The notes under the pieces were generated by a model. That model did no database searches and was not told the origin of the DNA. It saw only the letters and a program-made list of their open reading frames with translations. From Octopus vulgaris (Eukaryota): a stretch of DNA of 64,000 bases. The stretch covers positions 33,790,001 through 33,854,000 of the forward strand of contig OX597821.1 of NCBI GenBank assembly GCA_951406725.2, read 5' to 3'. Each line of letters opens with the position of its first letter. Within the stretch, counting starts at the first letter, position 1. The translations under genes and the position numbers were made by a program. Positions 1-64,000 of the stretch are shown here, one piece after another.

Positions 1-477
1 TTATTGACCCCGAAAGGATGAAAGGTAAAGTTGACCTCAGATTAATTTGAACTTGGAACATAAAGACAGATGAAATGCTGCAAATACTGATAATAATAAC
101 GAAGATGATGATAATGTTGATAATAATTATAATAATAATCCTTTGTACTATTGGGACAAGGCCTGAAATTTGCGAGGGTGGGGTAAGTCGATCACATTGA
201 TTTCAGTGCTCATCTGGGACTTATTGACCCTGAAAGAATGAAAGGCAAAGCTGACCTCAGTGTAATTTGAACCCAGAACGTAAAGACAGATGGAATGCCG
301 CTAAGTACTTCGCTCAGCAGATGAGGAATGGAGTCAGTGTGTTCCATTGGATGTGCAACATCAGTGCATCAGTGTGCATGTACAACAAAGCACAAATGTA
401 TTCTAAGAAAAGTTGGACATAAGAAGAAACGAATGCAGCATGCAAGAGAGAAGACTATGTTGGTTTAGACATATGAT

Positions 478-890
478 CATCATCATCGTTTAACGTCCGC
501 TTTCCATGCTAGCATGGGTTGGACGATTTTGACTGAAGGCTGGCAAACCAGATGGCTGCACCAGGCTCCAGTCCTGATCTGGCAGAGTTTCTACAGCTGG
601 ATGCCCTTCCTAACGCCAACCACTCCGAGAGTGTAGTGGGTGTTTTTTACGTGCCACCGGCACGGGGGCCAGTCAGGCGGCACTGGCAACGACCTCACTC
701 GAATCTTTTTACACGTGCCACCAGCACAGATGCCAGTGAAGTAACGTTGGTAACGATCACATTCAAATGGAGCCCTTTTACGTGCCACAGGTACGGAAGC
801 CAGTTGGCTGCTCTGGCAACGATCACGCTCGGATGGTGCTCTTGGCACCCTACTAGCACAGGCATAAGTGCCAGTAAGGCAATGATGATT
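478..890 (-). mobile_element. 5'-truncated RTE LINE 3' end with (GAT)n tail
   Basis: Starts CATCATCATCGTTTAACGTCCGCTTTCCATGCTAGC and contains GGATGCCCTTCCTAACGCCAACCACTCC and repeated TTTACGTGCCACC motifs. These match the 3' UTR of the full RTE at 35530-40145. Confidence 0.8.
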
Positions 891-1495
891 CATGATACAT
901 ATGAATAAAAAACAGCTGTATAAAGAAGTGTTAGTCACTGAAAGTGGATGGTACCTGTGGAAGAGGGAGACCCAGGAAGACATGGAATGAAGTGGTGAGA
1001 ACCGATGTAGGGATGCTGGGGCTTATAAAGGAAATGACAATGAACCAAGGTGTCTGGTGATAGGTTCTAGAAGCACTGGGTGTTCCATCTGCATGTAACA
1101 ATAAAACTTTTCCTACATCCTACCCCAACAAACCAAACTGCATCTCTTCTCTTCCTCAGATTTCTTCTTTTATGTGTTATGATTCTCTCACACCCCAATC
1201 CTGTCCTCACTGCACTGTTCACTGTACCATTGCTATCCTGTAGTCCTCCACCCCCTCTTTTTACCCAGGTTCTCACCAGTCACTATTCCCCACCCCCTAC
1301 TCACTACTCATACTTCTTTGGCAATACCCTGTCACTTATGACCTTATGTTGAGAGTATGCCCTGGCACTTGCCACCACTGATCTCTCTATCCCCATTCCA
1401 TGTGAGTATTCTTGGTACTTTGCCACCATCTCTTTCCATCTATCTTTTGCTCTTCCTTCTGGCTGAGTAACCCTAACCTCTTCTACAACAAGACA

Positions 1496-2820
1496 ACTGT
1501 TGACAGTTGTGAAGATGCTGAGACATCAGATGTCTCATCAACAAGAAGAGAAACAAACTTAGCTTGCTTGATTTCATTTTGCATCTCATTCAACATAACT
1601 TTATAAATTGCTTTGATCAAGTCATTTTGAATTCTGTTTGACAGACCCGGTGAAGATAGAAGCTGTATCTAGATGACTTTCCATTCTTTTGTCGTATTTA
1701 CTGATCAAATATACGAGTTCTTTATAATTTCCACGATAATTAGAGCCTTCAGATTCAAAATGTTCCTGAAACGATAATTCCTGGAGGCCTAAAAAAATAA
1801 CAACATCGATCAATCGTTGCAGAATGGATCTGTTTCGTCTAACTTTCTCATTATGATGTTGTATGCTTTGATTTTTTACATGCATCTAATTGTAAGTCTA
1901 TGCGAACATTCCTGAATATTTTAAGATCTATCAAACGTTTTATATGCCTTTGAGAAGGCTCGTGCTTTAGCATAGCCATATGTAAATTATTTAAATCATC
2001 ATAGCCTTTATCATTCCAAACTTTGTTTTCTAAGCCAAAAAGTAAACAAGGCCAACAGAATAATTTAATAAGGATAGCACTCCCAGTTAACCATTTTTTT
2101 CTTTTCATACAAATTAACCTGAAACTGTCTCGTGAATTTCTTGTTGTAGCTTCACAAATTAGGCAAATTTGGTGTTGCTCTCCCACCATTTATAATTATT
2201 TTCCATCGAAGTCTCTTTTCGAAAAACTATTTCTCAAAATATCGTTTATAACACACATTTCACTCATTTCGAAAAAGGCTACTCTTATATAAGAACCCAC
2301 GTAGAAGCGCCTGCGTAAATTGTTAGTCAATTTCAACAAAACGGAAAAATAACCTTAGTTAAATTAACTTAAGATTAATTAGCTATTTCTGAAATAAGAA
2401 ATATAATATAGATTATATTTTTGTTTTCAAAACACTCCAAAAATATAATAGTGCAAACAGATTTGGATTAAAAATATTCAAACTTACCGCCACTCTATTC
2501 CAATATTTCAGCTGGCAAACTCAAGAATTATGGGACTGCTCTTGTTCCAGTCAGAAATTTTATAGGTAAAAAGTGGAACCAGGTTTGCAACAATTCTACA
2601 CTAACAAAGAGAGAGAAAGGGGGTGTCATGCGGTTTTCTCAAAGCATGACATGCCGAATCACAGAGAGAGAGAGAAGAAGGGGGTGGGTAGAAACTAATA
2701 CAGACAGAGAGGGAGTGTCTATCATTCGGGTCTTCTCAAAGCAGAAGTACAAGTCACTGAGAGATGGGAAGGGGAGACAAAATATTTTGAAAACAACTGG
2801 ACGGATTTTCTTTGAAACAA
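1496..2820 (-). mobile_element. Decayed hAT transposon fragment (5' part; ZMYM1/DUF4371-like transposase)
   Basis: Minus-strand ORFs with KKWLTGS..LFCWPCLLF and GNYKELVYLISKYD are nearly identical to the copy at 50123-53249; frameshifted. The 5' boundary is approximate. Confidence 0.85.
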
Positions 2821-2831
2821 AGTAACTATTT

Positions 2832-3219
2832 GGATCTTTTCGGTTTGAACGGCAGTTTTTAACATAATTTCTAGGTAACTAAAAAATTTTAAACTTCATA
2901 CACTGGTAGAATGTGTTTATAAAACATCTTTTTCTCTTGGCTTTATTGAGAAAATTCTATAGTTTGTAAGATATTTGTTGTTTTTTTCTTCGATTTCTGC
3001 AATTTCAACCAATCACTGACATCCATTGAGGTAAAAAAACATGCTGTGCCGTATGAATATGTCCCTCGTTTAAGAAACAGATTGGGTTTATTTACATTTG
3101 TGAAGAAAAAAAAGATACCCTTTCCCCACCCCTAACCCTAAAGCAGATCGATAGTAATTATGGATTACAATTTCATATGACACCGCTAGAAAAAACTGCC
3201 GTTCAAACCGAAAAGATCC
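2832..3219. mobile_element. MITE with GG-terminated TIRs and 8-bp TSD (Merlin-like)
   Basis: TIR GGATCTTTTCGGTTTGAACGGCAGTTTTT ... AAAAACTGCCGTTCAAACCGAAAAGATCC; perfect TSD AACTATTT at 2824-2831 and 3220-3227. Confidence 0.9.
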
Positions 3220-3242
3220 AACTATTTTCGATAATTCCTTTA

Positions 3243-3590
3243 TTTGTTTCAGTCATTTGACTGTGAGCAAATCGACGCTAGAGCTTTGTCATACTAGTAC
3301 TTATTCAAATCGGTCTCTTTTGCCGAACCTCTTAGTTACGGGGACGTAAACACACCAGTATCAGTTGTCAAGCGATGTTGGTGGGGCAAACACAGACACA
3401 CAAACATATACATATATGTACATATACGACGGGCTTCTTTCAGTTTCCATCTACCAAATCCACTCACAAGGCTTTGGTCGGCCCAAGGCTATAGTAGAAG
3501 ACACTAGCCCAAGATGCCACGCAGTGGGATTGAACCCGGGACCATGTGGTTGGTAAGCAAGCAACTTACCACACAGCCACTCCTGCGCCT
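3243..3590 (-). mobile_element. tRNA-derived SINE family A (internal TA/TG microsatellite)
   Basis: Reverse complement of GGCGCAGGAGTGGCTGTGTGGTAAG...GGTTCAATCCC head, with body and CAGTCAAATGACTGAAAC tail; many copies in the window. Confidence 0.85.
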
Positions 3591-3900
3591 ATATGATATG
3601 GATAAAAGGTCACATATCGAAAAATTAGATAAAATAGTTACTTGTGCAGCATTAAGTACTGTCCTTGTAACAAGACAAGCATCAACTATTCATCTAGGTC
3701 TTTGACACAGCTATTTGTTTACTCTGAAAAACAAAAAAAAACAAAAAGAACTACCTAGATCATTATATACAAAGCAATATGAAAAAACAATGAGCAATTA
3801 AATTCTGCTAATCACTCAGAAATATTTCAATCATATTACTCTACCACTGGTATTTGAGTACTCTTTTTTCCACCTTGTTTCACATTTATGTGTTTACTCC

Positions 3901-3949
<49 letters not shown>

Positions 3950-4031
3950 GTGAAAAGGAACACACGAGTTGATATATATGAAAAAACAAGTCAAGATAGA
4001 AAATGCTAAAATAATTTTGTAAAGAACATTT

Positions 4032-4069
4032 CAGTACCGGTTTCTGTCGTTTTGAGACCTTTTCAACTG
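4032..4069 (-). ncRNA. Hammerhead ribozyme-like motif (type I minimal, U3-A8 variant)
   Basis: Minus strand reads CAG-TTGAAAA-GGTC..GACA-GAAA-CCGG-TA-CTG. Confidence 0.6.
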
Positions 4070-4240
4070 TAACGATTAAATAATTAAATTTAGAAAAATT
4101 AAAAGAAAAGTTTTTTTAAAGGAATATTTGTATAGTGTTCAAATATAAGTGGCATTTTCTTTGTTTCTGCCTTTCTCTGTCTCTCTTGTTTGCACTGTGC
4201 AAATTTAATTATTTTTCTAAATTTAATTATTTAATCGTTA

Positions 4241-4278
4241 CAGTTGAAAAGGTCTCAAAATGACCGAAACCAGTACAG
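4241..4278 (+). ncRNA. Hammerhead ribozyme-like motif (type I minimal, U3-A8 variant)
   Basis: CAG-TTGAAAA-GGTC..GACC-GAAA-CCAG-TA-CAG. Confidence 0.55.
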
Positions 4279-4325
4279 AAATGTTCTTTATAAAATTATT
4301 TTAGCATTTCTATCTTGACTTGTTT

Positions 4326-4388
<63 letters not shown>

Positions 4389-6152
4389 AACACGTAGATT
4401 TGTTGAGTAGAAAGTAAGGTTTACTTTATTGATATAAAGTATTACATCAGATTTACAAAATACAAGTAGCCGTTAGTCTACTTATTTGCAAAACAGGATG
4501 AAGATTCCATTTTGAGGATGGGACGTTTTGCTTGCTGGCCGTTGCTATTGACATTCTGCCCTTCCCTGAAAAATGAAATAGGGCATTCTTGCCTGAAAAG
4601 GCATTCGATTGAAATATTTCTGAGTGATTAGCAGAATTTAATTGCTCATTGTTTTTTCATATTACTTTGTATATAATGATCTAGGTAGTTCTTTTTGTTT
4701 TTTGTTTTTCAGAGTAAACAAATAGCTGTGTCAAAGACCTAGATGAATAGTTGATGCTTGTCTTGTTGCAAGGACAGTACTTAATGCTGCGCAAGTGTTC
4801 TCTCCTGTCGTCTCTTTCACACACAAAAACAACAATAGCCATCAATATTAATAGATACAAAAGGACGGCACTACTTACAAGAACACTACAACCAATACTA
4901 TTATTACCAAAGATGACAACTAATAGCCTAACGAATACAAACTAGTACCACTACTAGTGAAACCAAAATCAGCATTAACACCACCACCATCATTAAAGTC
5001 GGTTCCTTGTAAGTTGACAGGGAATTCGATTGATTTCTATGTAAACCGCAAAATATTATCAGATGGATGTGTACTAGAATATTACTGGTATTCGTTTCCT
5101 ACGACTGATTTTTGAATTGCGATCACTGAATTCAAGTATCGAAGTAAGCCTATACAATAAAGCCACCCACTATCAGTTCCTGTGACACAGTCAGCTTCCA
5201 TCAACACGCGAACAGCAGTTAAAACGAAACTATAACGACAATTGCAGTAAATATCAAAGACAACGACAATTGCAGTAAATATCAAAGACAACAACAACAA
5301 CACACATACATTAAAAATTACAACAACAACAACACACATACAGTAAAAATTACAACAACAACAACAACAACAACAGAGCAACTACAAAAGCAACAAGCAT
5401 TGAACAACAGCTACCACGACTACAACAAAGGCAATTAATAAACAATTAACGAATAACGTCCGATAAAGAAGGAAAAGAAAAAAAACAATAGTACCGCCAC
5501 CAGCAACAGAAAGACAATATCTTGTAAGGAAATATTTTTAAATTTGTCAATTTTTGTATTGCTCTTTTAAACTTTTACAGTGTTATAAAAACGAATGGAA
5601 GGCAAGCTCAACGAATGCCGACTTGTTGAGTAACAAGTTTGTTTTCATACGTTGATGTTTAGCCCTGGGTCAACCCTGATAAAGGAAATCTACGGTCAAA
5701 TACATTTTCGTCTTGGTTATCTTCTTCGGTATTTCTCACAAAAGTCAAACTGAAAATAGTTTTGTTTTATCTATTTGTTCAGCAATTTCCGTGAAAAAAA
5801 AAAAAAATTTCTTTATTTCTTTTAATTTTGTTTTTCAGCTGAACAGTCTAGTATACAATCGCACACATAAACGTTTACTCATAGTCGAGTTGAACAGTCA
5901 AATACACGCCCACATATACCCTTTCACTTTTTTCATATGTATATACATACACATGCATTGTTTTCTGTTTTCATGAATCGCTTACGTTTATTTTGTTCTA
6001 TGTGTAAGTATACATGTATGTATGTGTATGTAAGTATATTTATTTATGTGTTTATGTGCTTGTATATATATACATGCGGGAGTTAGCACATAAATGTGAA
6101 ACAAGGTGGAAAAAAGAGTACTCAAATACCAGAGGTTGAGTAATATGCTTTA

Positions 6153-6234
6153 TTTAAAAGCAGCGGAACTGTCCGATGAACGGAAACGTGAAACTCCGAG
6201 TAACAATTTTTGTTAAATTTATGCTGCTTTTAAA
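6153..6234 (+). ncRNA. Hammerhead ribozyme-like motif (U4C) in a Penelope-type insert
   Basis: AACTGT-CCGATGA-ACG gaaa CGT-GAAA-CTC c GAG-TA-ACAATT, closed by the outer inverted repeat TTTAAAAGCAGC/GCTGCTTTTAAA. Confidence 0.65.
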
Positions 6235-6296
6235 TTTATATATATATATATATATATACGGCATAGTTTCGCCATATATACATACATACATATATA

Positions 6297-6437
6297 TAAG
6301 GTTGTCCCAAAAGTTCGTAGAAAGTCTTGGAAAATAATGGTCTTTATTTTGAGGAATAATTTTTGTTGTTTTTGTTAGTACTTGGCGAGTAAAAATTCAA
6401 TTTTCGCAAGTGTTTACGAACTTTTGGGACAACCTAA
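6297..6437. mobile_element. Mariner-type MITE
   Basis: TIR AGGTTGTCCCAAAAGTTCGTA / TACGAACTTTTGGGACAACCT, inserted in a TA repeat. Confidence 0.8.
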
Positions 6438-6476
6438 TATATACATACATATATATATACATACATATATATACAT

Positions 6477-6531
<55 letters not shown>

Positions 6532-7668
6532 CATACATACATTTGTCTAGGTTTTTGTGTGAGCTGAAAAAAATAAGGAAAGAAAAAAAAAATTTTTACG
6601 GAAATTGTTGAACAAGTTGATAAAACAACGATTTTCATTTTAACTTCCGTGAGATTATTTCTAAAGGAATGCTTGTCCTTTTTATCTAGACATATTTGGT
6701 GTATCTAAGACTATATTATTCAATGTCCTTCTCTATTCCATTCACATCTAGGTTATTTTTACAGAAAAATATAATATTGAATGGCTGAGCAGTGGATTTT
6801 ACATGTTTGCGTGTGTCTTTAGTATACAACAATCCATTGACTCAGTTTTAACTTCCTAGTACACAGGCTTTTGTGAGAGCTGTCGTTTTATCGTAATTTA
6901 AGAGTTTTACAATTGCCTTTTTTGAAGGCCACAGATTACTGTTAGATACACCGTAAACACGAGTTTCAAGAATGAATGCTTTTTGACGCCAGTGTTTGTT
7001 GTCACTTAAAATACTAGATTTGGTTTTATACGCCACATCATGTACCCACTATTTTTTATAATCTATTATTGCACCCTAATTAGCAGTTGCAAAGAAAGCT
7101 ACTTTGGATAACGAGAATAAACTTGTGGTTTGTTGCGAGTGGGACTTCATCAATCCGCAGTTGATGGAGGAAGGCCTGAAACTCTCTAGATAAGTGCGTA
7201 CGATTTGTGGGGAATTTGCTCATTATTGTAGTTTGAGTGATCACGCTGCTTCTTCGTTAGCTCAAATCATTTTCAGTTTATATGGAAGATAATTTGAGCT
7301 ACTTTCAAATTCCGATGTTTTTTCAATAAGCGAATCAGTTTGGACTGCAATCCTCTTGGAGTGAAATTGTTTTTACAATTACATACAGAGTCTATATCAA
7401 ATTATTGTATCATTCGAAATATGTGGACTGTATCTATGTTGTCCAAGATTAACCATGCAAAGCTCAGACTGGACTTGGAATTATCAGTGCAAACGAAGCG
7501 GGGAAGGTCATACATTTCATCACCAAAGTTGCAAAGAAAGCTACTTTGGATAACGAGAATAAACTTGTGGTTTGTTGCGACTGGGCTGCAAAATGGGACT
7601 TGATCAATCTCCGGTTGGCTCAACTGGTCGAGGAGGGCTAATGTTTAAAGGCCTGAAACCCTCTAGAG

Positions 7669-8197
7669 CAGTGGTTCTCAAACGTTTCAAAAGATTTTAC
7701 AGTTTTTTTTTTTTTTTGATGATTTGTGGTCCCCTATAAAATGCAGGATAATCAACATGGAAAAAAATGATACACTCGTGTACCGTAATTTCCGGACTAT
7801 GAACCGCACTGCCCATAGACCTACAACCCTAAAAACCACAACTTAATCCAGGCAGTACCCCATTAGGATACAATAAATGGATATGAAAATATGAGGAATC
7901 GGTTGATCAATTAGTTAAAAAACAAATGAGAAACGAAAAATACCGACAGCACATGCACGATCAACCGTTATACTCGCATATTTTCTATCAGCCAAACAAG
8001 TGTGATTAGCAAATGTGTAGGTGTGGCGTGGGTTTTTGAGGCCAACGACAAAAAAAAAAGGTAAAAGGATGATAGCATGCGAAAAATTGAAAGTCTTGAA
8101 AGTTTTAAACCTGTTTCAAGCCATCCCGTTTTCACGATACTTCATCGTCCCTTCACGGTCCCCTAGGGGTCCGCGAACTCCAGTTTGAGAACCACTA
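7669..8197. mobile_element. hAT-type MITE
   Basis: TIR CAGTGGTTCTCAAAC / GTTTGAGAACCACTA; degenerate 8-bp flanks. Confidence 0.7.
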
Positions 8198-9029
8198 CCC
8201 TTGAAGAACATCGATGCAACATCCGTATTCTGTATCTATGTTTGAAATTAATATTGAATCAAGTTTATTTTGAGCTGATTGGTTGATTTCAATGCGACAA
8301 TTCATTTCGTTCTACATAAGACTATATCCGGTTTGCGTGTGTATTCCAGCGCTTTTTAACTTGTGTTGCGAAATTATACAAGTGTGTCGCGAAATAATCT
8401 GCGGTTATTATATTTTTCTCTGATAGTTCACGTTTGATAATTATAAATTAAACATTAATAAATTTTGTGAACTTTACTTTGTGAGTTTCAACTCTCGCCG
8501 AATGGAATTATAACAGGCACCACTGTTAACAATTTTCGCGATCACACATCCTTAATGCTGTAATGGCAAGTGTTACTGCATCCATAGCTAAACGGAGCAA
8601 AATAATGTAATTTTTTGAGACGTTCTCTGGAGTTAACTACAAAGAAGTTTTTGGCTTTGTTAGCTTCTAGCCTCACCGAAGCATTAGATTATGTTCGGGT
8701 AAGTGCCCTGTTGTTCAAACACTTCAGTCTCGCAATCATTCACGGTTAATGGCGTGAATGTTTTTGATTGTCTCAGAATTCCTTTAGAGAGAGGAATTCC
8801 AATGTCCTCTGGTGCGATGTATAATTGAGGGAATGAGCATGCCGTTTTATTGTATTTATTTTTCTAATTTTCACTCATTTTTCTTCACTCCCTTTGCCAT
8901 TAACTGTTCATTTTTATAAATTATTTTTCTTTGTCAACGAATTGTTTGTTCTTCAGAACTTTTGGGGGTTTAGGTCTGTGCCAATGCTAGTCTCTCTCTC
9001 TCTCTCCCTTCCCTGTTTTTTCCTCCATC

Positions 9030-9985
9030 TACGCTTGCTCCCCTTTGGTAGGCAACATCATCTCCTCTCCAACTTGGATTAATTCCAACAGAGAGATGGA
9101 TGAAGCTCTGTTACAGTGGAGAGAGCTGGGTGTGTCAGTTCCTGTTACAGTTGAGAATAGACGGAAGCATAGAGTATGAGACGATCTGCGTCCAGGGGCC
9201 ACTTTCAATTCTCTCCTTGATCAATCTGATCAATTTTCAAGGTGTCGCGTGCTTTCTGCTAGTGCTAAAGTCTCAGGGGACTGGGCTGATGCCCTGCCTA
9301 TGGCCAACATTAGAGATGAGCTCCGCATCTCCATCGCACTCAGAGTGGAAGCTGACGTCTGTAGGGGACTGAGATGTCGCTGAGGTAGGCCCCTCGATCC
9401 CACAGGTCTTCACGGTCTGTCTCACCGTCTAAATGCTGGTCGTTTCGTTCTTCACACCGAGCTTAGTCATTAAGCGAGCCCTGGCTCGAATTAATATCCT
9501 CACAGTTCTGGAGCCATCGGGATTATCCAGAAATGACGGCAAGAGACCAGATGGTCTTACTCTCTGTTCCTGAGCAAGAGGTAGGTGCCTAATATGGGGC
9601 GTCATGGTCTGTGACTCTTTTACTTCCTCCCACATCCTGAATGCTGCGGTAAATGGAAGGGTCACTGAACGAAACAAAACCCTGAAGTATCGGGACCTGG
9701 CAGGGAACTAACTCTTCTAGCCAGTGGCGTTTGAGACGTTTGGAAGGGCTGGAACTCTAACGGTGAAGTTCGTGTCATCGTTGGTGGCTCGCCCTACCAA
9801 GGTATCAGGTGATACCCGTGAGGTTGCTTGGCTTTTCCAACACCTTAGCCTTGCAATCGCCTGTGGTAATGCCTCGAGCATGCTGGCTTGCTTCAGTAGG
9901 TCCCGTTGAACCTTGTGGTGTGAGACCAATTGAAGCACTTGATGCTGCATTCATGTTTTTCTTTCTTTCTTTTCTCCTTTTTTTT
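9030..9985 (+). mobile_element. CRE-like non-LTR retrotransposon 3' remnant (restriction-like endonuclease domain)
   Basis: Broken translations DPTGLHGLS..AGR..H, NDGKRPDGLTL, PVAFETFG and FQHLSLAIACGNA match the C-terminal PD-(D/E)xK RLE pattern of CRE-type elements. Confidence 0.7.
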
Positions 9986-10001
9986 GTAAAATATATTCCT
10001 T

Positions 10002-10213
10002 GTTTACTCTTGTACTTGTTTGTCATTTGACTGTGGCCATGCTGGAGCACTGCCTTTAGTCGAGTAAATCGATCCTAGGACTTATTCTTTGTAAGCCTAG
10101 TACTTATTCTATCGGTCTCTTTTGCCAACCGCTAAGTTACGGGACGTAAACACACCACTATCGGTTGTCAAGCAATGTTGGGGGGACAAACATAAACATA
10201 CACACACAGATGC

Positions 10214-10268
<55 letters not shown>

Positions 10269-10362
10269 CATATATACGACGGGTTTCTTTCAGTTTCCGT
10301 CTACCAAATCCACTCACAAGGTTTTGGTCGGCCCGAGGCTATAGTAGAAGACACTTGCCCTA
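10002..10362 (-). mobile_element. SINE family A, head truncated
   Basis: Same body and tail as other family A copies. Confidence 0.8.
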
Positions 10363-10690
10363 GGAGCCACACAGAAAAAAATGTAGTTAAATACTCTCAA
10401 ACGAAATAAATATCTATAAGATTATAGGAGAGGAAGTTGTAGGGGCGATATTTAATACATATATACATCGGTGCAGGCGTGGCTGTGTGGCAAGAAGTTT
10501 GCTTCCCAACCACATGGTTTACTCCCACTGCATGGCACCTTAGGCAAGTGTTTTCTAATATGGCATCTGGCCGACCAAAAAAACCTTGAGTGGATTTGGT
10601 GGACGGAAACCGAGAGAAGCCTATCACGCACGTACATATACACACACACACACACATACACATTGTGTTTGGGGAGAGTTGTATTGTCTT

Positions 10691-11475
10691 ATTTCTTTAT
10701 TGCCCACAAGTGGCCAAACATAGAGGGGACAAACAAGGACAGACAAAGGGATTAAGTCGATTACATCAACTCCAGTGCAAAACTGGTACTTAATTTATCG
10801 TTCCCCGAAAGGATGAAAGGCAAAGTCAACCTCGGCGGAATTTGAACTCAGAACGTAGCGGCAGACGAAATACCAATTTCTTTACTACCCACAAGGGGCT
10901 AAACACAGAGAGGACAAACAAGGACAGACAAACGGATTAAGTTGAATATATCGGCTTCCAGTCCGTAACTGGTACTTATTTAATCGACCCCGAGAGGATG
11001 AAAGGCAAAGTCGACCTCAGCGGAATTTGAACTCAGAACATAACGGCAGATGAAATACCTATTTCTTTACTACCCACAAGGGGCTACACACAGAGGGGAC
11101 AAACAAGGACAGACAAATGGATTAAGTCGATTACATCGACCCCAGTGCGTAACTGGTACTTAATTTATCGACCCCGAAAGGATGAAAGGCAAAGTTGACC
11201 TCAGTGGAATTTGAACTCAGAACGTAGCGGCAAACAAAATACCTATTTCTTTACTACCCACAAGGGGCTAAACACAGAGAGGACAAACAAGGCCAGACAT
11301 AAGTATTAAGTCGATTACATTGACCCCAGTGCGTAACTGATACTTATTTAATCGACCCCGAAAGGATGAAAGGCAAAGTCGACCTCAGTGGAATTTGAAC
11401 TCAGAACCTAACAGCAGACGAAATACGGCTACGCATTTTGCCCGGCGTGCTGAAGTTTCTGGCAGCTCGCCACCT
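10691..11475 (-). mobile_element. SINE family B with four tandem ~185-bp internal units
   Basis: Units start ATTTCTTTA at 10691, 10876, 11061 and 11245. The central GAAAGGATGAAAGGCAAAGT(C/T)(G/A)ACCTC motif is in each unit; the 5' head occurs only once (11420-11475). Confidence 0.85.
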
Positions 11476-11778
11476 TCGTATTGTCTTTATTGCCTTATTA
11501 TTTAGCATACTCATCGGTTAGATTTCCACTTATATTTTATCTTCCAATATTTTTGTTGCTTTTGCAACCTTGTCAATGGATAAATGATAAATGAGTGGAA
11601 ATCGAACTGGTGCAACATAATTTGCTTCAACACACGAATTCACTTAAAGAATCTTGCAAAGTAGATATGAAAATGATGTGTGTCTCTTTGTGGTTGTCCT
11701 CCACAACCAGTGTTGATATTTTTACATCCTCATAACTTAGTGGTTCAGCCAAATTGACCAATAAAAAATAAAGTACCC

Positions 11779-11917
11779 GGATCTTTTCAGTTTGAACGGC
11801 AGTTTTTAACATAATTTCTAGGTAACTAAAAAATTTTAAACTCCGTATACTGGTAGAATGTGTTTATAAAACATCTTTTTCTCTTGGCTTTATTGAGAAA
11901 ATTCTATAGTTTGTAAG
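11779..11917. mobile_element. Truncated copy of the GGATC-TIR MITE within a SINE A copy
   Basis: Left TIR and first ~140 bp match 2832-2970. Confidence 0.8.
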
Positions 11918-12294
11918 GCTTTGGTTGACCCGAGGCTATAGTTGAAGACACTTGCCCAAGGTGCTACGCAGTGGGACTGAATCCAGAACCATGTGGTTGG
12001 TAAGCAAGCTACTTACCACACAGCCACTCCTGCACCTTAAAAAAAAACCAAGGTAATTTTCCATCGGTGCACCATTCAGAAAGTCTCGAGGGTCATAGTT
12101 TTCCTCTGGCTGCTTTAAAATCACACTTTTCTGTTAACTTTGCTCTTTGCAGACATTGTAACAGCAAAGAACTTGATAACTATAACAGATATCTTAGAAT
12201 AAAAGTTTTACTTTGAATGAAGGTGCTACTGATTTTGCCATGCTTTTTAATCGATCAGCTTTGTTAGTAATTTTTTTAAACATTTTAGAAATTA

Positions 12295-12638
12295 CTATCA
12301 CTATGACCCGCCGTCTTAGTGCTAGTGCATGCATATACAGCGCTCATACACGCGAGTACTGTCCAAATCTCCGACCAATCACATACAACTAGCTGGCATT
12401 CAGTTGCCGTATCAAGTTCCGGGTATTTTGATTGGGTTTTGGATAAAGAATTCACAAAAAAGTCACTTCTATTGATTTTTAATGGCTTTGCGGGGTGGCT
12501 GGGGAAATGTAAAGATGTGCACGACCACCTTTGGACGGTTTTGAATGACCATAGAAAGTGCGAGCTCTCTAACTGAAAAATTGTGGATTTGTATAAAGGA
12601 CACACACACAGACATTTTGCCGTTAATATATAGGGAGA
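12295..12638 (-). mobile_element. Non-autonomous Helitron-like element
   Basis: Reverse-complement homologue of 54026-54394; 5' TC start and decayed 3' CTAG. Confidence 0.7.
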
Positions 12639-14031
12639 TAATTAGACAATGTTTTGTTTTATGATACTGAAGTCGATTAAGATCGAAATGGTAGAATTAA
12701 AGTAAAATTATGTTCAGTTGTACTGAATTAAACTCAGCAATGAATTGAAACTGGAAATAATGTTTTTCCTTGAATCTGAAAGTTTATTTCGAAATTGTTT
12801 ATGCATGGAGGAAATGCATAAAAGGAGTTTGTCCTTTTCACAAGAAGCCCCTGTGAGAATTGTAGATGATATCCTTGGGGAGCTGACTGAAAAGAATTGT
12901 CGCATGGGATATTTGTATTAAGCATTGAAAGTGCCATTTTCTTGTGTCGCTGAAATTAATTCATAATTCAGCAGTATGCTGTAATGAAGCGATGTGTTTC
13001 ATGAGTCACCACACATTACCTTGTGAAGATTATGCATTGATGGGGAGTAGTTATATGCTGTTGACAGTATTATCATATTTCTTATATTTTAATTTATATT
13101 ATTACGGGAAAAAAAAAAGGGTAAAGTAAATCAAAAACATTTCACAAAAATTCGGATTTCACAATTATCAATTTCTGACACCAAGTTTGCCTCTCATTCC
13201 TTTTAAAAAAACAATTCTTTCACTTTTATTTCAATGCCGAATTTCTAGAAAATTGTGACTTCTGCTGACTTTAGCAGTTTCACTTTCTGGATCATAAAAC
13301 GAAACATTGCTTCAGATTATTTTAACGCTGTTTAATGTGACTGAGTTCATGCTAATGGTCAGGCTAATATGTAGTATTTTAAAGCAAAAGACTTGATCAT
13401 TGATGCACGGATTTTATTTCGGTTTTTATTTTATCATGTTCTCCAGTATTTCAAATTCTCTGTTTTTAATCATTGTTAATGAAAGACAAAATGGTTAGCA
13501 CAAGTATTATCCTTGAGGTTGGATTATACTATAATTAAATATTCACAGCAGCTTGCGATCTTGTCTGAATAAACCTGAAGTTCGTCTGATCAGCATTTCA
13601 GATAACTGGGTTTTGACTTCCCAAGTTCAAGTCTCTCTTTCAATCCTTTTTTGTTTCTTGTTCCTCCTCCCACTTTCCTTCTTTCTCCTTCCCTTTTCTT
13701 TCTCCTACTCCTCCTCTTTCCCTCTTTTTCCTTTTCCATACCCTCCTTCCTCTCTTTCTTACCTTCTTCCCATCCTCACTCTTACTTTCCACCTTATCTC
13801 CCTCTCTTTCGTTGCCCACCTCTCACTCATGTATCAATACACATCCAATTTTCTCCCACTCTCTCTCTCTCTTACTCTACCACATCTCTCCTGACTTCCT
13901 CTCTGCCCTTCTCTCTCATTCTTTCTTTCTCTCTCTCTCTCTGATTATACATCTTTCTCTTTCTTACAGCTCTTTTTTTTATTCTCCTTTTCTCATTTAT
14001 AACATCTCTATCTTTCACATAACCCTCCAAT

Positions 14032-14062
<31 letters not shown>

Positions 14063-14095
14063 ACACCCTGCTCCTTCCACTGTATATCTTGCTTT

Positions 14096-14518
14096 GGATC
14101 TTTTCATTTTGAACAGCAGTTTTTAACATAATTTCTAGGTAACTAAAAAATTTTAAACTTCGTATACTGGTAGAGAATGTTGTTTATAAAACATCTTTTT
14201 CTCTTGGCTTTATTGAGAAAATTCTATAGATTGTAAGATATTTGTTGTTTTTTTTCTTCAATTTCTGCAATTTCAACCAATCAGTGACGTCCATTGAGGT
14301 AAAAAAAACATTCTGTGCCATATGAATATGTCCCTTGTTTAAGAAACAGATTGGGTTTATTTACATTTGTGAAGAAAAAAAAGATACCCTTCCCCCCACC
14401 TCTAATCCTAACCCTAAAACAGGTTGAAATGCAATAGATCGATACTAGGGTCGTAATTATGGGTGACAATTTCATATGACACCGCTAGAAAAAACTGCCG
14501 TTCAAACCGAAAAGATTC
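14096..14518. mobile_element. GGATC-TIR MITE (Merlin-like), second full copy
   Basis: Same TIRs as 2832-3219; TSD CTTGCTTT/CTTGCCTT. Confidence 0.88.
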
Positions 14519-14769
14519 CTTGCCTTGGACACTTCTCCCACTCTGTGTCACTTTTTCACTACACCTTCCATGTTTCCTCTTAATCCTGTTACCTTTCTGT
14601 TACTTTCTCTCCCACCCACTCTTATCCTACCTCCCTTTCATACATTTATTCTTTCGCATCTAAGCCTGCTTTTCCTTCCTTCCTTCCTTTCGCTTTCTTT
14701 TCATCTCTTACTCCCATTCTTACTTTTTGTTCTTTTCTTTCTTTCCTTTCTCTCTTTCGTTCTGTTTTG

Positions 14770-15130
14770 TTATTTCCTTTCTTACCTTTCCCCCTTCCTT
14801 TCTTACCTTTCCTTCTTCCTTTCTTACCTTTCCTTCTTCCTTTCTTACCTTTCCTCCTTCCTTTCTTACCTTTCCTTCTTCCTTTCTTACCTTCCCCGTT
14901 CCTTTCTTACCTTTCCTTCTTCCTTTCTTACCTTTCCTTCTTCCTTTCTTACCTTTCCTCCTTCCTTTCTTACCTTTCCTTCTTCCTTTCTTACCTTTCC
15001 CCCTTCCTTTCTTACCTTTCATTCTTCCTTTCTTACCTTTCCTTCTTCCTTTCTTACCTTTCCTTCTTCCTTTCTTACCTTTCCTTCTTCCTTTCTTACC
15101 TTTCCTTCTTCCTTTCTTACCTTTCCCCCT
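14770..15130. repeat. 21-bp pyrimidine-rich minisatellite (TTTCCTTCTTCCTTTCTTACC)n
   Basis: About 17 tandem copies are visible. Confidence 0.9.
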
Positions 15131-15809
15131 TTCCTCCTTCCTTTCTTTCCGTTTCTCTTACTTTCATTCTTACTTATATGTTCTTTCCTTTCTTCTGTCT
15201 TTCTCATTCTTTCCTTCCTTCTTTCATTCACTTTATTGTTCATTCTTTTGCTCTTTTTTCCTTTTTCTCCTTCCTTTCTTATTTCTCTCCCTTATTCCTT
15301 AGTTTTCCAGTATTTTCTCTCTCTGCCTCATTGTTCTCTTGCTCAAACAACTCTTATTGCTCTCTCTCTCTCTCATAATCTCATCCTCTCTATCTCATAC
15401 CTCTCACTCTTACCTCTACCTTTTTTTATCACCCTTCATCCCATCCCATCCCATCCATTCTCTTCCCTCACCAACCTGTCTCTCACATCCTTCCCTGTCA
15501 GTTTCATTTCCATTTAGTGCCACAATAAATTTGTTGTCTGAAACAGGAGACAAATTTGATTAAAACTATTTCTTTTTTCACATAATTATGCCTTCTGGAC
15601 AACACCCACCTAAAAAAAACTCTAGCATGCCAATCACAGACAGGAACAGACAAACAAACTGGAAGAAAAAATTTTACAAAATAGAAATCATAACATACTG
15701 GAAACTGCTTCAAGTGATTCACCCCTACTAGAAAGACTTTCCAAACTCATATGGAACAAATTGGACGTATTAGATGGCATCAAAATTTCATGACAAATTC
15801 TGGGACTTG

Positions 15810-16010
15810 TGCCAGCTTTTAGGAAGAGATTAATAAAATTCATCCTCTGTTTAGTGGAGATATAATTCATGAACAGGTGCTTGCATGGCTGTGTGGTCTC
15901 AGGTTCAATACCACTGCACTGTCAGCTTTGATGTCTTCTGCTAACCAATGCCTTGTGACTGAATTTGTTTGATAGAAACTGTAGAAGCCCATTGTATGCA
16001 TGTATATACA

Positions 16011-16080
<70 letters not shown>

Positions 16081-16260
16081 TATATGTATGTGTATATATA
16101 TATGTGTGTGTGTGTATGTATATATATATGTGTGTGTGTGTGTGCATATATATGTGTGTGTGTGTATATATATATGTGTGTGTGTATATATATATGTATG
16201 TGTGTGTATATATATATGTGTGTGTGTGTATATATATATGTGTGTGTGTGTATATATATA

Positions 16261-16305
<45 letters not shown>

Positions 16306-16510
16306 GCATACAATGGGCTTCTACACAGTTTCTATCAAACAAATTCAGTCACAAGGCATTGGCTAGTCTGGGCTGTAGCAGAAGACATCAAAGCTGACAG
16401 TGCAATGGTATTGAACCTGAGACCACACAGCCATGCAAGCACCTGTTCATGAATTATATCTCCACTAAACAGAGGATGAATTTTATTAATCTCTTCCTAA
16501 AAGCTGGCAT
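15810..16510. repeat. Inverted duplication of a SINE fragment plus flanking DNA around a TA/TG microsatellite
   Basis: 15810-16005 is the reverse complement of 16300-16510, including non-SINE flank (GGAAGAGATTAATAAAATTCATCCTCTG). Confidence 0.85.
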
Positions 16511-16554
<44 letters not shown>

Positions 16555-16556
<2 letters not shown>

Positions 16557-16836
16557 CAATTGCAGCGTGGAAGGTGTTTATAAGCCATTTAAGAAACACA
16601 CAAAAGCCGTTCGATTCACTTCAACATTTGTTTCATTTGTCAAAATATTTTCGTCGCTAAAATCCGCAACCTGTTCACTGACAAAAATCCGTGCTGCATC
16701 GGATTTTCGTCAGTGAACAGGTCGCAGATTTTAGCGACGAAAATATTTTGACAAATGAAACAAATGTTGAAGTGAATCGAACGGCTTTTGTGTGTTTCTT
16801 AAATGGCTTATAAACACCTTCCACGCTGCAATTGTT
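16555..16836. repeat. (TA)n-flanked near-perfect foldback (~135-bp arms) with hammerhead-like motifs (G3-C8 variant)
   Basis: Arms mirror around 16691-16699; plus arm reads GTCA-GTGAACA-G-GTCGC..GCGAC-GAAA-ATAT-TT-TGAC. Confidence 0.75.
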
Positions 16837-16891
16837 TTCGTTTCAGCACACGATCTCAGATCAAATTGCTTGCTATGCGAGTACATCTCCG

Positions 16892-16935
<44 letters not shown>

Positions 16936-17726
16936 CTATATATACACACACACACACACATATATCAATAATAAATAAAATATATATACATGCATATATG
17001 GGTACAGCATGTCACCAACAGTGCAAATTTCCTTTCTCTCTCTCTCTCTCTCTCTTTTCCCCCTGCTTTCCCTTTCTCTCTCTCTCTCATTGCTCACATG
17101 TGACCATCATCCATTTTTTCCTGCAGGGATGTTTAAACAGAGGTGTTTTTCTCTTATGAAAAAAAAAAATGCTTCTCCCAGCTTCCACTATTTGCCACGT
17201 GTTCTGATCCAATGACCCTCCATGTTTCTTTACATTCGGTTTCCTTGTTTGCTCAGAGAGTGTTACCACTAGAATGAGAATAGTTACGCAAAGTTCAGAA
17301 AGCTTCTACCCCTACTGGTGACAAAGGGCCTCTCGCTCAGAGTGAAAGGTAGATTGTATGATGCATGTGTGTGAACTGCCATCAGTAAGTGTGAATGTTA
17401 AATGTTAAATACTTCATTCATATATCAATATACATATATACTTCATTTATAAATTACCTTCAATAAATTAGCCATCATAAAGCTCACCATTAAAATGCCA
17501 CGCCGAGTCAGAGTACCTTCTCGCCAACCTCCGCAAACCTCTCTCGCCAACCTCCAACAATCTCTCCCTCCTCCAGCTGACAGATTTTTGTACTTTTCCA
17601 CGGTGCAAAATACACCTTTTGTGGCAGTTATAACGAAATTGCTTTCTTATATCGGAGTAATAAGGCGTTTCAATAGAACATATTTACCCCCCGGAATTAC
17701 CGGGTACACCAGCTAGTATATATAAA

Positions 17727-17974
17727 TGCCTCCGTGCCGGTGACACATAAAAAGCACCATCCGATCATGGCCGTTTGCCAGCCTCGTCTGGCACCTGCAC
17801 AGGTGGCACGTAAAAAGCACCCACTACACTCACAGAGTGGTTGGCGTTAGGAAGGGCATCCAGCTGTAGAAACACTGCTAGATCAGACTGGGCTAGGCGC
17901 AGCCTTCTGGCTTCCCAGACCCCAGTTGAACCGAACCCATGCTAGCATGGAAAACGGACGTTAAACGATGATGA

Positions 17975-17977
<3 letters not shown>
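17727..17977 (+). mobile_element. 5'-truncated RTE LINE 3' end
   Basis: GGTGGCACGTAAAAAGCACCCACTAC...GGACGTTAAACGATGATGATGAT. Confidence 0.8.
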
Positions 17978-18007
<30 letters not shown>

Positions 18008-18853
18008 GGGCTTTTGCTCATTCCAAATCCACATACAAGGTATTGGTTGGCGTAGGGTTATAGTAGAGGTAATTTCTTCAAGTGCCATGCAATGAGATTG
18101 AACCTCAAGCTATACGATTGCAAAGCAAGCTTCTTAATTACACAACCATGGCAGTGCTGCTACCTAAAATTAAAAGAAAAAATAGTAAAACAGAAAAAAA
18201 AAAATTAAACAACAAACGAACATCACTTCTGTACATCTTTGATCACAGATTTCCTTGGTGGATCAAGGCTGATTTCAGTATAACCAAAATTTAAAAAAAA
18301 GCCAAACAATGACAAATATAGCTAAAGCAGCAGTAGTAGTAGCAGCAGCAGCAGCAGCTCTAACAATAACATCAGCATCCAGGTTGTTTTGTATATTATA
18401 TATTTCTAATTCTATTTCTTCACACCAAATCTTTTGGCAGTGTGAAATCTAAGCCTTGAGCAAGTTTCTGATTCAGAATTCTTGATAAGCTATTGAAAAT
18501 TCCTGCAGCAGTTGTCTAAATTCTTAGTATTCATTATAAAGCATTGGGAAAACTTAATTTGATTTTGAAAAGCCTATAAAATAAATATCACAAGCTAACC
18601 AAACTAACCATAAATCTATTGGGTATAAATAAATACACATATATACATGCATATAGATTTGTTATAAGCATGTATGCCCGTATATGTAAGTATGTATGTG
18701 TATATGTAAGCAAATCATATTCCATACACATGTATATGAGAAACAAATACACACATATGATACAATATATATCTATCTTGTGTGTGTGTAACTAATAGTT
18801 GCAATAAAATTTATGGTTAATGCACCATGTGAACAGAGTTAAGCATCTGTGCG

Positions 18854-18885
<32 letters not shown>

Positions 18886-18986
18886 AATTATCTGTCTATC
18901 CAAATGAGTGCTGTATATGTGTACAGTGAGATACCTAGAGCATACATCTAGATATAGATTCACAGATGCTCACAAACATAGCCACA

Positions 18987-19044
<58 letters not shown>

Positions 19045-19259
19045 TATATATATGTATGTATGCATATGTGTGTGTGTGTGTATGTATGCATATATATGTG
19101 TGTATGTATGTATATATGTGAGTGTATGTATGTATATATGTGCGTGTATGTATGTGTGTGTGTGTGTATATATAATATATGTATATGTATGTATGTATAT
19201 CATTATACATACATACATACATAGGTGTACCCCAACAATGCTAGGGGTTTAAGGGCTGA

Positions 19260-19397
19260 AATATATGTATGTGTATACATGTATGTGTGTGTGTGTGCAT
19301 ATATATATATGTATATATGTATATGTATGTATATGTATGTATATATGTATATGTATGTATATATGTATATGTATGTATATATGTATATGTATGTATG

Positions 19398-19438
<41 letters not shown>

Positions 19439-20085
19439 GTATGTATATGTATGTATACGTATGTATATATATGTATGTATGTATGTATATGTATGTATAC
19501 GTATGTATGTATATGTATGTATACGTATGTATATATATGTATGTATATGTATGTATACGTATGTATATATATGTATGTGTATGTATATATATGTATGTAT
19601 GTATGTATATATATGTATATACACATATATATATGTATGTATGTATGTATATATATGTATATACATACATATATGTATATATATATATATATATGTATGT
19701 GTATGTATGTATGTATGTGTATGTATGTATATGTATGTGTATGTATGTATATATATGTATATGTATGTATGTATATATATGTATATGTATGTATGTATAT
19801 GTATGTATGTATATGTATGTATATGTATGTGTATGTATGTATATATATGTATATGTATGTATGTATATGTATGTATGTATATATGTATGTATATATATGT
19901 ATAAATGTATGTATATATATGTATATATATGTATATATATATGTATATATATGTATATGTATGTATATATATATATGTACATATATGTATGTATATATAT
20001 GTATATATGTATATATATGTACATATATGTATGTGTATATATGTATATGTATGTATATATATGTATATATATATGTATATATATG

Positions 20086-20118
<33 letters not shown>

Positions 20119-20272
20119 GTATATATGTATATATATATGTATATGTATGTATATATATATATATGTATATGTATGTATATATATATATATATATGTATGT
20201 ATATATATATATATATGTATATGTATGTATATATATATATACATATATGTATGTATATATATATATATGTAC

Positions 20273-20306
<34 letters not shown>

Positions 20307-21178
20307 GTACATATATGTATGTATATATATATATGTACATATATGTATGTATATATATATATGTACATATATGTATGTATATATATATATGTACATATAT
20401 GTATGTATATATATATATGTACATATATGTATGTATATATATATATGTACATATATGTATGTATATATATATATGTACATATATGTATGTATATATATAT
20501 ATATGTACATATATGTATGTATATATATATATGTACATATATGTATGTATATATATATATGTACATATATGTATGTATATATATATATGTACATATATGT
20601 ATGTATTATATATATGTATATATATATATGTATATATATGTATGTATTATATATATGTATATATATATATATATGTATATATATGTATGTATTATATATA
20701 TGTATATATATATATATGTATATATATGTATGTATTATATATATGCATGTATGTATGTATGTATGAATATATATATATATGTATGTATTATATATATGCA
20801 TGTATGTATGTATGTATGAATATATATATATATGTATGAATATATATATATATGTATGTATGTGTATATATGTATGTATATATATGTATGTATGTGTATA
20901 TATATATATGTATGTATGTGTATATATATATATGTATGTATGTGTATATATATATATGTATGTGTATATATGTATATATATGTATGTACGTGTATATATG
21001 TATATATATGTATGTATGTGTATATATGTATATATATGTATGTATGTGTATATATGTATATATATGTATGTATGTGTATATATGTATATATATGTATGTA
21101 TGTGTATATATGTATGTATATGTATGTATGTGTATATATGTATGTATATGTATGTATGTGTATATATGTATGTATATG

Positions 21179-21219
<41 letters not shown>

Positions 21220-21244
21220 GTATGTATATATATGTATATATATG

Positions 21245-21289
<45 letters not shown>

Positions 21290-22146
21290 GTATGTATATG
21301 TATGTATGTATGTATATGTATGTATGTGTATATATGTATGTATGTGTATGTATGTATGTACGTATGTGTATATATATATGTACGTATGTGTATATATATG
21401 TATGTTTGTATGTATATGTATGTATGTATATGTATGTATGTATATATATGTATGTATGTATATATATGTATGTATGTATGTATATATGTATGTATGTATA
21501 TATGTATGTATATACGTATGTATGTATATACGTATGTATGTATATACGTATGTATGTATATACGTATGTATGTATATACGTATGTATGTATATACGTATG
21601 TATGTATATACGTATGTATGTATATACGTATGTATGTATATACGTATGTATATATATATGTATGTATGTATATATATATATATGTATGTATATATATATA
21701 TATGTATATATATATATGTATGTATATATATATATATGTATGTATATATATATATATATGTATGTATACATATATGTATGTATACATATATGTATGTATA
21801 CATATATGTATATATATATATGTATATATACATATATGTATATATATATATATATGTATACATATATGTATACATATATGTATGTATATATATGCATGTG
21901 TATATATATGTATACATATATGTATGTATATATATATGTATACATATATGTATGTATATATATATGTATACATATATGTATGTATATATATGCATGTATA
22001 CATATATGTATGTATATATATGCATGTATATATATATGTATACATATATGTATGTATATATATGCATGTATATATGTATGTATATATATGCATGTATATA
22101 TGTATGTATATATATGCATGTATATATGTATGTATATATATGCATG

Positions 22147-22182
<36 letters not shown>

Positions 22183-22200
22183 TATATGTATGTATATGTA
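19260..22200. repeat. ~3-kb compound TA/TATG microsatellite
   Basis: Almost purely TA, TG and TATG units with local higher-order repeats. Confidence 0.95.
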
Positions 22201-23569
22201 ATGTGAGAGAAAAAGAGAGAAGGGGCGAGAGAGAGAGAGAGTGAGTTAGGTGGAGGCAAAGATAATGATTAATTCCAATATTTCTCTATTTCAAGTGGAT
22301 GATGTTAGTTTTTGCCTGAAGGCTGCAGTTTTTCATTATTCTAACATTGCTGTGTTAATGGTGTTTGAATTGTTCTCTTTGTAGATGTTTAGTCTTTCCA
22401 CCTGGCACAGAGTGGCAGTAGGAACCTGTTCTTGTTATTGATGCTCTTGTTCTTGTCATTTCACATGTTGTTGTCATTGCGAGGAAAGAATGAGAATATC
22501 TCGATAGTTTTACCTCCTTTTAACTGGTTTAAGTTATTGGATAATAGCAGTACTAGGACACTACTTTCTGGAGTATCAAAAATTCTTTCTTTCTATGGCA
22601 GTGGTTTTCAAATGGGGTCCATATGGCCCTTGATGATCCATATAAGGTGTTTGGGGATCCACACTACAAAATAGTAAATTGGTGATCCACAATGGTGTTT
22701 TAAGGGCCCCTGAAAAAAATTTTGTTTTAGGTGTATGTATGGTGATGATGGTCATGATGGTGACCGACAATAGTCATGGTGTTAGTAACGGTGATTGCGA
22801 CAATGAGAACAGTGATGCTGTTGCAACCAATGACGGTGGTGGCGATGGGACAGTGACGACAATGACGACGACGATGGCGATGATGATGATGATGTTGGTG
22901 ATCATGATTGTTTTCTTCCTGCTTATAATTAGGCAATGCTCAAGATGTTCCCATTCATTAAGAACGAGCTGAAAATTTTCCACTGCAATCACATCTAAAT
23001 CACATTAGCGATATTTTCAGCAACATTCATCCATCCATCCCTCGAGAAGAGATTTGCGAACAATGGCTCAATGGTTGTGGATCCATAATGGAAAACACAT
23101 TTACAGATTCAGTCAGATGCACAAAACGGTTGCTATAGAAACAGTTTACCATTTCTCTTGGCCACTTTCTTATCAAATCTGAAGACTTATTCCTCTTTTT
23201 GCTTGTTTTGTGATTTTATTGTTATTTAAGCTGTTTACTGTTTGTTGTTTATATAACACACATATGGATATTCACAATATATGCATATAAATACACATAC
23301 ATACATAGACATAGGTATATATATATATATGTGTGTGTATATGCTTTTACTTGTTCCAGTCATTTGACTGTGGCCATGCTGGAGTACCATCTTAAAGGGT
23401 ATTAGTTGAAGAAATTGACCCCCTTTGTAAGCCTTATACTTATACTATTGGTATCTTTTGTCAAATTGCTAAGTTACAGGGATGTAAACACACCAACATT
23501 GGTTATTAAGTGATGGTGAGGGGACAAATACAGACACAAAACACACACACATCAATATATACATATATA

Positions 23570-24395
23570 ATCATCATTGTTTAATGTCCGCTTTCCATGC
23601 TAGCATGGGTTGGACGATTTGACTGAGGACTGGAGAACCAGATGGCTGCACCAGGCTCCAATCAAATCTGGCAGTGTTTCTACAGCTGGATGCCCTTCCT
23701 AATGCCAACCACTCCAAGAGTATAGTGGGTGCTTATACGTGCCACCGGCACGAGTGCCAGTCAGGTGGTACTGGCAATGGCCATGCTCAAATGGTGCTTT
23801 TTATGTGCGACCTGCACGGGAGCCAGTCCAGCGGCACTAGCAACAACCTCGCTCAAATGTTTTTTTCCTGTGCCACCAGCACAATTGCTAGTAAGGCGAT
23901 GCTGGTAACAATCATGCTTGAATGGTGCTTTTTACATGCCACCGGCATGGAAGCCAGTTTGCTGCTCTGGTAACAACCACACTCGGATGGTGCTCTAAGC
24001 ACTCCACTAGCATAGATGCCAGTCATCGAATTTGATTTCGATTTCACTTGCTTCAACAGGTCTTTGCAAGCAGAGTTTAGTGTCCAGTGAAGGAAAGGTA
24101 TGCACAAGTTGGCTGGTTACACCCCTAGCATAGGCCATGAGGTTATGGTCTCACTTGGCTTGCCGGGTCTTCTCAAGCACAGGATATTTCCAAAGGTCCC
24201 AGTCACTAGTCATTGCCTTGGTGAGGCCTAATGTTCGAAGGTCATGCTTCACCACCTCATCCCAGATCTTCCTGGGTCTACCTCTTCCACAGGTCCCTCA
24301 ACCACACTTTTTCACACAGCTATCCTCATCCATTCTCGCCACATGACCATACCAGCGCAGTCATCTCTCTTGCACACCACATCTGATACTTCTTA
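23570..24395 (-). mobile_element. 5'-truncated RTE LINE (ORF C-terminus plus 3' UTR)
   Basis: 24150-24390 is homologous to the RTE ORF end at 36580-36840; 3' UTR motifs and CAT tail present. Confidence 0.8.
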
Positions 24396-25606
24396 GGTCC
24401 AACATATCTATTATATAAAATCTGTTCTGGCTGTCTGTGTGTGTGTCTTCTAGGATCTCGGGCATCCCCCATCCGATTGTGCTCAAATTTGATATGTAGA
24501 TACCGACGGTATCTGGGCATGTATAAGTCTTGAAAAAATTACAAAAATTGATTCCAGGTGAGAATGCGATCAATAAAGCCGATGAAGCCAAATAAAATCG
24601 TTTTTCTTTGGAATAGAAAAAAAGTCTATCTTTATTTCTTCTTTTGCTGATATCTCAAATTTAGGTTAAATCAGTGTTTCTCAAAGGGGAGGCCTATGGG
24701 ACGGTCGGACAAGTTGTTTTGAGAAAATTTGGTTTAAATGTTTGACAACTCAGCACCGTCCATTGGACTGGGGGTGTTTTGCTCATATATATATATATAT
24801 ATACGGTGGGCTTCTTTCAGTTTCCATGTACCAAATCCACTCACAAGGCTTTGGTCGGCCCTAGGCTATAGTGGAAGACACTGCCCATGGTGCCATGCAG
24901 TGGGACTGAACCTGGAACCATGTGGTTGGTAAGCAAGCTACTTACTACACAGCAACTCCTGCACCTATGTATAGGGAAAAAAATATATCCTGGATATACT
25001 GTGGGATACTTAACCTCATCCTGTTGCATGGTGTGCCACAGCATACAGGTTGCAGTATACGAGTTGTGACATACCCATTGCGGCATACCAGTTGTGGCAT
25101 ACCAGTTGTGGCATAGTGGTTGTGACATGCTGGTTGTGTGCCACAGCAGACTGGTTGTAGAGCACTGATATAACTGACACTCCATTGGCTATATTGACAA
25201 GCGTTCCAGTTAATCTGATCAATGGAACATACACACGTACATTTAATATAGTTCTTGGAGAGATACAGTATTACTAAGGCTGGCATTTTGTAATACAGGT
25301 ACAACTTCTTTTTGCCAACTAAGTGAACTGGAGTAACATGAAATAAAGTGCCTTGCTCAAGGGTACAACATGCTACCTGGTATTGAACTCACTACCTTAT
25401 GATTGTGGGCAGAATACCCTAACCACTAAGCCACATGCTTAGGGATTCACTGAATCGTATACAGTTAGTATCAGTCAGCTCCTCTTGACTTCTGCTGATG
25501 ATAACAAATGATGCTGAAGTCCACCAGCCAGGTGTTTTGAACAAATTATAGTTAGAAGCCAGTAACAATTTTCTTTACCAGGTTTTTTTTTTTTTGTCAG
25601 CATTTA

Positions 25607-26119
25607 CCGTAAAACCTCGAGTATAGTCCACCCTTGAGTATAATACACAGGGGATTTTTAGGGGGCTGTACCCCTGAAAAACCTAAACCTTGTGTATAAT
25701 ACGCACCCCTTCTCTAACATGAGTCAAGGAGGTTTATATAACATCCTTGGTTTGTAAAAATGTATACAGTGACGTCCTTTATTATTATTGTACATATAAC
25801 ATAATGCAAACATGTAGCTTTTTTGTGCATTTTGTTTGCAGAAAATAAAGAAATAACAGTAATAACATTTAATAAATGCTGCTTATAGCAAGTTATGGAT
25901 GATTCTTTTATGACTTCATTGCTTTCAGGCTTAGCTTAAGGTATTTTCACACCCGACATCACAAAATGCATCTGAATAAACATTGCCAGACAGCAAATAG
26001 AGACTCCAGACATTGCTTAGAAAATAATTTTCCTTTTTAACCTTGTATATTGTACGCACTAGGGATTTTGACCTTTAAATTTTGGGAAAAAAATGCGGAT
26101 TATACTAGAGGATTTACGG
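25607..26119. mobile_element. Tc1/pogo-type MITE
   Basis: TA|CCGTAAAACCTCGAGTATA ... TATACTAGAGGATTTACGG|TA. Confidence 0.75.
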
Positions 26120-26207
26120 TACTATTAGACATTGTAAATGAATGTCTTGTGGGGATCTCCATGTAGCTTGGAAGTGAATTATTGATTTTATAGGATAAAC
26201 ATACTAA

Positions 26208-26570
26208 AGGTGCAAACATGGGTGTACAGTTAAGAAGGCTGCTTTCCAACCATGTGGTCTCGGGTTCAGTTCCACTATGCAACACCTTGGGCAAATGTCT
26301 TCTACTATGACCCCAAGCAGAGCAAAGCCTTGTGAATAGATTTGGTAGATGGAAACTGAAAGAAGCCCACTGTATGTGTTTGTGTGTGTATATACATGAG
26401 TGTGTCTTTGTGTCTCTGTCCCCCCTCACCACTTGACCAATGTTGGTGTCTTTACATTCCTATAACTTAGCAGTTTGGTAAAAGAAATGGATAAAATAAG
26501 TACCAGGCTTTAGAAAACAGTTCTGGGGTCGATTCATTCAACTAAAAATTCTTCAAGGCAGTGTACCAGC
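26208..26570 (+). mobile_element. SINE family A (diverged)
   Basis: Head, GGATTTGGTAGATGGAAACTGAAAGAAGCCC-like body and tail. Confidence 0.75.
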
Positions 26571-27779
26571 AATTCTAAATGTAAACATCTTTTTTTTTTA
26601 TATGTAATATTTTTAACCTTAATAAGAACAAATGCTAACGTTATACTTAACCAAATCATTTGTTAAATTATATGGATTGCAACTCCAACCATTCACTTTG
26701 TGTTTTTAGAAATTTTGCCAGCAATTTAGGTAGAAGAATCTGTCACATCTTATGATTAAACCTTATTTGATAGAGTAGCAAATCTATATAATAACGAACT
26801 AGCCAACAGTAGTTTTAAGAAAATATATTTTATATTAACTTATACATTCTAACAAGAAAATGTATAAAAGAAATATAATATGGTTTTTATCCATATCACT
26901 CAATTAATATTATTACTCCAAGTGGAAAGTTATTCCTTCATCTTGAATGATTATATTTCCCTTCCGGATATAAATATAGAAAAATCTTCAACTCCTTAAC
27001 TATTCAACATTGACAAACCTGACTAATACACTGAATTTACAACAACTACAATACTATAATAATAATAATAATAATATTCCAAGTGGAACAGTATCCAATA
27101 TTGTGATGTTGTAGATTGAAGATATTGTGTGTGCCATGAAGTTACAAGGACTTCAGACAGACAGTACTTTATGCAGTATGTGTGCAATTCCAAGTAAAGC
27201 TGATTTTTGCAATAACATGTTCAAGTTGTAACATAATGTGTTTAATTAGCAATTTTAGAAGGCAGTTCATAGATAGAACCCATTTTCGGTGGTTTCTTAA
27301 AGAGATACGAATAAAGAATATTCAGAAGGCAAGTTTATAAAACAAAAACATTGAAATTTATTCACTAGTGTAATGAGCACTAGAAAGTGGTAACAAGGAT
27401 TAATCTTGCATATGAATGGTAACCAAATATATGTTCATGTGAAACTGGAAAAAAACGCATGACTTATTATATACACTGAAGTTTGTATAAAACAGAGTGG
27501 AAGCTGATATTAATCAAATGAGTTGCATGTAGTTGGTGGTGGACACAGAAAATGTGCCATGTCAAAGCGATGTTGCTTCTATGCTGTCAAATCCACAACT
27601 GGTTTTAAACTGCCACTTTGCAGCTGTAGTGAATTCCTTCAGCTAAAGCAGATCACTGCTGTTTTATTCATATGCCTCCAGCTCTGATTGGCTGGAATCT
27701 TCCACAGCACAACTGAACTATCCCACAGCAACAAAATAGATCTTTCCTGTCTTGCTACACACACATACATACATATATA

Positions 27780-28964
27780 TTGGGTCATCCCATAAATAAT
27801 GTGGTTATTTTCAATTGCATGAACTAAAAGCAGGTAGTAATTTTACCTTGTCCTTATTCTTAGTACAAGTTTTGAAGAGTGCAGTTCAATTTGAGCACTT
27901 ATTTTTTCAAAGTTATAATGGAAGTGATAAAAGAGCATATTTTGCTTTATGAGTTCAATAAAGGCAATAATGCAACGGAAAGTGTGAGAAATTTTAATGT
28001 GGTATATGGGGATCAGACAATAAGTAAGCCAGTCTCAACAATGGTTCCAGAAATTCTGAGCCGGAAACTACAGCCTAGAAAACAAGCCTTGTCCTGGAAG
28101 ATCTGTAGAGCTCAACAAGGATGTCCTGCAGAGCCTCCCATCGTAACTGTTGAGGAACTAGAAGAGAAGCGTGGATTTGGTCACTCAACCATTCATTGAT
28201 ACGTGTGTGCCACTGGAAAAGTCAGTAAATTGAGTCAATGGGTTCCTCACAAACTTTCTGAGTTTAATCACACACAAAGAGTGAATGTGTGCTCTTCTTT
28301 GCTGTCACATCTCACGAATGAACTTTTTTGGACCGAATAGTAACTGGTGACAAGAAATGTGTTCTCTATAAAAATGTCAAGTGGGTAGGGAAAAGAGAAA
28401 CACTGGCACCTCAGGCTAAAGAAGGTTTTCAGCCATGTAAGCCATGTTATCTGTTTGGTGGGATATGAAAGGTTTAGTCCACTTTGAACTTTTAAACCCA
28501 AACCAAATGATAGCAGCTTGAATGGCCTAAGTCAGCACTAGAAGAAAAACGACCATCTTTGGTTTCAAAACGAAAGGTATTCTTCCATCAGGATAATGCT
28601 TGGTCACATACAGCAAGGATGACATTCCAAAGGCTGGAGCAGTTTGAATGGGAAACAATGCCCCGCCCATCATATTCGCTGGACATTGCCCCATCTGATT
28701 ATCATTTATTCTGCAGTTTTCAAAATCATATGGATGGAAAAAATATGAATTCTGTAGATGAGGTCAGAACAGTACTGGAGGAGTATTTCTTGTCACGAAC
28801 AAGTGAATTTTTGAAGAGGAGTCTTGCAAGTCTACTAGATAGATGGAAGAGCATTGTAGAAAATAAAGGAGAGTATATTTAGATTAAAAAAGCACTTTGT
28901 TTATCATAATTGTGTAAAAATAAAAGGAGTATAAAAAACCCACATTATTCGTGGGATGACCCAA
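27780..28964 (+). mobile_element. Decayed mariner (DD34D) transposon
   Basis: TIR TTGGGTCATCCCATAAATAATGTGG / CCACATTATTCGTGGGATGACCCAA; transposase motifs WVPH, VTGD, FHQDNA and YSLDIAPSDYHLF; stops and frameshifts. Confidence 0.92.
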
Positions 28965-31722
28965 TCTCTATGTATATATTCAGTGCTGATGCCATGTAAA
29001 AAGCATCCTCTCTACATTGTAAAGTGGTTGGCATTTGGAAAGGCATCCGTCTGTAAAAACCATGACAAAACTAACCTTGCCTATGCTTGTGCCACATAAA
29101 AAGCACTTTGTCCACTCTGCTGGGTGATTGGTGTTAGGAAGGGTGTCCAGCTGTAAAAACCCTGCCAAAACAAACACCAAAGCCTGGTGCAGGCTCCTGT
29201 CAAACAGTCCAACCCATGCCAACATGGAAGGCAGACATTAAACGATGATGACGATGACAATGAGGAAGATAATATTTGCACAGAAGGTTTCTTTCAGTTT
29301 CTGTCTACCAAATCCACTCACAAGGCTTTGGTGTGCCCAAGGTGCCATGCTGTTTGACTGAACCCAGAACCATGCTGTTGGAAATCAAACTTCTAACCAC
29401 ACCGCTACACTTATGCCTATTGTACATAAGTACAAAGCAAGAAGTCTAACCGAAACTCAAAACCTTAACTCTTGGTTCCTTGATGATTTTGCAATTATGA
29501 ATAATAAACTTCCTTTCCTCTTATGTTTATTTGTTTTCCTTTCTCTCTGGCTGTTTCTTACATAGCAACAGAAATTTCTTATGATGATGGGAAATCAACC
29601 AATCAAAGCTGACATAAATCAACTATGTCACCTGTCAGTGCAATAATCATCATAAAAGCAGTGATAAGTTATTTAGTGGTTGGTGTGTAGCTTTTCAAGA
29701 TAGGAGAAACATCATCTGAGAAAACGCTTGGCAGACCAGTTGCATCTGTCACTACTAGTTACCAACATTATTACCATCTTCACAACATGGCATCAACAAC
29801 AGACACCATTGAGGTCTCCATCATTTGTCTTTTCTCAAAAATTTCACCTGCTGAGTTTTCACTTGTCATGTATTTCCATCTTGACTTGCCCTTGTGAGTG
29901 TGTGTTGACACAATCACACACAGACACATGCACACACACACACATACACACACACACACACAAACACACATGCATGCTATATGTGTGTGTGTTTGTGCAT
30001 ACACTTGCATCTGTATACGTACACACGCATATTCCATTTTTGCATTTTGTTTGCAAGATTCTTAATGTGATTTCATGTGTTGAAGCATATTTAATTGTGT
30101 CTGGGGAGAGTCATTCTCTTTTAGTGCCTTATTAATTTAATGCACTCACTGATTTCCACTCATTTTTACTAAAATTTTTGTCACAACATGCAACCTTTTC
30201 AATAGTCATTGACTCTGTTATTGGCATTGCATTTTTTGTTTTTGCGCGCATATGTGTGCGTCAGTGTATGTGTGCATACACATGTATGTATGTATATGCA
30301 TGTATGTGTGTGTGCATGCATATACATATGTATGCATGTATGCACATTTGTATGTATGTATGTACTCTGCATGTTTGTGTGTATGCATGTATGTGTGTGT
30401 ATATGTATATGTATATGTGCATGTTTGTATGTATTATAGTACAGTTTAACTCTTTAGCATTTAAACTGGCCATGTTCAGCCCAAATTTTCTATGTGTTTC
30501 ATAATCAAACCAACAAGATCCTGCCTCTCACACCTATCCTACAATGTCATTCTAAAAATAGATAATACATTATCAAAATTTCAAAGCTATGGGATAATAC
30601 ATTGTTAGTTCAAAACAATGTGAATAAATAAGCATTATATTTAACACGATAATCTGAATACTAGATGCTTCATTGGGTATTCACTTCCTGTTTTTTTTTA
30701 AAATTTTATTTTGCTTGGATACTATTGTTTTCTTGGGATATGGCTAACATTGCAGTATACCTTCATTCTATTTATATTGCAGCTTTCATTATACACTTTA
30801 GCAATGTCATAGCAACACACCATATGCATACCATATTATACATTTATCTTATGTTACATGTTTCTAAGTCTTCAATTGAAAATGTTCCAGAATAATTTCT
30901 TTACATGATTCTACATGGATAATTTGAATTTTTAACAAATATTTTGAGGCATTAAATCAAGATGCATCAGGCAGAGATTGCATTTCTTTGGTCAGTTTGA
31001 ATAAAAGGGTCTCAGTTTGAATGATACTATGGCTTATAAGAGATGTTGATTTTATTCTCTTTCAGTTTTCAGATGTATTGGGAGAAAGAAGTGGAGTTTA
31101 TTTTAGTGGTGCTTCTTAAGGAATAAGTGTGCTGTATGCATCTGATTTTAAATGCATTTCTCATTAATCTTATGTACCTCCATTTAGTACTATGTATAGT
31201 TTTACTCTTGCACATGTGCTTCAAGTGCCTTTACGAGGCAATTGCAGTTATGTAGGGAGATTATGATATTGCAATCACATTCTGGAAGACTAGTTGTGCG
31301 TTTCAGTGTCTGTTGTAGTAGTTGTGGTTGAATATTTGAGATCTGATATTAAGTAGCTGTATCTAGCATTTTTCATTATTCTAATTTAAGGGCTAATAAT
31401 AGGTATTTATTTTAAAAATGTTTACTTACCAGAGCAGTAGCTGTGTTAGTTATTATGTCTATGCCACAGGCCAAGCCAGTTGATTTTTTTCCCCATTTCA
31501 ATAGGTTTTTGGAAAATCTCTGCACATTCTAGTTTTTCTTTGTATCCACTTCATACAAATGCATCATTAGAGTAGAGTGCAGCTCAGGTGGGTATTTTCC
31601 TGTTAGAGTAATTTGGATCGTCTTCTACTTACATTGACTCATAGGTTGTTTATCATTTTGAGGTTATGTCTAAAGTTTTTGTTAATATTAGTTACATCAT
31701 CTCACATTTGGTTTCCTGAAAT

Positions 31723-31766
<44 letters not shown>

Positions 31767-31768
31767 AC

Positions 31769-32002
31769 AGGCGGCGAGCTGGCTGAAACGTTAGCACGCC
31801 AGGCGAAATGCGGAGCCGTATTTCGTCTGCAGTTACGTTCTGAGTTCAAATTCCGCCTAGGTCGAGTTTGCCTTTCATCCTTTCGGGGTCGATAAATTAA
31901 GTACCAGTTACCCACTGGGGTAGATGTAATCGACTTAATCCAATTGTCTGTCCTTGTTTATCTCCTCTGTGTTTAGCCCCTTGTGGGTAGTAAAGAAATA
32001 GG
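31769..32002 (+). mobile_element. SINE family B
   Basis: GGCGGCGAGCTGGCTGAAACGTTAG head, GAGTTCAAATTCC B-box-like motif, GCCTTTCATCCTTTCGGGGTCGATAAA central domain. Confidence 0.85.
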
Positions 32003-32015
32003 TATATATATATAG

Positions 32016-32057
<42 letters not shown>

Positions 32058-32639
32058 GTACACATACATGCATGTGCACACACACAAATGCAAACATGCA
32101 CACATAGACGTTTGATGAGTTCCATGCATGAAACTCAACTTTTGAGAGTTGTATTTGTAACTTTCTGCTGATTAAATATATTTAAAAAAATTATATATGT
32201 TCGTCTATCGTGTTCTCTTTGTCCTCTTTGTTTCATCAAACCTATAATGCACACACACACACATATTATACAAACATACACATACATACACACACACATA
32301 CATACATGTATACACACATACATACATGTACATATGTATGTATTTTTCTCTGCGTGTGCATTTATATACACAGGAACACTTTCACATACATTACAGTTTA
32401 CTATGTTGGTCAGAGACATTGGTACACTTATTCCCTTTATCATGCAGTAAAGTGCTTTCACACTTTAAATGTGCTGAGATTCACTCCCCACCACACCCAC
32501 ACACACACCCACAACACCCAAAAAAAGAAAAAAAAGGAAGAAAAAAAAAAAGAAATTGAAGTTCAGAATAGAGCCTGATCAAAATATAGAGAAACACATC
32601 AGTTGACACACTGAAAACTGCTTACACAAACAAATATGT

Positions 32640-32644
32640 ACTTG

Positions 32645-32679
<35 letters not shown>

Positions 32680-33205
32680 TCACAAGCATACACACATACA
32701 TGCACATACAGACCCAGACAGACAGACACACACACACACTTTCACAAGCACATGCACACACAAGCATACACACATTCACACACATACATGCACACACACA
32801 CACACTTTCACAAACACAAGCATACACACATTCACACACACACACATTCACACACATATATGCACACACACACACTTTCACAAACACATGCACACACAAG
32901 CATACACACATTCAAACACACATATGCACACACACACACTTTCACAAGCACATGCATACACACATTCACATACATTCACACACATACATGCACACACACA
33001 CACTTTCACAAACACATGCACACACAAGCATACACACATTCAAACACATACATGCACACACACACACACACACACTTTCACAAGCACATGCACACACAAG
33101 CATACACACATTCAAACACATACATGCACACACACACACTTTCACAAGCATACACACATTCACACACATACATGCGCACACAGACACAGACAGACACATA
33201 CACAT
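32640..33205. repeat. CA-rich degenerate minisatellite
   Basis: Recurring CACACTTTCACAAGCACATGCACACACAAGCATACACACATTC units. Confidence 0.85.
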
Positions 33206-33651
33206 GGGCGCATGCATGCACACTCGGACTTACACTTGGCACATATAATGCCAATTAGTTTCCTTATTTGAATAAAATTAATTTGTCCGTATGCTGCTAC
33301 GTTTTACAACAGTAGTCATTAACAGATGATTGCTGTTTCATAAAACTCATAATAGCACTGACAAATTAGATTAAATTAAATTACATTCACACTTACGAGA
33401 CATTCTCACATGCGAATGCATTTACCTACATAGATGTATACACACTCTTATATATACACATGAACACATGTATGCGCATGTATGTGTATATAACCTTAGG
33501 GAATCCCCATCTGTTTAGCTACTTTTTGAAGTTTATTTTTAATTCGTTAAAATTTGTTAAAAGGTTCTATCTGTCTGTCCATTTACCTGTTTTGCACTTT
33601 TATTCATTCTTACCCTTTCAATTTTTAATTATTTTTCATTTTACCATCAAT

Positions 33652-34075
33652 AGGCGCAGGAGTGGCTGTGTGGTAAGTAGCTTGCTTACGAACGACATGG
33701 TTCTGGGTTCAGTCCCACTGCGCGGCACCTTGGGCAAGTGTCTTCTACTATAGCCTCGGGCCGACCAAATCCTTGTAAGTGGATTTGGTAGATGGAAACT
33801 GAAAGATGCTTTTCGTGTATATATATATATATATATATATATTTATGTATGTATGTGTGAATATGTTTGTGTATCTGTGTTTGTTCCCCCAGCATCGCTT
33901 GACAACCGATGGTGGTGTGTTTATGTCCCTGTAACTTAGAGGTTCGGCAAAAGAGACCAATAGAATAAGTACTAGGCTTACAAAGAATAAGTCTTGGGGT
34001 CGATTTGCTCAACTAAAGGCGGTGCTCCAGCATGGCCGCAGTCAAATGACTGAAACAAGTAAAAGCGAGTAAAGA
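33652..34075 (+). mobile_element. SINE family A, full length
   Basis: A/B-box-like head, internal (TA)n, tail GGCGGTGCTCCAGCATGGCCGCAGTCAAATGACTGAAACAAG. Confidence 0.9.
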
Positions 34076-34483
34076 GAGCAGGCTGTGCTGTTGATTAGAT
34101 CAACTGGAACTCTCAATGTTGTAACCATCAGAGTGCCATTTACTACATCTCACAGGCACTAATTACTATGGGCATGACGACTAATGTATATAAATGGGTT
34201 TTGGTACTTTGGTTGATGGTGGAGTTGGACCATAGAGAATTCAGACACTGGATGACAATTATATTCGTTTTTTTTTATTTTGCAATTTACTTAATCATTG
34301 GTATATTATTGTTATTTTAATTTTAATATTTCTATTATATGTAATTTTGTAGATGGTGTAATTTAATTATTCATTTTGAATTGATATACACTGTTTTTTT
34401 CTAATTTATATATATATATATGGCGGTGCCCCAGCATGGCCACAGCTCATTAGCTGAAACTGGAAAAATCAAAAATCAAAATC

Positions 34484-34514
<31 letters not shown>

Positions 34515-34623
34515 TGTGTGAAATTTGATTTAGTATTTCTAAATTGAATTTTTCCCTGTAAGTTAGGAATAATATTCCCACAAATAATAATTATATATAT
34601 ATATATATATATATGCACTTATA

Positions 34624-34657
<34 letters not shown>

Positions 34658-34900
34658 CATATATATACATATATATACATATACACACACACATATATAT
34701 ATATACATATATGTATATATATATACATATATGTATATATATGTATATATACATATTTGTGTATATATATATATATATATACATATATACATATTTGTGT
34801 ATATATATATATATACATATATACATATTTGTGTATATATATATATATACATATATTTGTATATATATATACATATATATATACATATATATATATACAC

Positions 34901-34981
<81 letters not shown>

Positions 34982-35304
34982 TTACACCACACGACTTTAC
35001 ACATCACCCCTTCTCCTCTCCTCCTCATCTCCTCTCTCTACACTACACCATACGACTTTACACATCACATCATATATACATACACACGTCCAGACCTCTC
35101 ATACGCACTACATACTCTCTCATACACACACACACTCTTATGTTGGGGCGAGGTCATTTAACCCTATTATCTCCCCTAATTTCGCTCTTGCGTCTCGCGT
35201 TTGATCTTTGACTTCTGGCCGAAATCAGATCGCCATGTTGATTCGCTAGCCTCTGCACGCATTTTTTTCTCTCCTTGTTTCTTTCTGTGTTTCTTTTCTG
35301 TGTA

Positions 35305-35342
35305 TCTTTCTGTTGAAGAGCGTAGGCTCGAAACGTAAAAGA
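35305..35342 (+). ncRNA. Hammerhead ribozyme-like motif (A6U, extra A after A9)
   Basis: TCTTT-CTGTTGA-A-GAGC gtag GCTC-GAAA-CG-TA-AAAGA. Confidence 0.6.
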
Positions 35343-35672
35343 CTTGTTTTATTTATATTCCTGAGCGCCATACTAATACAAATGTTTGTTTGTATTCCAC
35401 CTGCCTTCGTCTTTTGTTTATTTTCATAAAGCTTCCCGTTATATATATATACATACATATATATATATATATACATACATATATATATATACATACATAT
35501 ATATATACATACATACATATATATATATACATCATCATCATTTAGCGTCTGTTTTCCATGCTAGTTTAACTGGGGTCTGTGAAGCCGGAAGGCTTCATCA
35601 GGCCCAGTCAGATTTGGCAGTGTTTCTACGGCTGGATGCCCTTCCTAACGCCAACCACTCCGCGAGTGTAGT

Positions 35673-36530
35673 GGGTGTTTTTTACGTGCCACCTGCACAG
35701 GTGCCAGACAGAGCTGGCACAACGGCCATGAACGGATGGTGCTTTTACGTGTCACCGGCACGGGGCCAGGCGATGCTGACAACGGACACGAATGGATGGT
35801 GCTTTTACGTGCCACCAACACGGGGCCAGACAGAGCTGGCAAACGGCCACGAACGGACGGTGCTTTTACGTGTCACCGGCACGGGGGCCAGCCGAGGCTG
35901 GCAACGAACACGAACGGATGGTGCTTTTACGTGCCACCGACACGGGGCCAGACAGAGCTGGTAAACGGCCACGAACGGACGGTGCTTTTACGTGTCACCG
36001 GCACGGGGCCAGCCGAGGCTGGCAACGGACACGATCAGATGGTGCTTTTACGTGCCACCGACACGGGGCCAGACAGAGCTGGCAAACGGCCACGAACGGA
36101 CGGTGCTTTTACATGTCACCGGCACGGGGGCCAGCCGAGGCTGGCAACGAACACGAACGGATGGTGCTTTTACGTGCCACCGACACGGCGCCAGAGAGAG
36201 CTGGCAAACAGCCACGAACGGACGGTGCTTTTACGTGTCACCGGCACGGGGGCCAGCCGAGGCTGGCAACGAACACGAGCGGATGGTGCTTTTATGTGCC
36301 ACCGACACGGGGCCAGACAGAGCTGGCAAACGGCCATGAACGGACGGTGCTTTTACGTGTCACCGGCACGGGGGCCAGCCGAGGCTGGCAACGAACACGA
36401 ACGGATGGTGCTTTTACGTGCCACCGACACGGGGGCCAGACAGAGCTGGCAAACGGCCACGAGCGAATGGTGCTTTTACGTATCACCGACACGGGTGCCA
36501 GACGAGGCTGGCAGCGGACACGAACGGATG
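35673..36530. repeat. Alternating ~60/61-bp tandem array in the RTE 3' UTR
   Basis: About 14 units with core GGTGCTTTTACGTG(C/T)CACCG(G/A)CACGGGG, in A/B alternation. Confidence 0.9.
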
Positions 36531-36578
36531 GGTCACTTAACCCCTGCTTTCTGATATATGATTTGATTTTGATTGTTC

Positions 36579-39500
36579 TCACTGGTCTTGCCGGGTCTTC
36601 TCACACACAGCATACTTCCACAGGTCTTGGTCTCTGGTAATTTCCTTGGTGAGACCTAGAGTTCGAAGGTCGTGCTTCACCACCTTGACCCAGGTTTTCC
36701 TGGGTCTACCTCTTCCACAGGTCCCCTCAACTGCCAGGGTGTGGCACTTTTTCACACACCTATCTTTGTCCATTCTCGCCACATGACCATACCAGCGCAA
36801 TCGTCTCTCTTGCACACAACATCTGATGCCTCTTATGTCCAACTTTTCTCTCAAGGTACTTACACTCTGTCGACTATGAACACTGACATTACACATCCAA
36901 CGGAGCATACTAGCTTCATTTCTTGCGAGCTTACGTAAATCCTCAGCAGTCACAGCCCAAATTTCACTACCATGTAGCATGGCTGTACGTACACATGCAT
37001 CATACAGTCTGCCTTTTACTTTGAGTGAGAGGCCTTTTGTCACCAGCAGGGGTAAGAGCTCTCTAAACTTTGCCCAGGCTATTCTTACTCTAGCAGTTAC
37101 ACTTTCAGCACACCTGCCCCCCGCTACTGACTTGGTCACCTAGGTAGCAGAAGCTATCAACTACTTCTAGTTTTTCTCCCTGAAACGTGATAGAAGTTGG
37201 TCTCTGCATATTTTCAGAGTTTATTGCTCCTGAGCATCTGCCACAGATAAAAACTATTTTCCTAGTTAGTCTTCCTTTGACATTACTACATCTCTTATGT
37301 GTCCATAGCTTACATTTGGTGCATCTTATAGAGTTTCTACCTACGCCTTTTCTACAGATCGAGCAAGGCCATCTACCTGAAGGCGTTTGTGATTGGTCTA
37401 CCTTCCTACTTATTAGGACTTTGGTTTTGGCTAGGTTGATTCTAAGGCCCTTCGATTCTAAACCTTGCTTCCACACCTGAAACTTCTCCTCCAGTTCTGA
37501 TAGAGACTCAGCAATTAGAGCAAGGTCATCAGCATAGAGGAGCTCCCAGGGGCATCCAGTCTTGAATTCCTCCGTTATTGCCTGGAGGACTATGATAAAT
37601 AGGAGGGGGCTGAGGACTGAACCTTGGTGGACCCCAACCTCTACCCTGAATTCTTCACTGTACTCGGTGCCAACCCTCACCTTACTAGCAGCGTCTCTGT
37701 ACATGGCTTGTACAGCTCTCACTAACCATTCATCTAACCCTAGTTTCCTCATTGACCACCAGATAAGGGATCGGGGGACCCTGTCGAAGGCTTTCTCCAT
37801 ATCGACAAAAGCCAGGTACAAGGGCTTGTCTTTGGCTAGGTATTTCTCCTGCAGCTGTCTTACCAGGAAAATAGCATCAGTAGTACTTTTCCCTGGCACG
37901 AACCCAAACTGCATCTGATCTAAGCTAACTCTCTCTCTAATTTGTTGGGCTATAACCCTCTCCGTAACCTTCATTACCTGATCTAGCAGCTTGATACCCC
38001 TGTAGTTATTTGTATCTAGGGCGTCACCTTTACCTTTGTAGCAGTTGACTATTATGCTGCTACACCAGTCATTGGGAATGACTCCTTCGTGTATCACCTG
38101 GTTAACTATACGGGTGACTAGGCTATAGCCAGCACTACCAGATATTTTGAGCATCTCTGCAGTAATTCCTGATGGGCCTGGGGCTTTCCCTGTTTTCATG
38201 CTTCTAATTGCCTTATCTACTAAGGAACTGTCAACTTGGATTGCTGGTCCCTCTGTTGGGTCAACATTCAGCAGACTCTCTTTATCCCATTCATTTTCCT
38301 CATTCAGCAACCTTTCATAGTGGCGTCTCCAAACCTCTCTCTTTGCCTCCTCATTTAGCGCAAGTGAGCCGTCATCCTTGCGAACACATTTCTCTCCTAC
38401 CACGTCAAGATTCTCTCTCACACACTGTCTTGCAACACGAAATACCTCAAGTCTTTCATCTTCACGGCGCAGGACATTGGCAAATTTTTTCTTAGCTGCT
38501 TCCCCTCTGGCTAAATACACCTGCCTCCTAGCCTCCCTTCTTGCAGTCTGATACACTTCCCTGCTACCACCGTTCTTCCAGTCCTTCCAAGCCTGTTTCT
38601 TTTGTCTAATAGCCCTGTCAACAGTATTGTTCCACCACCACGTTATTTTGGGTCTTGTGGGGACTTTGCACCAGCCACAGATCTGGTCTGTGGCTTTCAG
38701 CAGGTTGTCCCTTAGAAGCACCCAGTTATCTTCTACCCCATGTGTAGCTATACCCCCTTCTATTTCGTCGAAGGCTTCAAGTAACATGTCTCTAAATCTC
38801 TGTCTATTTGCAGGGTCTTTAAGCTTCCAGACCCTTCTTCTCCATGTTGGTCGTCTTCTAGTCGTCCTCTTAGTCCTGATTCTAAAGTCACTGACTACCA
38901 GTCTATGTTGTGGGGTACACTCTTCGCCTGGGAAGGTTTTGGCATTTATAAGCAGCCATCTTTCCCTTTTTCTGGTAAGGATGTAGTCGATTTGGGTAGT
39001 ATGCTGGCCCGAATGGTAGGTGACCAAGTGGCTTGTCGGTTTCCTGAAGTTAGTGTTGCAAACCATAAGACTATTTGCATCACAGAACTCCAGCAGCCTG
39101 GTTCCCTCCTCATTGCGAGAACCATTACCATAGCCTCCATGAACGCCATAGAAGCTCTCAGCATATCGTCCAACATGCCCATTGAAGTCACCACCCACAA
39201 AGAGAAGGTCCCTGTCGTTCGTCAGTGAGGTGGTCTGCAGTAGGGTGTCATAGAAACAGTCTTTCTGTCCATCGGGTAGCCCTGGCTGAGGGGCATAGGC
39301 CGATATAATAGTTGCTAAACTATGATGGAGCACTAAACTAATCTTCAGTATTCTGTCACATACTCTGACTACCTCGATTACCTTACCTACCCATTTTTCG
39401 GCAATAAGCACACCTACTCCCCCGACCCCTTCAGTATTCCCAGCCCAGAAAATCTTGTACCTCTGTCCTTTACCTGTGAGGAACCTAGCAGAACCTCCTC

Positions 39501-39681
39501 TCCACCTCACCTCTTGAACACAGCATATATCCACACACCTCCGTTCAAGCAATTCAACGATCTCGCCAGATCTGCCTTTCAGTGTGCCAACGTTGAGGGT
39601 GCCAATCCTGAGGGAGTGGGAGGCATTGAACCTAGTAGCATCATGAACCTGAAAAGAAAACTCGCGTTTGGCAGGATTCAT
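36579..39681 (-). CDS. RTE ORF: AP endonuclease + reverse transcriptase + PHD-like finger (one frameshift at 37117-37122)
   Basis: TLNVGTL, VQEVRW, AYAPQ, GDFNGH, IDYIL, HRLV (APE); YRGIKLL, QFGF, DMEKAFD, GVHQGSVLSP, LYADD (RT); C-x2-C-x10-C-x2-C-x4-H-x2-C-x14-C-x2-C. ORFs 37105-39681 and 36579-37139 join if one G is removed from a G6 run. Confidence 0.92.
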
Positions 39682-40320
39682 AAACAGACAATTAAACCTA
39701 AGTTCAAACCGCGTACGTTACCAATATATCTTGCAATGAATGACCACTACCATTTATGGAAGGAGGAGCAAGTGGCGTAGACAACAGGGATGCGAAGTGT
39801 ACATGGGCGACAGACATGTACATGGGAGACAACAAGGATGAGAAAATTTTGGACTTCCTGTAGCGGTGGGGGGCAGCGTAAAACTTAAAGTGTACATCAG
39901 AGACAGCGATGAGAAAATTTTAGGCTTCCTGTAACGGTGGAGGGGGTGGGAGGGCGGGCGAGCCCCGCGAAAAATCGGCCGCCATTGAGACCCCTGTATG
40001 GAAAAACTTAAATATCTATTCTATATTTAGTGAGACGCGAGGCCGAATCGATGGTCAACGATAACTAATGAATTATACATAATATGCAATACGAGGCGAG
40101 GCTGAAAATAATAATAAACAGATTGATGACCAGGGATCAAAGGGATAATACTAATACTAATACTAATAATAATAATAATAAACAGCTTAACCACTAGAGA
40201 TCAGACAAATTTGCATGAGAGTATTACTGGTAAATACGGGATGAATTAGGTTAAAAAAGGTTTTCTTATCTTGGAAACATTTCGTTTTCGGACTGACTCG
40301 GCAGAAGGAATATACATATA

Positions 40321-40351
<31 letters not shown>

Positions 40352-40504
40352 ATACATTTTAAAAAAAATGTCCAGTTCCTTTGGTTTGTGTCTATGTTTT
40401 CGTTTCTCATTGTGTTTGACGTCCTTTTGGTGTCCTGTACTCATATATGCGTGTATATGTACATGTAGAGGTAGGTACGTACATATATGTTTATATATAT
40501 GCAT

Positions 40505-40915
<411 letters not shown>

Positions 40916-42027
40916 AAATTATCATTATCATACACACATTTATATTCATATATACACACACACACACACACTTGCATGTGTGTGTGTGTGTATGTTTATA
41001 TATGAAATCACAAATTTAAAAACCATGAAAGACTCCTGAGAAAATAATTATTTAAGTAGAGTTATTATCAAAGAAATCATTATTACCTGTTTTAAGTATT
41101 TATTAATTTATTTATGTTACTACAAGTATTGATTATCAATTTTATTTGAAAACTTCAAATATGTTAAAAAATTTTTAATTTTAAGATTTACTAAATGGTT
41201 TTAAATGTATGGCTGTTACAGTGCTAATATATTGTATTTTATTTGTTTGTCAATATTAATATGGAGTGTATATTCTTGCAAGTTCTTTAATTAGCATAAT
41301 GTCTTCTAAAATTCATAGTATCTTTCGTACTATCTGATTGTAGTTGTGGTGGCAGTAGGAAGAAACACACATAAATGTTAACATAATGGCTTTTCTCATC
41401 AGTAAAAGGCTGCAGCTTTCCACCCCTCCTCCAACTCACTTTCCTCAATGGCAAAATCTGTGGTGAATTGATTCAGCAGAAGTTCACCATTACCTTCTGC
41501 TGGATCCGCATGGAGCTTAGGTGTTTCGCTCATAAACACGCACATCGTCCGGTCTGAGATTCGAACCCATGATCCCTCGACCGCGAGTCCACTGCTCTAA
41601 CCACTAGGCCATGTGCCTCCACGATGAGCCTTATGAAGGAGATGTCAGAGAATTGAAATATGTGGCACTTTGTTGTACTGAAGAGAACCTACCCACCACA
41701 ACAGAATTCAGATCCTAAAACCAAGGTGGCATGTAAAAAGCATTGGTGTAGGTACTGGTGCCATGTAAAAAGCACTGGTGCTCTTGCCATATAAAAATCA
41801 CCGGTGATGGTGCTACATGAAAAGCATCTAGTACGTTCTGGAAAGTGGTTGGCATTGGGAAGGGCATCCAGCTGTAGAAACCCGGCCAAAACGGACGATG
41901 GAACCTGGTGTAGCCCCAGGCCTTGCCAGTTCCTGTCAAGCCATCCAACTTATGCCAGCATAGAGAAAGGACATTAAATGTAGAGGATGATGAGGTTGAT
42001 GATGATGATGACAATGATAATGATGAT

Positions 42028-42450
42028 CATCATCATCATTTAACGTCCGCTTTCCATGCTAGCATGGGTTGGACGATTTGATTGAGTTTCTACAGCTGGA
42101 TGCCCTTCCTAATGCCAACCACTTCGAGAGTGTAGTGCGTGCTTTTATGTGCCACCGGCACGAAGGCTAGTTTGGTGGTACTGGCAACGTCCGAATATCC
42201 AAATGGTGCTTTTTATGTGCCACCTGCACAGGAGCCAGTCCAGCGGCACTGGCGACATCCCCGCTTGAATATTTCACGTGCCACCAGCACAAGTGCTAGT
42301 AAGGCGACGCGGTAACAATCATGCTCGAATGGTGTGCTTAATGTGCTACCGGCACAAAGGCCAGTTTGTTGCTCTGACAACAATCTCATTCGTATGGTAC
42401 TCTTAGCACTCCACTAGCAACAGATGCCAGTCACCGAGTTAGATTTCGAC
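42028..42450 (-). mobile_element. 5'-truncated RTE LINE 3' end
   Basis: CATCATCATTTAACGTCCGCTTTCCATGCTAGC and repeated GTGCCACC motifs. Confidence 0.8.
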
Positions 42451-43140
42451 TTCGATGAGGTTGATAAAGAAAGTACCGATCCATGGCATAATTGTAAGAA
42501 CATCAGAGCTATGGCATTTTGGTATTTTGTTCTGGCTTTTTGCATTTGTACTGCCTGACTAAAAGATTAATAAGAAATGGTCAAGCTTCTTATCAAAGTA
42601 ATATCATCAGTTGCAGTGAGCCGGTAGAGATGTGAGGGCATTGGTCAAAATGCTTAACAACATTTCTTGTGGCTCTTTACAGACTAAGCTCAAATCTTGT
42701 CGAGGTCAACTTTGCCTTTCACCCTTTTGGGGGTCAATGAATTAAAGTACCAGTCAAGTAATTGGGTGTGGGAAGGGATCGTTGTAGTCAACTTTCTCAA
42801 TCCCCTCAAAATTGCTAGCTTTGTGCTAAAATTAGAAAGACAAAAAAAAAATTATTGGTTTCAAAGTTTGGCACAAGGCCAGCAGTTTTGGTAGAGGGCT
42901 AAGTCGGTTACATTGACCCCACCCCCATTACTCAACTGGTACGTATTTTATCAACCCTGAAAGGATGAAAGGATCCTGGCAGAATGTGAAGACAAATGAA
43001 ATGCTTCTAAGTATTTTGCCTAGCATGCTAATGATTCTACCAGTTCATCACCTTAACCCATATTAAGTTCCGTTTGGTTTATTTACTGCAGTAAAAGTTA
43101 ACTGAGCGTAAAATAGTGCATGTTGTATTTGTTTGACCAT

Positions 43141-43629
43141 TTCGATGACTGGCATCTGTGCTAGTGGGGTGCAAAGAGCACCATATGAGTGTGATCATTG
43201 ACAGAGCGGCTATTCGAGCATGATCGTTACCAGCGTCACCTTACTGGCACTTATGCCTGAGCTAGCAGGGTGCCAAGAACACCATCCGAGTGTGATCGTT
43301 GCCAGAGCAGCCAACTGGCTTCCGTACCCATGGCACATAAAAGGGCACCATTAGAGCGTGATCGTTACCAACGTCGCTTCACTGGCTCATGTAAAAAGAT
43401 TCGAGTGAGGTCATTGCCTGTACCGCCTGACTGGCCCCCATGCAGGTGGCACGTAAAACGCACCCACTACACTCTCGGAGTGGTTGGTGTTAGGAAGGGC
43501 ATCAAGCTGTAGAAACTCTGTCAGATCAAGACTGGAGCCTGGTGCAGCCATCTGGTTGCCAGCCCTCAGTCAAAATCGTCCAACCCATGCTAGCATGGAA
43601 AACGGACGTTAAAAGATGACGATGATGAT
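43141..43629 (+). mobile_element. 5'-truncated RTE LINE 3' end
   Basis: Reverse-complement homologue of 478-890, ending GGACGTTAAAAGATGACGATGATGAT. Confidence 0.82.
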
Positions 43630-44076
43630 TCTATTTGGTTTATTTACTGTAATAAAGGTTAACTGGACTCTTCCGTAGGTTTGTTATCCCTATCTATATA
43701 ACTATCTTCAAAATTTCAACAAGGTTAACCTGAGTTAAAATGGGTTAAGGCATGAAAAAATATTGGTTTAAAATTTTGATACAAGGCCAACAAGTTTGCG
43801 GGGAGGGTTAGTGAATTACATTGCCCCCAGTGCTCAACTTGTACTTATTTTATCGATCTTGGAGGGATAAAAGGTAAAGTTGACCCTGGCAGAATTTGAA
43901 CTCAGAATGTGAAGACGAACAAAATTCCACGAAGCATTTTGCTCAGCATGCTAATGATTCTGACATTAACTTTTTTAAAGGCCATGGATATAGGCTGTTA
44001 TTGTTGTTGCTACTGTTATTTAATCATGATTGGTCAAATGATCAAGGATGTTCCATCAACCACATGTCTAGTGCTA

Positions 44077-44395
44077 GGTGGAGGCACATGGCCTAGTGGT
44101 TAGAGCAGCGGACTCGTGGTCGAGGGATCGTGGGTTCAAATCTCAGACCGGACGATGTGTGTGTTTATGAGCGAAACACCTAAGCTCCACGCGGCTCCAG
44201 CAGAAGGTAATGGCGAACCTTCTGCTGACTCTTTCACCACAACTTTCTCTCACTCTTTCCTCCTGCATCTTGCAGCTCACTTGTGGTGGACCGGCATCCC
44301 GTCCAGGTGGGGAACCTATACGCCAAGAAACCAGGAAACTGGCCCTTATGAGCCAAGTATAGCTCGAGAAAGAACAAAAAAAAAAAAGAAAAACA
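44077..44395 (+). mobile_element. tRNA-derived SINE family C with A-rich tail and 13-bp TSD
   Basis: TGGCCTAGTGGTTAGAGC (A box), GGTTCAAATC (B box); TSD ATGTCTAGTGCTA at 44064-44076 and 44396-44408. A second partial copy lies at 41470-41622 (-). Confidence 0.9.
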
Positions 44396-44974
44396 ATGTC
44401 TAGTGCTACATTTTCCAATATAACCTTCGACTTTCAAGATAGTATGTTAGGAGTTGATGTACATTTGACTGGTATTTTTACCAGATTGCATAACTATGTA
44501 GACTAGTTATGGACAAGCTGCAGCCCAGGGCACATTCTGGATGGCACCCTTTAATTTTACTAGTGAGGCCCACTTGATGATGAGCCGTGTTTCATATGGC
44601 CCACTTTTCGGCAATTTTGTCCATGCCCTATCTAGATACTACCTCATTGATTCATATGTGTAGTGATCATGTGCTCAGGTGTAGCTAGAAATTGATATTG
44701 ATCAGCCCCAAATCAGTTTGGAATGAGCAGACTGATGTGACTAAATGTGTCAAGTTGGGACCATCTCATATTTCAATCAAAGTTCCTCTGGGACTTCATT
44801 GTCCAATGGGCCTTTCTTTTCTTTTAAAATAATAGTACAATGTGATTTGAATGGGGTTTGGCTACTGTTTCTGCAAGCTCAAGTGACTTGCAGAAGTTTT
44901 CTCCTTGACTTGGCTGAGCAAGCAGTTTGATGTCCATGAGTTCAGAATAGACTTAAATAGGTGTGCCTTTATCA

Positions 44975-45320
44975 CCATCACCACCACCACTGCCGTCACC
45001 ACCACCACCACCACCACCACTGCCGCCACCACCACTACCACTGCTGCCACCACCACCACTGCCGCCACCACCACCACTGCCGCCACCACCACTACAACCA
45101 AGCTGCTGCTACTGCTGTTGTTGCTACTGCCATCACTGCTGCTGTGACCACTGCCACTGCTACCATGACTGCTGCCACCACCACCACAACCACCACCACT
45201 ACCACCCACCAACAACAACAACACCACCACCACAAACACCTACCAACTACAACAGCAGCAGCAACACTACCATTACAAACACCACCACCAACAACAACAG
45301 CAGTAACAAATTCACCACCA
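44975..45320. repeat. (ACC)n/(CTG)n/(AAC)n trinucleotide microsatellite
   Basis: Seen directly in the sequence. Confidence 0.9.
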
Positions 45321-45584
45321 TTAGTAGTATTCGAATTCTATTTGCGATTTTTCTCCATCTTTTCTTTTTTATTTTCTTTGTTTTTATCAATGATTTTTCT
45401 TTCTTTTTTAGGTTTGTATTTGACGTCTCATCTTTACACATGTGAGTTCATTCAAAAAAAAAAAAAGAAGAAAAACGAAAAAAGAAATTTAAAAGCTACA
45501 GGAAAGCAAGAAGAAAAGAACCCAAAGCTCTACCTGAATCTGATTTTGGAATTCATTTTTTTTAAGGCCCAAAACAAGCGAGAG

Positions 45585-45824
45585 ATGGCTGGTGTCCATC
45601 CAAAAGTACGGATCAACCAAGCAAGGGAAATGATGATCTTAAAACTGCAATTTGAACAGCTGCAGCGAGAGATTGCCATAGATCGACGTCCTCTGACCGA
45701 GACATTGGCGGAGATGGTGGCCTTTTGTCAGGAACAACACCACGATGATCCCATCTTGAATAGGGACGAACCGAAAAATATCTACCCTCCGCATAAAAGA
45801 CAACAGTTTTGTCCTTTGATTTGA
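45585..45824 (+). CDS. Heterotrimeric G-protein gamma subunit-like protein (GGL domain, CaaX), 79 aa, single coding exon
   Basis: MAGVHPKVRINQAREMMILKLQFEQLQREIAIDRRPLTETLAEMVAFCQEQHHDDPILNRDEPKNIYPPHKRQQFCPLI. It has the G-gamma pattern QL..E...R......L...(Y/F)C......DP(L/I)......N, a C-terminal CaaX (CPLI), Kozak-like GAGATGG, and a T-rich AG acceptor 18 nt upstream. Confidence 0.8.
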   Translation: MAGVHPKVRINQAREMMILKLQFEQLQREIAIDRRPLTETLAEMVAFCQEQHHDDPILNRDEPKNIYPPHKRQQFCPLI

Positions 45825-47869
45825 AATGTCTTTCTCCTTTTTGTCTTAAACCATTTGTCTTTTACTTGTTATCGAATTGTAGCCATGCTGGAGCACTGGG
45901 TTCAGCTGGATCAAATTGATCCCCGTACTTATAATGTTTTCTTTATTTGAAGTCTGGTGTTACTTATTCTATCAGTCGCTTTTGCTGAACTGCTAAGTGA
46001 ACCAACACTGGCTGTCAGACGATGGTCTTGGGAGGACAAATATAACCACAAAGATACCCACACATTTACATATATAGACACACACACACACACACACAGA
46101 AATGTATATAATGGGCTCCCACGAAGTTTCCAGCTATCAAATTTGCTCTCAAAGCATTGGTCTGCTCAAGATGTCACACAATTGGACTGAACCTATGTAA
46201 ACAAAAAGTCTTTGTATGTTATTAGTGAGAACATGTCTACTCACAGCCTCACTAGACATGTTCACTCAGCTGTGTCAGCCAAAAAATATAGCAAGGCCAG
46301 TCACATGACCATCCTCTTTCTTGCTTAACAGACTAAATTTAGACAGCCTTGGTCACTAGACATGTTCACTGAACTGTGGCAGATTTAACATACTGTGCCA
46401 AATGTGTTGTCATATGAAGTAGGTAGTGGGAGCTTAAGTTTTCTAAACCTAATCACATGGTCATCTTCAGCCAATCTAATCATATCCAAAACCAATACTA
46501 ATTTGAAGCATGTCTCTATAAAAACAAGACAATTTTTGAATTCCAGTCAGAAGCAAAAGAGTTGCAGCATAGCTCCATGTTTTTCTATCTTGACTTTGGA
46601 AAATCAGAGAAATATGTGAAACAGTTTAAATCTTTGAAAATTTAAAAATAAAAAATTTAAATGAATCCAAGTGCATTTTCAACTTCTTTTTTCTATATTT
46701 CTACCTGTATGGAATAAAAATAACTTCGTTTTCTACATAAATGTGTGTGTGTACATACTTAGTGGGTTGTTTGTTATGGCTGGTCAGAGAATGATCATTG
46801 GTGTCACACCTATAAAGCACTTAGCTGTATAGATAACTTATGAGACTCAAACGGGCTATATAGCTAGACGTGCGTGTGTATGTGTGTGAGTGTGTGTGTG
46901 CATATTTATATTTATACACACATATATGTATATGTGTGTTTGTGTGTGCCCTTTCCTAGACATCATGTGATGGTTGTAAATGACCATCGTCTGGAGGCCA
47001 TGGTTGAAGTCAATGGTGATTTTATTGAATAAATTTATTCTCTAGTATTTCAAAATATTTTATGTAAATTTGGTAAATATACATCTGCTAAAATGAGATG
47101 CCAGTGTTATTTTCATTTTTGCGTTATTTAGATGACAATTTATTCATTGCACCCTGTATATTGATTTATACATACATACATACACACATGTGTGTGTGTG
47201 GTGCAAATATTGATTAGAATATGTATCAAAATGTTTTAAAAGCAAAAATAGTTAACTGTAACATAAAAATTCTGTATGGAAATGATGTGAATTTTCAAAA
47301 CAAAAAAAAAAAGCTTTTCTCATACTTAGTTAATCAGTTTATATCATAAAATATCCATAGAATAATATAAGATAATATTTAAAAGGATTTATTTGAACAA
47401 TAATTGTATACATGTTTCAATAATGCATTTATTTAATAAATAGCCTTTATTTCATTAGCAATAATGATTATTTTAATTTCTTTGTTATGTACTTATTAAA
47501 ACTCTTTGGAAACACTTTTGACACTCACCTTCCTTAAATCTCCTCTGATTATAATGAAACAAAAATTTGCAGTTTTAAAGTATTCATATCTAAATTAAAA
47601 ACCTTCTATCATAATTTTATGTAAAAAGCCTTTTGTTCAATGATGCTCTAAATAGCAGATTTATGAAGACAAAATCAGTTACATTGTTAAATTCTAATAA
47701 ATTCTTGATTATTTTCAAATTTAATTGCAAGACACAGGCATTGTATTTCATGAGGAATACAGTCACCATGGAAGTATTAAATGGTGGAGTTCTGGTTTAA
47801 GCACCCCATATAACCCCCTCATAACTTTTTTTTATTTTTTGGAATTTTTGGAAAATTCTTGCAAATTTG

Positions 47870-49010
47870 TGTTAAAAACCAAAGTCTTAGAAAGTAGGAA
47901 GGCAGACAAATCACAAATCCCTTCAGGTACATGACTCTGCTCAATCTGTAGAAAAAGTGTAGATAGAAACTCCATAAGATGGTTAAGTGGGAGGATAGTT
48001 TTTGTGTGTGGAAGATGCACAGGTGTAATAAACACCGAAGATGTACAGAAAACAGATTCCATCACCTGCCAGGAGGAAAAACTAGAAGTAGTTGATAGCT
48101 TCCATTACTTAGGTGAGCAAGTCTGAGAGCATAGCTGCTAGAATAAGAATGGCCTGGGCAAAGTTCAGAGAGCTCCTACCTCTGCTGATAACAAGGGGCC
48201 TCTCACTCAGAGTGAAAGATAGACTGTATGATGCCTGTGTGCGAACAGTCATGCTACATAGCAGTGAAACATGGGCTGTGACTGCTGAGGACGTGTGTAG
48301 GCTTGAAAGAAATGAAGCTAGTATGTTCCACTAGATGTGTAATGTCAGAGTACAAACATGACAGAGTGTAAGCGCCCTGAGAGAAAAGTTGGACATAAGA
48401 AGCATCAGTTGTGGTGTGAAAGAGAGATGACAGCACTGGTATGGTCATATGATGCATATGGATGAGGACAGCTGTATGAAGAAGTGTCAGATCCTAACTG
48501 TGGAGGGAACCTATGCAAGAGGGAGACCCAGGAAAACATGGGATGAGTTGGTGAAGTACAACCTTCGAATGTTGCTTTCCACAGAGGCAATGACAAGCAA
48601 CCAAGACCTTGAGAGATATGCCATGCTTCAGAGGACCCAGAAAGCCAAGTGAGATCGTAGTCGTTGCCTATGTCAGGCCTGTTTAAAAGCACCCTTCAAT
48701 AGCTGGCACCTGTGCTGGTGGCACGTAAAATGCACCATTTGAGCGTAATTGATGCCAGTACCGCCTGTGGCACATAAAAAGTACCATTCAAGTGTGGCTG
48801 ATACCAGTGCTGCCTGACTGGCTTCCGTGCTGGTGGCATGTAAAAGCACCAACTACACTCTTTGAGTGGTTGGCATTAGGAAGGGCATCCAGCTGTAGAA
48901 ACCTTGCCAAATCTGACTGGAGCCTGGTGCAGCTTCCTGGCTTGTCAGTTTTCAGTCAAACCGTCCAACCCATACCAACATGGAAAGCAGACATTAAATG
49001 ATGATGATGA
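47870..49010 (+). mobile_element. 5'-truncated decayed RTE LINE (PHD region to 3' tail)
   Basis: ARIRMAWAKFRELLPLL...LYDACVRTVMLH and RGRPRKTW, homologous to 36579-37430; GAT tail. Confidence 0.9.
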
Positions 49011-49792
49011 CACAGTAATTCATAAATCCCCATAAATTCTAAAACACTCCAGTCATTTTCAAATTTTATTTTAAAATTAGAATTTAAAATATGGATAGCC
49101 TGAATTCTTTTGCTTAAATCTCAGCAATGGACCACCCTTGAGTGTATCATCATTCCACTTAATGTCTTTTCTAGGGAGAGAAATATTGAAAAACATCAAT
49201 AAATTTCAGAGTGACAATGAAATGAGGAAGGTATCAGGTGGTTGGAAGTTGTGCTAAAAACAACAGCTAAATCGCCCTTAAATCACACACACAAAATTAT
49301 CTTTTTTTGAGCTTAAACCAGAATTCAAACCATTATTCTATGTAAGCAATGTCAAAGATTAGAAAGTTCCAAAAAACATGGCCTGGTTGTGTTGTTGAGA
49401 AGTTTGCCTTCATATATCTGTAAAAGAAACACACTCTGAAGCATTAAAGCAGTAATAATTTTTTCAGGTAGTTAAAAGTTATGGTTGGTCATAGAGCGAC
49501 CATTGGTTTCACACCTATAAAGTGCCTAATAGTATGGGCGACTCGTGAAACTCAAATGGCTGATGAATTCCTCATCTGTAGAATAGTCCCACCAGGGGAT
49601 AGCCCTGTCACGCCCACAGCATAAGCAATTATTTTTTGCTTACAAAACCAACTGACTGCTATGTATTTCTTCCTCCAGTTGTAGAAAGGTTAGGTGCCTT
49701 CAGCCATTTAAGTCTAATGAGCCGCCTGTACTGCCAAATGTCTTATAGATGTGAAACCATTGATCACTGTATGTCACTCTATGACTGGCCAA

Positions 49793-50005
49793 AGGCGGCG
49801 AGCTGGCAGAAGCGTTAGCACGCCGGGTGAAATGCTTAGTGGTATTTTGTCTGCCTTTACATTCTAAGTTCAAATTCCGTCGAGGTGGACTTCGCCTTTT
49901 ATCCTTTTGGGGGTTGATAAATTAAGTACAAGTTGTGTACTGGGGTTGATCTAATCGACTGGCCCCTTCCCCAAAAATTTTGGGCCTTGTGCCTAGAGTA
50001 GAAAA
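49793..50005 (+). mobile_element. SINE family B variant
   Basis: GGCGGCGAGCTGGCAGAAGCGTTAGC head and central domain. Confidence 0.8.
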
Positions 50006-50122
50006 GACTCTATGACTGGCCATAACTTTTAACTACCTATACATAGGCGTAAGAGTGGCTGTGTGATAAGTAGCTTGCTTACCAACCACATGATTCCGGT
50101 ATTCATGGTATCTCGGGCCTCT

Positions 50123-53100
50123 TCTACTAACAATTTACGCAGGCGCTTCAACGTGGGTTCTTATATAAGAGCAGCCTTTTTCGAAATGAGTGAAATGTGT
50201 GTTATAAACGATATTTTGAGAAATAGTTTTTCGAAAAGAGACTTTGATGGAAAATAATTAATTATAAATGGTGGGAGACCAACACCGAATTTACCTAATT
50301 TGCGAAGCTACAAGAAATTCACGAGACAGTTTCAGGTTGATTTGTATGAAAAGAAAAAGTGGTTAACTGGGAGTGCTACCCTTATTAAATTATTCTGTTG
50401 GCCTTGTTTACTTTTTGGCTTAGAAAAGAATGTTTGGAATGATAAAGGCTATGATGATTTAAATAATTTACATATGGCTATGCTAAAGTACGAGCCTTCT
50501 CAAAGGCATATAAAATCTTTGATAGATCTTAAAATATTCGGGAATGTTCGTATAGACTTACAATTAGATGCATGTAAAAAATCAAAGCATACAACATCAT
50601 AATGAGAAAGTTAGACGAAACAGATCCATTCTTTTTTTAGGCCTCCAGGAATTATTGTTTCGGGGTCATTTTGAATCTGAAGGCTCTAATAATCGTGGAA
50701 ATTATAAAGAACTCGTATATTTAATCAGTAAATATGACAAAAGAATGGAAAGACATCTAGATACAGCTTCTATCTTCACCGGTCTGTCAAAAAGAATTCA
50801 AAATGACTTGATCGAAGCAATTCATAAAGTTATGTTGAATGAGATGCAAAAGGAAATCGAGCAAGCTAAGTTTGTTTCTCTTCTTGTTGATGAGACATCT
50901 GATGTCTCAGCATCTTCACAACTGTCAACAGTTTTACGTTATATTACAGAAGACTGTGTGGTGAAAGAACGATTTATTGGTTTTAGTGATGTTAGTGCAG
51001 ATCGATCTGCAAATGCTTTAATCTGAACATGTTTTTAAATGCATTGAGATGTGGGAATGTGGAAACAAATTGATTGCACAGACCTATGATGGTGCTGCTA
51101 CAATGGCAGGACAATTAAATGGGTTACAGAAATATGAATGTGCGATCTTTATTCATTGTTGTGTCCATATCCTAAATTTCGTTTTTTCATAATCATGCTC
51201 TGCTATGAAAGAATGCAAGATATTTTTTTCTACAATAAACGGACTCGGTACATTTTTTTACGAAATCACCGAAAAGGGCTAATGCATTAGATAACATTGT
51301 TAAAAAAAGATTTCCGAAAGCAACAGCAACTAGATGAAATTACTCCTCACGTTTTATTATTACCACAAAGGAAAATTATAATTTCATAATCAGCCTTTTT
51401 GAACACATCATTGAAAATCCTGAAACATGGGATGATGCCACCATAAATTTAGCAATTGAATTCTTACATACTTTAAAAGCTCCTGATTTCTTATTTTTGT
51501 TAGAAGTATTCAGTGACATTTTTTCTTTTACTGACGTCTTATTTAACATACTCCAGAGTAAAAGTCATGACATAGTGTATTGTAAAGAGCAAATAGATAA
51601 AACTAGAACTGTACTCAAAAGCAAACTCGATAATTTTTCAATCTTTTATATGTTAGGGGAAAAATATGGATTCGATGCAGGAATCGGAATTCAGAGATCC
51701 AAGAATATATCTATTGATCCCTAACGACATTATAGAATGCTTTATAACAAAATCATCAGTACAATAGTTGACCAAATAAAAGCACGATATTCATCCTTAG
51801 AAGAGTTTAAATTCATGGAACTTCTGAATTTCAACAAAGTTGATGAGTATTGCAAACAATTTCCTGTGGACTCTTTAGATTCTTTAAGAACAACTTATGG
51901 CAGATTTTTTTATGTAACACGATTACAAAGTGAGCTCAATGTGATGTATTCAATGAAAGATTTTAAAAAACCAAGTGTAAGTCATTTTAATGAGTTACAT
52001 TTATAGCAGTGATCTTGTTGAAGCTATGCCAGAACTCTTCAATATGTGCAAGTTGGTTTTGACAATTCCGTCTACCACTGCTTCTGTAGAGCGATCCTTT
52101 TCTGCATTAAGTAGAATTAAAACATACCAAAGAAATGCCACAGGAGAAAGAAGACTGTCTGGGTTAGCACTAATGTCAATTGAAAAAGATTTATTACAAC
52201 AATTGATGAAAAGAGAAGATTTCTATGAAAATGTGATAGATATATTTGCCCAGAAAGATCGAAGAATTGAATTAATTTATAAATGAGTTAAATAACATTT
52301 TTGAACATTAAAAAAATTAATATATTAAAGGGCATATATTATAGGTTTTGCTTAGTGTTTGTTATAACGTAAGGTTCGACCTTCTTACATCAGTATTGTT
52401 TCGCAGGGAAAATGTTTCGACTTCTTCGTCAAACCTAACCTACATAAATTTCCCTTTCTATACTGCCGGGTGTGGTCTATTTACGGCCGTAAAATATGTG
52501 TCTCGTTTCACTTTCAATAAGTGTCTTGTTTTAATCTCAGAGATGTTGACTTCTGCCACAACAGTTTTGGGAGATTTTTTACAGTGCTGAATTTTCGCTG
52601 TCTTTCATTGTGTGTGTATTCATGTATATGCGTGTATTTTCAATGTGTGTGCATGGGATGTAGTCTTTTTAATGTACGGAGTTCAGTAAGTCTCAGAACA
52701 GTCAATAATTTTCCCGGAATTGACAAGTAGCATGATAAAGCACCTGACTTGTCTTCGAGAGCGTAACAATTTAAAACCATGGCCATATAATGTAACTAAA
52801 TGTGTTCTTTTAATTAAATCATTTCAAATTGATACGGCTCAACCAATAGGTATAGGAGCTAATGCAGAATCGCACCTCTTTGAAAAACGAATTTTTGTGA
52901 AAAATTTTTTTCGGATTCCTACCTTTAACAGAGATTCTGAATATGCAAAAATATTAACAGAATCCAATTTCATCTTTATTACATTTCACTTATGATTTTT
53001 AGACTTTTTAAGAGGAGAATGAGGATGGGAAAGTACTGACGTTTCGAAGAGCAAAGAATAATACAAACAATAAACTTATTTCAGGCTCATCTCTACACAG

Positions 53101-53249
53101 CCATTTTTTATTGCCTGTTTATTCTAGGTGATACAGGGGTGATTGCATATTTAGAATTTCCTATATGTAAATCGTAGGAATACGAAAATTTTTTTTCGGA
53201 AAAATTACCGGGTGGGGTGGGGGCAATGAAAGTCACCACACGCCACTGA
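50123..53249 (+). mobile_element. Decayed hAT transposon (ZMYM1/DUF4371-type transposase with hATC dimerisation domain), 5'-truncated
   Basis: WLTGS..LFCWPCLLF, VDETSDVS..QLS, QTYDGAATMAG, TIPSTTASVERSFSALSRIKT..RLSGLALMSIE; multiple stops and frameshifts; 3' end CACGCCACTG (TIR CAGTGGCGTG). Confidence 0.92.
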
Positions 53250-53262
53250 TATATATATATAT

Positions 53263-53428
53263 AGGTGTAGGAGTGGCTGTGTGGTAAGTAGCTTGCTTAC
53301 CAACCACATAGTCCCAGGTTCAGTCCCATTGCGTGACACCTTGGGCAAGTGTCTTCTGCTATAGCCTCGGGCCGACCAAAGCCTTGTGAGTGGATTTGGT
53401 AGACGGAAACTGAAAGAAGCCCGTCGTA

Positions 53429-53471
<43 letters not shown>

Positions 53472-53687
53472 ATATATTTGTGTGTCTGTGTTTGTCCCCC
53501 TAGCATTGCTTGACGACCGATGCTGGTGTGTCTATGTCCCTGTTACTTAGTGGTTCAGCAAAAGAGACCGATAGAATAAGTACTGGGCTTACAAAAGAAT
53601 AAGTCCCAGGGTCGAGTTGCTCGATTAAAGGCGGTGCTCCAGCATGGCCGCAGTCAAATGACTGAAACAAGTAAAAGAGTAAAAGAG

Positions 53688-53690
<3 letters not shown>
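53263..53690 (+). mobile_element. SINE family A, full length
   Basis: Same structure as 33652-34075. Confidence 0.9.
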
Positions 53691-53724
<34 letters not shown>

Positions 53725-53974
53725 TCACATTATTAAAACAGTTTGATTTGGACTCTGTGCTAAGGAAGTGAGCTTGCAGAACTGTTGGCACACCAGGCAA
53801 AATACTTAGCAGCATTCTGTCCGTCTTTACATTCTGAGTTCAAATTCTGCTGGGGTTAACTTTGCTTTTCATCCTTTCAAGAGTGGTAAAACAAGCACTT
53901 ACAGAGCACTAGGGTTGATGCTATCAACTTACTCGCTCTCCACAAAATTGCTGGCTTTGTTCCAAAATTTTAAA

Positions 53975-54009
<35 letters not shown>

Positions 54010-54025
54010 ACATATACCTGTATCA

Positions 54026-54394
54026 TCTCTCTATATTTAAATGGCAAAATGTCTGTGTGTATGTCCTTTATACAAGTTAGAGGGCACTTTCTATGGTCCT
54101 TCAAAACCTTCAATGGTCCTTCTATGGTCCTTCTATGGTCCTTCAAAACCGTCCAAGGGTGGTCGTGCACATCTTTACATTTCCCCAGACACCCCGCAAA
54201 GTCATTAAAAAATCGATAGAAGTGACTTTTTTGTGAATTTTCTATCCAAGACCCAATCAAAATGCCCGAAACTTGATACGCCAATTGAATGCCAGCTAGC
54301 TGTATGTGATTGGTCAGAGATTTGGACAGTACTCACGTGTATGTGCGCAAGCACGCAGCTGCATATGCATGCACTGCCGGGTCATTAGTGCTAG
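54026..54394 (+). mobile_element. Non-autonomous Helitron
   Basis: A|TC 5' start, GCACT..AGTGC hairpin overlapping the CTAG|T 3' end, inserted between A and T with no TSD; second copy at 12295-12638. Confidence 0.8.
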
Positions 54395-54976
54395 TTGTAT
54401 ATAAAGTAACATTGCCTACAGGATTTGAACACTGTATCTGTTGTATACTGCATAGCTATTCTAATCACAACACCAAAGTGACATCACAGATTTGACCACC
54501 CACGATATATAATTTTACTGTTCTGTGTCAGAAAAAGATGTACACCACAGTGGAAAGAAATAGATAAACCACTGAGCAATTCAATGAAGACTACCTTATC
54601 GCTTTTATTCTGCCTCAGTTGCTTAAGCATTTCTTTGTCCCTGTTGTTGTTATAAACAGAGTAAACCAATTATTGGTTTGTTGGAAACCAATAGCAAATG
54701 ACGCTATTGTTTACAAAAACGCATGATACAAACAAAAATATGTAATTACTTGTGGCATTCAGATGGAATCATAACACAGCAAATAAATTGATGAAGCAAT
54801 AATTACAATACAACAATATTGTTGAACATGTTGCTACATTCAATACTCCTTTTATTGTAGCTACACCCCTAAATTAACATCATTATCATGGGCACACTAA
54901 GAAACCTCTATGTGGTCAATGACTCTACTAGAAATAGAAGTCAAATCTCCTACAAATCACACCTTATTATCTAAAA

Positions 54977-55268
54977 CAGGGATTCTCAACCATTTTTTAT
55001 CCATGGACCCCTTTCATTACTATTTTATTCTGGTGGGCCCTCATAAAACTAATTTTATAGAAGCTTCTTTCAAAATTACTATTTTGCTTCTCACACATTA
55101 ACTTGTGTAGGTTGAACTATGCAAGAAACCTAGCTGTATCTTGCAATGCATACATCTATAGCAAAATTTTTTTCAGTGGATCTCCAATTTTTCTATTTTA
55201 TTGTGTGAACCCCCAAAAATCTTATGTGGACCCTCGGGGACCTCATAGAACCCAACCGAGAACCACTG
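54977..55268. mobile_element. hAT-type MITE with 8-bp TSD
   Basis: CAGGGATTCTCAAC ... GAGAACCACTG; perfect TSD ATCTAAAA at 54969-54976 and 55269-55276. Confidence 0.85.
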
Positions 55269-56021
55269 ATCTAAAAGAAAGAGGAAGAACATATATTACA
55301 TTATATAGATCTGGATGCATCATGCTTGAAAACAATAATATTGATGCTCGTGGATGGATCACCTTTAATTCTAGGTCTGCTGAATCATGGCTTATGTAAC
55401 AGCATCTTTATCTGATTAATCTAGACCAGTGATTCCCAACCATTTTTTTTACCTATGGACCCTTTTGATTCGTATTTTACTCAGGTTGTTCCTCAGAGTC
55501 ATTCAATGTTTTAAAAGAATCCTATCATATTTTTATAATTAAATATTATTAGAAATCGTATAAAAATTCTGAAGATGGCCACAAGTGTGGTCTAGAGTTT
55601 GCTTAACCTGCCTTCTCCAAATATTCTCTGTGAAATATTACACTCAGTCTCACTAAACATTAATACTAATATGACAAATCATTAAGGATCAATCTGAAAG
55701 AGTCACCATCGATTTGTTTGTCAGTTGTTTGCTTAAAAAAAAATGTGTTTTCTTGAAAATCAGAATCCCTATGTATTTGTGCATGTTTCTCACACTCACA
55801 AACACACATATAGATATATGCATGTGTTTCTGTATACTAATATATATTTACATATGTCATATATTTAAATGGATGAATGAATTATCCTTTGTTTACTGTT
55901 AACATGGAAAATTCAATAAACAGTTACCAGGGTAGCAAAATTCACGCAAGTAACACGGATGAAGTGACCTATTAATGTGCAGTAAATGGAGTAGAACGAA
56001 GATGTTATTAAAATTCTTTTA

Positions 56022-56104
56022 CTTTTGACATATGTTTCGAAGACAACATTGGATTTATTCCAAAGGAATAAATGGTGTAAAATGCAATCTTCTCATCCGG
56101 AAAG
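56022..56104 (-). ncRNA. Hammerhead ribozyme-like motif (U4G, GUC site)
   Basis: Minus strand CTTTC-CGGATGA-GAAGA..TCTTC-GAAA-CATATG-TC-AAAAG. Confidence 0.6.
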
Positions 56105-56224
56105 AAAGAGAGCCTATCTCAACAACAAGACAGTATAACAATTACGTTGACTGCCTAAATGATAAACAGAATGTTATTCATAGGTGATATATATATATAT
56201 GTCATATATATATAAATAAATAAA

Positions 56225-56460
56225 TGCTCCCTTTTAAAGCCTAGCCAGGCTCATGGGCCTGGTTTCCTGGTTTCTATGGTGTATGTGTTCCCCAGCCAGT
56301 CCTTCGCAGCGCTACTCATTTTTGCCAGTTGAGTGGACTGGAGCAACGTGAAATGAAGTGTTTTGCTCAAGAGCACAACGCGTCGCCCGGTCCAGGAATC
56401 GAAACCACAATCTTACGATCATGATGCTGAGACCCAAACCACTAAGCCACATGCCTCCAC
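56225..56460 (-). mobile_element. tRNA-derived SINE family D
   Basis: Minus strand GGAGGCATGTGGCTTAGTGG..GGTTTCGATTCC head, then TTGTGCTCTTGAGCAAAACACTT body. Confidence 0.75.
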
Positions 56461-57628
56461 GTCATATATATATGGTAGGAGAATATTGCACTAGTATGAA
56501 AACATACACACAGACACACACACACACACACACACACACATTGTATAGGTAATATCACACAGGTGATGATGAGCATGTGACGGACATGGAGGAGGACAGC
56601 TATATAAACAAATGCTTCACTCTCTAAGTGAATAGAACCTATGGAAGAGATAAGCTGAAGAAGATGATGGGGTGGTGGAGATTGACCTGAAGCACTAGCA
56701 TGGGCAAGAGATGTTAGGGGTGGTCCACCCCAGGTGACACTTTTAATGGGGCACCACTTTAAGATCTTTTGTTTTTGATGGTTTCCGAGGGCAGCAAACA
56801 AAAGGGCCACCCCATGGTGGGACACACTCTAGCTATGCTAGTGACCTGAAGAATCAATTTCTGTGAGGGAGATGACAAACGGTTATTGGTGCCATGTAAT
56901 TCACAAGAAGACCTGTGGAAGTATAGTGAAACAAATGTTGAAATTCTTGTGATGGATGCCAAAAGACATATATTGGTCTATCAGATACAGTTCTTTGTGT
57001 TTATTTTTTCCATTTATTTTCATGTTTTTTGAAATAATGGGAAAAATATTTTTCTGGAAGCATTTTATGGATTTCTTTTTGGTAGCTTTATTTCTTAGCA
57101 ACAAAACAGACAGAAGAATTTCTCAAGAAGCGTTTCAAAGACTTAGGTGAAATCTCAGCTGACCCTGGCATGGGTAGACTCATACAGGATGTGAGGGAAT
57201 TGTAGTACAATGGGAGGTGTGATGGGACTGCAACAAGATTGCTGCAAGCAAATTTGAAAAGGCCAGAGCAACTGTGGTGGATGAGAAATTACAAAGAAGA
57301 GAAGAACCCTTATCATGACCCCCCCCATCTGACCAGAAACTACATATTTACTCGAAGTACCCCAAAGCTTATTGTTCAAGGATCAGTTTACATAGCCCTT
57401 TAAGGCTTTGTCCTTCTTTCACATGAGATTTAAGTTTGAAGAACTGTCCTCCTCCTACTCTATGCCATATGCCCTCAGGCATATGGTGTAGTGGTTAAGA
57501 GCATGAGCTACTAGCCCTAAGATTCCAAATTCAATTCCAAGCAGTGACCTGAACAATAACAATGATGATAATAATAACATCGAAAAATACCTCAGGCATG
57601 AGGAACCCAGGTCCGAAGTTTCCCCAAG

Positions 57629-57672
57629 ACACCTGAAGAAGGCTGGAGGGTATATCAGCCGAAACATTGTGT
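57629..57672 (+). ncRNA. Hammerhead ribozyme-like motif downstream of a tRNA-like head
   Basis: ACAC-CTGAAGA-A-GGCTGG..TCAGCC-GAAA-CA-TT-GTGT. Confidence 0.7.
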
Positions 57673-57737
57673 TGACAACAAACAAGATGAGGACAAATAT
57701 CCTTCGAATGTAAATAATGTACATAATTCCTCATCTC

Positions 57738-58100
57738 TTAAATATAGAACTGTGCTATTTTTCTGTTTTGGGGAATTTTGATCTGAGATCTGTGCAGAGC
57801 CATTCTTTTACATAGACTGTTTTTTGTTTGGCCTATGTATTGCTCTTGACACCCAGAGCAGGTTAGTGTATATATCAGGTTCTCCGAAGCACATGTGGAG
57901 TTTCTTTTCACTGAGAAACGTTGTCCCTGTTTGAAGGAGAACTCTGATCCCTCAATTAAATTGATGCATACCCCACAGTTGGGTCTTCCGCATTTTTTTA
58001 CTGATGGCTTCTGAGTTGTTGAGTGTATTCGAGCTTGTGTTAGGTGACCTTTCATAGATTTGGGTTGTCTCTTGCTTTTTATGATGATGTGTGTTTGGAG
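57738..58100 (-). mobile_element. Penelope-like element fragment: GIY-YIG endonuclease with CxxxxCxxC linker
   Basis: KKCGRPNCGVC...TCASENLIYTLTCSGCQEQYIGQTKNSLCKRMALHR. Confidence 0.85.
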
Positions 58101-58172
58101 GATTATATATATATATATATATAAGGAATAAATGATGACAAAGGAATGAATGATTATCCTGTGAACTTCATT

Positions 58173-58253
58173 AGCTTACAGCTGTTTCTGCTATAAGATG
58201 CAGTTGACTCATAGTTGAGTGCCTGAGTAACACCTTATAGCTTCATCAGAGCC
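58173..58253 (-). ncRNA. Hammerhead ribozyme-like motif with canonical core
   Basis: Minus strand GGCT-CTGATGA-A-GCTATAAG..CTTATAGC-A-GAAA-CAGCTG-TA-AGCT. Confidence 0.75.
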
Positions 58254-58537
58254 TTGAACATCAAGTGTGATTTAATTGGAAAAAACATTTACATTTATGC
58301 ATATACATAGAAAAGCATTACCAATGAGAAAACACGTATGTGAGGAATGAAATCCAGGGGTTCCTCGCATAGTGCCAATTTGAAAAGCACCCGTGCTAGT
58401 GCCATGTATAAAGCATTTTTGTTTGGGACATGTAAAAACAGACAATTGGTGCCTGGTGCAGCTCTCCAGCTTGCTAGATCATGTCAAACAACCTAACCCA
58501 TGCCAGCATGGAAAACAGATGTTAAAGGATGATGATG

Positions 58538-58581
<44 letters not shown>

Positions 58582-58582
58582 T

Positions 58583-58813
58583 CAGCGGTGGCTGGCAGAA
58601 ACGTTAGCATGCTGGGTGAAATGCGTAGCCGTATTTCGTCTATTATTACCTTTTGAGTTCAAATTCCGCCGAGGTCGACTTTGCCTTTCATCCTTTCAGG
58701 GTCAATAAATTAAGTACCAGTTATGCACTGGGGTCGATGTAATCGACTTAATCTGTTTGTCTGTCCTTGTTTGTCCTCTCTGTGTTTAGCCTCTTGAGGG
58801 TAGTAAAGAAATA
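58583..58813 (+). mobile_element. SINE family B
   Basis: Same structure as 31769-32002. Confidence 0.82.
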
Positions 58814-59567
58814 GATTATATATATATATGTGTGTGTGTGTTCATCATGCACTAACATCATGAGCTTATATAATTGATTATTCCTTATATCTTTCATGTT
58901 TTGCTTTCCTCTAGGAATATTTATGAACTATTTCCTTAGATTCCTCAGGATTCTCATCTCCTTCCATCATGGTTTTAAGACACATTAATATGAATGACAA
59001 ACTATGTGAACACAGTGATGATAGTTTTTGAAGACATTGCACAAACGAATGGTCAGTAACATAACAGGTGTTTGCTCTTACTGACCAACCTACACAACGA
59101 AACAGTTCAAAGAGGATTGTGTCTTTGAAAAGTCTGTTGCCACAGGCTGTACTTTTAATGGCTGTCACAGACATAACTTGTCTCACAATAAATCTCATTC
59201 TCCTTTTTTTTCTTCTCTTCTCTCAGTGTCGCTTAAGAGACTATCACACAGAGAAGAGACAGACAGAGGCTGTCATTTAACATTGGTTGTCTACAGTATA
59301 AATCTTGTTTTATATGATGTATTATTTACCTATTCTATCTTTATATGAATTGTAGTTCTTGTAATGATTGTTATAGCCAATAAGTGGAACAAGAAAGCAT
59401 TTTCTATGTAAGTTAATTCCTTAACCCTTTAACTATGAGATTACTCCGTCAAATGTAATGCTTATTTATTCATAGCATTTTGAATTAATCACAAATTATC
59501 TCAGGGTTTCAAGATTTCAATGATGAGATTGTTTTTTCTTTAGAATAACTAGAAAATCTACTCATAT

Positions 59568-59738
59568 AGGCACAGGAGTGGCTGTGTGGTAAGTAGCTTG
59601 CTTACCAACCACATGGGTCCGGGTTCAGTCCCACTGTGTGGCATCTTGGGCAAGTGTTTTCTGCTATAACCCCAGGCCAACCAAAGCCTTGTGAGTAGAT
59701 TTGGTAGACAGAAACTGAAAGAAGCCTGTCGTATATAT

Positions 59739-59774
<36 letters not shown>

Positions 59775-59990
59775 ATATGTTTGTGTGTCTGTGTTTGTCC
59801 CCCTAGCATTGCTTGACAACCGATGTTGGTGTGTTTACGTCGCCGTCACTTAGCGGTTCGGCAAAAGAGACTGCTAGAATAAGTACTGGGCTTACAAAGA
59901 ATAAGTCCCGGGGTCAATTTGCTCGACTAAAGGCAGTGCTCCAGCATGGCCACAGTCAAATGACTGAAACAAGTAAAAGAGTAAAAGAGT
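59568..59990 (+). mobile_element. SINE family A, full length
   Basis: Same structure as 33652-34075. Confidence 0.9.
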
Positions 59991-60096
59991 ACACATATAT
60001 AATAATAAAAATATAAAGAAAAAACGCAAGAAAAAGCAACATGAGGACATGGTACATGCAAAGTATTAAAAGATGCTCAGGGAAGGAAAGAAAAGG

Positions 60097-60133
60097 TGTT
60101 TTATGTTTCAAGCAACGCTCTTCTTCAGAAACA
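60097..60133 (-). ncRNA. Hammerhead ribozyme-like motif (canonical core, extra A)
   Basis: Minus strand TGTTT-CTGAAGA-A-GAGC gtt GCTT-GAAA-CA-TA-AAACA; related to 35305-35342. Confidence 0.7.
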
Positions 60134-60271
60134 GGAGACTGAGGAAAATCCAAGAGAAAAGGAGGACGGAGAAAACAAATCACTAGCAATCCACATGTAG
60201 TTACACACACACATATGTATGTATATATATGTATATATATGTATATATATGTATATATGCATACATATACC

Positions 60272-60355
<84 letters not shown>

Positions 60356-61499
60356 TATACATGCACCAGCATGGCATCAAGGCAGTGCCCCAGCGTGACT
60401 GCAGTCTCATGAATGAAGCAAGTTAATGATAAAAGATTACTGCCTCTTTGCCTTGAGGCGATGTGAATGAGTGTTACTAGTATGCCAACAATTTCCTTCT
60501 TTCATCTTCCAAGGAAACATGCCTGGTTGTGGGGTATTATTACATTACTTGGCGATAGGTGAGGGTTGGGAACAGGAAAGGCATCTGGTTGTAGAAAATC
60601 CACGTCAACAAAGTTGGGTCTAACCTATTCAAGTGGATAATTATAAAACAATGACAACAATGATGATGATGATGATGATTGCGTTGGTGGTGGTGGTAGT
60701 GATGGTAGTGATGATGATAGTAGTGTTGGTGGTGGTGGTGGAGATGATGGTGATGATGCTGATGATGACGATTGTGGTGGTAGTGATGATGGCAATGGTG
60801 GTGGTGGTGGTGGTAGTGGAAATGATGAAGTCGGTGGTATTGGTAGTGGAGGTGGTAGTGGAGATGATGATGATGGGGTGGTGGTGAAGATGGTTATGAC
60901 GATGATGATGATAATGATGACAATGTATACAATTCATAACTTATTTTGCTAAGAATGTTTATCCTTGATATGGTTTCTAAAGCAGGTACAAGTGTCAGTG
61001 GTTGCACCACCAATCGATATCGATACGGGACAAGATCAAAGTTTTTGATTCTGTATGGAAGCTATGTGATATCTGTTGTATTGATTAGTCAACTATTTAT
61101 GATGTAAAGAAGCAGAGGAACAAAAACAAAACAAAACCAACAAAAAAAAACCAACAAAATTATTGAAATTCTATAAATACAGTGATTCCAAATAGCAAAT
61201 GAGTATCAGTAAATCTATGAGAAGTTGGTAAGAATAATCATTTCTACTCTAGGCACAAAGCCCGAAATTTTTGGGGAGTGGTGCCAGTCGATTAGATCGA
61301 CCCCAGTATGCAACTGGTACTTAATTTATTGACTTCGAAAGGATGAAAGGCAGTCCTGTCATATAGCCAGCTGGAGACAATGTCTCCTGGGATTAAATTA
61401 CAGCAACGTTCGTCCTAAACCAGGACTACCATGTTATATTGGCAAAAATCTTTACTCCAAAGTACTATTGTTGAATATCACTCGTGAGATTTAAAAATA

Positions 61500-61868
61500 G
61501 TAATTTTCTAAGATCATTGATGTTATGGAAAACACTGAATGTGACAAGAAGTTGCAAAAGAGATCACCATTTTGGATACCATGTATGTATTAAGTGTAGC
61601 TTGGAAGATCTCTAACCGGACAATCAAACATTGTTGGACCAAAGCGGGTTTTGTTTCGGCCAAAGAATCAAATGAAGCCATAGATGTTAATGAAGATTTG
61701 ATCCTGGCTTCATCACCAAATGGATTGGCCAAAAAGCAATTCAAGAACTGGTTGTCCATAGATGATAGTGCATTTGTTGCTCCGGAGATCATCATCACTG
61801 GAGAAGAAAAACTAGATGAGATCGTTCATGACATTCAGCAATATGAGAAGAAAACATTTTCTATATAA
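61500..61868 (+). mobile_element. Tigger/pogo-type transposase C-terminal remnant
   Basis: ITILDTMYVLSVAWKISNRTIKHCWTKAGF resembles the post-DDE helix motif of Tigger transposases. Confidence 0.65.
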
Positions 61869-61894
61869 CCTTCTACCTCTTTCACTCTTTTACT

Positions 61895-62590
61895 TTTTCA
61901 CTTGTTTCAGTCATCTGACTGCGGCCATGCTGGAGTACTACCTTTAGTCGAGCAGATTGACCCCAGGACTTAGTCTTTGTAAGCTTAGTACTTATTGTAT
62001 CGGTCTCTTTTGCCGAACTGCTAAGTTACAGGGATGTAACCACACCAGCATCGGTTGTCAAGTGATGTTGGGGGGACAAACACAGACACACACACACATA
62101 TATATATATATTATGGCTGCCCCCTCTTTATCGAGTATGGCCATTGCACGAAGCTTAACTGTTACTGGTGCTGTGATAGAATGTGACTTTTTAGCCTAGC
62201 TAAAGATCTACAATGTCTTGTACAGAATTGGCAACTAAAACCTTTACCGGTAACAGCCGGCTGTAGTTGTAACTGGGCTTCATGTACCTTTGCATGTCGT
62301 TTTAGTCCTCCTGCCGAATTACACTCTCTTTCACATGCCCGACAGATATGATTAGTATGGTGTGTTACACCACCACCAGTGGCCAGGTTGTCACTCATCT
62401 GTCTCGCTTTATGACTACACATATATATATACATATTTACGATGTTTCCGTCTACCAAATCCACTCACAAGGTTTTGGTCGGCCCGAGGCCATAGTAAAA
62501 GGCATTTGTCCAAGGTGCCACACAGTGGGACTGAACCCGGAACCATGTGGCTGGAAAGCAAGCTACTTACCACGCAGCCACTCCTGCACC
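61895..62590 (-). mobile_element. SINE family A interrupted at its internal microsatellite
   Basis: Tail at 61895-62100 and head at 62440-62590 flank an insertion. Confidence 0.8.
62113..62412 (-). mobile_element. LINE 3' fragment encoding two C2H2 zinc fingers
   Basis: ICRACERECNSAGGLKRHAKVH and FSCQFCTRHCRSLARLKSHILSQH, then a short 3' UTR, nested in a SINE between CACATATATATA-like flanks. Confidence 0.6.
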
Positions 62591-62775
62591 TCACACATAT
62601 TTTCCATATAACCTACCTCAACATGCATTTTCCACATAATCTTCCCCGACATACATCACACATTTTCCACATAACCTGCCTCTATATACGTTTTCTATAT
62701 AACCTTCCCCTACTTTACGCAATTTCTGTATAACCTCTTCCACATACATTTTCTGCCATGTGCCAATGTAAAGAA

Positions 62776-62811
<36 letters not shown>

Positions 62812-63655
62812 GGTATACATATACATAAGTTCTTTCGATAGCACAGAGAGAAAGAAAAATCCTTTGCTTACATAGACATGTATCCAATGATATAATGCAC
62901 TTATGCATGAATGGTATGTAAGTGCTGGCATATCATTTTTTAGCAGATTCATTGAAAAAAAAATCATGGAAATTGTTGGTTGTCATAAAGATGTAGTCAA
63001 TAGATGCAGAACAAACTCTTAGACAATCAATCAATATAGGTTGCTTGTATCAAACCCATTGAATCAATAATCAATAAACATTTTCCATTTTTTTTTTGTT
63101 AGTTTTACTCATTTTTTTTTCCTATTTTTTTTTTCTCCCGTTTCTTTGGGAAGTTATAGTTGTTTGTATAAACATCAAGTCTTTAGCCGTTTATTATTAT
63201 CATTGTTGTGTTTAATAATATTGTTGCCAATCCTGCCACCATTGCCGCCAATGCAGCTCCTGCAACTCCTGCTGCTGCTGCTGCTCCTACTGTTACTACT
63301 ACTACTACTACTACTACTTGTTGATGAAGTTGTTATTGCAGTTCTTCTCCTCCCTTCTTCCTCCTCTGTCCTTTGCTCTCCTCCTTTTCATCCTTCATCC
63401 CTTCTTTGTCTCCTCCTCCTCCTCCTCCCCTTCCCCCTCCTGCTGCTCCCCCCCTCCTCCTCCTCAGCATTGAAACAAAATGCCTTGTATTTCTTCTGAC
63501 TCATTGAATTCTGAGTTCAAATCCTGCCATGGTTAACTTTGTCTTTCATCCATCTGGGAGTCAAAAAAGTAAGGTACTAGGGTTAATAATATTGGGTAAC
63601 CCCTTTTTCCACAGATTGCAGGCACAAGGCCAGCAATCTGTGGGAAGGGGGCTTG

Positions 63656-63690
<35 letters not shown>

Positions 63691-64000
63691 GTCGTTGTCA
63701 TCATCGCCATCATCATCATCATCATCACTATTATTAAGTGAGAGTTAAGTGTGTGTCATCAAAGTGACACTGTGTTACAAATATACGAAACTCGATATAC
63801 CCATCATGACTACCCGTCTGACAAGGGTACACCAGGCACAGGCATCACAACCATATCTGCATGACATGAGGATCTCATATCAAGATAAGCAGGCGAGGCC
63901 CAGTTAGAATTTTCTTCAGTTTAATTAGCCCATCCCACTCAAAAGGTCCCTGAATAAGGGTTCTTTAAGGATGATGAATGAAACACTCATGTTTCCAGGA

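Follow-up and report, generated by a model that had tools for sequence, protein, structure and literature searches.

The foldback at positions 3972..4338 of the window, the whole 64,000-nucleotide stretch of Octopus vulgaris DNA analyzed here, is very probably (roughly 90%) the scar of a young, multi-copy Penelope-like element (PLE) of the Neptune type. A (TA)n tract contains two 5'-truncated 3' ends of this element, termed family 1, in head-to-head orientation. Each end carries a decayed hammerhead motif with a U3-A8 core, and the pair is predicted to lack catalytic activity. Taken by itself, this site is unremarkable retroelement debris, left by an insertion that has since decayed; the inserted family is new but belongs to a known kind of element.

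The inverted-repeat arms at 4001-4099 and 4211-4309 are 95% complementary, with a gapped extent of ∼3972-4099 and ∼4211-4338. Reading of the arms, strands, and core letters confirms the initial annotation, which described a foldback pair of hammerheads with a U3-A8 core. The left arm (3946..4196, minus strand) is an ∼250-bp 5'-truncated 3' end consisting of pseudo-LTR (pLTR) sequence and is 92 to 93% identical to the pLTRs of L080, a full-length family copy used as the reference for arm identities. It includes a "tail" extension of the pLTR (3946..3971, minus strand), which is confined to this arm and in full-length copies continues towards ORF1; an optional tail of 30 to 40 bp is described for PLEs in passages of PMC8557442 and PMC3846280. 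The right arm (4211..4329, plus strand) is a shorter 5'-truncated 3' end of ∼120 bp without a tail, 97% identical to the L080 pLTR. Sequence and predicted fold place a junction palindrome of 15 bp, two 7-bp arms around one base, at 4189..4203, and palindromes at inversion junctions have been described for PLEs (PMC3846280). The foldback is flanked by (TA)n tracts at 3903..3945 and 4330..4380, a sequence described as a preferred PLE target (PMC8557442). Transcripts of either strand are predicted to fold with the arms paired, at -193 and -180 kcal/mol.

Both arms contain a type I hammerhead motif, at 4032..4069 on the minus strand in the left arm (U3 at 4066 and A8 at 4061) and at 4241..4278 on the plus strand in the right arm (U3 at 4244 and A8 at 4249). 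Each reads UUGAAAA, as the initial annotation stated, and both arms retain all core letters: the Watson-Crick 3-8 pair, U4, G5, A6, N7, and A9, G12, A13, and A14, A15.1-U16.1, and H17. The unpaired base between A9 and G10.1 that is typical of min-HHRs is absent, and G10.1 adjoins A9 as in canonical motifs. G10.1-C11.1 and helices I and II are present in family copies, with helix II broken in the left arm and helix I in the right. The distribution of lesions reported earlier, stem II on the left and stems III and I on the right, is likewise correct. In the left arm, C11.1>A at 4045 breaks G10.1-C11.1, and loop II has an additional T>C change. In the right arm, G>A at 4272 destroys the short palindrome of helix III (CCGG in family 1), and T>A at 4277 breaks the middle pair of helix I. 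The predicted helix III self-duplex of the right arm reaches -0.2 kcal/mol, versus -10.3 kcal/mol for an intact copy. The consensus of the arms does rebuild an intact motif, and natural intact copies exist (e.g., L002 and L078). A per-position tally (86/116 intact), which retains duplicates and is biased to top matches, is used qualitatively.

Standard searches would miss the motif, as predicted, because an intact copy and the left arm score under the Rfam gathering thresholds and the right arm is not listed. The intact copy matches Hammerhead_HH9 with E=0.003 and 20.9 bits, far below the gathering score of 52 (RF02275); the left arm has 12.4 bits (E=4.7), likewise below the gathering score for the Rfam hammerhead families (clan CL00010); and the Rfam search of the right arm lists no hammerhead match. 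In the Rfam scan of the whole window, microsatellite matches dominate, with no hammerhead among the 150 of 308 matches listed.

The core described in the initial annotation is correct as U3-A8; the variant itself had already been published, also in PLEs (PMC3088659 and PMC4209133). Perreault et al. (2011) describe U3-A8 covariation in nature and refer to in vitro activity shown earlier (PMC3088659), and Cervera and De la Pena (2014) report ∼1,300 U3-A8 motifs in PLEs of Schistosoma, where opposite-strand hammerhead pairs lie 100 to 700 bp apart (PMC4209133). The core and the opposite-strand pairing are both known. A search on octopus and hammerhead ribozymes returned no title or abstract describing family 1; the work of Lunse et al. 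on PLE hammerhead variants and that of Przybilski and Hammann on 3-8 exchanges may already treat U3-A8 kinetics.

U3-A8 is the fixed core of family 1 and not a product of decay. A DNA search of the 2.8-Gb genome gave 902 candidates, of which the best 40 were scored and show 95 to 98% identity. A8 is present in every inspected copy covering the core and U3 in all but one. Exact 28-letter patterns match the genome 1,944 times with U3-A8 and 0 times with a reversed-pattern control, so chance does not account for them. Fixation of U3 and A8, which the initial annotation had proposed checking in genomic copies, holds for 1,944 of the 1,953 otherwise exact copies (99.5%); the remaining nine are C3-G8 (1), C3-A8 (3), G3-A8 (1), U3-G8 (2), and U3-C8 (2). 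Such fixation, seen inside a single young family, is a sign of common descent from one source lineage and not of selection on the copies. For the canonical C3-G8 double change, represented by a single copy (L094:1490-1530, G000:C13), the single-change counts predict ∼0.003 to 0.006 copies. This copy is truncated, 1.4 kb long, and shows neither a partner motif nor an A>G excess, and an ADAR-type origin was rejected on the latter ground. Two subfamilies differing at four positions immediately 3' of the cut site occur at L078:2975-2990 and in other copies, and both retain the pairing of distal helix I by eye.

Stepwise upstream extension through copies leads to full-length family 1 elements of ∼4.3 kb. 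In L078, pLTR hammerhead motifs at 2930 and 7168 enclose ORF1 (3014-4327) and an open ORF2 of 785 amino acids. ORF1 has no Pfam match. ORF2 matches RVT_1 (E=4e-8) and GIY-YIG (E=0.0012; 19.5 bits, below the 22.6 cut-off), and the Cys and His positions read from the sequence place a CCHH motif in the C-terminal GIY-YIG domain that follows the reverse transcriptase (RT). A C-x4-C-xx-C linker ahead of the endonuclease fits by eye the CX2-5CxxC of Neptune and Nematis in Fig. S2 of PMC8557442, where the post-linker spacing resembles the Neptune rows. The parent is thus assigned to the Neptune-type PLEs, a clade assignment based on motifs rather than on an RT tree. Direct pLTRs are 93 to 99% identical in all eight long copies compared. 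The hammerhead motif occurs in both pLTRs of L078 to L083, L164, and L169, and copies with an intact RT and GIY-YIG carry it in both terminal repeats.

In source elements, the hammerhead would likely cut the tandem transcript after A17, acting as a dimer joined by the palindromic helix III, probably assisted by protein, and would thereby trim the RNA upstream of ORF1. The dimer mode has been proposed for PLE hammerhead motifs, and published minimal hammerheads of PLEs cut weakly. Two sense motifs ∼4.3 kb apart could pair via this helix (predicted -10.3 kcal/mol). The Penelope element of Drosophila virilis has a 3' splice site at the corresponding place. For a 3' splice site directly before U3, no joint across the site is found in contigs of four presumed RNA runs, none of the listed runs being on record as RNA; these contigs cross the site unspliced, and as contigs indicate presence only, splicing is not thereby disproved.

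The sister family (family 2), with 63 to 70% amino acid identity to family 1 in ORF2, retains U3-A8, G10.1-C11.1, and a palindromic helix III (CATG), and 20 of 25 loci contain the GAAAC half of the motif. All three helices have changed in sequence; helix II reads GGTTC/GAACC. U3-A8 would then be a Watson-Crick swap retained by the lineage since before the split of the two families. Persistence of the core and of the helix III palindrome despite changed helices suggests that, in source elements, the hammerhead fold has been under selection, as judged from the two sequence families.

The alternative with the best standing, although an unlikely one, is that the family hammerhead is a non-cleaving passenger, in which U3-A8 arose by drift (CpG decay of G8 after C7, followed by a C-to-U change at position 3) and the fold persists because it serves protein binding or RT priming rather than catalysis. 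It draws on amplified mismatch subfamilies of other repeats in the genome. A generic hammerhead pattern gives 2,326 matches against 125 in the control, and a hand count of the 100 matches listed gives 80 U-A, 4 C-G, 13 U.G, and 3 C.A; a C3-restricted pattern gives 445 matches against 32, with ∼71 C-G and 29 C.A among the 100 listed, also counted by hand. At least 12 U3.G8 copies (12 of the 13 U.G among the 100 of 2,326 matches listed) form one retrozyme-like family, and a C3.A8 retrozyme-like lineage comprises 37 copies, some as 360-bp tandems. C at position 7 in both mismatch families makes CpG decay of G8 a likely route. A rough tree of 35 retrozyme-like monomers, with unsettled bootstraps and only its three starred clades used, groups U.G monomers with U-A monomers and, in a separate clade, C.A monomers with C-G monomers. 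That hammerheads may be parasites of PLEs is raised in a passage of PMC8557442. In the Poseidon element PAc from Anolis, the motif cuts only with protein and is dispensable for insertion in vitro, where hammerhead-dead mutants insert normally, and no read ends at the hammerhead cut site (as reported in part of PMC11167929). Since the Anolis motif is dispensable in vitro, that of family 1 may matter little.

Against a passenger stands the retention of G5, A6, A9, G12-A14, A15.1-U16.1, H17, G10.1-C11.1, and the helix III palindrome while all helix sequences differ between families 1 and 2. Moreover, large families are Watson-Crick at 3-8 (80 U-A plus 4 C-G of 100, and ∼71 C-G of 100, among the matches listed), and 3-8 covarying ribozymes are reported active in vitro (PMC3088659). 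The hammerhead fold is thus conserved; selection for catalysis is something we can still only infer, because mismatch subfamilies have spread and hammerhead-dead PLE mutants insert in vitro. The proposal that covariation suggests selection for catalysis stands in that U3-A8 is fixed and the fold is kept in the sister family, and it loses ground in that U3.G8 and C3.A8 subfamilies of other repeats have been amplified, which weakens strict covariation. These amplified mismatch intermediates bear on the question of whether PLE hammerheads need to cut. The retrozyme-like families of ∼360 bp include amplified subfamilies with all four Y3/R8 combinations (loci L174 to L177 with C3.A8, L178 and L179 with U3.G8, and L122 to L141 and L143 to L149). 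U3-A8 is the majority core of several large hammerhead families in this genome, amounting to thousands of copies, and CUGANGA-based searches therefore badly undercount these families.

As to the arrangement of the arms, the foldback is of a routine kind, because head-to-head pairs are frequent among the listed copies. At least 22 head-to-head neighbor pairs within 6 kb account for 44 of the 100 matches listed, all on one contig; the same matches include one tail-to-tail and two direct neighbor pairs. The head-to-head spacing among them ranges continuously from 173 to 4,267 bp. The insertion traits of Neptune-clade EN+ PLEs (pLTRs, an inverted 5'-truncated copy, a one-sided tail, and a (TA)n target) are present; passages of PMC8557442 and PMC3846280 report the last three of these for PLEs, together with palindromes at the junction. 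The endonuclease of the element would nick the (TA)n tract; one copy with a tail and one inverted copy without would then arise either by reverse transcription off the two target strands or by self-priming at the palindromic junction. At L022:1718-2422 and L033:7300-8362, a family 2 copy lies directly behind a family 1 3' end and shares its (TA)n tract.

A non-autonomous MITE-like or retrozyme element moving as a unit is a very improbable source of the foldback. The near-perfect terminal inverted arms, the many similar short foldbacks, and the retrozyme-like U3-A8 families of this genome would suit it, but the pair spacing is continuous (173 to 4,267 bp), junctions are not alike between loci, both arms are truncated ends of an autonomous element, and the locus has no tandem 360-bp monomer. 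Non-LTR retrozymes are built from non-coding tandem monomers of 200 to 400 nt, and the arms are the ends of an ∼4.3-kb coding element. That the arms form a functional unit, as a hammerhead dimer or in trans (sense plus antisense) with each supplying the loss of the other, can be set aside almost entirely: lesions in different helices and the dimeric action described for PLE hammerheads would fit, but the motifs lie on opposite strands, so that no single RNA holds both and they are unable to complement each other, the predicted fold of each strand is a long duplex, the helix III palindrome needed by a dimer is lost in the right arm, such pairs are a common insertion by-product, and the lesions are private or CpG-type changes like those across copies.

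For the preferred reading, an insertion scar, the differing lesions of the arms are independent decay and not complementation. A transcript of the locus would contain one sense motif and its antisense, and the predicted duplex of ∼130 bp would bury the sense motif, so that the transcript would serve as a double-stranded RNA substrate rather than act as a ribozyme.

Family 1 resembles the Cercyon PLEs of Schistosoma mansoni (PMC4209133) in the type I motif in terminal repeats, U3-A8, G10.1-C11.1, the short palindromic helix III, opposite-strand pairs 100 to 700 bp apart, and mostly truncated copies. In contrast to Cercyon, it has a helix II of 4 rather than 7 to 8 bp, lacks an unpaired base separating A9 from G10.1, shows very little sequence heterogeneity, being a young family, and belongs to a Neptune-type host element. 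The 3-8 covariation is the same as in the natural U3-A8 hammerheads of PMC3088659, described there as active in vitro; the relevant passage of that paper does not link them to PLEs, and here several large repeat families of a single animal genome have U3-A8 as their majority core. Neptune-clade EN+ PLEs (Craig et al., 2021, PMC8557442, and Arkhipova et al., 2013, PMC3846280) share the RT, the Zn-finger linker, the C-terminal GIY-YIG with CCHH, and the pLTRs, as well as the inverted 5'-truncated copy, one-sided tail, junction palindrome, and (TA)n target. As in PAc (PMC11167929), the pLTR hammerhead adjoins the ORF start and the tail marks RT start sites, whereas PAc has a C3-G8 core and belongs to a different clade.

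Family 1 further differs from Neptune-clade EN+ PLEs in its coding layout: two ORFs overlap in the -1 register and share a conserved U_UUU_UUA, whereas EN-bearing PLEs are described as single-ORF elements (in part of PMC6431247). Relative to ORF1, ORF2 is read in the -1 frame, and all 16 of the 16 long loci preserve within the overlap an intact U_UUU_UUA in the frame of ORF1. The slippery-site overlap is located at L078:4261-4327 and also occurs in L164, L165, L169, P0001, and P0002. A 12-letter island around the site is identical in the sister family, with flanking 12-letter blocks matching at 2 to 9 of 12 letters. Two ORF1 homologues, 39 to 42% identical, keep Phe-Leu near the ORF1 end amid unalignable sequence, and identity by codon position (0.71, 0.79, and 0.49) indicates coding constraint on ORF1. 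The first ATG of ORF2 in family 1 (codon 69) lies downstream of the LSKGLKF stretch at codon 51, which is common to both families and is a conserved N-terminal PLE motif. Contigs of presumed RNA runs span the ORF1/ORF2 junction without a gap.

The overlap is thus likely a programmed -1 ribosomal frameshift, as far as the reading frames and their conservation indicate. Counting against a frameshift, an in-frame ATG follows closely behind the slippery site in the sister family. No stable stimulator hairpin appears in the 70 nt past the site in any of four folded copies, all weaker than shuffles, with pseudoknots lying outside the fold model, and a search for fused ORF1-RT proteins found none among 218 candidates, a result of little weight. 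As a tentative and somewhat doubtful extension, this EN-bearing PLE may make its RT-endonuclease by programmed -1 frameshifting at U_UUU_UUA from an upstream gag-like ORF1, with a U3-A8 hammerhead just upstream and the mismatch subfamilies as a natural series for testing cleavage versus spread. For a group of elements described with one ORF, the intact parent copies would thereby suggest retrovirus-style translational control, with ORF1 followed by a -1 frameshift into RT-EN. The legend to Fig. 1 of PMC8557442 refers to a frameshift with a pseudoknot that sets an ORF1 apart, for a clade indicated in the figure itself; for Neptune-like PLEs of fish and molluscs, esterases are mentioned in a passage of PMC5408684. 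No published description of the U_UUU_UUA site or of this layout in EN-bearing PLEs was found in the literature searched, although other work, such as the Terminon paper, may cover the frameshift.

Further repeats surround the foldback in the window. It is enclosed by an outer inverted repeat (3640-3832 and 4607-4796) with 97% identity over 193 bp, which finds no match among the ∼160 loci compared and may have arisen by local duplication or from an inverted insertion of greater age. The end of another repeat family, of which L140, L176, and L057 contain related copies, lies between (TA)n tracts at 6075-6235; its hammerhead-like motif, at ∼6165-6205 on the plus strand, has a helix II of 3 bp and a C in position 4. 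Positions 3829-3902 are an inverted match to the tail part of this repeat. Finally, a tandem array of 184- to 185-bp units at 10690-11510 is related to repeats at 3-318.

Follow-up and report, generated by a model that had tools for sequence, protein, structure and literature searches.

Positions 57477-57753 of the window, the 64,000-nucleotide stretch of Octopus vulgaris contig OX597821.1 analyzed here, very probably represent a solo pLTR of one Penelope family, PLE-B, lying beside a piece of an unrelated one, PLE-A. The parts of the locus at 57460-58124, which were placed by direct reading and by mapping onto the family majority sequence, are as follows:

57460-57474, minus strand: snap-back (inverted) copy of the 15 nt with which the pLTR begins, forming a palindrome at the 5' junction (direct reading)
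57477-57550, plus strand: tRNA-derived head, the 5' start of the PLE-B pLTR (alignment, family majority sequence)
57484-57494, plus strand: A box of the head (direct reading, family majority mapping)
57529-57537, plus strand: B box of the head, with two G-to-A changes in this copy (57529 and 57533)
about 57552-57580, plus strand: (AAT)n tract within the pLTR, differing in length between copies
57581-57627, plus strand: segment with the in-frame ATG of the family (57598), next to which a 1-nt insertion breaks the frame in this copy
57628-57673, plus strand: minimal type I hammerhead of the dimer type, predicted cut 57668/57669
57628-57632/57669-57673, plus strand: hammerhead stem I (direct reading)
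57633-57639, plus strand: hammerhead core CTGAAGA (direct reading)
57641-57646/57655-57660, plus strand: hammerhead stem II (direct reading)
57661-57664, plus strand: hammerhead GAAA, predicted cut after 57668
57685-57736, plus strand: predicted 9-bp stem-loop around the inner 3' end at unit position ~253 (fold and 3'-end counts)
57728-57753, plus strand: optional Penelope 'tail' of 26 nt, which separates the two 3' ends and continues into the ORF in longer copies
57753-58105, minus strand: internal 353-bp piece of PLE-A (Neptune-type) with the CX4CxxC linker and the N-half of GIY-YIG, its own 3' part missing
about 58104-58124, no strand: (TA)n, target of the 5'-truncated PLE-A copy (direct reading; many PLE-A 3' ends adjoin (TA)n)

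The tRNA-like head, the (AAT)n tract, the hammerhead and an opposite-strand GIY-YIG fragment bordering on a TA run had all been named in a preliminary description of this DNA and are present where claimed, and the predicted cleavage after 57668 agrees with the position given there. Two features were absent from that description, namely the inverted 15-bp duplicate of the head start (57460-57474) and a G-to-A change at 57666, by which the palindrome of helix III is lost. With B box, hammerhead helix III and reading frame all damaged, the copy at this locus is now inactive; it is an ordinary dead insertion next to another, and the interest lies in the PLE-B family. Other high-copy repeats, which may be of SINE type, are found near the locus at 56220-56460, 58580-58815 and 59570-59990, the latter two having tRNA-like starts and recurring in many fetched loci. 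Elsewhere the window holds two tandem arrays (4 x 184 bp at 10690-11426 and 14 x 61 bp at 35680-36531) and a 3-kb TATG-type microsatellite (19073-22200).

The minus-strand fragment at 58105-57753 matched Pfam PF01541 with an E-value of 0.0028, under the curated cut-off, and genome-wide searches of the 2.8-Gb animal assembly with the GIY-YIG piece as query gave 1894 candidates, 40 of which were scored. The family thus sampled, PLE-A, has a CX4CxxC linker, a C-terminal GIY-YIG domain and a microsatellite target, as elements of the Neptune clade do, to which we assign it by motif alone. It ends in (TA)n and carries a 3' repeat of its own, in which the hammerhead-like motif is a different one; its protein is 26-34% identical to that of PLE-B. 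A head-to-head pair of PLE-A 3' ends lies between two (TA)n tracts at 3903-4380 of the window, each with a hammerhead-like motif in which TTGAAAA replaces the core CTGANGA, so that both position 3 and position 8 of the core are altered.

The preliminary description had treated the GIY-YIG piece as a partner or part of the head-hammerhead unit, and head, hammerhead and inverted GIY-YIG might indeed be one element, or the product of one template-switching event in which the GIY-YIG part came from the mobilizing partner. Such a composite is favored by the close abutment of the pieces (at most 1 nt of overlap), by the lack of a TSD at the locus and by the missing 3' part of PLE-A, which was not found nearby. 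Against it, the PLE-A ORF occurred in 0 of 359 other PLE-B loci, the GIY-YIG piece in 0 of 29 other unit loci and the head-hammerhead unit in 0 of 24 other PLE-A loci, where the GIY-YIG frame continues normally. The separate 3' repeat of PLE-A with its different hammerhead-like motif and (TA)n target also argues against a composite, as does the junction itself, which is tail-to-tail and on the usual target side, whereas Penelope inversions here are head-to-head. We therefore regard a composite as extremely unlikely and do not retain the GIY-YIG piece as a component of the unit. The PLE-A copy in the window is 5'-truncated at (TA)n, and at its other end it is interrupted by the tail of the unit. 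Target DNA normally lies on the tail side, which suggests that the PLE-A copy was there first and received the unit in an insertion accompanied by a deletion. No TSD and no empty site were seen, and the two pieces are of similar age (4.0% versus 3.3% non-CpG divergence), so that this order of insertion is likely from geometry rather than proven. A continuation of the GIY-YIG frame past the unit was considered and rejected, no PLE-A match being present at 56600-57480.

The head and the hammerhead are linked throughout the genome. Hammerhead-region sequence followed downstream in sense in 27 of 30 loci selected by the head motif (a set that includes three near-identical duplicates), one of these only partially; two of the remaining loci had an inverted 3' part just upstream and one had neither. 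When loci were selected by the hammerhead motif, the head was upstream in sense in 19 of 30 and the others were 5'-truncated inside the unit, and no free head-only family was present in either set of 30. The chance nesting that the preliminary description had named as the alternative to a genuine unit is thus not supported. With the 275-bp head-to-tail unit as query, 3087 candidates were obtained genome-wide, 40 of which were scored, and translation revealed that the end of a same-orientation GIY-YIG ORF lies upstream in several unit copies. Among 30 loci containing this ORF end the unit followed directly in 29 (head sequence in 27), the ORF ending ~30 nt upstream of the head. At four of 30 loci (L273, L276, L280 and L291) the tail continues into the ORF start, so that pLTR sequence is found on both sides of the ORF. 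Long copies accordingly have the order tail, ORF, ~30 nt, head, (AAT)n, ATG, hammerhead, tail, from which it follows that the stretch from head to tail is the pLTR and that the ORF starts inside it.

The majority monomer of PLE-B is 2,661 nt long and contains a single frame of 835 aa with its ATG at unit position 125, which places the hammerhead within the first codons. Two of the four PLE-B ORF pieces scanned contained RVT_1 above the Pfam cut-off, and a Pfam scan of the EN piece gave no match. The protein has 1567 homologues; PF01541/PF28514/PF26215 are carried by homologues, and those listed are proteins with RT, PF28514 and PF26215 at 39-72% identity. The CX2-5CxxC linker between RT and EN, a criterion taken from the accessible text of PMC8557442, is absent from the PLE-B translation, and PLE-B is therefore assigned by motifs to the Penelope/Poseidon type. 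Its insertions bear the marks of Penelope, namely inverted partners placed head-to-head and two clusters of 3' ends, at unit positions ~243-254 and 275-279, which are ~26-30 nt apart; head-to-head pairs mostly carry one 3' end from each cluster. The mobilization of the head-hammerhead unit by Penelope machinery, as earlier proposed, is borne out by these features. An exact 25-mer from the 3' part of the unit occurs 7901 times in the genome, and 25 of 96 copies sampled without regard to it retain it in full, suggesting roughly 30,000 pLTR pieces. The unit with the same two 3' ends was also present in contigs from four public runs that bear the labels of four different organisms, and among the loose ends listed the link to the ORF was seen in three of the four.

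Two peculiar groups of copies were encountered. Three near-identical long ORF-linked copies with shared flanks (L064, L066 and L067, the same as L133-L135) lie within ~1.1 Mb of contig C1 and represent either a segmental duplication or a tandem arrangement of PLE-B. Seven 5'-truncated pLTRs (L166, L168, L169, L176, L171, L234 and L219) have their own (AAT)n fused to an (AAT)n tail belonging to another repeat, the upstream repeat being one and the same in four of them and a second one in two; either they arose by separate insertions into AAT tails or they make up small chimeric subfamilies.

The distribution of 5' ends was determined in two independent samples of copies selected by a 3' motif, which after removal of duplicated or overlapping loci comprised 130 of 136 and 131 of 143 copies, respectively. 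Of the copies that reach the head, 44 of 55 in sample 1 and 43 of 50 in sample 2 end at positions -20 to +10; in total, 87 of 105 stop at the head, compared to about 14 expected. Truncations have a density of 4-7 per 100 nt at the head and of 0.3-0.5 in the ORF and elsewhere in the unit. Ends at -13 to -19 correspond to the snap-back palindrome and most others fall between -7 and +9, the snap-back motif being present in 21 and absent in 66 of the 87 head-start copies.

Solo head-start copies thus exceed ORF-linked ones about 5 to 1 (87 versus 18) among head-reaching copies. Such an excess would be in keeping with an independent, Sm-alpha-like SINE lineage, in which the head-hammerhead unit replicates from its own solo masters, and renewed transcription and insertion of a solo copy that has kept both head and tail intact is conceivable. 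The autonomous PLE-B contains the unit in full, however, and two haplotypes (positions 64/78/163/232) occur in like proportions in solo (n=96) and ORF-linked (n=40) copies, whose divergence is similar (5.0% and 4.6%, respectively). No solo-only diagnostic site or solo-specific subfamily was found among these 136 copies. The haplotypes common to both classes indicate that solo copies share their sources with the coding copies rather than forming a separate SINE lineage. Tandem arrays of the unit, which would fit retrozymes or Sm-alpha, were not seen either; copies were single or in inverted pairs, with one partial direct dimer (L077) among 30 loci. Likewise, the PLE-B pLTR resembles SINE2 elements in the A/B-box tRNA-derived head at its 5' end, but it is not a non-autonomous lineage with a head foreign to its partner, since the head belongs to the autonomous element. 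An independent SINE lineage is therefore very unlikely. Of the SINE/PLE chimera envisaged in the preliminary description, the linked unit mobilized by Penelope stands, while the separate SINE has to be replaced by the pLTR of an autonomous element.

The ribozyme is recognizable by its motif in the family as a whole. A Rfam scan of the window, the region and five loci gave no hammerhead call; an exact hammerhead 24-mer occurs 1531 times genome-wide and its reversed control not at all, so that the match is not due to chance. The family motif has all features of minimal type I hammerheads, i.e. the CUGANGA/GAAA core, helices I and II, G10.1-C11.1 and a palindromic helix III. In the locus copy this palindrome is broken by the CpG-type change at 57666, and the predicted energy of the dimer helix III rises from -4.1 kcal/mol in the family to +2.8; a ~190-nt cleaved product, which had been anticipated from this locus, is therefore unlikely. 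Since inserted copies span the predicted cut site, uncleaved RNA appears to be the template. In line with this, uncleaved RNA served as in vitro substrate for an anole Poseidon element according to the accessible text of PMC11167929. The minimal hammerheads of PLEs are described in the available part of PMC4209133 as working poorly and as dimers. An enrichment of copies starting at the predicted cut was suggestive in sample 1 (8 versus about 4 expected) and was not replicated in sample 2 (3 versus about 3). Two further observations concern this region. Deletions of 2-5 nt at unit positions 188-199 (57662-57673), around the cut, are found in 39 of 269 copies and in both haplotypes, whereas the remainder of the unit, repeat tracts excluded, has 18 of this kind; they may reflect either local slippage or RT crossing nicked or cleaved RNA. 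Furthermore, 5' truncations are nearly absent from hammerhead stem II (unit positions 170-191; 3 versus about 20 expected, with about 5,000 nt at risk in both samples).

The peak of 5' ends at the head raises the question of which polymerase transcribes PLE-B. Compared with host tRNAs, of which about 7 isotypes were sampled, the head scored best with tRNA-Arg(TCT) (62 versus 24.8 +/- 4.6 for shuffled sequences), in register with tRNA +1, where the pLTR begins, and the majority sequences of both PLE-B subfamilies have an undamaged A box and B box. In addition, the 2,661-nt sense-strand consensus monomer contains no TTTT (T4), the Pol III terminator. Synonymous shuffling of the 2,505-nt ORF gives a mean of 2.8 T4 (P=0.033) and nucleotide shuffling 4.2 (P=0.013), and windows with 5 T in 6 nt are also missing from the monomer (3.7 expected, P=0.013). 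PLE-A, whose T content is the same (22%), has by comparison 5 T4 in 2,065 nt. A further control consisted of 38 related ORFs of about 1.4 kb each from metagenome contigs, the other 42 of 80 loci being excluded because they lacked a 1.2-kb open frame (too short or broken). These ORFs contained 242 T4 in total versus 207 after shuffling, two of the 38 were free of T4, and the 29 with 19-25% T had 2.8 T4 per kb. Single PLE-B copies carry 0.54 T4 per kb as scattered independent changes. The T4 deficit of PLE-B under the codon-preserving null is modest (P about 0.03), and it has to be read with the caution that G4 is absent as well (1.0 expected) and that A4 and A5 also fall under the synonymous null (P=0.033 and 0.003, respectively). 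A close outside relative with 48% identity (L341:3001-4735) also lacks T4 in a 1.4-kb open frame; its 3' UTR, however, is rich in T, and a tRNA head is missing. Taken together, the tRNA-derived promoter and the lack of a Pol III stop signal in the whole element make Pol III transcription likely.

Several results count against Pol III. A cloverleaf fold of the head was not obtained, and a tRNA was called neither by ARAGORN nor by Rfam, the latter run on the window, the region and five loci. Translation of an uncapped RNA would be hard to explain, and a 2-codon uORF sits in the PLE-B head. From a single study, three RNA-seq runs yielded 6,422-9,322 reads each, in near-equal orientations and with no pile-up of read starts or ends on PLE-B, a pattern that fits passive co-transcription of many copies and is no test of the promoter. 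The head might then be a fossil SINE piece within the pLTR, the element being transcribed by Pol II from an ordinary promoter inside the pLTR and the 5'-end peak marking that start site or cDNA self-priming at the small palindrome that directly precedes the head. Indeed, fixed pLTR 5' ends with palindromes are described, in the accessible text, for ordinary PLEs with Pol II-type motifs (PMC3846280; PMC2377424), implying that a peak of this kind indicates where an RNA starts or self-priming occurs, not which polymerase is at work; an internal LINE-like promoter is given for D. virilis Penelope (PMC2377424) and palindromes at pLTR 5' ends for Adineta (PMC3846280). The snap-back motif in 21 of 87 head-start copies and a T4 deficit of P about 0.03 under the strictest null are likewise compatible with Pol II and self-priming, whereas the 66 copies lacking the motif, the position of the peak within a few bases of tRNA +1, the intact A and B boxes of both subfamilies and a T4 rate far under that of the 29 controls and of PLE-A are not readily reconciled with them. 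On balance, we consider transcription by Pol II with a fossil head rather unlikely. An A/B-box pattern matched one of 80 related loci (L332), in which ~480 nt separate a tRNA-like piece from the truncated ORF downstream of it and the piece has no link to a pLTR. A search for a head-less sister family returned PLE-B alone in the 30 examined of 150 matches, and a first metagenome scan found nothing.

We therefore favor, with a probability of about 0.6, the interpretation that 57477-57753 is a solo pLTR derived from a Pol III RNA started at the head and inserted into an older Neptune-type fragment. Pol III would start at about -5 to +1 of the head and, meeting no terminator, would read through the ribozyme, the tail and any following ORF. 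The PLE-B protein would then nick AT-rich DNA and, using uncleaved RNA as template, would initiate reverse transcription internally at the two sites bounding the tail, as was shown in vitro for the anole Poseidon in the accessible text of PMC11167929; the stem-loop at 57685-57736 is a candidate RT initiation structure by analogy with that system. Initiation in the 5' pLTR would yield the head-to-tail stretch alone, i.e. a SINE-like solo pLTR, often with an inverted partner or snap-back, and initiation in the 3' pLTR would yield ORF-linked 5'-truncated copies. At the present locus, a pLTR would have inserted into a PLE-A copy in (TA)n, the 3' part of PLE-A being lost with or after the insertion. 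Judging from the sequence, Pol III transcription from the head likely yields the solo pLTRs, and possibly the full mRNA too. In the most far-reaching version, to which we would give somewhat less than even odds, the whole ~2.7-kb PLE-B RNA would be a Pol III product, purged of terminators and translated without a cap, and the same promoter would mass-produce solo pLTRs, such that a 'LINE' is combined with its own 'SINE'.

Most parts of PLE-B have counterparts in known systems. As far as described in the accessible texts, Poseidon_Ac of Anolis (PMC11167929) and Pen2/Pen2a of Adineta (PMC3846280) resemble it in an ORF of ~835 aa with RT and C-terminal GIY-YIG that starts inside the pLTR, a hammerhead at the ORF start, an optional ~30-nt tail between two 3' ends, inverted 5'-truncated partners, 5' palindromes and solo pLTRs. 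In contrast to these elements, for which TATA/Inr-like or LINE-like promoters are reported, the PLE-B pLTR starts with an A/B-box head, its sense strand lacks T4 and solo pLTRs are the majority class. The family hammerhead shows no difference from the minimal metazoan PLE hammerheads in the available part of PMC4209133: both are type I with a 5-bp helix I, an extra base between 9 and 10.1, G10.1-C11.1 and a palindromic 15.2-16.2, the palindrome being lost in the locus copy. Similarly, PLE-A shares with Neptune-clade PLEs, as presented in the accessible text of PMC8557442, a CX2-5CxxC linker before a C-terminal GIY-YIG and microsatellite targeting, an assignment made by motif. The schistosome Sm-alpha/Sj-alpha repeats (PMC6765202, available part) also combine a Pol III-type promoter with a following hammerhead, but they are non-coding, often tandem and released as monomers by cleavage, while the PLE-B unit occurs as dispersed copies, serves a coding element as its pLTR and is copied from uncleaved RNA. 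Animal non-LTR retrozymes (PMC7229834; bioRxiv 10.64898/2026.07.22.740005) are, like the unit, short hammerhead sequences related to PLE pLTRs and differ from it in being of the tandem, circular-RNA type; term searches of the accessible portions of these two sources gave no mention of tRNA or Pol III heads.

Penelope pLTR hammerheads, solo and inverted pLTRs, Sm-alpha, retrozymes and tRNA-headed non-autonomous LTR elements are already known from the accessible parts of these sources. A tRNA-headed pLTR in an autonomous Penelope was not found in full-text searches of the literature, although Repbase, Dfam, SINEBase or repeat-library supplements may already list the sequence as a SINE or Penelope entry; OR1 or OR2 are named as CORE SINEs in two papers that cite Ohshima and Okada 1994. 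With respect to the promoter, PLE-B is similar to the TRIMp3 elements Helenus, Ajax and Cassandra, which also carry a small-RNA-derived Pol III promoter in a retroelement terminal repeat, proposed to have arisen by SINE insertion (PMC10886601, accessible text). TRIMp3 elements are non-autonomous LTR elements whose autonomous partners are argued to need Pol II, whereas the PLE-B head sits in the repeat of the autonomous element itself. In the usual division, as presented in the available part of the same paper, coding retroelements are transcribed by Pol II and only short non-autonomous ones by Pol III (PMC10886601). If our interpretation is correct, PLE-B represents a counter-example to this division and offers a handle on two Penelope questions, namely where transcription starts and what role the hammerhead plays at the ORF start, which might be to make a translatable uncapped 5' end. 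It would also show how an autonomous element can itself give rise to SINE-like repeats, and some of what is counted as 'SINE' in such genomes may be Penelope pLTRs.
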